Shown: piece by piece, positions 1 to 5,573 of the stretch | Position numbering within the stretch: the first letter of the stretch is position 1 | Layout of the letters: every line of letters starts with the position of its first letter | From: a virus | Lineage: Duplodnaviria; Heunggongvirae; Uroviricota; Caudoviricetes | Virus record (IMG/VR): IMGVR_UViG_2526164693_000014 | Length of the DNA: 5,573 nt | Direction: 5' to 3' (one strand) | Made by a program: the position numbers and the translations under genes | Notes under the pieces: generated by a model | Database searches by the model: none | What the model was told of the DNA's origin: nothing | Seen by the model: the letters and a program-made list of their open reading frames with translations, nothing else

Positions 1-206
1 CGATCTACAGATTCCCCGAAACGCTTCTCCATAAATAATTCATAGGCTGCCCGTTCATCCGATACTGATGCCAGTGATGCCAGTGCAATTTTTAATGCGG
101 TAAGCATGTTGTTTTGATCTTCATCGAGTCCGAACGGTATTTCATCCCGTGATGACTCAATTCCGGTAATCGTGTTCTGTAGCCATTCTTTGGTTAATTC
201 AGTCAT
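1..206 (-). CDS. Hypothetical protein, 5'-partial in window (start inside, continues past the left edge)
   Basis: Hand translation from ATG at 206..204 gives MTELTKEWLQNTITGIESSRDEIPFGLDEDQNNMLTALKIALASLASVSDERAAYELFMEKRFGESVD with no stop before the edge; an in-frame TGA lies two codons upstream of the ATG. Not in the ORF track because it has no stop in the window. No family recognised. Confidence 0.5.
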   Translation of the reverse strand, partial: MTELTKEWLQNTITGIESSRDEIPFGLDEDQNNMLTALKIALASLASVSDERAAYELFMEKRFGESVD

Positions 207-214
207 TTTTCACT

Positions 215-232
215 ACCGCCCTTTCGGGCGGT
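215..232 (-). other. GC-rich stem-loop (7-bp stem ACCGCCC/GGGCGGT, GAAA loop on the minus-strand transcript) between an AGGAG motif and the start codon at 206
   Basis: Perfect inverted repeat accgccc-tttc-gggcggt seen directly. No U-run follows it on either strand, so it is not a canonical intrinsic terminator. Confidence 0.4.
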
Positions 233-332
233 CTCCTGATGTTCTGAGGGTGCAGGAATCCCTCCGGTTAAGGATTTAATAAAAATCATTTCTGATTTAA
301 ATTTTCAGTGTTTAGTTGTTGGTTTATAGCCT

Positions 333-644
333 TTATGCTTCGGCCTTATTTCTCAGCCATACACAAACAGGACCATCTTCGGTGTCATGTATCGAACCGA
401 TAAACCATCCCTCACCTTCTGGTCGCTCAGGTTCCCATGCTGAAATATCAGGGCCATCTGCGTCCAGATTAAAATCATCTTCATCCATACTACGGATAGC
501 CCACTGAAGATTATTTTTCTCCATCCAGGCGTTAAACTCTTCCGTTGAAATATATTCCCGACCATCACAGAATTTTTCATATTCAGGATGCGTCCAGCAG
601 CCATATTCATTACGTTCCACTGGCATTTCTTTAATTACGCTCAT
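333..644 (-). CDS. Hypothetical small acidic protein (103 aa), prophage accessory gene
   Basis: ORF-track ORF; AAGGGGGG Shine-Dalgarno-like motif upstream of the ATG at 644; start overlaps the stop of the upstream gene (ATGA). No family recognised. Confidence 0.6.
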   Translation of the reverse strand: MSVIKEMPVERNEYGCWTHPEYEKFCDGREYISTEEFNAWMEKNNLQWAIRSMDEDDFNLDADGPDISAWEPERPEGEGWFIGSIHDTEDGPVCVWLRNKAEA

Positions 645-829
645 TTACCCCCCTTATTTAATTTTCTACGACACTTTTTACAATCATCTGGACTTTCGAA
701 TGTATCCGGCTCACGCTCATTGCCAAAATACATCCACCCACCGCAAATACTTGTTATTTCACCTTCAGCAAAATAATGATGTTTTTTCGCCATAAGTGGC
801 CTTGCCCAGCCCGGATTCGTTTTACTCAC
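641..829 (-). CDS. Hypothetical small Cys-containing protein (62 aa), GTG start
   Basis: GTG at 829 overlaps the upstream stop (GTGA) and is preceded by AAGGAGG with about a 6-nt spacer; an alternative ATG at 793 has no RBS. Cys pattern SICGG...DCKKC could be a small zinc-binding motif (inference). Confidence 0.5.
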   Translation of the reverse strand: MSKTNPGWARPLMAKKHHYFAEGEITSICGGWMYFGNEREPDTFESPDDCKKCRRKLNKGGK

Positions 830-1182
830 TTGTTGCCTCCTTTGCGAAGCTCTGCGACTAACTCGTCACATATGTGCGTCAAAGAGCAAAGTTTGATTGC
901 TGGATGTTCGCGCACCATCTCCACACCCTGCGCCCGCAATTCTGCCAGAAAAGCGTAGGGGTCAGTTTTTTCACTGTGGTACATGGCATCATAGATAATC
1001 ATTGCAGCGACACCTGCCTGTCCTGCATCTGTGACGGATATATGCTCAAGGGCTACGGCCATTGCGTGTTTCAACCTCTCATTTTCCACCTCAAGCACCA
1101 CACGATTAGCCTCCAGCTCTTCTATGCGTTTTTTTGCTGCTCCCAGCTCAACACGCAGCTCCTGATAGTTAATCTCGCTCAT
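826..1182 (-). CDS. Hypothetical protein (118 aa) with a predicted N-terminal coiled coil
   Basis: ORF-track ORF; strong RBS (GGGAGGAAGGAGA) upstream of the ATG at 1182; ATGA overlap with the upstream gene; N-terminal heptad-like ELRVELGAAKKRIEELEANRVVLEVENERLK. Confidence 0.6.
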   Translation of the reverse strand: MSEINYQELRVELGAAKKRIEELEANRVVLEVENERLKHAMAVALEHISVTDAGQAGVAAMIIYDAMYHSEKTDPYAFLAELRAQGVEMVREHPAIKLCSLTHICDELVAELRKGGNK

Positions 1183-1403
1183 TCTCCTTCCTCCCGCACT
1201 GCTGTTTTATATGCCCGAAGCACATGCGATGTTTTTCCTGACACAGTGCTTCTCAGAAAGAAAATTCCACTGGTGTTTATTACCAGATACGGGTCAGCAA
1301 GACGCAGCATATCCAGTATGTGATTATGTTTTCTTGTTTCCAGCACCGTACTTGAAATAAGCATATGTGACACGGGGCCGAAATCATGATATCTGATTTT
1401 CAT
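1179..1403 (-). CDS. Hypothetical protein (74 aa)
   Basis: ORF-track ORF; AGGGTGA-like RBS upstream of the ATG at 1403; first of four translationally coupled small genes. No family recognised. Confidence 0.45.
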   Translation of the reverse strand: MKIRYHDFGPVSHMLISSTVLETRKHNHILDMLRLADPYLVINTSGIFFLRSTVSGKTSHVLRAYKTAVREEGE

Positions 1404-1424
1404 ATCATCACCCTGCTGTAAAAA

Positions 1425-2123
1425 TTACCCGTTATCTCCTGTCGTTATTTTCTGTATGACATCACGATGCTTATTAATTTCCCGCAGCGCGGCGCATAAG
1501 CGCTCCCACTTCTGAACCTGACCTTTTGCCCGGCGCAGCTCGCGGTTAGCCACATGCAGCGATGGTAAAATCAGACCATCCGGATGCTTTCTGATGAACG
1601 ACGACTGTGACTGCACTGTGACCGCCACACTTTCAGTTTTAATTTCTTCCTGTGTTTCCGCTTCCCGGACTGGTAACGCAACACCTGCCGGCTGAGGAAA
1701 GGCTTTACCATCGGTTTCCGTTACCGATGCAGCTTTCGGCTCTGCCGGTAAATTATCGCCCGGTATGCAGTAACGATATTTACCGTCCTGATTTACGCGA
1801 ATCAGACGACCTTTGCTGACAGCCATCGCCAGTGATGAATTCGCCCGGCGGGAGGTAATCCCGAACATTAACGCCAGTTCGTCAGCCGACTGAGGACCAT
1901 GCTGTTCAATCGCGTTAATCAGCATCTCTGCAGTGGTTTTTGGGGCCGCTTCAGTTGCCTCACTCGTCAGCCACCACATCGACCCCTTGTTATCAGCTTC
2001 GCCACGACGCTTCAGCTTCCAGAGTTCGGTAACAGCATCGTCACGGCTGATTTCAAGACGGGCTGCAATCTCGTGCGACGAGGCTTTTTTCAGTGCTTTC
2101 AGTGCGTCAAAAACGGTTTCCAT
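1425..2123 (-). CDS. Hypothetical prophage protein (232 aa) with two winged-helix-like segments
   Basis: Track ORF is 1425..2189, but the ATG at 2123 has a GGAGG RBS about 6 nt upstream (ccgggaggaaaatttaATG) and avoids overlap with the P-like gene. Two segments resemble each other and wHTH folds (inference). Confidence 0.6.
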
Positions 2124-2157
2124 TAAATTTTCCTCCCGGTAAAAATTACTTCTCAAC

Positions 2158-2823
2158 TCAGACAAAACCGGCCGCCTTCCGGCGCTCATATTCCTGTTTC
2201 AGCAATTCAATTGGCGTTGGCCCTGGCGGGCGTTTGGGTGCTGCCAGTTGTCGCCGGACTGGCGGAACACTGAGGCCATTACCAACATGCTTTGCCCATT
2301 TCGTCAGTTGCCGTTCTGCAAGCCGTTTTAATTCCCCTTCGGTCATCTGGCGCTCAATCCCCTTTGAACGCATCTCGAGGCAAATGTGATACAGCACAGG
2401 CTGAGACCACGGGTACTTATCACTTCCGTCGTATCGCCAGGACTCATTGCGCCAGCGGCGGTACTCCTCCATCACAGCATCCACCGTCAGACCGAATGGA
2501 TTGGCTCCGCTTTTCGAAATCAGTGCCACAAACTCAGCCAGGTCCGGAGGCCATGTTTCACCCGCCCGGCAGCGGTCCATGCACTGGCGGCAGACCTGCC
2601 GGATTTGCTGCTCAGTCATCGCGCCAATCTGTGCAATCCAGAGCTTCGAAGGTGCGGCCCCGTTCTTCTGGATCCAGCGGTTCGAATAAACCACCCCCAT
2701 GAGTTCCCACAGCTTCCAGGCCGTTTCCGTCGCTGATAAATCCGTTTTCACGTTCCCACTGCTCACGTGCTGCCCGAATTTCCTGAACTGCCCGTGATGC
2801 GGTGCCACCTGGTGCTGCTGCAT
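2158..2823 (-). CDS. Phage replication protein P-like (lambda P family, DnaB helicase loader)
   Basis: Recalled similarity to lambda P: [18 protein letters not shown]...[13 protein letters not shown] here versus lambda ESYPWKSNAHYWLVTNLYQNMR...TDAELRRKAADEL, plus an upstream MTEQQ segment. The ATG at 2823 has an AAGGGG RBS with 6-nt spacer but overlaps the O-like gene by 212 bp out of frame; in-frame ATGs at 2700 and 2619 are alternative starts. Confidence 0.75.
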
Positions 2824-3652
2824 GGTTTACCCCTTTGCTGACTGGTTTAACCTGCGCCCTGACGTGATTTACGTGACGGGCGAATTTCTGCTCCCACTGA
2901 ATCTGCGTAAACACTTTCCCCTCCGCTGCCCAGTAGTCCCGGAAGGCGGCAAGTTCAGCAGGTGTAAATTCTGTCTCCGGCAAAGCCATCCCCCACAACG
3001 CAGCCCGTCGTCGAAAATCCCGTGACGGATACCAGCTATCGCTCATCGGGAATTTTCCGATGGGTTCGCTCAGGCCATACAGGAATACAGGGGGGGCTGC
3101 CTGTAACGACAAAACTTCCTGCTCACTGGTCGGAGCACTCTCGCGTGCGTTATGTGTGGGGTTTAGATCTTTGGGTTCCTTTGGGTTCCGTGATCCGTTT
3201 TTGGGTGTCTTTGATGGAAAATTTGGGTGTCTTTGGTTATTTTCCATGCAGCTAAGAGTTCTGTTTTTGGGTCTGTTTTGTGCTGAAACATAACCATTTT
3301 CGGTACTGTTTTTATTAACAGCACCAATTTTACCCACCTTTAAAGACTCCCGTTTTTGGGTGTATTCAGGCTCGGCAACACTTTCTTCTACACCGATAAG
3401 TCGGTACACCACAATTTGCTTTGTTCTGCCTTTTCTCTCACCGGTATCAACAATTAACCCAATCTCCATCAGGTGTCGTAAGCTGTCCTGCACAGTCTTT
3501 TTGTTCAGTTCCGTTACTTCTGCCAGTGCAGATACAGACGGGTATGCACACAAATCGGCACCGCACATATCAGCAAGCCAGGTCAATACTGACTTACTGG
3601 ATGAACTGCCGGTTTTCACCTTTTTAGCCCATCGTAGTGCATCGATACTCAT
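2612..3652 (-). CDS. Replication initiator, lambda O-like: N-terminal HTH DNA-binding domain, low-complexity linker, C-terminal DnaT-like domain
   Basis: C-terminal region GKFPMSDSWYPSRDFRRRAALWGMALPETEFTPAELAAFRDYWAAEGKVFTQIQWEQKFARHV closely matches the E. coli DnaT C-terminal region as I recall it. Start set at ATG 3652 (MSIDALRWAKK..., G-rich RBS); the track's 3727 start would overlap the upstream gene further. Confidence 0.8.
   Translation of the reverse strand: MSIDALRWAKKVKTGSSSSKSVLTWLADMCGADLCAYPSVSALAEVTELNKKTVQDSLRHLMEIGLIVDTGERKGRTKQIVVYRLIGVEESVAEPEYTQKRESLKVGKIGAVNKNSTENGYVSAQNRPKNRTLSCMENNQRHPNFPSKTPKNGSRNPKEPKDLNPTHNARESAPTSEQEVLSLQAAPPVFLYGLSEPIGKFPMSDSWYPSRDFRRRAALWGMALPETEFTPAELAAFRDYWAAEGKVFTQIQWEQKFARHVNHVRAQVKPVSKGVNHAAAPGGTASRAVQEIRAAREQWERENGFISDGNGLEAVGTHGGGLFEPLDPEERGRTFEALDCTDWRDD
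3170..3365. repeat. Candidate origin of replication: iteron-like direct repeats (core TTTGGGT) with an adjacent AT-rich tract, inside the O-like linker
   Basis: Seen directly: tandem TTTGGGTTCC at 3170..3189; TTTGGGTGTCTTTG at 3200..3213 and again at 3222..3235 (22-bp register); TTTGGGTCTGTTTTG at 3266..3280; TTTGGGTGT at 3355..3363; AT-rich stretch about 3285..3340. Lambda ori is likewise iterons plus an AT-rich region inside O. Confidence 0.6.
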
Positions 3653-4175
3653 ACGCCCCCCTGGCAGACATTTGTTTATCTGCAAAGTAATATTGGTATT
3701 GCTGACGATACGCGTGCTTGAAAGCAATAGCTTTTTCTATAAGCTCGTCAGTCTCACGTTCCACAACAACTGGATCCGCAAAAAGCAGCCCGGACTCCAC
3801 CACATCGCCATATTCTTTGTTTAACCCGGCGATCATGTACGTAATGCTTTTTCCGTCAGTAATTTCACAATACAATCTGAAATCGCTGATCCGGATAGCC
3901 TCCATAATTGCCGGAATCAGCGCCGTGAATTTGTCACGCTTATCTCTGGTGTCGATAGCTTTCCAGCGTTCGAATATCTTCACCCGGTTAACGCCCAGCG
4001 CCCGTTGATCAACCTCGCCATCATTAAACGTGACGCGTTGAACATCGATGTTCGGGCGTTCTTTCAGAGCCCAGAATGCTTCCGTGATTAATATCGTCGC
4101 CTGCTCCTGTGTCATTCCTGGTCGGCATACCCAGGTATCCAGAGCCTCACAAACCTGTTCAGTGGTGATTTTCAT
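3624..4175 (-). CDS. YdaT-like protein in the cII position (183 aa)
   Basis: Sits between the Cro-like and O-like genes. The segment FTALIPAIMEAIRISDFRLYCEI resembles the Rac-prophage YdaT segment as I recall it; this is from memory and unverified. Overlaps the Cro-like gene by 17 bp and the O-like gene by 29 bp. Confidence 0.65.
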   Translation of the reverse strand: MKITTEQVCEALDTWVCRPGMTQEQATILITEAFWALKERPNIDVQRVTFNDGEVDQRALGVNRVKIFERWKAIDTRDKRDKFTALIPAIMEAIRISDFRLYCEITDGKSITYMIAGLNKEYGDVVESGLLFADPVVVERETDELIEKAIAFKHAYRQQYQYYFADKQMSARGAYEYRCTTMG

Positions 4176-4386
4176 TGTTCAACCGCCCCGCCCGCTTTGC
4201 CTTACGATATTCGTCATAAACTTTGGGGTCGTACTGAAGTTCCCCGCCGGATGCCTCTTGCAGGCGCATCGCGCGACCTTCAGGAACCAGTTCCCCCCAT
4301 GCAGCAACGCTTGCCAGCCTAACTCCTGCGACATTGGCAAGCTTTGTTTTGCTGCCAAAAAACGCTATAGCATCAATTTTCAACAT
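4159..4386 (-). CDS. Cro-like small DNA-binding regulator (YdaS/DicC-like, 75 aa)
   Basis: Divergent from the repressor gene across a 76-bp operator region; the pattern AGVRLASVAAWGELVPEGRAMRLQEASGGELQYDP fits the Cro/YdaS-type fold family; first gene of the leftward operon. Confidence 0.75.
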   Translation of the reverse strand: MLKIDAIAFFGSKTKLANVAGVRLASVAAWGELVPEGRAMRLQEASGGELQYDPKVYDEYRKAKRAGRLNNENHH

Positions 4387-4462
4387 ATCGAAACCCTTAG
4401 ATTTTCCTAAGGAAACTAGATCGTAGAGAAACCTAAGTCAAGAAAAATTAGAATTACCTAAT
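4387..4462. promoter_or_regulatory. Divergent operator/promoter region (OR-like) between the Cro-like and repressor genes
   Basis: Perfect inverted repeat CCTTAG-N6-CTAAGG at 4395..4412 and a third half-site CCTAAG at 4432..4437. Plus strand: -10-like TAGAAT at 4449..4454 only 8 nt before the repressor ATG, with no SD. Minus strand: TTGACT (-35) at 4441..4436 with a weak -10. Confidence 0.6.
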
Positions 4463-4870
4463 ATGAAAAACGAAACCTTCGGTGCTCGCCTCTTATACAG
4501 GCGAAAAAAATTAAAACTGTCTCAGGCCGCATTAGGTAAGCTGGTCAAAGTCGCTCACGTAACAATTTCTCAATGGGAAAGAGATGAAACACAGCCAGCG
4601 GGGAAGAGATTATTCGCACTGAGCCAGGCGCTTCAGTGCTCGCCGACTTGGCTTCTTTTTGGAGATGAAGATAAGCAACCAGGCGAACCGATCCCAGATA
4701 ATCAGCCAGTCAATCTGACAGAAGATCAAAAAGAGTTGCTTCAACTGTTCGACGCACTGCCTGAGTCAGAGCAAAAGGCTCTGTTGTCAGAGATGCGTGC
4801 TCGAGTTGAGAATTTCAACAAACTTTTTGAAGAACTACTCAAAGCTCGCAAAAGAAGCGCAAATAAATAA
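4463..4870 (+). CDS. dicA: Prophage immunity repressor, DicA-type HTH_XRE regulator (135 aa, cI functional analogue, no S24 peptidase domain)
   Basis: N-terminal HTH (LSQAALGKLVKVAHVTISQWERDETQP); CSPTWLLFGDEDKQP and the C-terminal NFNKLFEELLKAR tail match my recollection of E. coli Qin DicA; same length; divergent from a Cro-like gene. The symbol means DicA-family homologue, not necessarily the K-12 locus. Confidence 0.85.
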   Translation: MKNETFGARLLYRRKKLKLSQAALGKLVKVAHVTISQWERDETQPAGKRLFALSQALQCSPTWLLFGDEDKQPGEPIPDNQPVNLTEDQKELLQLFDALPESEQKALLSEMRARVENFNKLFEELLKARKRSANK

Positions 4871-4900
4871 CCCCCCTTTTTTTCGCAACTCTCTGTAATA

Positions 4901-4933
4901 AAAAGCACAAACTTTCAAATACTTGTGTTTTTT
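4901..4933 (+). terminator. Weak candidate intrinsic terminator downstream of the repressor gene
   Basis: Short stem GCACAA/TTGTG with a 12-nt loop followed by a T6 run, flanked upstream by an A-tract. The stem is short and AU-rich, so this is tentative. Confidence 0.3.
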
Positions 4934-4941
4934 ACATCAAG

Positions 4942-4998
4942 AAGCTTAGGTTTTTCTACACAAAAAGCTTGACCATAACTCTTAGGCTATTCTAAATT
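4942..4998 (+). promoter_or_regulatory. pL-like rightward promoter candidate with operator-like half-sites (OL-like)
   Basis: TTGACC at 4969..4974, then a 17-18-nt spacer and CTAAAT/TAAATT at 4992..4998. CTTAGG half-sites at 4945..4950 and 4982..4987, the second inside the spacer; same motif as in the OR-like region. Confidence 0.45.
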
Positions 4999-5133
4999 CT
5001 ACTCATCAAGACACCGCACGGTGTTCTCAGCAAACAGTTCCGCTACCCGGCGTTAAGGGGAAGCAGAGGATTTCTCAGTGGGCGAGTCAAACATCAGAAT
5101 GGAAGGCGTCCAGGGATCAGCAAAGAAACAGCG

Positions 5134-5433
5134 ATGGCGCTTTATATTGATATCAGCGCCATTGCCGGACAGGTAAGAGTTATCAGAGCGGTAACTAAGC
5201 GGTATGCGCCTTTACTTCAGAAAGTCTCTGGTGAGTGCACCGAAGATATTGTCAACGATTTCGTCATCGAACTGCGAGGACTCATCTTCAGTTACAAGGT
5301 GACCACAATTTTTGCAGATGGCTCCCGCGAAACTGTCAGAGCCCTGCGGCTTAAAGGATGTGTCAAAGACTTAGCCACCACATTCTGGGCAAGAAAACTT
5401 GATTGTATTCATAACCAATTTCCTCTCGAGTAA
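5134..5433 (+). CDS. Hypothetical protein (99 aa), first long ORF downstream of the pL-like promoter; coding status uncertain
   Basis: Only ORF of 60 aa or more on either strand in 4871..5505; weak RBS (AAGAAACAGCG); several rare AGA/GGA/CGA codons; no N-like arginine-rich motif; no family recognised. Confidence 0.4.
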   Translation: MALYIDISAIAGQVRVIRAVTKRYAPLLQKVSGECTEDIVNDFVIELRGLIFSYKVTTIFADGSRETVRALRLKGCVKDLATTFWARKLDCIHNQFPLE

Positions 5434-5505
5434 CAGACCCCTCAGAGGATACCACCTCGCCTGACGTGGTTAAAAAGCAGGCAACGCTAACCACAAGGAG
5501 CCGAC

Positions 5506-5573
5506 ATGCAGAAACGAGACCCCGTCATCATCGCGCCAGACTATACCGATGATGAACTTTATGAGTGGATGCA
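5506..5573 (+). CDS. Hypothetical protein, 3'-partial in window (start only: MQKRDPVIIAPDYTDDELYEWM...)
   Basis: ATG at 5506 preceded by AAGGAG with a 5-nt spacer; open to the right edge. Function unknown. Confidence 0.5.
   Translation, partial: MQKRDPVIIAPDYTDDELYEWM

Follow-up and report, generated by a model that had tools for sequence, protein, structure and literature searches.

Four overlapping early genes of an E. coli O157:H7 prophage are probably unrelated accessory genes rather than a dedicated unit

We analysed four short reading frames, called here genes A to D, that are chained by four-base overlaps downstream of the replication genes in a stretch of 5,573 nucleotides (IMG/VR record IMGVR_UViG_2526164693_000014), referred to below as the window. 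The best explanation of the whole, which we consider very probable, is that these are four real and mutually unrelated accessory genes of a delayed-early operon. In this operon they would be small, unrelated accessory genes placed after cro, a cII/YdaT-like gene, an O-like gene, P and a DUF1627 gene, and their products would act as dispensable early modulators of the phage–host interaction, each separately binding a partner, with no catalysis involved. The original prediction, made from the letters of the sequence, had described them as a translationally coupled cassette of four small unrecognised proteins.

The locus and its prophage context

By its Pfam and PHROG matches, the window is the part of a lambdoid prophage that covers immunity and replication. 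The prophage that carries genes A to D is of Rac/PPompW type and belongs to E. coli O157:H7. The features are the following.

4463–4870, plus strand: DicA/CI-like repressor
4386–4159: Cro/DicC-like gene
4175–3624: YdaT/CII-like gene
3727–2612: O-like initiator with a DnaT domain
2823–2158: P
1425–2189, minus strand: gene for a DUF1627/YdaW-like winged-helix protein (PF07789, E=7e-79; phrog_630, E=1e-110)
1403–1179, minus strand: gene A, ATG start, ORF of 74 aa
1182–826, minus strand: gene B, ATG start, ORF of 118 aa
829–641, minus strand: gene C, GTG start, ORF of 62 aa
644–333, minus strand: gene D, ATG start, ORF of 103 aa
215–236, minus strand: GGAG and hairpin, in the 126-nt spacer past D (332–207)
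1–206, minus strand: 5' part of gene E, hypothetical protein, continuing beyond the window edge (187 aa in full copies)

The four ORFs of 74, 118, 62 and 103 aa are thus present as they were originally described, and all of them lie on the minus strand, which had been left unsaid. A 149-aa ORF runs antisense to the set at 874–1323. The DUF1627 gene occupies the position of Ren after P, directly upstream of A and outside the A–D set, and its product is the only one that gives a weak Ren-like match (phrog_142, E=3.5e-4). Gene E follows D in every near-identical copy of the locus (a full-length copy lies at 8444–9007 of locus L002), and searches of Pfam, NCBIfam and PADLOC gave no match for it.

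In PV15-279 (O157:H7), which has an identical copy of A–D, the downstream genes are those for a 187-aa hypothetical protein, hokD, DUF968, RusA and Q. Because the replication genes and the DUF1627 gene precede the set, and hokD, DUF968, RusA and Q lie downstream of it, A–D form the equivalent of the nin region, and the lambda nin/ren position originally assigned to them, after O-like, P and DUF1627 and before hokD, DUF968, RusA and Q, is correct. Like lambda nin/ren, the set is a series of small overlapping genes placed after the replication genes and before RusA/Q; it differs in that A–D match no Ren, NinB–NinH or other named Nin family. By analogy with lambda nin, the four genes are presumably dispensable and N-antiterminated.

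Positions 200–1450 are found at an identity of at least 99% in 338 complete E. coli genomes, positions 1461–5573 match another O157 prophage (PPompW type) at 97%, and the arrangement of the whole window is found at about 100% in IMG/VR contigs. Since the two parts match different prophages and the IMG/VR contigs contain both, the mosaic structure of the window is natural, and the matches place its junction close to the 3' end of the DUF1627 gene. The GC content is 41–51% across A–D, with a minimum of 41–43% over C and D, and 52–59% in the replication genes.

Genes A to D are conserved protein-coding genes

Each of the four proteins matches at least one PHROG family: phrog_1001 for A (E=9e-24), phrog_492 and phrog_368 for B (7e-24 and 4e-19), phrog_2358 for C (1e-31) and phrog_1372 for D (4e-55). 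All these families are of unknown function. The phage records found by tblastn number 102 for A, 17 for B, 34 for C and 83 for D, and the exact A–D proteins are present in 699 to more than 1000 public contigs, where they are named hypothetical protein, B also 'eae-like protein' and D also 'prophage protein'. The dN/dS ratio of D is 0.05–0.14 against ten homologues, and three in-register comparisons of C (L104, L117 and L122) gave a pN of 0.13–0.22 with a pS of about 0.75–0.81, which is saturated. These substitution patterns indicate that purifying selection acts on D and C.

That some or all of the four frames are annotation artefacts, chance open frames in non-coding sequence, has practically no chance of being right. 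Their shortness, the lack of a Pfam or NCBIfam family for them, annotation as hypothetical proteins only and the 149-aa antisense ORF would fit such a reading, but it is opposed by the PHROG E-values of all four proteins (9e-24 to 4e-55), by protein conservation that reaches other genera, by the substitution ratios of D and C, and by Shine–Dalgarno motifs at the correct spacing. Taken together, the sequence comparisons indicate that all four ORFs are genuine conserved protein-coding genes, and their conservation already refutes the chance-frame reading. The original prediction had named absence of conservation across related prophages as a sign that the ORFs would be spurious; this way of dismissing it fails because A–D are conserved real genes, with PHROG matches, a wide tblastn spread and, for D and C, signs of selection.

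The proteins were also looked for among known families. Pfam, PHROG and NCBIfam gave no match of A–D to Ren, NinB, NinC, NinE, NinF, NinG or NinH, and PADLOC-DB gave none at E<=0.1. Sequence and profile searches of solved structures (PDB) gave no match for A, C or D, lambda Ea8.5, orf61 and orf63 standing outside the direct comparison. No publication on the A–D proteins was found by locus tag, WP accession or PHROG number. The four had been thought not to be recognisable as Ren, NinB or the like, which holds for the Ren and Nin families but leaves out B, a protein of Ead/Ea22 type (see below); the profile and structure searches proposed at that time lead to an Ead/Ea22-type assignment for B and to no solved relative for A, C and D.

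Overlaps and expression signals

The chaining of the genes was read directly from the minus strand and is as originally described: ATGA at 1182–1179 is the stop of A and the start of B, GTGA at 829–826 the stop of B and the start of C, and ATGA at 644–641 the stop of C and the start of D. It had been added that each gene has its own Shine–Dalgarno motif. This is true of B, C and D, which are preceded by the strong motifs GGAGGAAGGAG, AAGGAGG and AAGGGGGG, respectively; gene A, which starts 21 nt past the stop of the DUF1627 gene, has only the weak motif AGGGTG. Four-base start/stop overlaps are the commonest type of overlap in bacterial and phage operons, and those of A–D are by themselves unremarkable. 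They would allow translational coupling of the four genes. In four close relatives (L017, L020, L024 and L031), C stops just short of the start of D and the two genes do not overlap.

A simple consensus scan of positions 1–2300 gave five promoter-like sites versus 2.9±1.9 by chance, and three terminator-like sites versus 2.1±1.8 by chance. Rfam gave no match anywhere in the window. Because the genes lie on one strand and no internal signal rises above chance, transcription from an upstream early promoter is the simplest reading, and this is what we infer for A–D from the consensus scan. In the spacer past D, a GGAG at 236–233 is followed by the hairpin ACCGCCC-GAAA-GGGCGGU at 232–215, and the ATG of gene E (206) lies 8 nt further on. 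Folding of the RNA from 340 to 195 gives a minimum free energy of −33.6 kcal/mol (z = −3.44), and none of 200 shuffled sequences folds equally well.

The four genes occur independently of each other

Co-occurrence was examined in 129 IMG/VR loci (L009–L137) around D and C homologues, searched with all window proteins. The complete set of four is confined to loci with C and D at 97–100% identity, which belong to one prophage lineage. Among D loci at 90% identity or less, C is present in 1 of 64, and among C loci at 80% identity or less, D is present in 1 of about 33. The latter is L113, where C (73% identity) and D (65% identity) are adjacent; because the two are still neighbours in this diverged locus, a loose link between C and D is possible. 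Other combinations also occur: L031 has C–D without A or B, L024 has C–D with a 54%-identical B and without A, and D directly adjoins an A-like gene in L071, L075, L076 and L081. The gene upstream of D encodes an unrelated 84-aa protein in Rac-SA53 and mEp460, and the D of mEp460 lies in the early-left 'ea' region. More generally, each of the four genes belongs to a family of its own that is widely scattered, with homologues in P-to-Q regions and, in other phages, in the early-left regions close to exo-xis/int.

These distributions bear on the idea that A–D form a dedicated multi-component module (anti-defence, host-takeover or toxin–antitoxin-like), in which the overlaps enforce stoichiometric co-expression. 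Such a module is very unlikely. In its favour are three 4-nt overlaps in a row, with a Shine–Dalgarno motif for each, the maintenance of the whole set at 99% identity or more in the 338 complete E. coli genomes, and a small number of diverged loci in which C and D are adjacent (L113, L031 and L024). However, these 338 identical copies represent one O157 prophage lineage and not independent conservation, and co-occurrence is lost on divergence: D at 90% identity or less is mostly without A, B and C, and C at 80% identity or less is mostly without A, B and D. Furthermore, D is widespread in phages of Burkholderia, Pseudomonas and Vibrio, C, whose family is the narrowest, was not found there, the overlap itself is gone in close variants, and PADLOC gave no match. 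In conclusion, A–D appear from their distribution to be four unrelated accessory genes that shuffle independently, not a dedicated unit. Because they shuffle independently, their overlaps reflect the usual tight packing and not a four-protein machine, and the notion of a cassette does not hold as a functional unit, the four genes occurring together only in copies of at least 97% identity.

Among previously known systems, the small 'ea' proteins of the exo-xis region of lambda and Stx phages (orf60a, orf61, orf63 and Ea8.5) resemble A–D in being small early proteins, and homologues of A, B and D are likewise int/xis-proximal in the early-left region. The function of these small early exo-xis proteins is unclear, and they are thought to tune the lysis–lysogeny decision (PMC7093339).

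B is a short Ead/Ea22-type protein

B appears from its sequence to be a short Ead/Ea22-type ('eae-like') coiled-coil protein. Its N-terminus, MSEINYQELR, is nearly identical to those of lambda Ea22 (MSEINSQALR) and of the Ead protein of Rac-SA53 (MSKINYQALR), and it shows the plan of the family, in which an MSxINxQxLR motif and a heptad coiled coil precede a C-terminal domain that varies. The coiled-coil N-terminus noticed earlier in one of the four proteins is that of B: five heptads span approximately residues 9–44, with clean a/d positions from L9 to A44 (L9, L13, A16, I20, L23, R27, L30, N34, L37, M41 and A44). The C-terminal domain matches different phages piecewise, and in the source records the matches of B are named 'eae-like protein' and 'ead/Ea22-like family protein'. 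The match of B to PF13935 reaches 18.1 bits (E=0.004), which is below the 27-bit gathering cut-off and covers profile positions 75–138 only; in the same test lambda Ea22 scored 100.9 bits and the Rac-SA53 Ead 94.8 bits.

Ea22 has an N-terminal part followed by a coiled coil and then by a C-terminal domain specific to the lineage, and is a tetramer that is pro-lysogenic in lambda and phi24B (PMC7093339, PMC10834534). B shares with lambda Ea22 and P22 Ead-Eae (PF13935) the near-identical N-terminal motif, the heptad coiled coil and the lineage-specific character of the C-terminal domain. However, it is shorter (118 aa compared with 182 aa in lambda and 225 aa in Rac-SA53), its C-terminal domain has no similarity to the solved C-terminal domain of lambda Ea22, and it is encoded in the rightward P-to-Q region while Ea22 has been studied in the leftward exo-xis region. 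B is likely to be an oligomeric Ea22-like coiled-coil protein, and by analogy with the Ea22 proteins of lambda and phi24B it may bias the lysis–lysogeny decision via its variable C-terminal domain.

A is a small basic protein encoded next to regulator genes

A is basic (pI 9.6), as is its family, with a median pI of 10 in the family alignment. Clustering of the family at 50% gives 21 representatives. Pfam, NCBIfam, PADLOC and PDB gave no match for it. Most of its 102 tblastn records are Stx phages in which it lies near int/xis, and A-like genes adjoin xis/int in Stx phages, Fels-1 and Klebsiella phages. The gene upstream of A usually encodes a DNA-binding regulator, and the families of these regulators differ between phages. 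The order DUF1627-then-A is also found in the Stx1 phage AU5Stx1 and in phage phi367. A conserved A–DUF1627 pair was considered and rejected: it is limited to E. coli and Stx phages, the upstream gene in Klebsiella phages belongs to the Rha family, which is unlike DUF1627, and Fels-1 instead has an ORF6N protein two genes upstream, so there is no homologous pairing. A would be a small basic partner or effector encoded downstream of genes for DNA-binding regulators. As a separate observation, the alignment of the A family is without any conserved stretch.

C carries an invariant set of histidines and cysteines

C is basic (pI 9.2) and belongs to phrog_2358. RefSeq/PGAP calls it as a 50-aa protein from an internal ATG. 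Its homologues conserve residues 1–12 and use the corresponding codon, preceded by GGAGG, as their start, and because they keep both these residues and that start, the 62-aa frame with its GTG start and the GTGA overlap is the better call. These homologues are found in temperate and in virulent (Wifcevirus-type) coliphages and align from residues 2–7.

In the alignment of 16 C-family sequences, H17, H18, C29, C50, C53 and the motif REPDTFES-DDC are invariant, and a basic C-terminal helix follows this candidate zinc site. The cysteines C29, C50 and C53 are spaced C-X20-C-X2-C; the C-X27-C-X2-C given in the original prediction was miscounted. The His/Cys set is plausibly a candidate zinc site, of a motif that is not of Ea8.5 type. 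Because the AF2 model of C is of low confidence (pLDDT 50.7), it is conservation that carries the whole case for this site. The best profile match of C, to the last CxxC knuckle of the RNF4 RING domain, is not significant (E=0.11). A Kunitz/BPTI fold was also considered for C and rejected as a chance resemblance: a single-sequence PDB match with E of about 0.05 was lost with the family profile, Pfam gave no Kunitz match, and C has three cysteines versus the six expected. C is likely to be a small zinc-stabilised basic protein that would bind nucleic acid or a protein.

D is a strongly acidic protein with no solved relative

D is very acidic (net charge −16, pI 4.2), and the net charge of its family (phrog_1372) ranges from −9 to −22 across 35 members. 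In the model (pLDDT 85, pTM 0.75), two helices lie on a three-stranded sheet in an alpha/beta arrangement. The residues invariant in the family are G15, H19, W70, P75, W80, F81, H86 and W96, and a loop at residues 53–70 varies in sequence and is always acidic. Comparison of D with solved proteins, anti-restriction proteins among them, found no similarity of sequence or fold, and its structure matches in BFVD are uncharacterised phage homologues only. Two cysteine-containing proteins had been picked out earlier for their scattered cysteines, which correspond to a conserved His/Cys set in C and to none in D; among the four proteins, C alone has such a set. In D, the spacing originally given for the 103-aa protein is right (C16-X9-C26...C94), but it does not describe a conserved metal site, as the family keeps C94 almost without exception but does not conserve C16 or C26.

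Homologues of D are found in phages of enterobacteria, Burkholderia, Pseudomonas, Vibrio and Yersinia, sometimes as one domain of a longer protein. They lie in early regions, often near genes for DNA methylase, exonuclease and recombination functions. The longer proteins P0021, P0062, P0081, P0104, P0107 and Parlo (250 aa) have extensions that are unrelated and Pfam-negative. Two other identities were discarded. The W...P...W pattern had suggested that D belongs to DUF551 (PF04448), but hhalign gave this a probability of 0.2% and there was no Pfam match. The PHROG profiles are longer than the proteins, which had raised the idea that C–D is a split or fused gene; the extensions of D are unrelated to C.

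In its possible mode of action, D can be likened to T7 Ocr, ArdA and Ugi: it is small and early, its net charge is about −16 over 103 residues, and its acidity is kept while the sequence of the loop varies. It differs from them in that no similarity of sequence or fold was found and in that its conserved residues are mainly aromatic. D is likely to be a strongly acidic binder of the inhibitor type, and it is possibly a DNA mimic directed against a host DNA-binding or defence protein.

This leads to the proposal that at least one of the four proteins, most plausibly D, has a counter-defence role, inhibiting host restriction or abortive infection early in infection or induction by DNA mimicry or by sequestering a DNA-binding protein. 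We regard it as unlikely, though a real possibility. The original prediction had likewise noted that small early proteins of this region often act on host processes or host defences; for A–D such action would be hypothetical, as none of them matches a known defence protein or a solved structure. The uniform acidity of the family (net −9 to −22, pI about 4.2) with its variable acidic surface loop, the strong purifying selection on D and its spread over phages of many Proteobacteria, its position in early regions, often near the methylase, exonuclease and recombination genes, and a compact fold with no solved relative are all in keeping with it. However, no solved protein, of anti-restriction type or otherwise, resembles D; many small phage proteins are acidic, and acidity is weak evidence and no proof of mimicry; and the invariant residues form mostly an aromatic core or patch with no acidic array. 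In its full form, with D as a widespread early phage family of new compact alpha/beta fold and conserved, strongly acidic surface that acts as a counter-defence inhibitor, by DNA mimicry or sequestration, and the zinc-type protein C as a second, independent effector, the proposal is quite improbable. That D, and perhaps C, would prove to be a new counter-defence effector is doubtful in our estimation.

Implications

Packed small genes of this kind between the replication genes and Q are the normal state of lambdoid phages and raise no new question, and the A–D proteins are already catalogued as conserved hypothetical families. Four real, independently mobile genes under purifying selection nevertheless offer a small number of targets for functional screens. 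The best of them is D, with its broad distribution, very acidic character, confident model and lack of a solved relative, and C comes second, with its invariant His/Cys set and its homologues in virulent as well as temperate coliphages. Early accessory genes in O157:H7 prophages can influence induction and therefore Shiga-toxin biology.

Reading frames of the four-gene string

Genes A (74 aa), B (118 aa), C (62 aa) and D (103 aa) lie on the minus strand, and a further open reading frame runs antisense to the first two:

874-1323, plus strand: ORF of 149 aa, antisense to genes A and B

This ORF is probably a shadow of the conserved minus-strand genes. Gene C (641-829, minus strand) is annotated by RefSeq/PGAP as a protein of 50 aa starting at an internal ATG (M13). 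In C homologues the 12 residues upstream of M13 are conserved, and a GGAGG motif precedes the corresponding start codon, which is ATG or GTG. Because of this conservation and of the equivalent start in homologues, the correct start is probably the GTG that gives 62 aa, and many database entries for gene C are probably truncated at the N terminus.

Hairpins bordering the genes

Two hairpins were considered, one in the spacer that separates D from the following gene (gene E) and one where the replication gene P meets the DUF1627 gene, which encodes a YdaW-like winged-helix protein:

215-236, minus strand: GNRA-loop hairpin ACCGCCC-GAAA-GGGCGGU with preceding GGAG, D/next-gene spacer
2167-2183, minus strand: terminator-like hairpin and, after it, a U-rich tail, P/DUF1627 junction

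The first is a stable hairpin that stands between GGAG and the ATG at 206, and the fold of the spacer beats 200 of 200 shuffles (z = -3.44). It is not a classical terminator, since it has no U-tract. It might draw together the Shine-Dalgarno motif and start codon of the next gene or, alternatively, might be a processing or stability element. The second occupies roughly the position of lambda tR2; terminator-like sites in the region, this one included, are no more numerous than expected by chance.

Mosaicism and gene neighbourhood

The 3' end of the DUF1627 gene carries a mosaic junction at about 1450-1461. On one side of it, positions 200-1450 match one O157:H7 prophage at 100% identity; on the other, positions 1461-5573 match another prophage of these genomes, of the PPompW type, at about 97%. 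Among 5426 complete E. coli genomes, a single one covers at least 80% of the window in one place, yet the whole arrangement is present on IMG/VR contigs. The GC content of the four-gene string (333-1403) is 41-51%, with a minimum of 41-43% over C and D, whereas that of the replication genes (1500-3150) is 52-59%, a difference that fits a separate origin of these accessory genes.

A-family genes (homologues of A) were located in other phages:

L003, 2968-3734: A-family gene region
L141, 1959-2734: A-family gene region
L139, 1789-2725: A-family gene region
L140, 1804-2725: A-family gene region
L004, 2870-3725: A-family gene region

At these loci, genes for DNA-binding regulators of different families lie directly upstream of the A-family gene. 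The regulator is DUF1627 in Stx phages and Rha in Klebsiella phages, and in Fels-1 an ORF6N gene lies two genes upstream; these upstream-encoded proteins are without sequence similarity to one another. The xis/int genes are usually nearby.

Some longer phage proteins include the D domain as one of their domains:

L142, 2773-3438: phi1026b gp46, 221 aa
L143, 2998-3525: PY54 ORF48, 175 aa
L005, 2000-2752: Serratia phage Parlo protein, 250 aa
BFVD A0A345BR81, 543 aa

A Pfam scan of the extra regions of the Parlo protein and of the longer D-family clusters gave no match. One D-family protein (P0081) is a hybrid, in which the N-terminal half of D is joined to an unrelated C-terminal sequence; this composition suggests recombination within the gene.

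Follow-up and report, generated by a model that had tools for sequence, protein, structure and literature searches.

In bacteriophage lambda, the origin of replication (ori-lambda) lies within the initiator gene O and consists of four iterons of 18-19 bp, to which O dimers bind, and an AT-rich region, the host helicase DnaB being loaded through the P protein. Lambda O and gene 18 of phage P22 both carry a mapped or annotated origin at a relative position matching that of the repeats described below. Furthermore, gene 18 of phage L contains a putative origin with six TGTCCAACGGA repeats (PMC8022706), a precedent for calling an origin from repeats in an initiator that is not of the lambda O type. 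As in the locus studied here, short tandem or AT-rich repeats come after the intragenic repeat arrays of P22 and phage L, and the rep_origin of both phages was assigned by analogy with lambda; their motifs are different, however, and a DnaB-type helicase gene replaces the P-like loader gene. P22 gp18 differs in being a Phage_rep_O protein. Phage L gp18 matched neither HTH_36 nor Phage_rep_O, and a placement of the phage L origin in the HTH_36 family was rejected. In oriV of plasmid RK2 and in oriC, initiator sites lie beside repeated 13-mers of the unwinding element (PMC4081077). Iteron plasmids and oriC resemble the present locus in that an initiator-binding array is flanked on one side by two or three tandem repeats of 11-13 bp, but there is neither sequence nor protein homology. 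Finally, initiators of the phiV10 and epsilon15 type (PHROG 1032) combine an HTH_36 and a DnaT domain and are followed by a P-like gene, as is the initiator studied here. Phage phiV10 contains six copies of CCCAAAAACGGG at the matching place, followed by three copies of AACCAGTCATAT; it differs in that amino acid identity is only about 39%, all copies are in one frame and its record has no annotated origin. In the literature searched, which left subscription journals (and possibly an older account) outside its scope, no description was found of iterons in DnaT-like/HTH_36 phage initiators, of the motifs or of a two-part origin.

The window, i.e. the whole stretch of DNA analysed, comprised 5,573 nucleotides and displayed the gene order of lambda (cI, cro, a gene at the cII position, initiator and P-like loader). 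The published gene order and domains of the Eru8/Eru11 replication units of Stx phages (a YdaT-like gene and an HTH_36 gene beside cI; PMC8951638) match those of the window. The cluster of repeats at positions 3367-3160 is, as judged from sequence comparison, probably the origin of replication of a lambdoid prophage of the Escherichia coli O157:H7 type, lying within the stretch of the initiator gene that encodes the linker, and its repeats are most likely the initiator-binding sites of this origin. The arrangement is an expected one, as it occurs in lambda; the initiator family is different from lambda O and unstudied. The genes and domains concerned were the following:

2612..3652, minus strand: O-like replication initiator gene, an intact ORF of 346 amino acids with the ATG at 3652 and the stop codon at 2614-2612
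3392..3652, minus strand: part of the gene that encodes the N-terminal winged-helix domain (HTH_36 type; aa 1-87), presumed to read the iterons
3068..3391, minus strand: part of the gene that encodes the linker (aa 88-195), for which disorder is predicted (AlphaFold2 pLDDT below 50, without secondary structure from aa 107)
2852..3052, minus strand: part of the gene that encodes aa 201-267, the DnaT-like ssDNA-binding domain (PF17948, 61 bits, E 9e-17)
2158..2619, minus strand: P-like helicase-loader gene, 153 amino acids, with an ATG overlapping the initiator stop codon (ATGACTGA)

The initiator, named 'DnaT-like ssDNA-binding domain-containing protein' in RefSeq, matched phrog_1032 'replication initiation protein' with an E value of 8.8e-91 over aa 1-298 and of 2.2e-38 with the N-domain alone. 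Its own HTH_36 score was borderline (20.9 bits with the entire protein, 23.5 bits with the N-domain by itself, the cut-off being 25), but all seven aligned members matched PF13730 (HTH_36; best E 5e-14), close and distant homologues scoring above the cut-off, and the motif DTGE(R/K)xGxT was invariant in the N-domain alignment. The AlphaFold2 model, weak overall (mean pLDDT 51.8), had, at aa 10-87, the helices and the wing of two strands of a winged-helix domain, and placed the linker between this domain and the DnaT-like domain (aa 200-268; pLDDT 73-85). The latter matched DnaT chains of the PDB (6aep, 4ou6 and 9zbt; E 1e-18 to 1e-19), whereas a PDB search with the N-domain returned no solved relative (best E 0.019). 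Two other assignments were rejected. Membership of the lambda O family (Phage_rep_O, PF04492) was not borne out, the N-domain scoring 14.6 bits (E 0.049) with a cut-off of 28.7, compared with 123-130 bits for lambda O and P22 gp18; BLASTP of the N-terminal half against lambda O returned nothing beyond short peptides encoded by the repeats. Likewise, the protein is no orthologue of DnaT (primosomal protein I), as it reached 93.4 bits for NF002770 (cut-off 201) and matched through the C-terminal ssDNA-binding domain alone. The adjacent loader was recognized by PF06992 (E 2e-16) and phrog_109 'P-like helicase loader' (E 2.6e-54), and is named 'replication protein P' in RefSeq.

The first-pass annotation had pointed to at least six direct copies of a TTTGGGT core in this gene and, indeed, the motif was found seven times in the window (0.81 expected; none of 200 shuffles reached seven), six copies being confined to the 192 bp of 3170-3361 (at 3170, 3180, 3200, 3222, 3266 and 3355). 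All six were on the plus strand, and thus in one orientation relative to the minus-strand initiator gene (3652-2612). The tandem pair of 10-mers (two copies of TTTGGGTTCC, 3170-3189) and the identical 14-mers (TTTGGGTGTCTTTG, at 3200 and 3222, 22 bp apart) were exactly as claimed, and the six copies mapped to aa 96-163, inside the linker of low pLDDT (below 50, aa 88-195) that separates the HTH from the DnaT-like domain. The six copies were not equivalent, however: four belong to iterons (I1, I4, I5 and I6), whereas the tandem 10-mers belong to a separate element. The repeats and associated features were as follows:

3350..3367, minus strand: iteron I1, GAATACACCCAAAAACGG(GAG), matrix score 27.3, conserved in nine Enterobacterales relatives, read as YTQKR
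3324..3341, minus strand: I2', a degenerate relic, AAAGGTGGGTAAAATTGG, below the matrix match level
3294..3311, minus strand: iteron I3', AAACAGTACCGAAAATGG, matrix score 17.7, member of repeat-search family D2
3261..3278, minus strand: iteron I4, AAACAGACCCAAAAACAG, matrix score 23.0, read as RPKN
3217..3234, minus strand: iteron I5, an AATT-type variant, AAAGACACCCAAATTTTC, its 14-mer identical to that of I6, 22 bp away, read as RHPNF
3195..3212, minus strand: iteron I6, AAAGACACCCAAAAACGG, matrix score 27.0, read as TPKNG
3160..3189, minus strand: post-iteron tandem units, GGAACCCAAA GGAACCCAAA GATCTAAACC, a candidate unwinding or loading element
3278..3346, no strand: AT-rich tract of the first-pass annotation, 66.7% AT, an alternative candidate unwinding site
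3170..3172, no strand: module junction, given by the blastn boundaries with EPP-1 and Rac-SA53, directly after the repeats

The five credible iterons and the relic occupied 3367-3195 (aa 96-153). A weight matrix trained on the iterons of relatives only matched the window four times, always within 3367-3192 and on the gene-sense strand, compared with an average of 0.48 in shuffles. Core starts of the five credible iterons were 56, 33, 44 and 22 bp apart, all near multiples of 11 bp. The relic I2' aligned with perfect CCCAAAAACGG iterons of Edwardsiella phage EPP-1, Edwardsiella and Serratia, and I3' with ACCGAAAACGG copies of relatives. I5 is read in a different frame, its positional homologue in relatives being CCCAATTTTGG, and the core of I6 was invariant across all nine aligned relatives. 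The inverted repeats inside the repeat region were short and imperfect. A DnaA box was absent from the repeat region, the only match in the window (at most one mismatch, at 1546) being at chance level; an IHF consensus site was found nowhere in the window, promoter-like or terminator-like sites were absent from 2900-3700, and Rfam families from the entire window.

This anatomy resembles that of lambda in several respects. First, the repeats occupy a central part of the initiator gene, past the DNA-binding N-domain and ahead of the domain cooperating with the loader. Second, they are in direct orientation throughout, and a P-like loader gene comes next. Third, the iteron has an A-tract between a C-rich and a G-rich arm, and the variants AAAAC and AATT occur in lambda (tCCCTCAAAACGAGGGa and CCCTCAAATTGGGGGA) as well as in the window (ACACCCAAAAACGGGAG and ACACCCAAATTTTCC). 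The earlier statement that the motif is unlike that of lambda thus holds for the sequence but not for the design. A difference concerns the stretch from CCC to GGG, which is 6 bp long in the window (AAAAAC) and 9 bp in lambda (TCAAAACGA). Furthermore, the N-domain of the window initiator is of the HTH_36 rather than the Phage_rep_O type, and its C-domain is DnaT-like.

To compare homologues, 50 dereplicated loci with an N-terminal winged-helix domain (HTH_36) were collected, those in genome collections by a scan with a closely related four-sequence alignment; a scan of IMG/VR with the N-domain alignment yielded near-identical E. coli loci only, which were used as a source of population variants. 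All 50 loci carried three to seven repeats (median five) at the matching place, about nt 270-480 of the gene. The repeat-bearing phages and prophages came from Enterobacterales, Acinetobacter, Vibrio, Pseudoalteromonas, Marinomonas, Burkholderia, Desulfovibrionaceae, Sphingobium and Zoogloeaceae. The family iteron was a GTNCCA-N4-TGGNAC dyad (e.g., GTACCAACAATGGAAC in an Acinetobacter member), which suggests that binding probably occurs by dimers. Indeed, at least five of the six arm positions were complementary in 36 of the 50 consensus iterons, compared with 12.7% of shuffles, and the arms co-varied between clades (GTCCCA/TGGGAC, GTACCA/TGGTAC, GTGCCA/TGGCAC and GTCGGA/TCCGAC).

Such repeats could in principle be a by-product of a low-complexity, PKNG-like peptide linker that expanded by duplication or slippage, with no function at the DNA level. 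The linker is indeed predicted to be disordered and is rich in P, K, N and G, and the copies used a single frame in 11 of the 50 loci. In some relatives every spacing is divisible by three (e.g., 45, 18, 18, 24 and 24 in phiV10), so that every copy encodes PKNG. However, the window motif occurs in all three frames and encodes unrelated peptides; at least two frames are used in 39 of the 50 loci and all three in 22, and 51% of the repeat spacings across the 50 loci are not multiples of three. In addition, core nucleotides were conserved far above synonymous sites: among the nine Enterobacterales relatives, pairwise identity was 46% at third codon positions of the N-domain versus 72% and 82% in two iteron cores. 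Co-variation of dyad arms would likewise be meaningless for a peptide. The repeats are conserved as DNA and not as peptide, and the peptide explanation, rejected on the evidence of the frames, is extremely improbable.

Conservation at the DNA level, the use of several frames, the co-varying dyads and the exchange of modules support the earlier proposal of an intragenic origin whose initiator would encode its own candidate sites. As to this exchange, Edwardsiella phage EPP-1 was 67% identical (blastn) to window positions 3170-3651, having only the N-domain and the repeats in common, with a different C-domain (Phg_2220_C). Conversely, Rac-SA53 was 90.6% identical (blastn) to positions 2011-3172, sharing only the DnaT-like C-terminal half and the P-like gene; its N-domain is of the DUF1376 type, and the repeats are missing. 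Divergence points among E. coli loci began at nt 470-600 of the gene. The N-domain and the iterons thus appear to be one exchangeable module, and the C-domain and the loader another, the same modules that are swapped in lambda. Physical linkage alone would also lead to co-inheritance of the repeats and the N-domain, even if they did not interact.

The last iteron was followed by a second element, found throughout the family, namely two or three GAAYCTAYCA units spaced 12-13 bp apart (39 of the 50 loci, with 0.0022 expected), where lambda possesses a plain AT-rich stretch. Their reading frame differed among loci. The tandem 10-mers of the window aligned with GGAATCTACCAA GGAACCATAAA GATCTAAACCCC of relatives and, judging from this alignment, represent a shortened GAAYCTAYCA element with a spacing of 10 instead of 12-13 bp. 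Within the gene, no 60-bp stretch was less stable than the AT-rich tract that the first-pass annotation had noted between two of the copies, although this tract ranked only seventh in the window and was only moderately AT-rich (66.7% for 3278-3346 and 68% for 3286-3345, with 49.7% for the whole initiator gene). It holds the overlooked iteron I3' (3311-3294) and the relic I2' (3341-3324), and it is not placed as in ori-lambda, where the AT-rich region follows the last iteron; the family is not AT-rich at the position of the tract either. Unlike lambda, the window has no strongly AT-rich tract past the last iteron, the AT content of 3150-3195 being just 54%. In a set of 48 loci, AT content exceeded the gene mean by 11% in the 20-nt bin that begins 20 nt past the last copy.

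The repeats might instead bind the initiator mainly for control (autoregulation, titration, handcuffing or incompatibility), with opening and helicase loading taking place elsewhere, such as in an AT-rich intergenic region. Plasmid iterons serve control as well as initiation, a double role in keeping with this possibility, as are the modest AT content beside the last iteron of the window and the intergenic location of the least stable and AT-richest stretches of the window (4412-4471, between cro and cI, and 269-328). In such a gene order, however, these stretches are promoter/operator regions, and the homologous position in lambda and P22 is the origin itself. Moreover, the AT excess past the last copy and the conserved tandem element are as expected of an unwinding region, and a mainly regulatory role is considered unlikely.

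The window copy itself may be weakened, given that only I1 has kept its dyad, I4 is off the CGG consensus, one repeat has degenerated into a relic and the spacing of the post-iteron units is shortened to 10 bp. Indeed, I1 was the sole iteron of the window with clear dyad symmetry (five of six arm positions, the other copies having three or four), and I4 deviates at gene nt 391 (window 3262), where a G in most E. coli relatives gives the canonical CGG. This raises the question whether the cluster, an origin by descent, is now a decayed relic of a defective element that no longer fires, to which the loss of the dyads in four of the five iterons, the degenerate copy and the interruption of the same initiator gene by IS1203 in O157:H7 strain PV15-279 would add. 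Yet the window contains undamaged ORFs for the initiator and the P-like protein, the matrix scores of I1 and I6 equal those of the iterons of relatives, and 908 of 5,426 complete E. coli genomes, among them many of O157:H7 and other EHEC strains, carry the segment with an identity of 95% or more. Furthermore, the same allele set occurs in NZ_CP148379.1, a circular plasmid record of 8,461 bp from E. coli strain Z1323HEC0067 made of the immunity-replication segment, which is 96.5% identical over window positions 2082-4300, has retained the six copies and is without any further annotated replication gene. This record, which may be an assembly artefact, offers circumstantial support for autonomous replication. 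Decay to a non-firing relic is regarded as rather improbable, albeit less so than a mainly regulatory role.

For the preferred reading, that of an origin, we infer the following course of events. Upon derepression, early transcription of the rightward type along the minus strand of the window would pass through the cro, YdaT-like, O-like and P-like genes, and the initiator would be made. Its N-terminal winged-helix domain (aa 1-87) would bind the iterons of roughly 18 bp (AAAGACACCCAAAAACGG), of which five credible copies are present. The resulting nucleoprotein complex may destabilize the adjoining DNA, either at the GAAYC-type units (3189-3160) or at the 67% AT stretch (3278-3346). The C-terminal DnaT-like domain and the neighbouring P-like loader would then bring the host DnaB onto the opened strands. 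In addition, a tentative proposal, doubtful as yet, is that a two-part origin is common to HTH_36-type phage initiators throughout the Proteobacteria, consisting of clade-specific dyad iterons and a GAAYCTAYCA triplet that is nearly invariant among clades, of which the 10-mers of the window would be a shortened version. As this triplet is constant while iterons, C-domains, loaders and the G+C content of the hosts vary, it would be a sequence-specific element for origin opening or helicase loading that the conserved N-domain, or else a universally conserved host factor, recognizes in a manner that might be likened to the Rep-13-mer and DnaA-trio interactions.

If the assignment of the origin is correct, replication units of this kind follow the lambda plan, and this locus provides defined sites to mutate or footprint as well as a defined minimal replicon. 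The GAAYC triplet would be a concrete candidate for the site of DNA opening by a winged-helix initiator. Moreover, the origin would be predictable from sequence alone for the whole initiator family.

The repeat cluster inside the replication initiator gene of the window probably represents the phage's origin of replication, embedded in the gene of its own initiator, as judged from sequence comparison. The window corresponds to the early-right region of an E. coli lambdoid prophage. Many O157:H7 chromosomes match a 561-nt stretch around the repeats with 100% identity, 908 of 5,426 complete E. coli genomes carry it at 95% identity or more, and EHEC 'PPompW' prophages share 99.5% identity with it. 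The early operon lies on the minus strand, and the region comprises the following genes:

4463-4870, plus strand: cI-like repressor
4386-4159, minus strand: cro
4175-3624, minus strand: YdaT-like gene in the cII position (PF06254, E 3e-5)
3652-2612, minus strand: O-like initiator of 346 aa (phrog_1032, 'replication initiation protein', E 8.8e-91)
2619-2158, minus strand: P-like helicase loader of 153 aa, its ATG overlapping the initiator stop codon
after the P-like loader: DUF1627 gene

The 3' end of the YdaT-like gene overlaps the initiator start by 29 nt (3624-3652), and the order YdaS/Cro-YdaT-initiator also occurs in Rac and in a Klebsiella record; a toxin, a cII analogue or a replication accessory are candidate roles for this gene. 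The P-like loader matches positions 74-235 of the 236-position phrog_109 P-like profile so that the N-terminal third of lambda P has no counterpart in it; a longer ORF overlapping it (start at 2823) is probably not used. In O157:H7 PV15-279 (NZ_AP018488.1, 4539-5751), the C-terminal part of the initiator gene, annotated there as a pseudogene, carries IS1203 (IS3 family) at a site corresponding to window position ~2893-2895, indicating that the replication module is knocked out in some strains.

The initiator combines an N-terminal HTH_36-type winged-helix domain (N-domain) with a C-terminal DnaT-like ssDNA-binding domain (C-domain; PF17948, 61 bits; PDB DnaT chains, E ~1e-18). It scored 93 bits against the DnaT model, below the cut-off of 201, and is not a DnaT orthologue. 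Similarly, it matched the lambda O family (PF04492) with an E value of 0.049, BLASTP revealed no similarity to lambda O, and by membership it falls outside that family. Residues 88-195 are predicted to form a linker: in an AlphaFold2 model based on 20 homologues, pLDDT was below 50 over this segment and secondary structure was missing from residue 107 onward.

TTTGGGT, which reads ACCCAAA in the sense of the initiator gene, occurs seven times in the window, six of these within 3170-3361 and all on the plus strand, versus 0.81 expected; none of 200 shuffles attained seven. The direct copies reported by the first-pass annotation were thus borne out, as were its tandem 10-mer pair (3170-3189) and two identical 14-mers (3200 and 3222). 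A weight matrix built from 37 iterons in eight relatives, the window being left out, gave four matches in the window, all gene-sense and all inside 3367-3192 (0.48 in shuffles). The array reads as follows:

3367-3350, minus strand: putative iteron I1, matrix score 27.3
3341-3324, minus strand: degenerate relic; relatives have a perfect iteron at this position
3311-3294, minus strand: putative iteron I3', matrix score 17.7, overlooked in the first pass
3278-3261, minus strand: putative iteron I4, matrix score 23.0
3234-3217, minus strand: putative iteron I5, an AATT-type variant and positional homologue of the relatives' CCCAATTTTGG
3212-3195, minus strand: putative iteron I6, matrix score 27.0
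3189-3160, minus strand: tandem 10-mers GGAACCCAAA GGAACCCAAA GATCTAAACC

From core start to core start, the five credible copies are 56, 33, 44 and 22 bp apart, each distance being near a multiple of 11 bp. I4 carries A at gene nt 391 (window 3262, T on the plus strand). Most E. coli relatives have G there, and G is also the most frequent allele in 80 near-identical IMG/VR loci; it gives CGG, makes I4 the canonical CCCAAAAACGG and yields the peptide RPKNG instead of RPKNR. The tract between the outer copies is AT-rich as claimed (64-68% versus 49.7% for the gene), but modestly so; no other 60 bp of the gene are less stable, although in the window as a whole the tract ranks seventh. Rather than a spacer of the lambda kind, it is a part of the array, holding the relic at 3341-3324 and the weak I3'. 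The least stable and most AT-rich stretches of the window are intergenic, namely 269-328 (80% AT) and 4412-4471 (72% AT), the latter being the divergent promoter-operator region of cro and the cI-like gene.

As the array is coding, a repeated peptide could be the conserved object. The window motif, however, is read in three frames (YTQKR, RPKN, RHPNF, TPKNG, NPKE and EPKD). Relatives of the N-domain were collected from phage records and from one genome per species, the latter giving 64 loci; dereplication of the whole set left 50, spanning Enterobacterales, Acinetobacter, Vibrio, Pseudoalteromonas, Marinomonas, Burkholderia, Desulfovibrionaceae, Sphingobium and Zoogloeaceae. De novo calling found three to seven direct repeats (median five) at the same place (gene nt ~270-480) in essentially all 50 loci. 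Typical spacings were 17, 17, 22, 22 or 18, 24, 24, and 51% of spacings were not divisible by three; copies occupied at least two frames in 39 loci and all three in 22. Among nine Enterobacterales relatives, two measured iteron cores shared 72% and 82% identity and the last iteron had an invariant core, whereas third codon positions of the N-domain showed 46% pairwise identity. Frame use, spacings and core identity argue that the conserved object is DNA; the multi-frame reading and the core conservation above third codon positions argue strongly against a peptide repeat.

In addition, the consensus iteron formed a dyad with at least five of six complementary arm positions in 36 of the 50 loci, compared with 12.7% of shuffled consensus sequences, most commonly as GTNCCA-N4-TGGNAC. 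The variable arm position differs between clades, both arms changing together (GTCCCA/TGGGAC, GTACCA/TGGTAC, GTGCCA/TGGCAC, GTCGGA/TCCGAC and ATCCCA/TGGGAT). Such co-variation points to a pattern imposed by a dimeric DNA-binding protein. The lambda iterons tCCCTCAAAACGAGGGa and CCCTCAAATTGGGGGA have the same dyad design; among the window iterons, I1 alone has kept it.

The tandem 10-mers exist, but alignment assigns them to a separate element and not to the iterons, as they match GGAATCTACCAA GGAACCATAAA GATCTAAACCCC of the relatives. Of the 50 loci, 39 carry GAAYC-N5-10-GAAYC in the 115 nt around the array end, where the remaining sequence of the loci would predict 0.0022. The element comprises two or three GAAYCTAYCA units, usually three spaced 12 and 13 bp apart and often followed by an A-rich run, and examples lie right behind the last iteron (loci L099, L104, L110, L129, L144, L149, L151, L004, L005 and L008). 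The units encode NL in one frame and ES or EP in another, in combinations differing by locus (frame pattern 2,2,0 in 17 loci; 2,0,0 in seven; 0,0,0 in five; 0,0,2 in two), which suggests that this tandem is a DNA element too. It differs between clades far less than the iterons do, being nearly constant from Desulfovibrionaceae to E. coli, whereas iterons, C-domains and loaders vary. The 20-nt bin starting 20 nt past the last copy had a mean AT content 11% over the gene mean (48 loci), and lambda and P22 carry AT-rich repeats at that same position. The GAAYC element is a candidate unwinding or loading element, comparable to the 13-mers of oriC and iteron plasmids. The window's version is shortened and has just 50-54% AT, so this copy may open either here or in the AT-rich stretch inside the array (3278-3346).

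Homology blocks delimit these parts. In Edwardsiella phage EPP-1, the N-domain shares 58% identity with that of the window, and six AAAGACACCCAAAAACGG copies lie at the same position in the gene; the C-domain is a different one (Phg_2220_C). Rac-SA53 has the DnaT-like C-half (in YdaU) and the P-like gene in common with the window (90.6% nucleotide identity), the two travelling together, but the N-domain of its YdaU is DUF1376 and such repeats are absent. The EPP-1 and Rac-SA53 blocks stop at window 3170 and 3172, respectively, the downstream edge of the repeats, and E. coli loci diverge from gene nt 470-600 onward. N-domain plus iterons thus form one specificity module and C-domain plus loader another, matching the classical lambdoid modularity rule. 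Phage GF-2 combines an HTH_36 N-domain with iterons and GAAYC units; ~60 nt beyond the units lies GAGAATTCTGACGAATCCTCAGAC, nearly equal to lambda GAGAATTCTGGCGAATCCTCTGAC right of ori-lambda (L009, 1165-1200), which gives the phage the appearance of a natural hybrid between this N-module and a lambda-O-type C-module. A C5/G5 palindrome directly follows the origin repeats in EPP-1 (TACCCCCCTAGCCCCCAAGGGGGAG, gene nt ~485-515), Edwardsiella prophages and P22 (TACCCCCTTACCCCCTAAAGGGGGAT, 962-990), and may mark the start of a further exchangeable C-module.

In the proposed mechanism, the N-domain would bind the phased iterons, the resulting complex would open neighbouring DNA, and the DnaT-like domain and P-like protein would load host DnaB. 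A scan of the repeat region found no DnaA box, IHF site, promoter, terminator or Rfam family. Circumstantial support comes from NZ_CP148379.1, a deposited circular E. coli 'plasmid' of 8,461 bp encoding cI, cro, the YdaT-like protein, initiator and P plus five downstream genes (DUF5677, ATP-binding protein, HNH endonuclease, hokD and rem). It is 96.5% identical to window 2082-4300, retains all six copies, and its annotation lists no further replication gene; the record is either a natural mini-replicon of the lambda-dv type or an artefact of assembly. Two further records, one of 15.6 kb from E. coli and a linear one of 8.6 kb from Klebsiella, contain the module as well.

The core of the first-pass interpretation, a lambda-type origin inside the initiator gene, therefore stands, with three anatomical details corrected. 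Gene position, iteron design, P-like loader and modularity are those of ori-lambda, but the initiator is not a lambda-O protein. The nearest architecture is that of the phiV10/epsilon15 initiator (HTH_36 plus DnaT, then P); phiV10 has six CCCAAAAACGGG copies and three of AACCAGTCATAT, and its record carries no annotated origin. Origins have been inferred from intragenic repeats before, in P22 and phage L (PMC8022706). Work on Stx phages places the YdaT-plus-HTH_36 units Eru8 and Eru11 among 'non-lambdoid' replication regions of unknown mechanism, iterons going unmentioned for them (PMC8951638). A string search of the openly searchable literature returned unrelated primers only for the motifs, and no origin description for this initiator family was found there. 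The feature would belong to an already known kind, the intragenic phage origin, in a widespread initiator family, and the conserved GAAYC triplet may be its sole new piece.

Follow-up and report, generated by a model that had tools for sequence, protein, structure and literature searches.

A 5,573-nucleotide stretch of virus DNA (Caudoviricetes) is referred to here as the window. Positions 4100-5100 of the window are 100% identical to prophage Sp9 of Escherichia coli O157:H7 Sakai and to many other O157 genomes. Sequence related to this segment is present in 2,520 of 5,426 complete E. coli genomes, and about 750 of the 5,426 contain a region that spans 80% or more of the 1-kb query; the element around these positions is very common in E. 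coli.

Two genes diverge from start codons at 4386 (minus strand) and 4463 (plus strand), leaving a gap of 76 bp. The rightward gene encodes a repressor that is 63% identical to DicA of the K-12 prophage Qin over 131 amino acids and whose residues 2-69 match the N-terminal domain of P22 C2 (phmmer, E = 1e-21; 1adr, 2r1j, and 3jxb). A Pfam search of the 135-residue protein returned HTH_3 as its sole match and no peptidase S24 domain. The leftward gene encodes a Cro-like protein that is 83% identical to K-12 DicC and matches the P22 Cro structure 1rzs at E = 6e-7. Among solved structures, the N-terminal domain of P22 C2 and P22 Cro are the nearest to the two proteins. Phage records label the two genes dicA and dicC. 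Farther leftward lie CII-like/YdaT-like, DnaT-domain O-like, lambda-P-like, and DUF1627 genes. To the right, outside the window, Sp9 carries a DicF-like RNA, which aligns with K-12 dicF and scores 43.5 bits (E = 5e-8), under the Rfam gathering score of 48, together with a DicB homologue whose gene is annotated "cell division inhibition protein." A search of the whole window against Rfam at E ≤ 1 gave no match, and hence no known RNA element that would explain the region. Literature searches found nothing under the locus tag ECs1765 and no description of operators of the CTTAG immunity type, although the locus has been studied genetically.

We interpret the 76-bp gap, with a probability of about 0.85, as the control region, equivalent to OR, of a lambdoid immunity switch of the DicA/DicC type (Qin-like and related to P22) in prophage Sp9. 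The first-pass annotation of this DNA had already called the gap OR-like, a description that is borne out mostly through studied homologues: its palindrome occupies the position of the Qin operator Oc, and DicA binds Oc (PMC3441716).

Features of the control region and its surroundings, in window coordinates
Feature	Position	Strand	Remarks
Cro-like gene, DicC-type, ECs_1766	4159..4386	-	75 aa; Pfam P22_Cro, E = 3e-13
Shine-Dalgarno of Cro-like gene	4394..4399	-	TAAGGG, 7 nt before ATG; formed by left half of O1
O1, primary operator (predicted)	4396-4411; perfect palindrome 4395..4412	.	positional equivalent of Qin Oc
Leftward promoter (dicCp/PR equivalent, predicted)	4413..4441	-	-35 TTGACT 4441-4436, 17-bp spacer, -10 TAGTTT 4418-4413
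O2, middle operator (Om equivalent, predicted)	4422-4437	.	CGTAG-AGAAAC-CTAAG, one mismatch to core
O3, repressor-proximal operator (Oa equivalent, predicted)	4447-4462	.	ATTAG-AATTAC-CTAAT
Repressor -10 hexamer (dicAp/PRM equivalent)	4449..4454	+	TAGAAT; no usable -35
Repressor gene, DicA-type, ECs_1765	4463..4870	+	135 aa; HTH_3 domain
Probable intrinsic terminator of repressor gene	4899..4940	+	hairpin plus U-run; inverted repeat I10
O4 (predicted), upstream operator of downstream promoter	4945..4960	.	CTTAG-GTTTTT-CTACA
Downstream rightward promoter (dicBp/PL equivalent)	4969..4998	+	-35 TTGACC, 18-bp spacer, -10 TAAATT; from promoter scan
O5 (predicted), between downstream -35 and -10	4981..4996	.	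CTTAG-GCTATT-CTAAA

Repeated sites in the gap and at the downstream promoter

The recurring unit of the region is a 14-16-bp imperfect palindrome, CTTAG-N6-CTAAG, of which a repeat finder located five copies in the window. The perfect 6-bp inverted repeat that had been noted at 4395..4412 is there, reading CCTTAG (4395-4400), ATTTTC (4401-4406), and CTAAGG (4407-4412), but the conserved half-site is (C)TTAG rather than CCTTAG. The CCTAAG at 4432..4437, previously described as a third half-site, is also present; it does not stand alone, however, and forms the right half of the full site O2. The gap thus holds three full 16-bp sites, the completeness of O2 and the existence of O3 having been overlooked, as had the two sites O4 and O5 at the downstream promoter. 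The K-12 sites Oc, Om, and Oa are said to have been described originally by Bejar et al. in 1986. For their names we follow Yun et al. 2012 (PMC3441716). The centers of O1, O2, and O3 are 26 and 25 bp apart, as compared with 25 and 25 bp in K-12. The leftward -35 and the presumed rightward -35 both overlap O2, and O3, which extends to the repressor ATG, contains the -10 hexamer TAGAAT as well as the point at which the repressor mRNA is predicted to begin.

Taken by itself, the 18-mer is weak evidence, as a match at two or fewer mismatches appears in 24 of 200 shuffles. At the same tolerance, CTTAG-N6-CTAAG occurs six times in the 5.6-kb window against about 1.6 expected, and five of the six matches fall in the two non-coding gaps. 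Local dinucleotide shuffling put three matches into the 76-bp gap about once in 10,000 trials, and a cluster of at least three within 76 bp anywhere in the window appeared in 4 of 10,000 shuffles; as the search pattern was itself taken from this region, both values are post hoc. The comparative evidence is stronger support for the sites than these P-values.

The downstream promoter is homologous to K-12 dicBp (TTGACC-17-TAATCT) and was the only one called by the promoter scan. O4 and O5 flank its -35, and most of the 17 compared loci have an O4-type site located 35-36 bp upstream of O5; a scan allowing at most one mismatch reported no such upstream site in K-12, L003, and L011. Between the repressor gene and O4, the hairpin listed as a probable terminator has an RNA fold z-score of -3.0, with 1 of 200 shuffles folding equally well. 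A hairpin of different sequence appears, by eye only, to occupy the same place in L087. The conserved leader past the downstream promoter yielded no convincing structure: its consensus fold gave only a 4-bp helix in which two pairs were double-changed, in one sequence each.

Conservation and covariation with the repressor

The comparison drew on 93 collected loci, many of them near-identical, and used the 17 intergenic sequences that differ from one another; these come from Escherichia, Citrobacter, Buttiauxella, Enterobacter, Pantoea, Erwinia, Yersinia, and IMG/VR contigs, and only about 8-10 lineages are independent. At O1, all 17 loci have TTAG and 15 keep (C/T)TAA as the right half, whereas the N6 spacer varies. 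O3 behaves in the same way, with TTAG in 17 of 17 loci, CTAA in 16 of 17, and a variable spacer. O2 is kept in all loci with C-type repressors, and its left half is absent from G-type loci. Promoter elements confound the conservation seen at O3 and in the right half of O2, which overlap the rightward -10/+1 and the leftward -35, respectively.

The flanking pair at 4396/4411 of O1 switches symmetrically, being C..G in eight loci and G..C in seven. Repressors whose helix 2 reads LSQAALGK go with CTTAG at O1, O4, and O5, and those with TQRSLAK or TQREAA(R/K), K-12 DicA among them, go with GTTAG at O1 and at every downstream site that the scan located. Of the in-silico evidence for binding of the sites by a dimeric repressor, this symmetric change, tied at independent sites to the type of repressor, is the strongest. 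We make a tentative proposal, to which we would give somewhat worse than even odds: C- and G-type operators, with Ala or Arg as the third residue of helix 2, may represent two heteroimmune DicA specificities that share a single DicC core, TTAG-N6-CTAA, the repressor specificity having diverged and that of Cro having stayed fixed, in combination with autoactivation through relief of competition between back-to-back promoters 55 bp apart and not through lambda-like contact with RNA polymerase.

Work on the K-12 homologue bears on O1. Oc, which reads TTGTTAGTCATAACTAACAA, is bound by DicA in vivo, one A-to-C change abolishes binding, and high-copy clones of the region were recovered only with mutations in Oc (PMC3441716). 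DicA represses dicC, whose start was mapped by 5' RACE, and the dicA promoter, itself without a recognizable consensus, is active only when DicA is present (PMC3441716). The DicA site is annotated at -8 to +12 of K-12 dicCp. Om and Oa, each tested singly in vivo, did not bind DicA (data not shown there; PMC3441716), so that O2 and O3 may not serve the repressor. For DicC, ChIP-seq in K-12 placed the strongest peaks on both sides of dicA and gave the motif TT(A/C/T)G...C(G/A/T)AA (PMC11430063); a search for a corresponding DicA ChIP-seq motif found no usable one. Pan et al. 2019 reported that overexpression of DicC lowers dicA and raises dicB, that overexpression of DicA lowers dicB, and that a dicA deletion was unobtainable (PMC6915034). 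Their primers match the window from 4463, from 4386, and at 4389-4436, and they therefore used exactly this O157 locus.

Promoters, the repressor transcript, and alternative readings

The leftward promoter had been credited with a good -35 and with overlap of the palindrome, and both points hold. TTGACT (AGTCAA at 4436-4441 on the plus strand) is kept across the compared loci, the -10 hexamer TAGTTT abuts the palindrome, and the predicted start falls inside it. The hexamers align with TTGACT and TATCTT of K-12, where the start has been mapped by 5' RACE, and this alignment would put the leftward start at about 4406, within O1. O1 would then begin roughly at the -10 edge of the leftward promoter and reach about +12, with O2 covering the spacer and the -35. 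A consensus promoter scan requiring at least four of six matches per hexamer called neither of the divergent promoters, the leftward one because its -10 matches at only three of six positions and the repressor promoter because it is -35-less.

On the repressor side, the TAGAAT of the first-pass annotation is present, at 4449-4454, 8 nt (TTACCTAA) before the ATG at 4463-4465, and the reported lack of a Shine-Dalgarno sequence is confirmed by the absence of GG, and hence of GGAG, GAGG, or AGGA, anywhere in 4440-4462. The accompanying suggestion of a leaderless mRNA gains support from the K-12 dicA start but needs adjustment, as the leader is probably 2-3 nt in length and not 0 nt like that of lambda cI. 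The predicted start, A4460 or A4461, is the equivalent of the A in the K-12 sequence ACTATG; in K-12, the primary 5' end of dicA lies 3 nt before the AUG by dRNA-seq (Table S3, PMC4681348), with TAGCAT at -12 to -7 of this mapped start. dicA is also among the genes in a RLM-RT-PCR figure of leaderless mRNAs (Fig. S1, PMC4681348) and is counted among the known leaderless genes in a ribosome profiling study (PMC8794815). The arrangement of TAGNAT, 8-9 nt, and ATG, together with the lack of a Shine-Dalgarno sequence, is kept in 17 of 17 loci. Position 3 of the -10 hexamer (TAGAAT or TAGCAT) is an invariant, non-consensus G in the same loci, which suggests a constraint beyond promoter strength.

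The rightward -35 is poor, as had been stated (GAGAAA at 4426-4431, three of six matches, 17 bp upstream), but it lies inside O2 and does not merely adjoin a half-site. In lambda, OR2 adjoins the -35 of PRM. Because the poor -35 of Sp9 is inside O2 and not beside it, activation through a lambda-style contact is doubtful and activation may be indirect. The earlier idea of repressor-activated transcription therefore survives in part: the K-12 dicA promoter is inactive without DicA, whereas the lambda-style contact is in question. According to the indirect explanation, the repressor frees a weak rightward promoter by silencing the strong leftward one that overlaps it and by blocking synthesis of the Cro-like protein. 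The K-12 starts are back to back and 55 bp apart (2377 and 2432 in L002), and therefore the two polymerase footprints must overlap. Relative to the repressor start, O1 is centered at about -57 and O2, on top of the -35 position, at about -31, neither of which is a classical activating position. Moreover, the dicA mutant host of the K-12 assay carried chromosomal dicC in a derepressed state, and DicC induction lowers dicA 48-84-fold (PMC11430063). On the other hand, Yun et al. read their own data as direct activation (PMC3441716), and a class-I-like contact from about -57 is conceivable. On balance, we regard indirect activation as about as likely as direct contact, with a little less than an even chance of being correct.

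Whether all three sites in the gap serve the repressor is a related question. It is possible, though in our judgment unlikely, that O1 alone is bound by the repressor, with O2 and O3 being promoter elements or Cro-only sites and no cooperative three-site array being formed. Such an arrangement would account for the missing left half of O2 in the G-type group, for the overlap of the conserved bases of O3 with the rightward -10/+1 and of the right half of O2 with the leftward -35, and for a DicC ChIP motif that is exactly the shared core. However, the C-type O2 matches nine of the 10 core positions and is kept from Escherichia to Pantoea, the spacing is regular both here and in K-12, and the fixed, non-consensus G of TAGAAT/TAGCAT points to an extra constraint; cooperative binding, furthermore, is invisible when sites are tested alone. 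It is considerably less probable that the repressor mRNA has a long leader without a Shine-Dalgarno sequence and comes from a distant promoter, such as a PRE-like one inside the leftward operon. The CII-like/YdaT-like gene in that operon would fit a PRE-like promoter, and Reg-Seq of the dicA promoter fragment from K-12 detected no polymerase site that was active, but that failure is expected of a promoter needing scarce DicA. The K-12 dicA 5' end 3 nt before the AUG, the inclusion of dicA in the RLM-RT-PCR figure (PMC4681348), and the TAGNAT-to-ATG spacing kept in 17 loci all speak against a long leader. Least probable of all is that the palindrome arose by chance in AT-rich intergenic DNA or acts as an RNA hairpin in the leftward mRNA. 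Although a single 18-mer is not rare at two mismatches and the region is 32% G+C, the clustering of the sites, their conservation around variable spacers, and their symmetric covariation with repressor type run counter to chance; a hairpin was rejected as a candidate, as the predicted start inside the palindrome would leave only one arm transcribed. The comparative data effectively refute this last reading.

Returning to the gap as the control region of a DicA/DicC-type switch, we propose the following mechanism. A dimer of the 135-residue repressor would bind O1 and shut off the leftward Cro-like, CII/YdaT-like, O-like, and P-like genes; of the predicted steps, this block of the leftward operon is the best supported. 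The same repressor, at O5 and O4, would silence the DicF/DicB-like operon. Silencing of the leftward promoter would let RNA polymerase use the weak, -35-less rightward promoter through its -10 hexamer TAGAAT and produce an effectively leaderless repressor mRNA that lacks a Shine-Dalgarno sequence and starts 2-3 nt before the AUG. A repressor without an S24 domain would presumably be inactivated by an antirepressor, as in Qin, whose DicA has no site for RecA cleavage and yields to an antirepressor (PMC10448788). Once the repressor is inactive, the Cro-like protein would be made and would bind the shared TTAG-N6-CTAA cores, and its binding to O3, over the -10/+1 of the repressor promoter, would stop repressor synthesis. 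Sequence features, homologies, conservation, and covariation are what we observed, whereas occupancy of O2 to O5 and both start sites at the Sp9 locus are what we infer.

Comparison with known switches

Overall, the Sp9 region is an ordinary feature of a well-known kind of prophage switch and does not change the current understanding of lambdoid switches. As proposed, the switch would keep prophage Sp9 silent and would also control a DicF/DicB-type operon for a cell-division inhibitor, and its operator sequence would allow cross-repression among co-resident prophages to be predicted.

The logic that Sp9 is predicted to share with lambda comprises a divergent repressor/Cro pair with three operators between the genes, a weak, repressor-dependent promoter, a leaderless mRNA, and a PL-like operator set. 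The operators of the two systems have no sequence homology, however, and the Sp9 repressor has no S24 domain. The middle operator of Sp9 overlaps the -35 of the repressor promoter, and the predicted leader is 2-3 nt as opposed to 0 nt. The PRM and PR starts of lambda are about 80 bp apart, unlike the 55 bp that separate the starts in the K-12 homologue. Leaderless repressor mRNAs of mobile elements include those of lambda cI, racR, dicA, and ymfK, to which Sp9 may be added with a start placed from K-12 only. The racR/ydaS-ydaT region of Rac likewise combines a short non-cleavable repressor and a leaderless mRNA (racR leader of 0 nt, PMC4681348) with a divergent Cro-like gene and a YdaT-family gene, but its repressor family and operators are different.

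The relationship to P22 is closer at the level of the proteins. The recognition helix is near-identical (AHVTISQWER compared with SNVAISQWER in P22 C2), and the partner belongs to the P22_Cro family. P22 C2 has 216 residues, whereas the Sp9 repressor has 135 and no RecA-cleavable C-terminal domain; because the S24 domain is absent and the protein ends at 135 residues, the repressor is outside the SOS-cleavable CI/C2 class, although it works similarly. The operators of P22 share the TTA core and overall geometry, and they differ in the innermost base of the half-site, reading TTAA where Sp9 has TTAG.

The closest relative is Qin of K-12. As judged from sequence, the Sp9 switch belongs to the Qin DicA/DicC type and has all of the features that define this type at the sequence level. 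Both have homologous, divergent repressor and Cro genes, a TTAG-N6-CTAA palindrome over the leftward -10/+1, and three sites about 25 bp apart, as well as a -35-less repressor promoter with its -10 located 8-9 nt from the ATG and no Shine-Dalgarno sequence. Two sites around the -35 of the downstream promoter, which drives the DicF/DicB operon, are shared as well. The differences are of detail. The gap is 76 bp in Sp9 and 83 bp in Qin, with one base fewer between O3 and the ATG in Sp9, and because of the shorter gap the Shine-Dalgarno sequence of the Cro-like gene lies inside O1, unlike that of K-12 dicC (AAGGTG), which is outside Oc. O2 has both half-sites in Sp9, which is not the case in Qin, and Sp9 has kept its replication genes, whereas Qin is decayed. 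Finally, Qin pairs GTTAG-N6-CTAAC with Arg in helix 2 of its repressor, whereas Sp9 pairs CTTAG-N6-CTAAG with Ala. Sp9 and Qin thus form a clean natural pair for a change of specificity in a P22-C2-like helix-turn-helix.

A predicted second operator set downstream of the repressor gene

The repressor gene is followed by a second set of operators. O4 and O5, two CTTAG-N6-CTA(A/C) sites spaced 36 bp from each other, sit on either side of the −35 element (TTGACC) of a rightward promoter, with O5 placed between −35 and −10. This arrangement is found again in most related loci, and the flank base of these sites tracks repressor type across them; an upstream site of the O4 kind was not reported by the site scan in K-12 (Qin prophage) or in loci L003 and L011. 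The region is the equivalent of dicBp of K-12 and of PL.

Between the repressor gene and O4, about 30 nt past the stop codon, is a 12-bp A/U-rich hairpin, AAAAAGCACAA...TTGTGTTTTTT, that ends in a U-run (z = −3.0) and is probably the terminator of the repressor gene. By eye, a hairpin of other sequence appears to occupy the equivalent place in the IMG/VR variant L087.

Conservation of the leader transcribed from the rightward promoter reaches from Escherichia to Pantoea and Citrobacter and comprises the blocks CATCAA, CAC(A/G)GTG, CTCAG, and GTTCCGC; the sequence diverges from K-12 past ~5060. The leader had no Rfam match, and its consensus fold is a 4-bp helix only, with two pairs in which both bases differ, each in a single sequence. 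Our guess is that it may act as a nut- or put-like antitermination signal. Whereas ydfA directly follows dicBp in K-12, the Sp9 prophage of E. coli O157:H7 Sakai carries ECs_5719, which had no Pfam match, in its place. Sp9 also has a DicF-like RNA, whose score of 43.5 bits falls short of the Rfam gathering score (48); it is identical to K-12 dicF over its 5′ two-thirds and has diverged in its 3′ part.

Features of the control region and its surroundings (window positions unless marked L001, the Sakai Sp9 locus)
Feature	Position	Remark
Gene overlap	4159-4175	17 nt
ECs_1766, Cro-like	4159-4386 (−)	L001 5060-5287
CTAAGGG	4394-4400 (−)	left half of O1
Hairpin	4899-4940
O4/O5 region	4945-4998
Leader	5003-5065
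ECs_5719	5134-5433	99-aa ORF; phrog_21318
DicF-like RNA	L001 7516-7565	outside window; upstream of DicB homologue

Variant and mosaic control regions

In L087 and a second IMG/VR variant, L089, the right half of O1, which lies ~75 nt before the repressor start codon, is degenerate, reading CCTACT and CCTACC rather than CCTAAG. The repressor helix-turn-helix is unchanged in both, and the Cro-like N terminus is different (MRKHDA...). This may reflect weaker or shifted repression.

Loci L006-L010 (from E. ruysiae, E. albertii, Buttiauxella, and Citrobacter) have mosaic control regions. Their O1 and downstream operators are G-type (TGTTAG), like those of Qin. Between the start of the right half of O2 and the end of O3, they have almost the same sequence (CCTAAGTCAAGAAAAATTAGAATTACCTAAC) as the C-type (CTTAG) window. 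This combination suggests recombination within the 76-83-bp gap.

The Cro-like gene and its ribosome-binding site

Sakai RefSeq labels ECs_1766 a “phage antirepressor.” We reject that assignment: the protein belongs to the P22_Cro family and is 83% identical to DicC, and it is therefore a Cro analogue. The end of its gene overlaps the start of a CII-like/YdaT-like gene, suggesting translational coupling in the leftward operon.

The CTAAGGG formed by the left half of O1 also supplies the Cro-like gene with its Shine-Dalgarno sequence, at a distance of 7 nt from the ATG. In K-12, by contrast, the Shine-Dalgarno sequence (AAGGTG) lies outside Oc, the equivalent of O1, and the gap exceeds the one here by 7 bp.

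What the first reader, a model, noticed from the sequence alone, without database searches (positions are those of the whole stretch)
4463..4870. Immunity repressor lacks an autocleavage domain, so induction cannot follow the lambda RecA/CI route
The 135-aa repressor consists of an HTH_XRE domain plus a short C-terminal helical tail. It is too short to contain a LexA/S24 peptidase domain with its Ser/Lys dyad. Prophages with such repressors are either induced through a separate antirepressor or are not SOS-inducible. No antirepressor candidate is identifiable in this window; the unknown small proteins on either side are the only candidates.
Basis: partly seen in the sequence, partly recalled or inferred. 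Interest (0 to 1): 0.45.

Follow-up and report, generated by a model that had tools for sequence, protein, structure and literature searches.

The report
DicA-type non-cleavable prophage repressor
The gene encodes a short DicA-family prophage repressor identical to that of E. coli O157 prophage Sp9; that it lacks a self-cleavage domain, and that such repressors use a small antirepressor instead, is already published, so the finding is correct but ordinary.

Summary
Window 4463-4870 (+) encodes a 135-aa protein with an N-terminal Cro/CI-type HTH, a linker and two C-terminal helices. It has no Peptidase_S24 domain, no beta structure and no linker Ala-Gly site. It is a full-length member of the DicA family (NCBIfam NF007257, 241.6 bits) and 63% identical to E. 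coli K-12 DicA. It is encoded by DNA 100% identical to the repressor gene ECs_1765 of O157:H7 Sakai prophage Sp9.

Asadulghani et al. 2009 stated that the Sp9 repressor lacks the peptidase domain and that Sp9 is not mitomycin-inducible. Lemire et al. 2011 showed that the homologous Gifsy repressors are uncleaved and are inactivated by antirepressors, and named DicA as a homologue. Ragunathan et al. 2023 identified Rem as the DicA antirepressor.

The window holds no Rem homologue and no meaningful LexA box. In Sp9 a Rem homologue lies about 5.4 kb from the repressor, beyond the window's left end. The window is a mosaic: its left 2.25 kb is identical to a different O157 prophage that has an S24 repressor and no rem.

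Five CTTAG-N6-CTAAG operator-like sites flank the gene.

Novelty: already known. Interest: low.

The parts
4463..4870 (+). dicA-like immunity repressor gene (135 aa), identical to ECs_1765 of prophage Sp9
   Evidence: ORF. NCBIfam NF007257 DicA, 241.6 bits, positions 1-135/135. 100% DNA identity to Sakai Sp9. 63% identity to K-12 DicA.
4478..4660 (+). N-terminal Cro/CI-type HTH DNA-binding domain (residues 6-66)
   Evidence: Pfam HTH_3. P22 C2 N-terminal domain, E 1e-21. Foldseek match to 3jxb, TM(target) 0.97, rmsd 0.5.
4721..4864 (+). C-terminal helical tail (residues 87-134) with the conserved motif ELLxLFDALPESEQ...RARVENFNxLFEELLKARKR. Inferred to be the dimerisation surface and antirepressor target.
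   Evidence: AF2 helices 87-98 and 101-134 at pLDDT ~86-95. Conserved across 37 homologues. Motif shared with Gifsy-2 GtgR. The function is an inference.
4396..4411 (.). Operator-like site O1, CTTAGATTTTCCTAAG, a perfect palindrome next to the dicC start. It is the positional equivalent of K-12 Oc.
   Evidence: K-12 Oc, TTGTTAGTCATAACTAACAA, has the same TTAG-N6-CTAA core and was shown in vivo to bind DicA (PMC3441716).
4422..4437 (.). Operator-like site O2, CGTAGAGAAACCTAAG
4447..4462 (.). Operator-like site O3, ATTAGAATTACCTAAT. It abuts the repressor ATG.
4945..4960 (.). Operator-like site O4, CTTAGGTTTTTCTACA, just upstream of the -35 of the early promoter downstream of dicA
4981..4996 (.). 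Operator-like site O5, CTTAGGCTATTCTAAA, overlapping the spacer and -10 of that promoter
4969..4998 (+). dicBp-like (PL-equivalent) promoter: TTGACC, 18-nt spacer, TAAATT
   Evidence: Promoter scan. It aligns with the TTGACC of K-12 dicBp.
4159..4386 (-). Divergent dicC (Cro-like) gene, 75 aa
   Evidence: NCBIfam DicC, 167.6 bits. Pfam P22_Cro. 83% identity to K-12 DicC.
3624..4175 (-). YdaT-family gene in the cII position, 183 aa
   Evidence: Pfam YdaT_toxin.
4899..4934 (.). AT-rich hairpin (TAAAAAGCACAA / TTGTGTTTTTTA) after the repressor stop codon. It is a possible terminator separating dicA from the downstream promoter.
   Evidence: Inverted repeat I9. The terminator function is inferred; the terminator scan did not call it.

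Best explanation
This is the immunity repressor of a lambdoid prophage of the Qin/Sp9 type, a DicA-family protein.

Inferred from the palindromic sites: the protein binds as a dimer to 16-bp CTTAG-N6-CTAAG operators. Three sites lie in the dicC-dicA intergenic region, over the Cro-side promoter. Two flank the early promoter downstream of dicA, which drives the ORF99-ydfC...dicB-exo-xis-int operon.

Shown here: the protein has a P22 C2-like HTH domain, but in place of the S24 self-cleaving domain it carries a short two-helix tail. RecA therefore cannot inactivate it directly.

Inferred from literature on the identical or homologous proteins: derepression occurs in two ways.
(i) The DicA/DicC bistable switch flips stochastically, independently of RecA. 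This fits Sp9 being spontaneously excised and packaged but not boosted by mitomycin C.
(ii) A small Rem-type antirepressor, when made, blocks repression. Its gene sits in the nin region in Sp9 and Qin, outside this window. It has no LexA box, and its inducing signal is unknown.
For: Family membership and architecture.

Identity with the Sp9 repressor.

Operators:
- Eight strand matches of TTAG-N6-CTA, all within the five sites, against 0.40 expected; 0 of 200 shuffles reached this number.
- These are the only such sites in 41 kb around Sp9.
- The core is the same as the experimentally defined K-12 Oc.

Homology to the experimentally uncleaved Gifsy-2 GtgR: 30% identity, E 1e-11, including the tail motif (PMC3121763).

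Sp9 repressor lacks the peptidase domain and Sp9 is not MMC-inducible: PMC2669165.

Rem derepresses dicBp 165-fold, and spontaneous switching is independent of RecA and Rem: PMC10448788.

Rem homologue in Sp9: 85 aa, 72% identical to K-12 Rem, flagged PF27490.

No LexA box is associated with any candidate gene in the window, Sp9 or the left-arm donor, while the Gifsy-2 control box was recovered.
Against: - No experiment was done on this exact element.
- DNA binding, dimerisation through the tail, and a Rem-repressor interaction are inferred for the Sp9 allele.
- The window's left 2.25 kb comes from a prophage lineage that has no rem in the fetched stretch (no hit in 20.8 kb). The element that carries this window may therefore lack a cis-encoded Rem.
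- Rem shows no detectable pairwise similarity to the Gifsy antirepressor GftA, so the analogy between the two systems rests on the repressor side and on the K-12 experiment.
Confidence: 0.85

Rival explanations
1. The gene is a truncated, defective remnant of a P22 C2 / phage 21 cI-type S24 repressor that lost its C-terminal domain. The prophage would then simply be regulation-defective.
For: The N-terminal 69 residues are ~57-69% identical to the P22 C2 and phage 21 repressors, and the homology stops there. Asadulghani et al. scored the Sp9 repressor 'D' in their Table 1.
Against: The 135-aa length and the tail are conserved. There are 299 homologues, and the best 120 are mostly 133-151 aa across Enterobacterales. 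The tail motif is strongly conserved, with invariant L95, L99, P100, S102, R114, E124 and L126. The full-length NCBIfam model matches end to end. K-12 DicA of the same architecture is a working repressor and activator. Viable phages carry such repressors.
Confidence: 0.03
2. Gifsy-style SOS induction: a LexA-repressed operon elsewhere in the prophage (dinI, antirepressor, irsA) makes an antirepressor after DNA damage.
For: The repressor is homologous to GtgR. Lemire et al. proposed this for DicA-like repressors generally. Phage phiES15, which carries a DicA-like repressor, was obtained by UV induction according to its record.
Against: - The window has one exact CTGT-N8-ACAG, inside the O gene, and one further match at one mismatch inside the P gene. 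This is chance level: 2 matches found against 1.73 expected.
- None stands upstream of a candidate gene in the whole of Sp9 or in the left-arm donor. The same pattern recovers the Gifsy-2 box at dinI.
- No gene in the annotated or called gene lists of the fetched Sp9 or left-arm donor stretches is annotated as, or hits, DinI.
- The rem upstream region has no LexA box.
- Circular Sp9 DNA decreased rather than increased after mitomycin C.
Confidence: 0.05
3. Inactivation is by the P22 Ant-like protein encoded in the late/lysis region (ECs_1785 type: P22_AR_N plus ORF11CD3 domains), acting in cis or from another resident prophage.
For: Sp9 and the left-arm donor prophage both encode such a protein between the endolysin and Rz genes. 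The repressor's DNA-binding domain is 62% identical to that of P22 C2, the natural target of P22 Ant (established knowledge).
Against: A gene sitting among the late lysis genes would be expected to be made only after derepression, so it cannot be the trigger in cis. No experiment links this protein family to DicA-type repressors. Which part of C2 is bound by Ant was not checked here.
Confidence: 0.07

Closest known systems
DicA of the E. coli K-12 cryptic prophage Qin (with DicC, dicBp and Rem)
   Same: - Both are 135 aa, with 63% identity over the whole length.
- Both belong to the same NCBIfam family.
- Both have a divergent DicC at 83% identity.
- The operator core is the same (TTAG-N6-CTAA) and sits in the same positions: next to the dicC start, and over a TTGACC promoter downstream of dicA.
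- The transcript leader is conserved and a ydfC gene lies downstream.
- The parental prophage has a Rem homologue in the same hok-to-DUF968 interval.
   Different: - The bases flanking the operator differ: C/G here against G/C in K-12.
- The recognition-helix region differs slightly (AHVTISQWERD against SHVSVSQWERG), so immunity specificity may differ.
- The genes between dicA and ydfC differ: a 99-aa ORF here instead of ydfA/ydfB.
- The replication module is intact here, whereas Qin is a cryptic remnant.
Repressor ECs_1765 of prophage Sp9 (PPompW-type phages) of E. coli O157:H7 Sakai
   Same: Window 2300-5573 has no mismatch to Sp9. It has already been described as lacking the peptidase domain, in a prophage that is spontaneously but not mitomycin-inducible (PMC2669165).
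   Different: The window's left 2.25 kb (the genes after P) is instead 100% identical to another O157 prophage (EDL933, 2.77 Mb) that has an S24 repressor and no rem.
Gifsy-1/-2/-3 repressors (GfoR, GtgR, GfhR) with LexA-controlled antirepressors (GfoA, GftA, GfhA)
   Same: Both are short (about 136 aa) HTH repressors with a helical tail carrying the LLxLFxxLPExE motif. Identity to GtgR is 30% at E 1e-11. The Gifsy proteins are not cleaved on induction and are inactivated by binding of a small protein.
   Different: No LexA box, dinI or irsA module was found here or in Sp9. Rem has no detectable pairwise similarity to GftA. Sp9 is not SOS-inducible.
P22 C2, phage 21 cI and lambda CI (S24 self-cleaving repressors)
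   Same: [quoted passage not shown] The divergent repressor/Cro layout, with multiple operators on both sides of the repressor gene, is also shared.
   Different: There is no S24 domain, no linker Ala-Gly and no beta structure. Direct RecA-stimulated cleavage is therefore not possible.

Membership tests
DicA family (NCBIfam NF007257) | Full-length match to the family model above its curated cut-off | tested here: met
   241.6 bits against a cut-off of 101; residues 1-135 on model positions 1-135.
DicA family (NCBIfam NF007257) | N-terminal Cro/CI HTH plus a conserved ~50-residue helical tail, with total length of about 135 aa | tested here: met
DicA family (NCBIfam NF007257) | Divergently transcribed DicC (Cro-like) partner, and a second regulated promoter downstream of dicA | tested here: met
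   DicC model at 167.6 bits. Promoter at 4969-4998 flanked by two operator-like sites.
DicA family (NCBIfam NF007257) | Binding to an inverted-repeat operator of the Oc type | not testable with these tools
   Five sites with the same TTAG-N6-CTAA core as K-12 Oc are present and statistically enriched, but binding itself needs EMSA or footprinting.
LexA / lambda CI / P22 C2 self-cleaving repressors (Peptidase_S24) | C-terminal Peptidase_S24 domain carrying the Ser/Lys dyad | tested here: not met
   No S24 hit at E <= 0.1. The positive control was detected at 3.6e-9. 0 of 37 homologues hit S24. The model has no beta strand.
LexA / lambda CI / P22 C2 self-cleaving repressors (Peptidase_S24) | Ala-Gly (or Cys-Gly) cleavage site in the inter-domain linker | tested here: not met
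   The only AG is at residues 46-47, inside the HTH domain, and Ala46 is not among the conserved columns. The linker 67-86 has none.
LexA / lambda CI / P22 C2 self-cleaving repressors (Peptidase_S24) | RecA-stimulated cleavage on SOS induction | not testable with these tools
   This needs an immunoblot after mitomycin C. The literature reports no MMC induction of Sp9.
Gifsy-type repressor with a LexA-controlled antirepressor module | Short non-cleavable repressor homologous to GfoR/GtgR | tested here: met
   30% identity over 115 aa, E 1e-11, to Gifsy-2 STM1012.
Gifsy-type repressor with a LexA-controlled antirepressor module | LexA box followed by dinI and a small antirepressor gene, downstream of the replication genes | tested here: not met
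   Not present in the window, in Sp9 or in the left-arm donor. The control box in Gifsy-2 was recovered.
DicA-Rem repressor/antirepressor pair | Rem homologue encoded in the same prophage | tested here: inconclusive
   There is none in the window. One is present in parental Sp9, 5.4 kb from the repressor. None was found in the fetched 20.8-kb stretch of the prophage that donated the window's left arm. The rest of the window's own element could not be retrieved.
DicA-Rem repressor/antirepressor pair | Rem relieves repression by this repressor | not testable with these tools
   This has been shown only for the K-12 Qin pair (PMC10448788).

The most novel reading that the evidence does not exclude
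The element carrying this window is a recombinant. It joined the Sp9 immunity/replication module, with its non-cleavable DicA-type repressor, to the nin region of a prophage that uses an S24 repressor and has no rem. If the identity to that donor continues for another ~1.2 kb beyond the window, this prophage has lost its own antirepressor. It could then be induced only by stochastic DicA/DicC switching, or in trans by Rem proteins of other resident prophages. That would be a natural case of one prophage's induction being handed over to its neighbours.
Probability: 0.35. Interest if true: 0.3.

Novelty: already known. Interest (0 to 1): 0.1.

Why it matters
The finding matters little as a discovery. 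The identical protein was described in 2009 as lacking the peptidase domain, in a prophage that is not SOS-inducible. The family's antirepressor-based control was worked out in 2011 (Gifsy) and 2023 (DicA/Rem).

The remaining open point is what signal turns on Rem. That concerns a gene outside this window.

The practical value is correct annotation. RefSeq labels the repressor only 'helix-turn-helix domain-containing protein' and Rem 'hypothetical protein', and the Sakai record calls the Cro-like DicC gene an 'antirepressor'.

Sp9-type prophages carry type III effector genes (nleA, nleH, nleF, espM, espO, nleG), so their SOS-independent mobility has some relevance to virulence-gene spread.

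Tried and rejected
- Rfam scan of the whole window at E <= 1 found no RNA family. No known sRNA or nut element therefore explains the region downstream of dicA.
- LexA-box search (CTGT-N8-ACAG). The window has one exact match, inside the O gene, and one further match at one mismatch, which is chance level. Two further matches in distal Sp9 lie inside nleH and in a gene-free stretch. All were rejected as regulators of an antirepressor.
- Rem-like ORF in the window: tblastn with K-12 and Sp9 Rem gave only E > 0.4.
- Flanking small ORFs (74, 118, 62, 103 and 99 aa) matched only PHROGs of unknown function and gave no antirepressor hits.
- Retrieving the window's own genome. No complete E. coli genome holds the left 4 kb contiguously. 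An exact-protein look-up of the hybrid P protein found nothing with the long start and only a 1.9-kb draft contig with the short start. The rest of this particular prophage could therefore not be examined.
- Published suggestion that the DicA C-terminus resembles the RovA/SlyA winged helix (PMC3441716). Only 2 of 37 members gave weak MarR_2 hits, and the model shows just two helices. Not supported here.
- Structural neighbours of the whole model beyond the HTH (SinR-SinI, phi106 repressor-AimX, arbitrium repressor) align with rmsd 8-18 Å. They are kept only as functional analogies, not as evidence of homology.
- The local Pfam copy lacks PF27490 (Rem), so Rem was confirmed by BLASTP instead.

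Full report
**Observation**

The ORF at 4463-4870 (+) exists as described: ATG start, 135 codons, then a stop.

Pfam finds only helix-turn-helix families, with HTH_3 at residues 12-64 (E 4.3e-14). It finds no Peptidase_S24 even at E <= 0.1. The negative result is meaningful because the same library detects S24 at E 3.6e-9 in the 196-aa repressor of a sibling O157 prophage.

An AlphaFold2 model was built on a 37-sequence alignment (mean pLDDT 86.4). It is entirely helical, with five HTH helices at 6-66, a linker at 67-86, and helices at 87-98 and 101-134. There is not a single strand, so a cryptic S24 fold, which is beta-rich, is excluded.

Foldseek against the PDB returns the P22 C2 N-terminal domain as best match, with TM(target) 0.97, rmsd 0.5 Å and 62% identity. 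Sequence homology to the P22 C2 and phage 21 cI repressors ends at about residue 69.

The only Ala-Gly dipeptide is at residues 46-47, inside the HTH domain. Ala46 is not among the conserved columns of the family alignment, whereas Gly47 is invariant.

**What it is**

NCBIfam places the protein end to end in the DicA family: NF007257, 241.6 bits against a cut-off of 101. It is 63% identical to E. coli K-12 DicA over the full length.

The neighbours on the other strand form a lambdoid early-right arm:
- DicC/P22_Cro, 4159-4386
- a YdaT-family protein in the cII position, 3624-4175
- an O-like initiator with a DnaT domain, 2612-3652
- a lambda P-like loader, 2158-2823
- a DUF1627 protein, 1425-2189

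A database search found 299 homologues. The best 120 are mostly 133-151 aa, a few being partial or longer calls, and none carries S24. The tail motif ELLxLFDALPESEQ...RARVENFNxLFEELLKARKR is strongly conserved. The short form is therefore the native architecture of a widespread Enterobacterales family, not a truncation.

**Source**

Window 4100-5573 is 100% identical to prophage Sp9 of O157:H7 Sakai (repressor ECs_1765) and to hundreds of other O157 genomes.

A binned comparison shows no mismatch to Sp9 from about 2300 to 5573. It also shows no mismatch to a different EDL933 prophage from 1 to about 2250, so the crossover lies inside the P gene. That second prophage has an S24-type repressor.

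No complete E. coli genome in the collection holds the left 4 kb contiguously. The hybrid P protein is on record only on a 1.9-kb draft contig. The rest of this particular element could therefore not be read.

**Operators and promoters**

TTAG-N6-CTA occurs eight times (counting both strands) in the window, against 0.40 expected; 0 of 200 shuffles reached this number. All eight matches fall in five 16-bp sites of consensus CTTAG-N6-CTAAG:
- 4396-4411, a perfect palindrome
- 4422-4437
- 4447-4462
- 4945-4960
- 4981-4996

The first three lie between dicC and dicA. The last two flank a TTGACC-N18-TAAATT promoter downstream of dicA. These are the only such sites in 41 kb around Sp9.

The K-12 operator Oc, TTGTTAGTCATAACTAACAA, was shown in vivo to bind DicA (PMC3441716). 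It has the same TTAG-N6-CTAA core and the same position next to dicC. K-12 dicBp has equivalent sites over its TTGACC promoter.

The layout is thus that of lambda: an OR-like cluster, the repressor gene, then an OL/PL-like cluster. DNA binding itself was not tested.

**How induction works**

Direct RecA-stimulated self-cleavage is excluded by the architecture. The literature already says so for this very protein. Asadulghani et al. 2009 reported that the repressors of Sp4, Sp6, Sp9 and Sp10 lack the peptidase domain. They also reported that Sp9 is spontaneously excised and packaged, but that its circular DNA goes down rather than up after mitomycin C (PMC2669165).

Lemire et al. 2011 showed that the homologous Gifsy repressors are not cleaved and are inactivated by small LexA-controlled antirepressors. 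They named DicA and RacR as family members (PMC3121763). The window protein is 30% identical (E 1e-11) to Gifsy-2 GtgR, including the tail motif.

Ragunathan et al. 2023 showed that Qin-encoded Rem derepresses DicA-controlled dicBp 165-fold. They also showed that about 1% spontaneous switching is independent of RecA and Rem, and that the signal for Rem is unknown (PMC10448788).

**Antirepressor search**

The window contains no Rem-like ORF (tblastn E > 0.4). The flanking small ORFs match only families of unknown function.

In Sp9 and its relatives, an 85-aa Rem homologue lies between hok and a DUF968 gene. It is 72% identical to K-12 Rem and is flagged PF27490. It sits about 5.4 kb from the repressor gene, about 0.9 kb beyond the distance the window covers on that side. 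In one genome it is split by an IS element.

The prophage that donated the window's left arm has no Rem hit in the 20.8 kb fetched, and only 168 bp separate its hok gene from the next called gene.

The rem upstream region is 95% conserved between Sp9 and Qin. By my reading of the sequence it contains a TTGAAG-N18-TAGAAT promoter-like element with a TTCCGG...CCGGAA palindrome in the spacer. It has no LexA box and no DicA-type operator.

The LexA-box pattern recovers the known box at Gifsy-2 dinI. In the window it gives only chance-level matches: one exact match inside the O gene and one at one mismatch. In distal Sp9 it finds only two irrelevant sites, and in the left-arm donor none. A Gifsy-style SOS module is therefore not present.

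Sp9 and the donor prophage also encode a P22 Ant-like protein among the lysis genes. As a late gene it could not trigger induction in cis.

**Verdict**

The one thing specific to this window is its mosaic structure, which may have separated the repressor from its usual Rem partner. That could not be settled here.

Novelty: already known. Interest: low.

Noticed in passing
window 1-2250 versus 2300-5573: The window is a mosaic. The left 2.25 kb is 100% identical to an EDL933 prophage that has an S24-type repressor and no rem. The remainder is 100% identical to Sakai Sp9. The crossover lies inside the lambda P-like gene. No complete genome in the collection holds the junction.
   Followed up: partly
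window 5003-5056: A transcript leader of about 55 nt follows the dicBp-like promoter. It includes the hairpin ACACCGCACGGTGT and is nearly identical to the leader of K-12 Qin dicBp, although the promoters, operators and first genes differ. There was no Rfam match. It might be a nut-like or processing element.
   Followed up: no
window 4447-4465: The repressor ATG directly abuts operator-like site O3 and no Shine-Dalgarno sequence is visible. The same is true of K-12 dicA. This is reminiscent of the leaderless lambda cI mRNA made from PRM.
   Followed up: no
window 3170-3366: Several copies of a TTTGGGTGTCTTTG-type repeat lie in a lower-GC stretch inside the O-like gene. They look like lambdoid ori iterons. 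The single exact CTGT-N8-ACAG of the window (3306-3321) lies here and is probably part of the AT-rich origin rather than a LexA box.
   Followed up: partly
window 5134-5433: A 99-aa ORF (phrog_21318, unknown function, full-length match) is the first gene after the dicBp-like promoter. It replaces ydfA/ydfB of K-12. It is followed by the start of ydfC at 5507.
   Followed up: no
L001 14962-15110 (Sp9, upstream of rem, outside the window): A promoter-like TTGAAG-N18-TAGAAT has a TTCCGGACGGCGCCGGAA palindrome in its spacer. It lies just after the hok terminator and is 95% conserved with K-12 Qin. It is a candidate binding site for the unknown regulator of the Rem antirepressor.
   Followed up: partly
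L001 20060-20287 and L001 14704-14961: There are annotation problems in public records. The Sakai record calls the Cro-like DicC gene 'phage antirepressor'. RefSeq calls the Rem homologue 'hypothetical protein' and the DicA homologue only 'helix-turn-helix domain-containing protein'.
   Followed up: yes

Follow-up and report, generated by a model that had tools for sequence, protein, structure and literature searches.

Positions 4871 to 5573 of the window, the 5,573-nt stretch of DNA analyzed here as a whole, lie directly behind a phage repressor gene and hold a short interval with a hairpin, a putative promoter among operator-like palindromes, a conserved leader, a 99-aa ORF, and the beginning of a second gene (Table 1). 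The sequence from 4400 to 5573 is found at 100% identity in Sakai, EDL933, and hundreds more E. coli O157:H7 genomes and at 99.7% identity in prophage records named "PPompW." In Sakai, the window falls in prophage Sp9, which is integrated adjoining ompW and whose gene at the cII position has YdaT as its Pfam match. The original prediction of a lambdoid early-left region next to a repressor gene is supported, and every element that it lists stands where it was placed. The palindromes around the promoter and the conservation boundary at the predicted transcript start, both described below, make these features more than chance.

Table 1. Features in and around positions 4871 to 5573, in window coordinates
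Feature	Positions	Strand	Remarks
cro-type gene, 75 aa	4159-4386	minus	Pfam P22_Cro; divergent from the repressor gene
Repressor gene, DicA-type, 135 aa	4463-4870	plus	Annotated phage repressor ECs_1765
AU-rich hairpin	4899-4934	plus	12-bp stem, 12-nt loop, U run at end; from the inverted-repeat listing
Operator-like palindrome CTTAGGTTTTTCTACA	4945-4960	none	2 mismatches to CTTAG-N6-CTAAG; just upstream of the -35 hexamer
Putative sigma-70 promoter, TTGACC-18 bp-TAAATT	4969-4998	plus	Predicted transcript start near A5005
Operator-like palindrome CTTAGGCTATTCTAAA	4981-4996	none	1 mismatch to CTTAG-N6-CTAAG; in the promoter spacer, overlapping the -10 hexamer
Conserved 5' leader element	5004-5062	plus	Four parts; sharp-ended conservation in E. 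coli genomes
Ancestral start: GAGGA 5066-5070, 7-nt spacer, GTG 5078-5080	5066-5080	plus	In-frame in sampled relatives
Out-of-frame 32-codon ORF	5078-5176	plus	Product of a 1-nt deletion between 5085 and 5086
99-aa ORF, ECs_5719 / WP_001240336.1, "hypothetical"	5134-5433	plus	PHROG 21318
ydfC start: AAGGAG 5495-5500, ATG 5506, first 22 codons	5495-5573	plus	Gene continues past the window end

The Sp9 repressor shares 63% identity with K-12 DicA and consists of a helix-turn-helix domain alone (Pfam HTH_3 at 4e-14), with no Pfam match to Peptidase_S24. As expected for a dicBF-type operon, this DicA-type repressor is encoded directly upstream, divergently from a Cro/DicC-type gene. Three copies of a 16-bp palindrome, CTTAG-N6-CTAAG, occupy the interval between the cro and repressor genes (4396-4411, 4422-4437, and 4447-4462); across the window, the palindrome has six matches against 1.66 expected, five of which fall inside the two regulatory regions. 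The promoter-like element of the original prediction is present between the repressor gene and the first gene and appears to lie under operators, again as in dicBF-type operons, with palindromes flanking it. Its hexamers, TTGACC (4969-4974) and TAAATT (4993-4998), agree with the consensus at 9 of 12 positions across an 18-bp spacer. K-12 Qin carries TTGACC-17-TAATCT (dicBp) at the aligned place, and conservation with K-12 Qin and with other phages starts right at the predicted transcript start (5004). Judged by its sequence and placement, the Sp9 promoter is the positional homolog of K-12 dicBp and the equivalent of pL. In K-12, operators are found both in the dicA-dicC interval and at dicBp, deletion of dicA raises dicBp activity 22-fold, and Qin is induced through the antirepressor Rem (bioRxiv 10.1101/2023.04.14.536235). 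Because the Sp9 operators overlap the promoter, the genes behind it should be silent in a lysogen; by homology with K-12, we infer that the promoter is off in that state and that transcription, once allowed, would start near 5005.

The placement of the two genes relative to this promoter bears on the slot they occupy. The original prediction assigned them to the rexAB position, but they lie downstream of an operator-covered, pL-type promoter and consequently are on the pL side, in the position of N rather than of rex. The true rexAB-type slot is the interval of ~100 bp upstream of the promoter, from the repressor stop codon to the -35 hexamer (4871-4968), of which an AU-rich hairpin is the sole content; in related prophages, the same slot holds PaaA2/ParE or HigB/HigA modules or a YedD-like gene. 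Folded in a 74-nt context, the hairpin reaches -9.2 kcal/mol (z = -3.7), a stability matched by none of 200 shuffles, and it probably acts as a weak terminator of the repressor transcript. Having too few G-C pairs, it was missed by a simple terminator scan. By position, then, the flagged genes appear to fall outside the lambda RexAB-type cargo, which lies between the repressor gene and pL and is expressed together with the repressor.

The second gene starts 73 bp past the last base of the stop codon of the 99-aa ORF, behind the strong ribosome-binding site seen in the original prediction. Flanking sequence from the genome completes it to a 72-aa product in which 68 of the 72 residues (94%) are as in K-12 YdfC; it matches PHROG 1744 and is annotated as ydfC in RefSeq. 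The earlier view that neither product belongs to a recognizable family hence fails for this gene and survives for the first ORF, whose only match is an unnamed PHROG. YdfC itself is uncharacterized in the literature searched, including PMC5069750. In the genome, ydfC is followed by a 135-aa gene, an antisense 77-aa ORF, DicF, dicB, a DUF1482/ydfD-type gene, an exonuclease gene, xis, and int, so that DicF, dicB, and the ydfD-type gene lie downstream of ydfC on the same strand in the parent genome. Earlier work describes what the operon contains, its DicF terminator, and the multiple dicBF copies of O157 prophages (PMC5069750).

Two observations on this operon count against assigning the locus to it. 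The K-12 members ydfA and ydfB are absent from the promoter-proximal position: there is no K-12 homology between the leader and ydfC, where an unrelated ORF stands instead. The Rfam match of DicF is full length, at 43.5 bits and E = 1.9e-7, which is below the gathering score of 48. Among short sequence words, one recurring between dicF and dicB (GGCGTTAA) was dropped as too frequent and not in a hairpin context, and an ops-like word was dropped because it is on the wrong strand.

The first gene presents a start-codon puzzle that proved to be real. In the original prediction, the ribosome-binding site of the 99-aa ORF was described as poor and the 46 open codons before it as startless. We find that the sequence preceding ATG 5134 (AGCAAAGAAACAGCG) indeed lacks a Shine-Dalgarno motif and that frame 1 stays open for 46 codons, from TAA 4993-4995 to 5133, and contains no ATG, GTG, or TTG. 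The frame is open without a start because a 1-nt deletion put GTG 5078 out of frame. Comparison with relatives points to this GTG, 57 nt upstream of the ATG and with GAGGA 7 nt before it, as the start of the ancestral ORF. The deletion falls after the third codon, where GGCGAAGTC in relatives has become GGCGAGTC in Sp9; GTG 5078 now opens the short out-of-frame ORF, and the family frame is left startless.

Five independently sampled alleles (L011, L013, L015, L017, and L019) were compared at the start site. The upstream start is in frame in all five, as GTG in four and as ATG in L013, and the Shine-Dalgarno motif 7 nt before it is GAGGA in four and GGGGA in L017. All four loci of the P0005 cluster (L021-L024) likewise keep the GTG in frame, and one of them, L023, has CTG where the internal ATG stands elsewhere. 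Many gene calls in the family are 118 aa long with the N-terminus MGEVKHQNGRRPGISKETAM. The untranslated leader of roughly 130 nt in the original prediction therefore holds as a distance (about 129 nt from A5005 to ATG 5134) but not as the functional leader, which is about 73 nt in intact relatives. The segment is carried by 937 complete E. coli genomes, 291 of them with the deletion allele at an identity of at least 99%; the deletion-allele rows sampled are mostly O157:H7, and all sampled matches at 97.7-98.8% identity span 86 nt versus 85 and so represent the intact allele. O157 genomes also carry a second copy of the ORF. Read against these alleles, the 99-aa ORF is an N-terminally truncated remnant of a 118-aa gene whose intact product is a soluble protein. 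The remnant is probably weakly expressed or silent, although translation from ATG 5134 may occur, and RefSeq lists the 99-aa form as a gene.

The protein family behind this remnant is a small orphan family of prophages. The 99-aa ORF matches PHROG 21318, a family of unknown function, over its full length (4.6e-67; residues 1-99 on positions 1-99 of the 99-position profile). An exhaustive HMM search of 1.84 billion proteins retrieved the family itself and nothing else; it comprises 24 clusters at 90% identity and 10 representatives at 50% identity. Searches of Pfam, NCBIfam, and PADLOC returned sub-threshold noise only, and the best hit of a PDB profile search was no better than E = 0.2. A relation to lambda CII was rejected at an hhalign probability of 0.6%. 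Of two AF2 models, with pLDDT values of 68.5 and then 80.8, the latter has a b-a-a-b-b-a topology. The structural route proposed in the original prediction did not lead to a fold match for the 99-aa ORF: Foldseek against BFVD gave nothing at E of 0.001 or better.

Homologs in Klebsiella and Citrobacter, 93 aa long, about 60% identical, and with a strong Shine-Dalgarno motif, extend the family beyond E. coli. Against these, dN/dS is 0.3-0.4, with dS saturated in the first half of the gene; within E. coli it is 0.5-0.9, so that the constraint on the protein is weak or uneven there. The high value within E. coli also counts against the reading of the locus that we favor below. More distant relatives, at ~36% identity, conserve the length and a VTT-ADGS...R.LRYRG...F...FW motif. 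Behind the repressor and pL, a member of the family comes first in E. coli-type prophages and in the distant relatives; the Klebsiella and Citrobacter homolog stands directly after cro, in the lytic pR operon. These positions make it an immediate-early gene, and our best guess is that the orphan protein is a non-essential early accessory protein that modulates the host, like its neighbors. Family N-termini include MALYIDIS, MGEVKHQNGRRPG, and MMTTLRVD among others and are not arginine-rich, in agreement with the original prediction that neither product resembles N. N-type antiterminators have an arginine-rich N-terminus and are largely disordered; the orphan protein is instead predicted to be folded, at the higher of the two pLDDT values. 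The composition of the N-terminus and the occurrence of the family both with and without the leader module argue against an N-like partnership with the leader.

The leader is strongly conserved. Its 59 nt (5004-5062) are ~97% identical to K-12 Qin, whereas the flanking promoter, operators, and downstream genes differ or are unrelated. A blastn search locates the element, with sharp ends at 5004 and 5062, in roughly half of the complete E. coli genomes (2818 of 5426), where these first 59 nt show a conservation of about 95-100% and occur in at most five copies per genome. The element is present in phages mEp460_ev081, HannyBb, and PhiR42_1 as well. It begins with AUCAA, followed by hairpin 1 (5010-5015 paired with 5020-5025, loop GCAC), the linker CAGCAAACA, and an invariant GUUCCGCUA (5037-5045). 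Hairpin 2 pairs CCC 5046-5048 with GGG 5057-5059 around an invariant loop, GGCGUUAA (5049-5056). The 3' module, consisting of GUUCCGCYA and the hairpin with this loop, also ends a very different leader of ~150 nt in other Qin/Rac-type phages, and the first genes behind it vary, being ydfA, a 44-aa gene, or a member of the family of the 99-aa ORF.

Pairing in hairpin 2 was surveyed with a pattern scan of IMG/VR that left the stem positions unconstrained and yielded 120 loci. Their stems are CCCC/GGGG, CCC/GGG, CCCU/GGGG, GCCU/AGGC, and GCCU/GGGC. Among distinct variants, 97% of cells are paired and two of the four pairs have a compensatory change (CCCC/GGGG versus GCCU/AGGC), with 19 of 500 shuffles pairing equally well. 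Matches to the same pattern in genome_contigs, mostly by chance in unrelated phyla, were used as a control only: 79 of these 121 have zero stem pairs, compared with at least three pairs in 117 of the 120 phage matches. Short leaders all start with AUCAA and have hairpin 1 at a constant place, formed by four unrelated stems in different phages (ACACC/GGUGU, GCAC/GUGC, ACAGC/GCUGU, and ACAACGA/UCGUUGU). Single-sequence folding energies of the leader are unexceptional (z from 0.8 to -1.9), and for the long leader type RNAalifold finds a compensatory change in 1 of 39 pairs only. Rfam holds nothing relevant at E of 1 or better for the type seen in the window or at E of 10 or better for the long type, and a literal search of the literature with leader sequences found no paper describing the element. 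A leader peptide in the long type was dropped as a candidate because frames and stops are inconsistent. Overall, the leader appears to be a structured, conserved, and widespread element that is seemingly undescribed.

A covariance model of the GUUCCGC-hairpin module finds one match per phage, at 44-50 bits and always in the pL leader. No second, nutR-like copy was found in the phages tested, where the next-best match reaches 13 bits or less and none lies on the pR side, and mismatch searches of 19 kb of Sp9 gave no second copy either. The leader thus departs from N/nut and put systems, in which cis sites are paired, one per early operon. The DicF terminator stands before dicB, xis, and int (PMC5069750), which makes a stabilizing or read-through role a reasonable guess for the leader; our best guess is a cis-acting RNA that aids survival of the pL transcript or read-through of that terminator. 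A bolder version, in which the leader is an undescribed cis-acting RNA of pL transcripts in N-less Qin/Rac-type lambdoid phages, working as a single-site processive antiterminator or as an element protecting against Rho or RNase so that transcription passes beyond the DicF terminator to dicB, xis, and int, with the orphan first-gene family as a new early regulator, strikes us as tentative and, on balance, rather unlikely.

We assign a probability of roughly 85% to the reading that positions 4871 to 5573 contain, with its control region and its first two genes, the beginning of a dicBF-type early-left (pL-type) operon in the Qin-like lambdoid prophage Sp9, an estimate that includes the repression and the crippled first gene among the steps of its mechanism. 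Its direct support comes from identity and synteny, from the operators and the promoter match, from the frameshift and the assignment to the family, from purifying selection between genera, and from a leader that is conserved and paired. Under it, the DicA-type repressor would bind two 16-bp operators that bracket and overlap the sigma-70 promoter, keeping the operon off in the lysogen. Because the repressor has no autocleavage domain, derepression would be expected through an antirepressor, as with Rem in K-12 Qin, rather than through RecA-mediated cleavage. The transcript arising near 5005 would then begin with the conserved two-hairpin leader and run on through the orphan small gene, ydfC, and the 135-aa gene, and beyond these through DicF and the terminator of this sRNA, dicB, the ydfD-like gene, the exonuclease gene, xis, and int. 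In place of K-12 ydfA-ydfB, the first gene is an exchangeable cassette.

Other readings of the two genes are far less probable. Were they cargo expressed in the lysogen from a rexAB-like slot, for superinfection exclusion or anti-phage defense as the original prediction proposed, their location beside a repressor gene would be apt, since repressor-proximal slots do hold cargo, as in the relatives with PaaA2/ParE, HigBA, or a YedD-like moron right behind the repressor, and the function of both products is unassigned. The operon type even gives phage resistance, but this is due to DicB (PMC6832061), the known activity of the operon, and dicB is outside the window. The cargo reading is nonetheless improbable in our estimation: the genes are downstream of the operator-overlapped promoter and not between repressor and promoter, at E-values up to 0.1 no PADLOC defense model matches the ORF in its 99-aa or 118-aa form, YdfC, or the two products that follow, the native start of the first gene is lost in Sp9, and the Klebsiella/Citrobacter homolog sits in the lytic pR operon. 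The possibility that the 99-aa ORF is no gene but an open frame that arose by chance in an untranslated region would fit its poor ribosome-binding site, the startless frame upstream, the absence of known domains, and the high dN/dS within E. coli. It deserves scarcely any credence, and for the family it has largely been refuted already, given that homologs of 36-63% identity keep length, frame, and the C-terminal motif across genera, that dN/dS between genera is 0.3-0.4, with dS saturated in the first half, that the Klebsiella copy has a strong Shine-Dalgarno motif, and that the predicted model reaches a pLDDT of 80.8. By these comparisons, the family represents a real protein-coding gene.

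More elaborate is the proposal of a new antiterminator in the N position, encoded by the ORF family, that would act on the leader hairpin, as a nutL analog, to read through the DicF terminator. The family does take the first place behind pL, both in E. coli-type prophages and in the relatives of about 36% identity, and its length is about 100 aa. The start site of lambda pL is established, and counted from the transcript start, Sp9 has CGCUA from +37 onward and its hairpin at +42 to +56, distances close to those of lambda, where boxA begins at +34 and boxB occupies +49 to +63. The location of the terminator ahead of dicB, xis, and int would give such a protein a task. Against this, the same leader module stands before unrelated first genes (ydfA and the 44-aa gene), the leaders of distant homologs lack it, and the single strong covariance match per phage leaves the hairpin without a nutR-like counterpart in the phages tested; the protein is predicted to be folded, its N-terminus is not arginine-rich, and its gene is frameshifted in Sp9. 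We regard this proposal as very unlikely.

The preferred reading, the head of a dicBF-type operon, means that the locus is not undescribed, as the original prediction had it: it is the promoter-proximal part of a well-studied operon in a heavily sequenced pathogen, and thus of a type already known. The dicBF operon, present in several copies in O157:H7, makes the DicF sRNA and the division inhibitor DicB, by which phage entry is blocked as well. Its promoter-proximal cassette is exchangeable, the Sp9 version being a frameshifted orphan gene whose family takes the first early-left place in many prophages of enterobacteria. For transcript stability or read-through in the operon, the control of which is unexplained, the leader is an obvious candidate.

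Among known systems, lambda rexAB and other repressor-linked morons share only the chromosomal neighborhood with the Sp9 genes: rexAB is co-transcribed with cI, upstream of pL, whereas the flagged Sp9 genes lie beyond the promoter, on its other side. The resemblance to lambda pL-nutL-N is closer. Both have an operator-controlled leftward promoter adjoining the repressor gene, a transcript that starts with AUCA, a CGCU word and a short hairpin about 35-60 nt from the start, and a small first gene of about 100 aa. Unlike lambda, Sp9 has neither an N homolog nor an arginine-rich motif, its hairpin loop is the invariant 8-mer GGCGUUAA rather than a GNRA-like pentaloop, and its match to boxA is limited to CGCU, with no nutR-like second site found. 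HK022 putL is likewise a conserved structured RNA with two stem-loops, its 5' end lying no more than a few nucleotides from the pL start (PMC9378689), in phages that lack N and yet have terminators inside the early-left operon. The Sp9 leader nevertheless shows no sequence similarity to putL in a by-eye comparison, forms stems of 3-6 bp instead of long bulged stems with a triple helix, and lacks a putR-like second copy. With no N, no second site, no put similarity, and much shorter stems, the leader is not a member of the N/nut or put systems.

The closest counterpart is the dicBF operon of K-12 Qin, with its dicA-dicC immunity region, dicBp, and ydfABC-dicF-dicB-ydfDE. Sp9 differs from it in immunity specificity, as the 63% identity of the repressors and the differing operators indicate, in the unrelated ORF (99 aa; 118 aa when intact) that replaces ydfA/ydfB, in the extra 135-aa gene and antisense 77-aa ORF after ydfC, and in retaining xis and int at its site by ompW. 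The two prophages share the divergent DicA-type repressor and Cro-type genes, TTAG-N6-CTAA operators, a TTGACC promoter at the aligned position, a nearly identical first 59 nt of the leader, a ydfC that is 94% identical, and DicF, dicB, and a ydfD-like gene downstream, followed by an exonuclease gene.

Many Qin/Rac-type phages carry a conserved pL leader of ≈150 nt that is unlike the one in the window. The 5′ end of this long leader is a C-rich tract (CCCACCCCGCCCC), its core is AAGUAGCCAGCCCGAGGCG, and a conserved GAGG-N9-AUGACGGC within it looks like the start of a short leader peptide. At its 3′ end lies the GUUCCGC-hairpin module that is also found in the window's leader. The long leader had no match in Rfam, and RNAalifold returned only one compensatory pair. 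The distantly related prophages of the ORF family (loci L268, L269, and L270) also have leaders with the 5′ start CAUCAACAGC(G/A)AACAG, and two of these three share with the long type the core AAGUAGCC.CCCGAGGCG.AUGAA. The pL RNA of lambda itself begins AUCAGCAGGACGC...CAUGAAGG. These likenesses suggest that lambdoid pL leaders have a common ancestry.

Coordinates of features in the window and in the sampled loci (L-numbers)
Feature	Sequence	Position
Iteron-like direct repeats	window	3170-3366
DicA-type repressor	window	4463-4870
ORF, 42-nt block	window	5266-5307
ORF, stretch noted alongside the block	window	5312-5343
Long pL leader	L011	2865-3026
Long pL leader	L012	2880-3034
Long pL leader	L025	2492-2652
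Long pL leader	L013, L015, L017, L019, L021, L024, L026, L027	
Leader, distant ORF-family prophage	L268	4890-4990
Leader, distant ORF-family prophage	L269	3985-4085
Leader, distant ORF-family prophage	L270	1865-1915
93-aa ORF homologue, Klebsiella and Citrobacter prophages	L005-L009	6001-6282
Occupied rex-type slot	L015	2031-2509
Occupied rex-type slot	L019	3228-3705
Occupied rex-type slot	L017	3057-3721
Occupied rex-type slot	L268	4171-4578
STnc100-like match, spanning the DicF-dicB spacer (outside the window)	L001	11254-11459

Among the E. coli genome matches, the short leader is present in three to five copies per O157:H7 genome and the 5′ region of the ORF in two. The 93-aa homologue of the ORF in Klebsiella and Citrobacter prophages directly follows cro in the rightward operon, at the cII position, where these prophages have no YdaT- or CII-type gene. 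Within the ORF, all synonymous sites of a 42-nt block (ATCGAACTGCGAGGACTCATCTTCAGTTACAAGGTGACCACA) are identical between the E. coli and Klebsiella copies, whereas protein identity over the remainder is only ≈60%; dS is ≈0.3 in the second half versus >1 in the first. Together, the identical synonymous sites and the low second-half dS suggest that this part of the gene either has a nucleotide-level element embedded in it or marks a junction left by recombination.

In Rfam, the DicF-dicB spacer weakly matches the STnc100 sRNA family, scoring 32 bits (E = 2e-4) where the gathering score is 47. Iteron-like direct repeats, at least six copies of TTTGGGTGTCTTTG and its relatives, sit within the minus-strand O-type replication gene and probably constitute the prophage's origin of replication.

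The true rex-type moron slot stretches from the repressor gene to the pL-type promoter. It is empty in the window; in related prophages it holds a PaaA2/ParE or HigB/HigA toxin-antitoxin pair or a YedD-like gene. The repressor is without an S24 autocleavage domain, so Sp9 would need an antirepressor for its induction, comparable to Rem, which serves this role in the induction of K-12 Qin.

Follow-up and report, generated by a model that had tools for sequence, protein, structure and literature searches.

Two putative DicA-type operators around the -35 box of a dicBp-like promoter in prophage Sp9 of Escherichia coli O157:H7

The hexamer CTTAGG recurs on both sides of a repressor gene in a virus sequence of 5573 bp (IMG/VR record IMGVR_UViG_2526164693_000014; this whole stretch is called the window below), and two of its copies lie at a promoter-like site between positions 4942 and 4998. 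The locus raises the question of whether these copies belong to operators, and whether one repressor could act through them at both divergent early promoters.

From position 4380 to its end (1194 bases), the window is 100% identical to genomes of E. coli O157:H7. It represents the immunity region of prophage Sp9 in strain Sakai, a lambda-like phage whose insertion site adjoins ompW. Sp9 looks like a near-complete lambda-like prophage with T3SS effector genes, and an antirepressor gene is annotated in it. The open reading frames of the window and their Pfam matches are those of a lambdoid immunity and replication region, with YdaT-like, O-like and P-like genes to the left. The phage records of near relatives label the two regulators dicA and dicC, and the locus is homologous to dicC-dicA-dicBp of the cryptic prophage Qin in strain K-12, with the same gene order (dicC, dicA, then ydfABC-dicF-dicB). 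The Qin switch has been described previously (Bejar and Bouche 1988; Yun 2012; Ragunathan and Vanderpool 2023). In it, DicA acts as repressor of dicC as well as of the dicB operon, and dicBp rises 22-fold on deletion of dicA (PMC10448788). The two regulatory genes of the window and the sites between them are as follows.

4159-4386, minus strand: dicC-like Cro-type gene (75 aa) that opens the leftward early operon; Pfam P22_Cro, E=3e-13
4395-4412: O1, a perfect palindrome, CCTTAG-attttc-CTAAGG
4413-4441, minus strand: putative leftward dicC-type promoter (pR analogue); -35 box TTGACT at 4436-4441, 17-nt spacer, -10 box TAGTTT at 4413-4418
4421-4438: O2, TCGTAG-agaaac-CTAAGT, one mismatch in 10 core positions
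4446-4463: O3, a weak site, AATTAG-aattac-CTAATA, two mismatches
4463-4870, plus strand: DicA-type repressor gene (135 aa) with a P22-C2-like helix-turn-helix; Pfam HTH_3 only

CTTAGG is present exactly four times in the window, at 4406-4411 (-), 4432-4437 (-), 4945-4950 (+) and 4981-4986 (+), and all four copies fall within the two non-coding regions that flank the repressor gene. Both copies of the dicC-dicA intergenic (OR) region are on the minus strand; those of the promoter region are both on the plus strand, i.e. direct. The first-pass annotation of this DNA had described the latter two correctly as direct rather than inverted and as shared with the OR-like region. It had placed the first at 4945-4950, where the match is exact, and the second at 4982-4987, one base too high. 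It had also taken the number of copies to be beyond chance, with about three expected. Shuffled sequences do not bear this out: they give 1.74 copies on average, and 19 of 200 contain four or more, so that the whole-window count is not significant. The placement is less easily obtained. With shuffles of local composition, the probability of two or more copies is p=0.005 for the 76-bp spacer between dicC and dicA and p=0.011 for the 263 bp 3' of dicA, and both together occurred in one of 20 000 such shuffles; this placement statistic is weakened by a look-elsewhere control, in which any hexamer occurs at least twice in both regions in 17.6% of shuffles.

The pattern CTTAG-N6-CTAAG is more informative. 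With at most one mismatch, it matches the window three times (0.07 expected; none of 200 shuffles), at O1, at O2 and at a promoter-proximal site at 4981-4996. With at most two mismatches there are six matches (1.66 expected; two of 200 shuffles), and all but one fall in the two regulatory regions. At up to three mismatches the pattern is uninformative (13 matches in the window versus 15.4 expected). A search for the OR palindrome across the prophage had been suggested in the first-pass annotation; in 50 kb of Sp9, only O1, O2 and the proximal site match with at most one mismatch. Unlike the hexamer count alone, the 16-bp palindrome pattern reaches significance, in the window as well as in these 50 kb. 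The sixth of the matches with up to two mismatches, at 5184-5199 (+), reads CAGAGCGGTAACTAAG, lies inside an open reading frame of 99 aa and does not exceed what chance predicts (1.66 per window).

The region around the two plus-strand copies contains the following features.

4899-4934, plus strand: likely terminator of the repressor gene, an A/U-rich 12-bp hairpin followed by a T run; predicted fold -9.6 kcal/mol
4944-4961: putative distal operator (OL2-like), GCTTAG-gttttt-CTACAC, two mismatches to the core pattern, 7 bp 5' of the -35 box
4969-4998, plus strand: putative pL-like promoter (dicBp homologue); -35 box TTGACC at 4969-4974, 18-nt spacer, -10 box TAAATT at 4993-4998
4980-4997: putative proximal operator (OL1-like), TCTTAG-gctatt-CTAAAT, one mismatch to the core pattern, filling the spacer and overlapping the -10 box
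5005, plus strand: predicted transcription start, the A of CATCAA

TTGACC/TAAATT agrees with the consensus at 9 of 12 positions and, in a consensus scan, is the only promoter-like site of the plus strand between the repressor gene and the next open reading frame. The copy of CTTAGG at 4981 lies within its spacer, as had been noticed before. In both cases here, CTTAGG supplies the left half of an 18-bp palindrome, imperfect and of the form CCTTAG-N6-CTAAGG (6-N6-6 geometry). The two sites lie on either side of the -35 box. CTAAAT, the right half of the proximal one, also serves as the -10 box, and its degeneracy is attributable to this second role. The right half of the distal site, CTACAC, is poor (3 of 6 positions). 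The centres of the two sites are 36 bp apart, which is not an integral number of helical turns. Of the earlier description, the half-site CTTAGG stands, as does the suspicion that its partners would be degenerate (CTACAC and CTAAAT, 6 bp 3' of each CTTAG); the 18-bp 6-N6-6 site, the use of a right half as -10 box and the precedent of Qin had been missed. Three operators are given for dicBp in the literature (PMC10448788) and two are recognisable here: a search with up to two mismatches for a third operator at the promoter detected none beyond the distal and proximal sites.

The predicted start is 7 nt beyond the -10 box, in a CATCAA motif that nearly all related loci keep at this position. It resembles the start of lambda pL, cACATCAG. 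The hairpin at 4899-4934 follows the stop codon of the repressor gene and precedes the distal operator; its fold has z=-3.56, and 2 of 200 shuffles fold equally well. Flanked by an A run and a T run, it is a likely bidirectional intrinsic terminator, which a simple terminator scan missed because it has few G-C pairs. Judging by the predicted fold, it probably ends the repressor transcript just 5' of the distal operator and so insulates the repressor gene from the promoter.

The sequences of 33 unique CTTAG-type promoters were compared. The distal block is near-invariant as cTTAGgTtTT.cTAca, including the CTAC of the right half; the -35 region is kept as cTTgAc, and the proximal site is near-invariant as cTTAGgtTAttCTAA; cTTAGgtTAttCTAAaTt is kept as well. 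Both promoter hexamers are conserved, and the 6 nt that separate the -35 box from the proximal site are free to vary.

At the other side of the repressor gene, O1 is the best inverted repeat of the intergenic region, without mismatches. It is the positional equivalent of Oc of K-12, with which it aligns (TTGTTAGTCATAACTAACAA, TTGTTAG-tcataa-CTAACAA), and across 20 unique CTTAG-type sequences its core CCTTAG and CTA are invariant, the last bases of the right half not. O2 and O3 are likewise conserved. The spacer of the leftward dicC-type promoter contains O2, which overlaps the -35 box of this promoter as well; O3 abuts the start codon of the repressor and aligns with TTTAGC-attag-CTAAC of K-12. 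The leftward promoter was read from the sequence and assigned by homology to dicCp of K-12, whose layout it shares; it scores below the threshold of the consensus scan. The start site of dicCp itself has been mapped by 5'RACE, and its -10 box overlaps Oc (PMC3441716). In K-12, the Oc palindrome is a binding site of DicA in vivo, and one base substitution is enough to abolish the binding; the weaker OR sites Om and Oa are not bound alone in the same in vivo assay (PMC3441716), so that degenerate sites may need cooperativity or may be inactive.

Ninety-nine related loci, encoding 35 distinct DicA proteins, were gathered with a DicA alignment. In type after type, the OR palindrome recurs twice 3' of the repressor gene, one copy just 5' of a TTGxxx -35 box and the other in the spacer between this box and the -10 box. 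Both positions carry the OR half-site of the type in question (GTTAG, TTGAG, TAACTT and others), in K-12 as in at least eight further immunity types of the DicA family. Half-sites of individual types (L numbers designate loci) are listed here.

L003, L007: TGTTAG...CTAACA
L017: TTGTTAG...TTAACAA
L010, L011: ATTGAG-tttt-CTCAAT
L009, L013: TTGTTGAG
L019: TAACTTTTGTTA
L080-L083: CTTAG

This was tested formally in 18 representative loci, the downstream region of each being searched with a probe from the same locus, its 18-mer from the Oc position. In most types the two best matches of the probe 3' of dicA are 35-36 bp apart. For 10 of the 18 representatives, no shuffle out of 500 equalled the result, and for the window 10 of 500 did; the probe clearly failed in three (L015, L019 and L079), apparently because O1 is degenerate there or the probe is offset from the palindrome. 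In a cross-matrix, probes match promoters of their own specificity group. Independent IMG/VR loci, found via the leader RNA (see below), present the same layout with further specificities. By these comparisons, the putative OR and OL operators and the repressor helix-turn-helix co-vary across immunity types. RegulonDB holds a DicA site at dicB of K-12, which according to a 2020 study is of low evidence and unknown location (PMC7567609); co-variation over at least eight specificities pins down where DicA-type repressors act at dicBp-type promoters.

Over its full length, the repressor of the window (ECs_1765) shares 63% identity with DicA of K-12, most of the changes falling in residues 1-60. 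The Cro-like protein (ECs_1766) shares 83% with DicC, and it is chiefly in the N-terminal helix-turn-helix that these two differ. Residues 2-69 of the repressor match the N-terminal domain of P22 C2 (PDB 1ADR, 2R1J and 3JXB; E=1e-21), and Pfam detects no S24/LexA-type cleavage domain (HTH_3 only). The half-site tracks the start of helix 2, CTTAG occurring with SQA and GTTAG with TQR; half-sites TTGAG and TAACTT pair with other helix-turn-helix sequences. Helix 3, VAHVTISQWE, is identical between some GTTAG repressors (L003, L007, L015 and L017) and CTTAG repressors (the window and L080-L083). As the same recognition helix accompanies different half-sites, specificity at operator position 2 seems to be set outside helix 3, and the choice between CTTAG and GTTAG may depend on the helix-2 residues (SQA versus TQR) rather than on the recognition helix. 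Such heteroimmune pairs of operator and helix-turn-helix lend themselves directly to a study of the specificity code in P22-C2-like repressors.

Very probably, then, 4942-4998 is a control region of the OL/PL type, in which two operators for a DicA-type repressor flank the -35 box of a sigma-70 promoter homologous to dicBp. We infer binding and repression in Sp9 from the anatomy of the sites, their statistics, homology and the co-variation across the family. A dimer of the adjacent repressor would bind both operators through its P22-C2-like helix-turn-helix; binding as a dimer to 18-bp sites of two-fold symmetry is most likely, given the homology to the P22 C2 domain solved on operator DNA. 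The same repressor would also bind the three sites of the dicC-dicA intergenic region. On the proximal site it would exclude RNA polymerase, on O1 and O2 it would block the leftward dicC-type promoter, and by binding both regions it would silence both divergent early operons at once. That a single repressor controls both promoters had been proposed in the first-pass annotation, and the homology to Qin, the same positions of the sites and the co-variation of OR and OL half-sites argue for it. The Cro-like DicC probably uses the same operators. Induction proceeds via the antirepressor Rem in Qin (PMC10448788); an antirepressor, or instability of the switch, would likewise be expected to act in Sp9, where the repressor has no LexA-like domain.

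Other readings of the two promoter sites were weighed. It is unlikely that only the proximal site (4980-4997) works, the distal CTTAGG being vestigial, very weak or of another use, for example as an A/T-rich upstream promoter element. The poor right half of the distal site, its location in an A/T-rich stretch just 5' of the -35 box and the failure of DicA to bind the degenerate Om and Oa alone in K-12 (PMC3441716) would agree with such a proximal-only arrangement; against it, the near-invariance of the distal block in the 33 unique sequences extends to the right-half CTAC, and most other types have a matching distal site at the same distance of 35-36 bp, often as a near-perfect palindrome (L003, L007 and L017).

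Still less probable is that the sites serve mainly the Cro-like DicC, or a host factor mimicking DicA, instead of the DicA-type repressor. ChIP-seq of DicC in K-12 gives peaks flanking dicA on both sides, with the motif TT(A/C/T)G...C(G/A/T)AA, and the same preprint reports that the host factor YjdC can repress DicA targets (PMC11430063); moreover, the helix-turn-helix of DicC differs between Sp9 and K-12. In K-12, however, dicBp is derepressed by deletion of dicA and not of dicC (PMC10448788), and use by DicC complements control by the repressor rather than replacing it, since both proteins share operators in lambdoid switches. Mere chance recurrence of a hexamer in A/T-rich intergenic DNA, without regulatory meaning, would suffice for the four copies as counted in the window and is not foreign to the look-elsewhere result given above, but it is effectively refuted by the palindromic context, the statistics at the scale of the prophage, the conservation and the cross-type co-variation.

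The predicted transcript begins with a second conserved element.

5007-5063, plus strand: conserved structured leader RNA, with a hairpin at 5011-5024, a single-stranded stretch CUCAGCAAACAGUUCCGC, a CCC/GGG helix and a possible CGC/GCG pseudoknot

Across divergent loci, the hairpin takes the form xxCAC-nGCACn-GUGxx and the single-stranded stretch reads CUCAG(C/A)AAA(A)C(A)GUUCCGC, in which GUUCCGC is invariant; the second helix, CCC(C)/GGG(G), encloses a loop with GGCG. Between Sp9 and Qin the leader is almost invariant despite the divergence of the promoters. The G-U pairs indicate an RNA on the plus strand. A covariance model (R1) finds the leader with E=2e-17 in the window and with E values from 1e-18 to 3e-3 in all relatives, with one copy per locus and one in 50 kb of Sp9. 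Copies in relatives include the following.

L002, 3441-3498: leader RNA
L007, 2015-2080: leader RNA
L080, 2048-2104: leader RNA
L083, 2138-2198: leader RNA

MAFFT and RNAalifold on the raw leader sequences, which gave one helix only because of misalignment, were replaced by a manual and a covariance-model alignment. Both were fitted to the structure, so that their figures lean towards it: in the manual alignment 92% of cells pair, five pairs have double changes and the co-variation score is 0.259 versus 0.118 in shuffles (0 of 500 as high), and in the covariance-model alignment 92.6% pair versus 80% in shuffles (0 of 500), with co-variation in all four pairs of the second helix. An Rfam scan of 4800-5573 returned noise only, no family matching the leader.

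A pattern scan of IMG/VR for the leader yielded at least 120 stretches, and 80 loci (L104-L183) were examined. The leader is present in 56 of them, as 33 unique sequences, in most cases right after a pL-type promoter with CATCAA-like start motifs. The first genes 3' of it belong to mutually unrelated families.

A nut site with an N-like partner was considered and set aside: the first open reading frames are of unrelated families, and on inspection no obvious N-like arginine-rich N-terminus was seen. Like put of HK022, the leader is a structured RNA of about 60 nt directly 3' of a pL-type promoter, with no N gene at that place; it differs from put in being a single copy, without a putR-like second one, and in its proposed fold of a hairpin plus a small pseudoknot. 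R1 detects nothing significant in the pL-nun/putL region of HK022 and the sequences are unrelated by eye, so the leader was not classed as a put-like RNA; the supplement of the put paper does not contain the leader motif either. In a role analogous to that of put, the leader could be a new class of protein-independent cis-acting element for elongation or antitermination, with which polymerase would pass the DicF terminator and reach dicB, recE, xis and int. Another possibility is that it acts as a 5' stabiliser of the transcript. Either role, antitermination or stabilisation, would be compatible with where it lies and with the lack of an N gene. The proposal of a pL cassette with an uncatalogued cis-acting leader RNA (5005-5063) and the separate one of a CTTAG/GTTAG specificity set by helix 2 are tentative, and we rate them as doubtful. 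If the former is true, the operator-flanked promoter would be the front end of a conserved pL cassette, whose leader RNA follows promoters of many immunity specificities and stands before unrelated first genes.

Two other leader-like sequences were encountered. One, at 2245-2285 (-) inside the P-like gene, reads CTCAGTGTTCCGCCAGTCCGGCGACAACTGG (CTCAGTGTTCCGCCAGTCCGGCG); it mimics the leader core and could form two small helices. It lacks the 5' hairpin, is not matched by the covariance model and is probably due to chance. The other is a second leader type in Symbiopectobacterium, Rahnella and E. whittamii (L015, about 1960-2030, and L016-L019), at the same relative position, with the form GTTCTGAC-NN-CCGG-AAAGA-CGGC and a GAAAGA hairpin loop reminiscent of lambda boxB; R1 misses it (best E=2.7, in L019).

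In Sakai, the promoter of the window is followed by a hypothetical gene, a ydfC homologue, a DicF-like small RNA, a dicB-like division inhibitor gene, a large recE-like exonuclease gene, xis and int, in this order of the rightward early operon. Where ydfA and ydfB usually come first, Sp9 has other open reading frames instead, and a recombination breakpoint lies directly 3' of the leader RNA, between GGGGAAG and CAGAGG. The annotated hypothetical protein of 99 aa (5134-5433, plus strand) has no Pfam match and is unrelated to ydfA and ydfB; a possible open reading frame of 32 aa (5079-5177, plus strand) starts with GTG at 5079 and begins MGESNIRMEGVQGSAKKQRWRF. Outside the window, the DicF homologue of Sp9 is found at 7236-7285 (+) of locus L001, which is Sp9 of Sakai (43.5 bits, E=5e-8); default Rfam annotation would miss it, since the gathering threshold is 48 bits. 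At 55-204 (-), the same locus has a sok antitoxin RNA (103.9 bits), part of a module of the hok/sok type, which adjoins the gene of the Sp9 'phage maintenance protein'. A terminator scan of the downstream operon was uninformative, with 9 terminators versus 7 expected.

In an O157:H7 prophage with the effector genes nleA, nleH and nleF, the promoter would control the DicF and DicB division inhibitors and, with them, the genes for excision and recombination. Knowledge of its operators bears on how the effector-bearing Sp9 prophage stays silent.

The closest known system is the Qin switch. The window has a short repressor of 135 aa, homologous to DicA and without a cleavage site, a divergent Cro-like dicC gene, and a 76-bp spacer between them with one perfect palindrome and two weaker sites. 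A putative promoter with boxes aligning with those of dicBp stands directly 3' of the repressor gene and leads into the ydf, dicF and dicB operon, and the same operator half-site overlaps promoter hexamers at both promoters. The operators share their positions, the 6-N6-6 geometry and the distal-proximal spacing of 35-36 bp with Qin, and the leaders of the two are nearly identical although the promoters diverged. At the distal position, Qin has TGTTAG-ctatag-CATACA, compared with GCTTAG-gttttt-CTACAC in Sp9; at the proximal position it has TGTTAG-tcatgg-CTAATC, between TTGACC and TAATCT. The immunity specificity of Qin (TGTTAG-N6-CTAACA) is not that of Sp9, whose half-site is CCTTAG instead of TGTTAG. 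With different half-sites and diverged helix-turn-helix sequences in both repressor and Cro, Sp9 and Qin are presumably heteroimmune. As far as we found, the literature holds no description of the CCTTAG specificity or of the exact placement of the two promoter sites.

P22 operators are 18 bp long with 9-bp half-sites, and TTA at positions 3-5 is common to them and to the Sp9 half-site. The half-sites otherwise differ, ATTTAAGAT in P22 and CCTTAGATT in Sp9, as do the residues at the putative contact positions of C2 (R20, S31 and N32 in P22; S, A and H in the Sp9 repressor). In lambda and P22 the operators of the leftward promoter form three adjacent sites, whereas Sp9 has two recognisable ones at its promoter of this type, 36 bp apart and bracketing the -35 box, and its repressor is without the RecA-cleavable C-terminal domain. 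In kind, this is the standard lambdoid plan of the textbooks, familiar from Qin, lambda and P22: at each of two divergent early promoters, several imperfect palindromes serve a single repressor as well as a single Cro and overlap the -35 and -10 boxes, and the two regions mirror each other in orientation.
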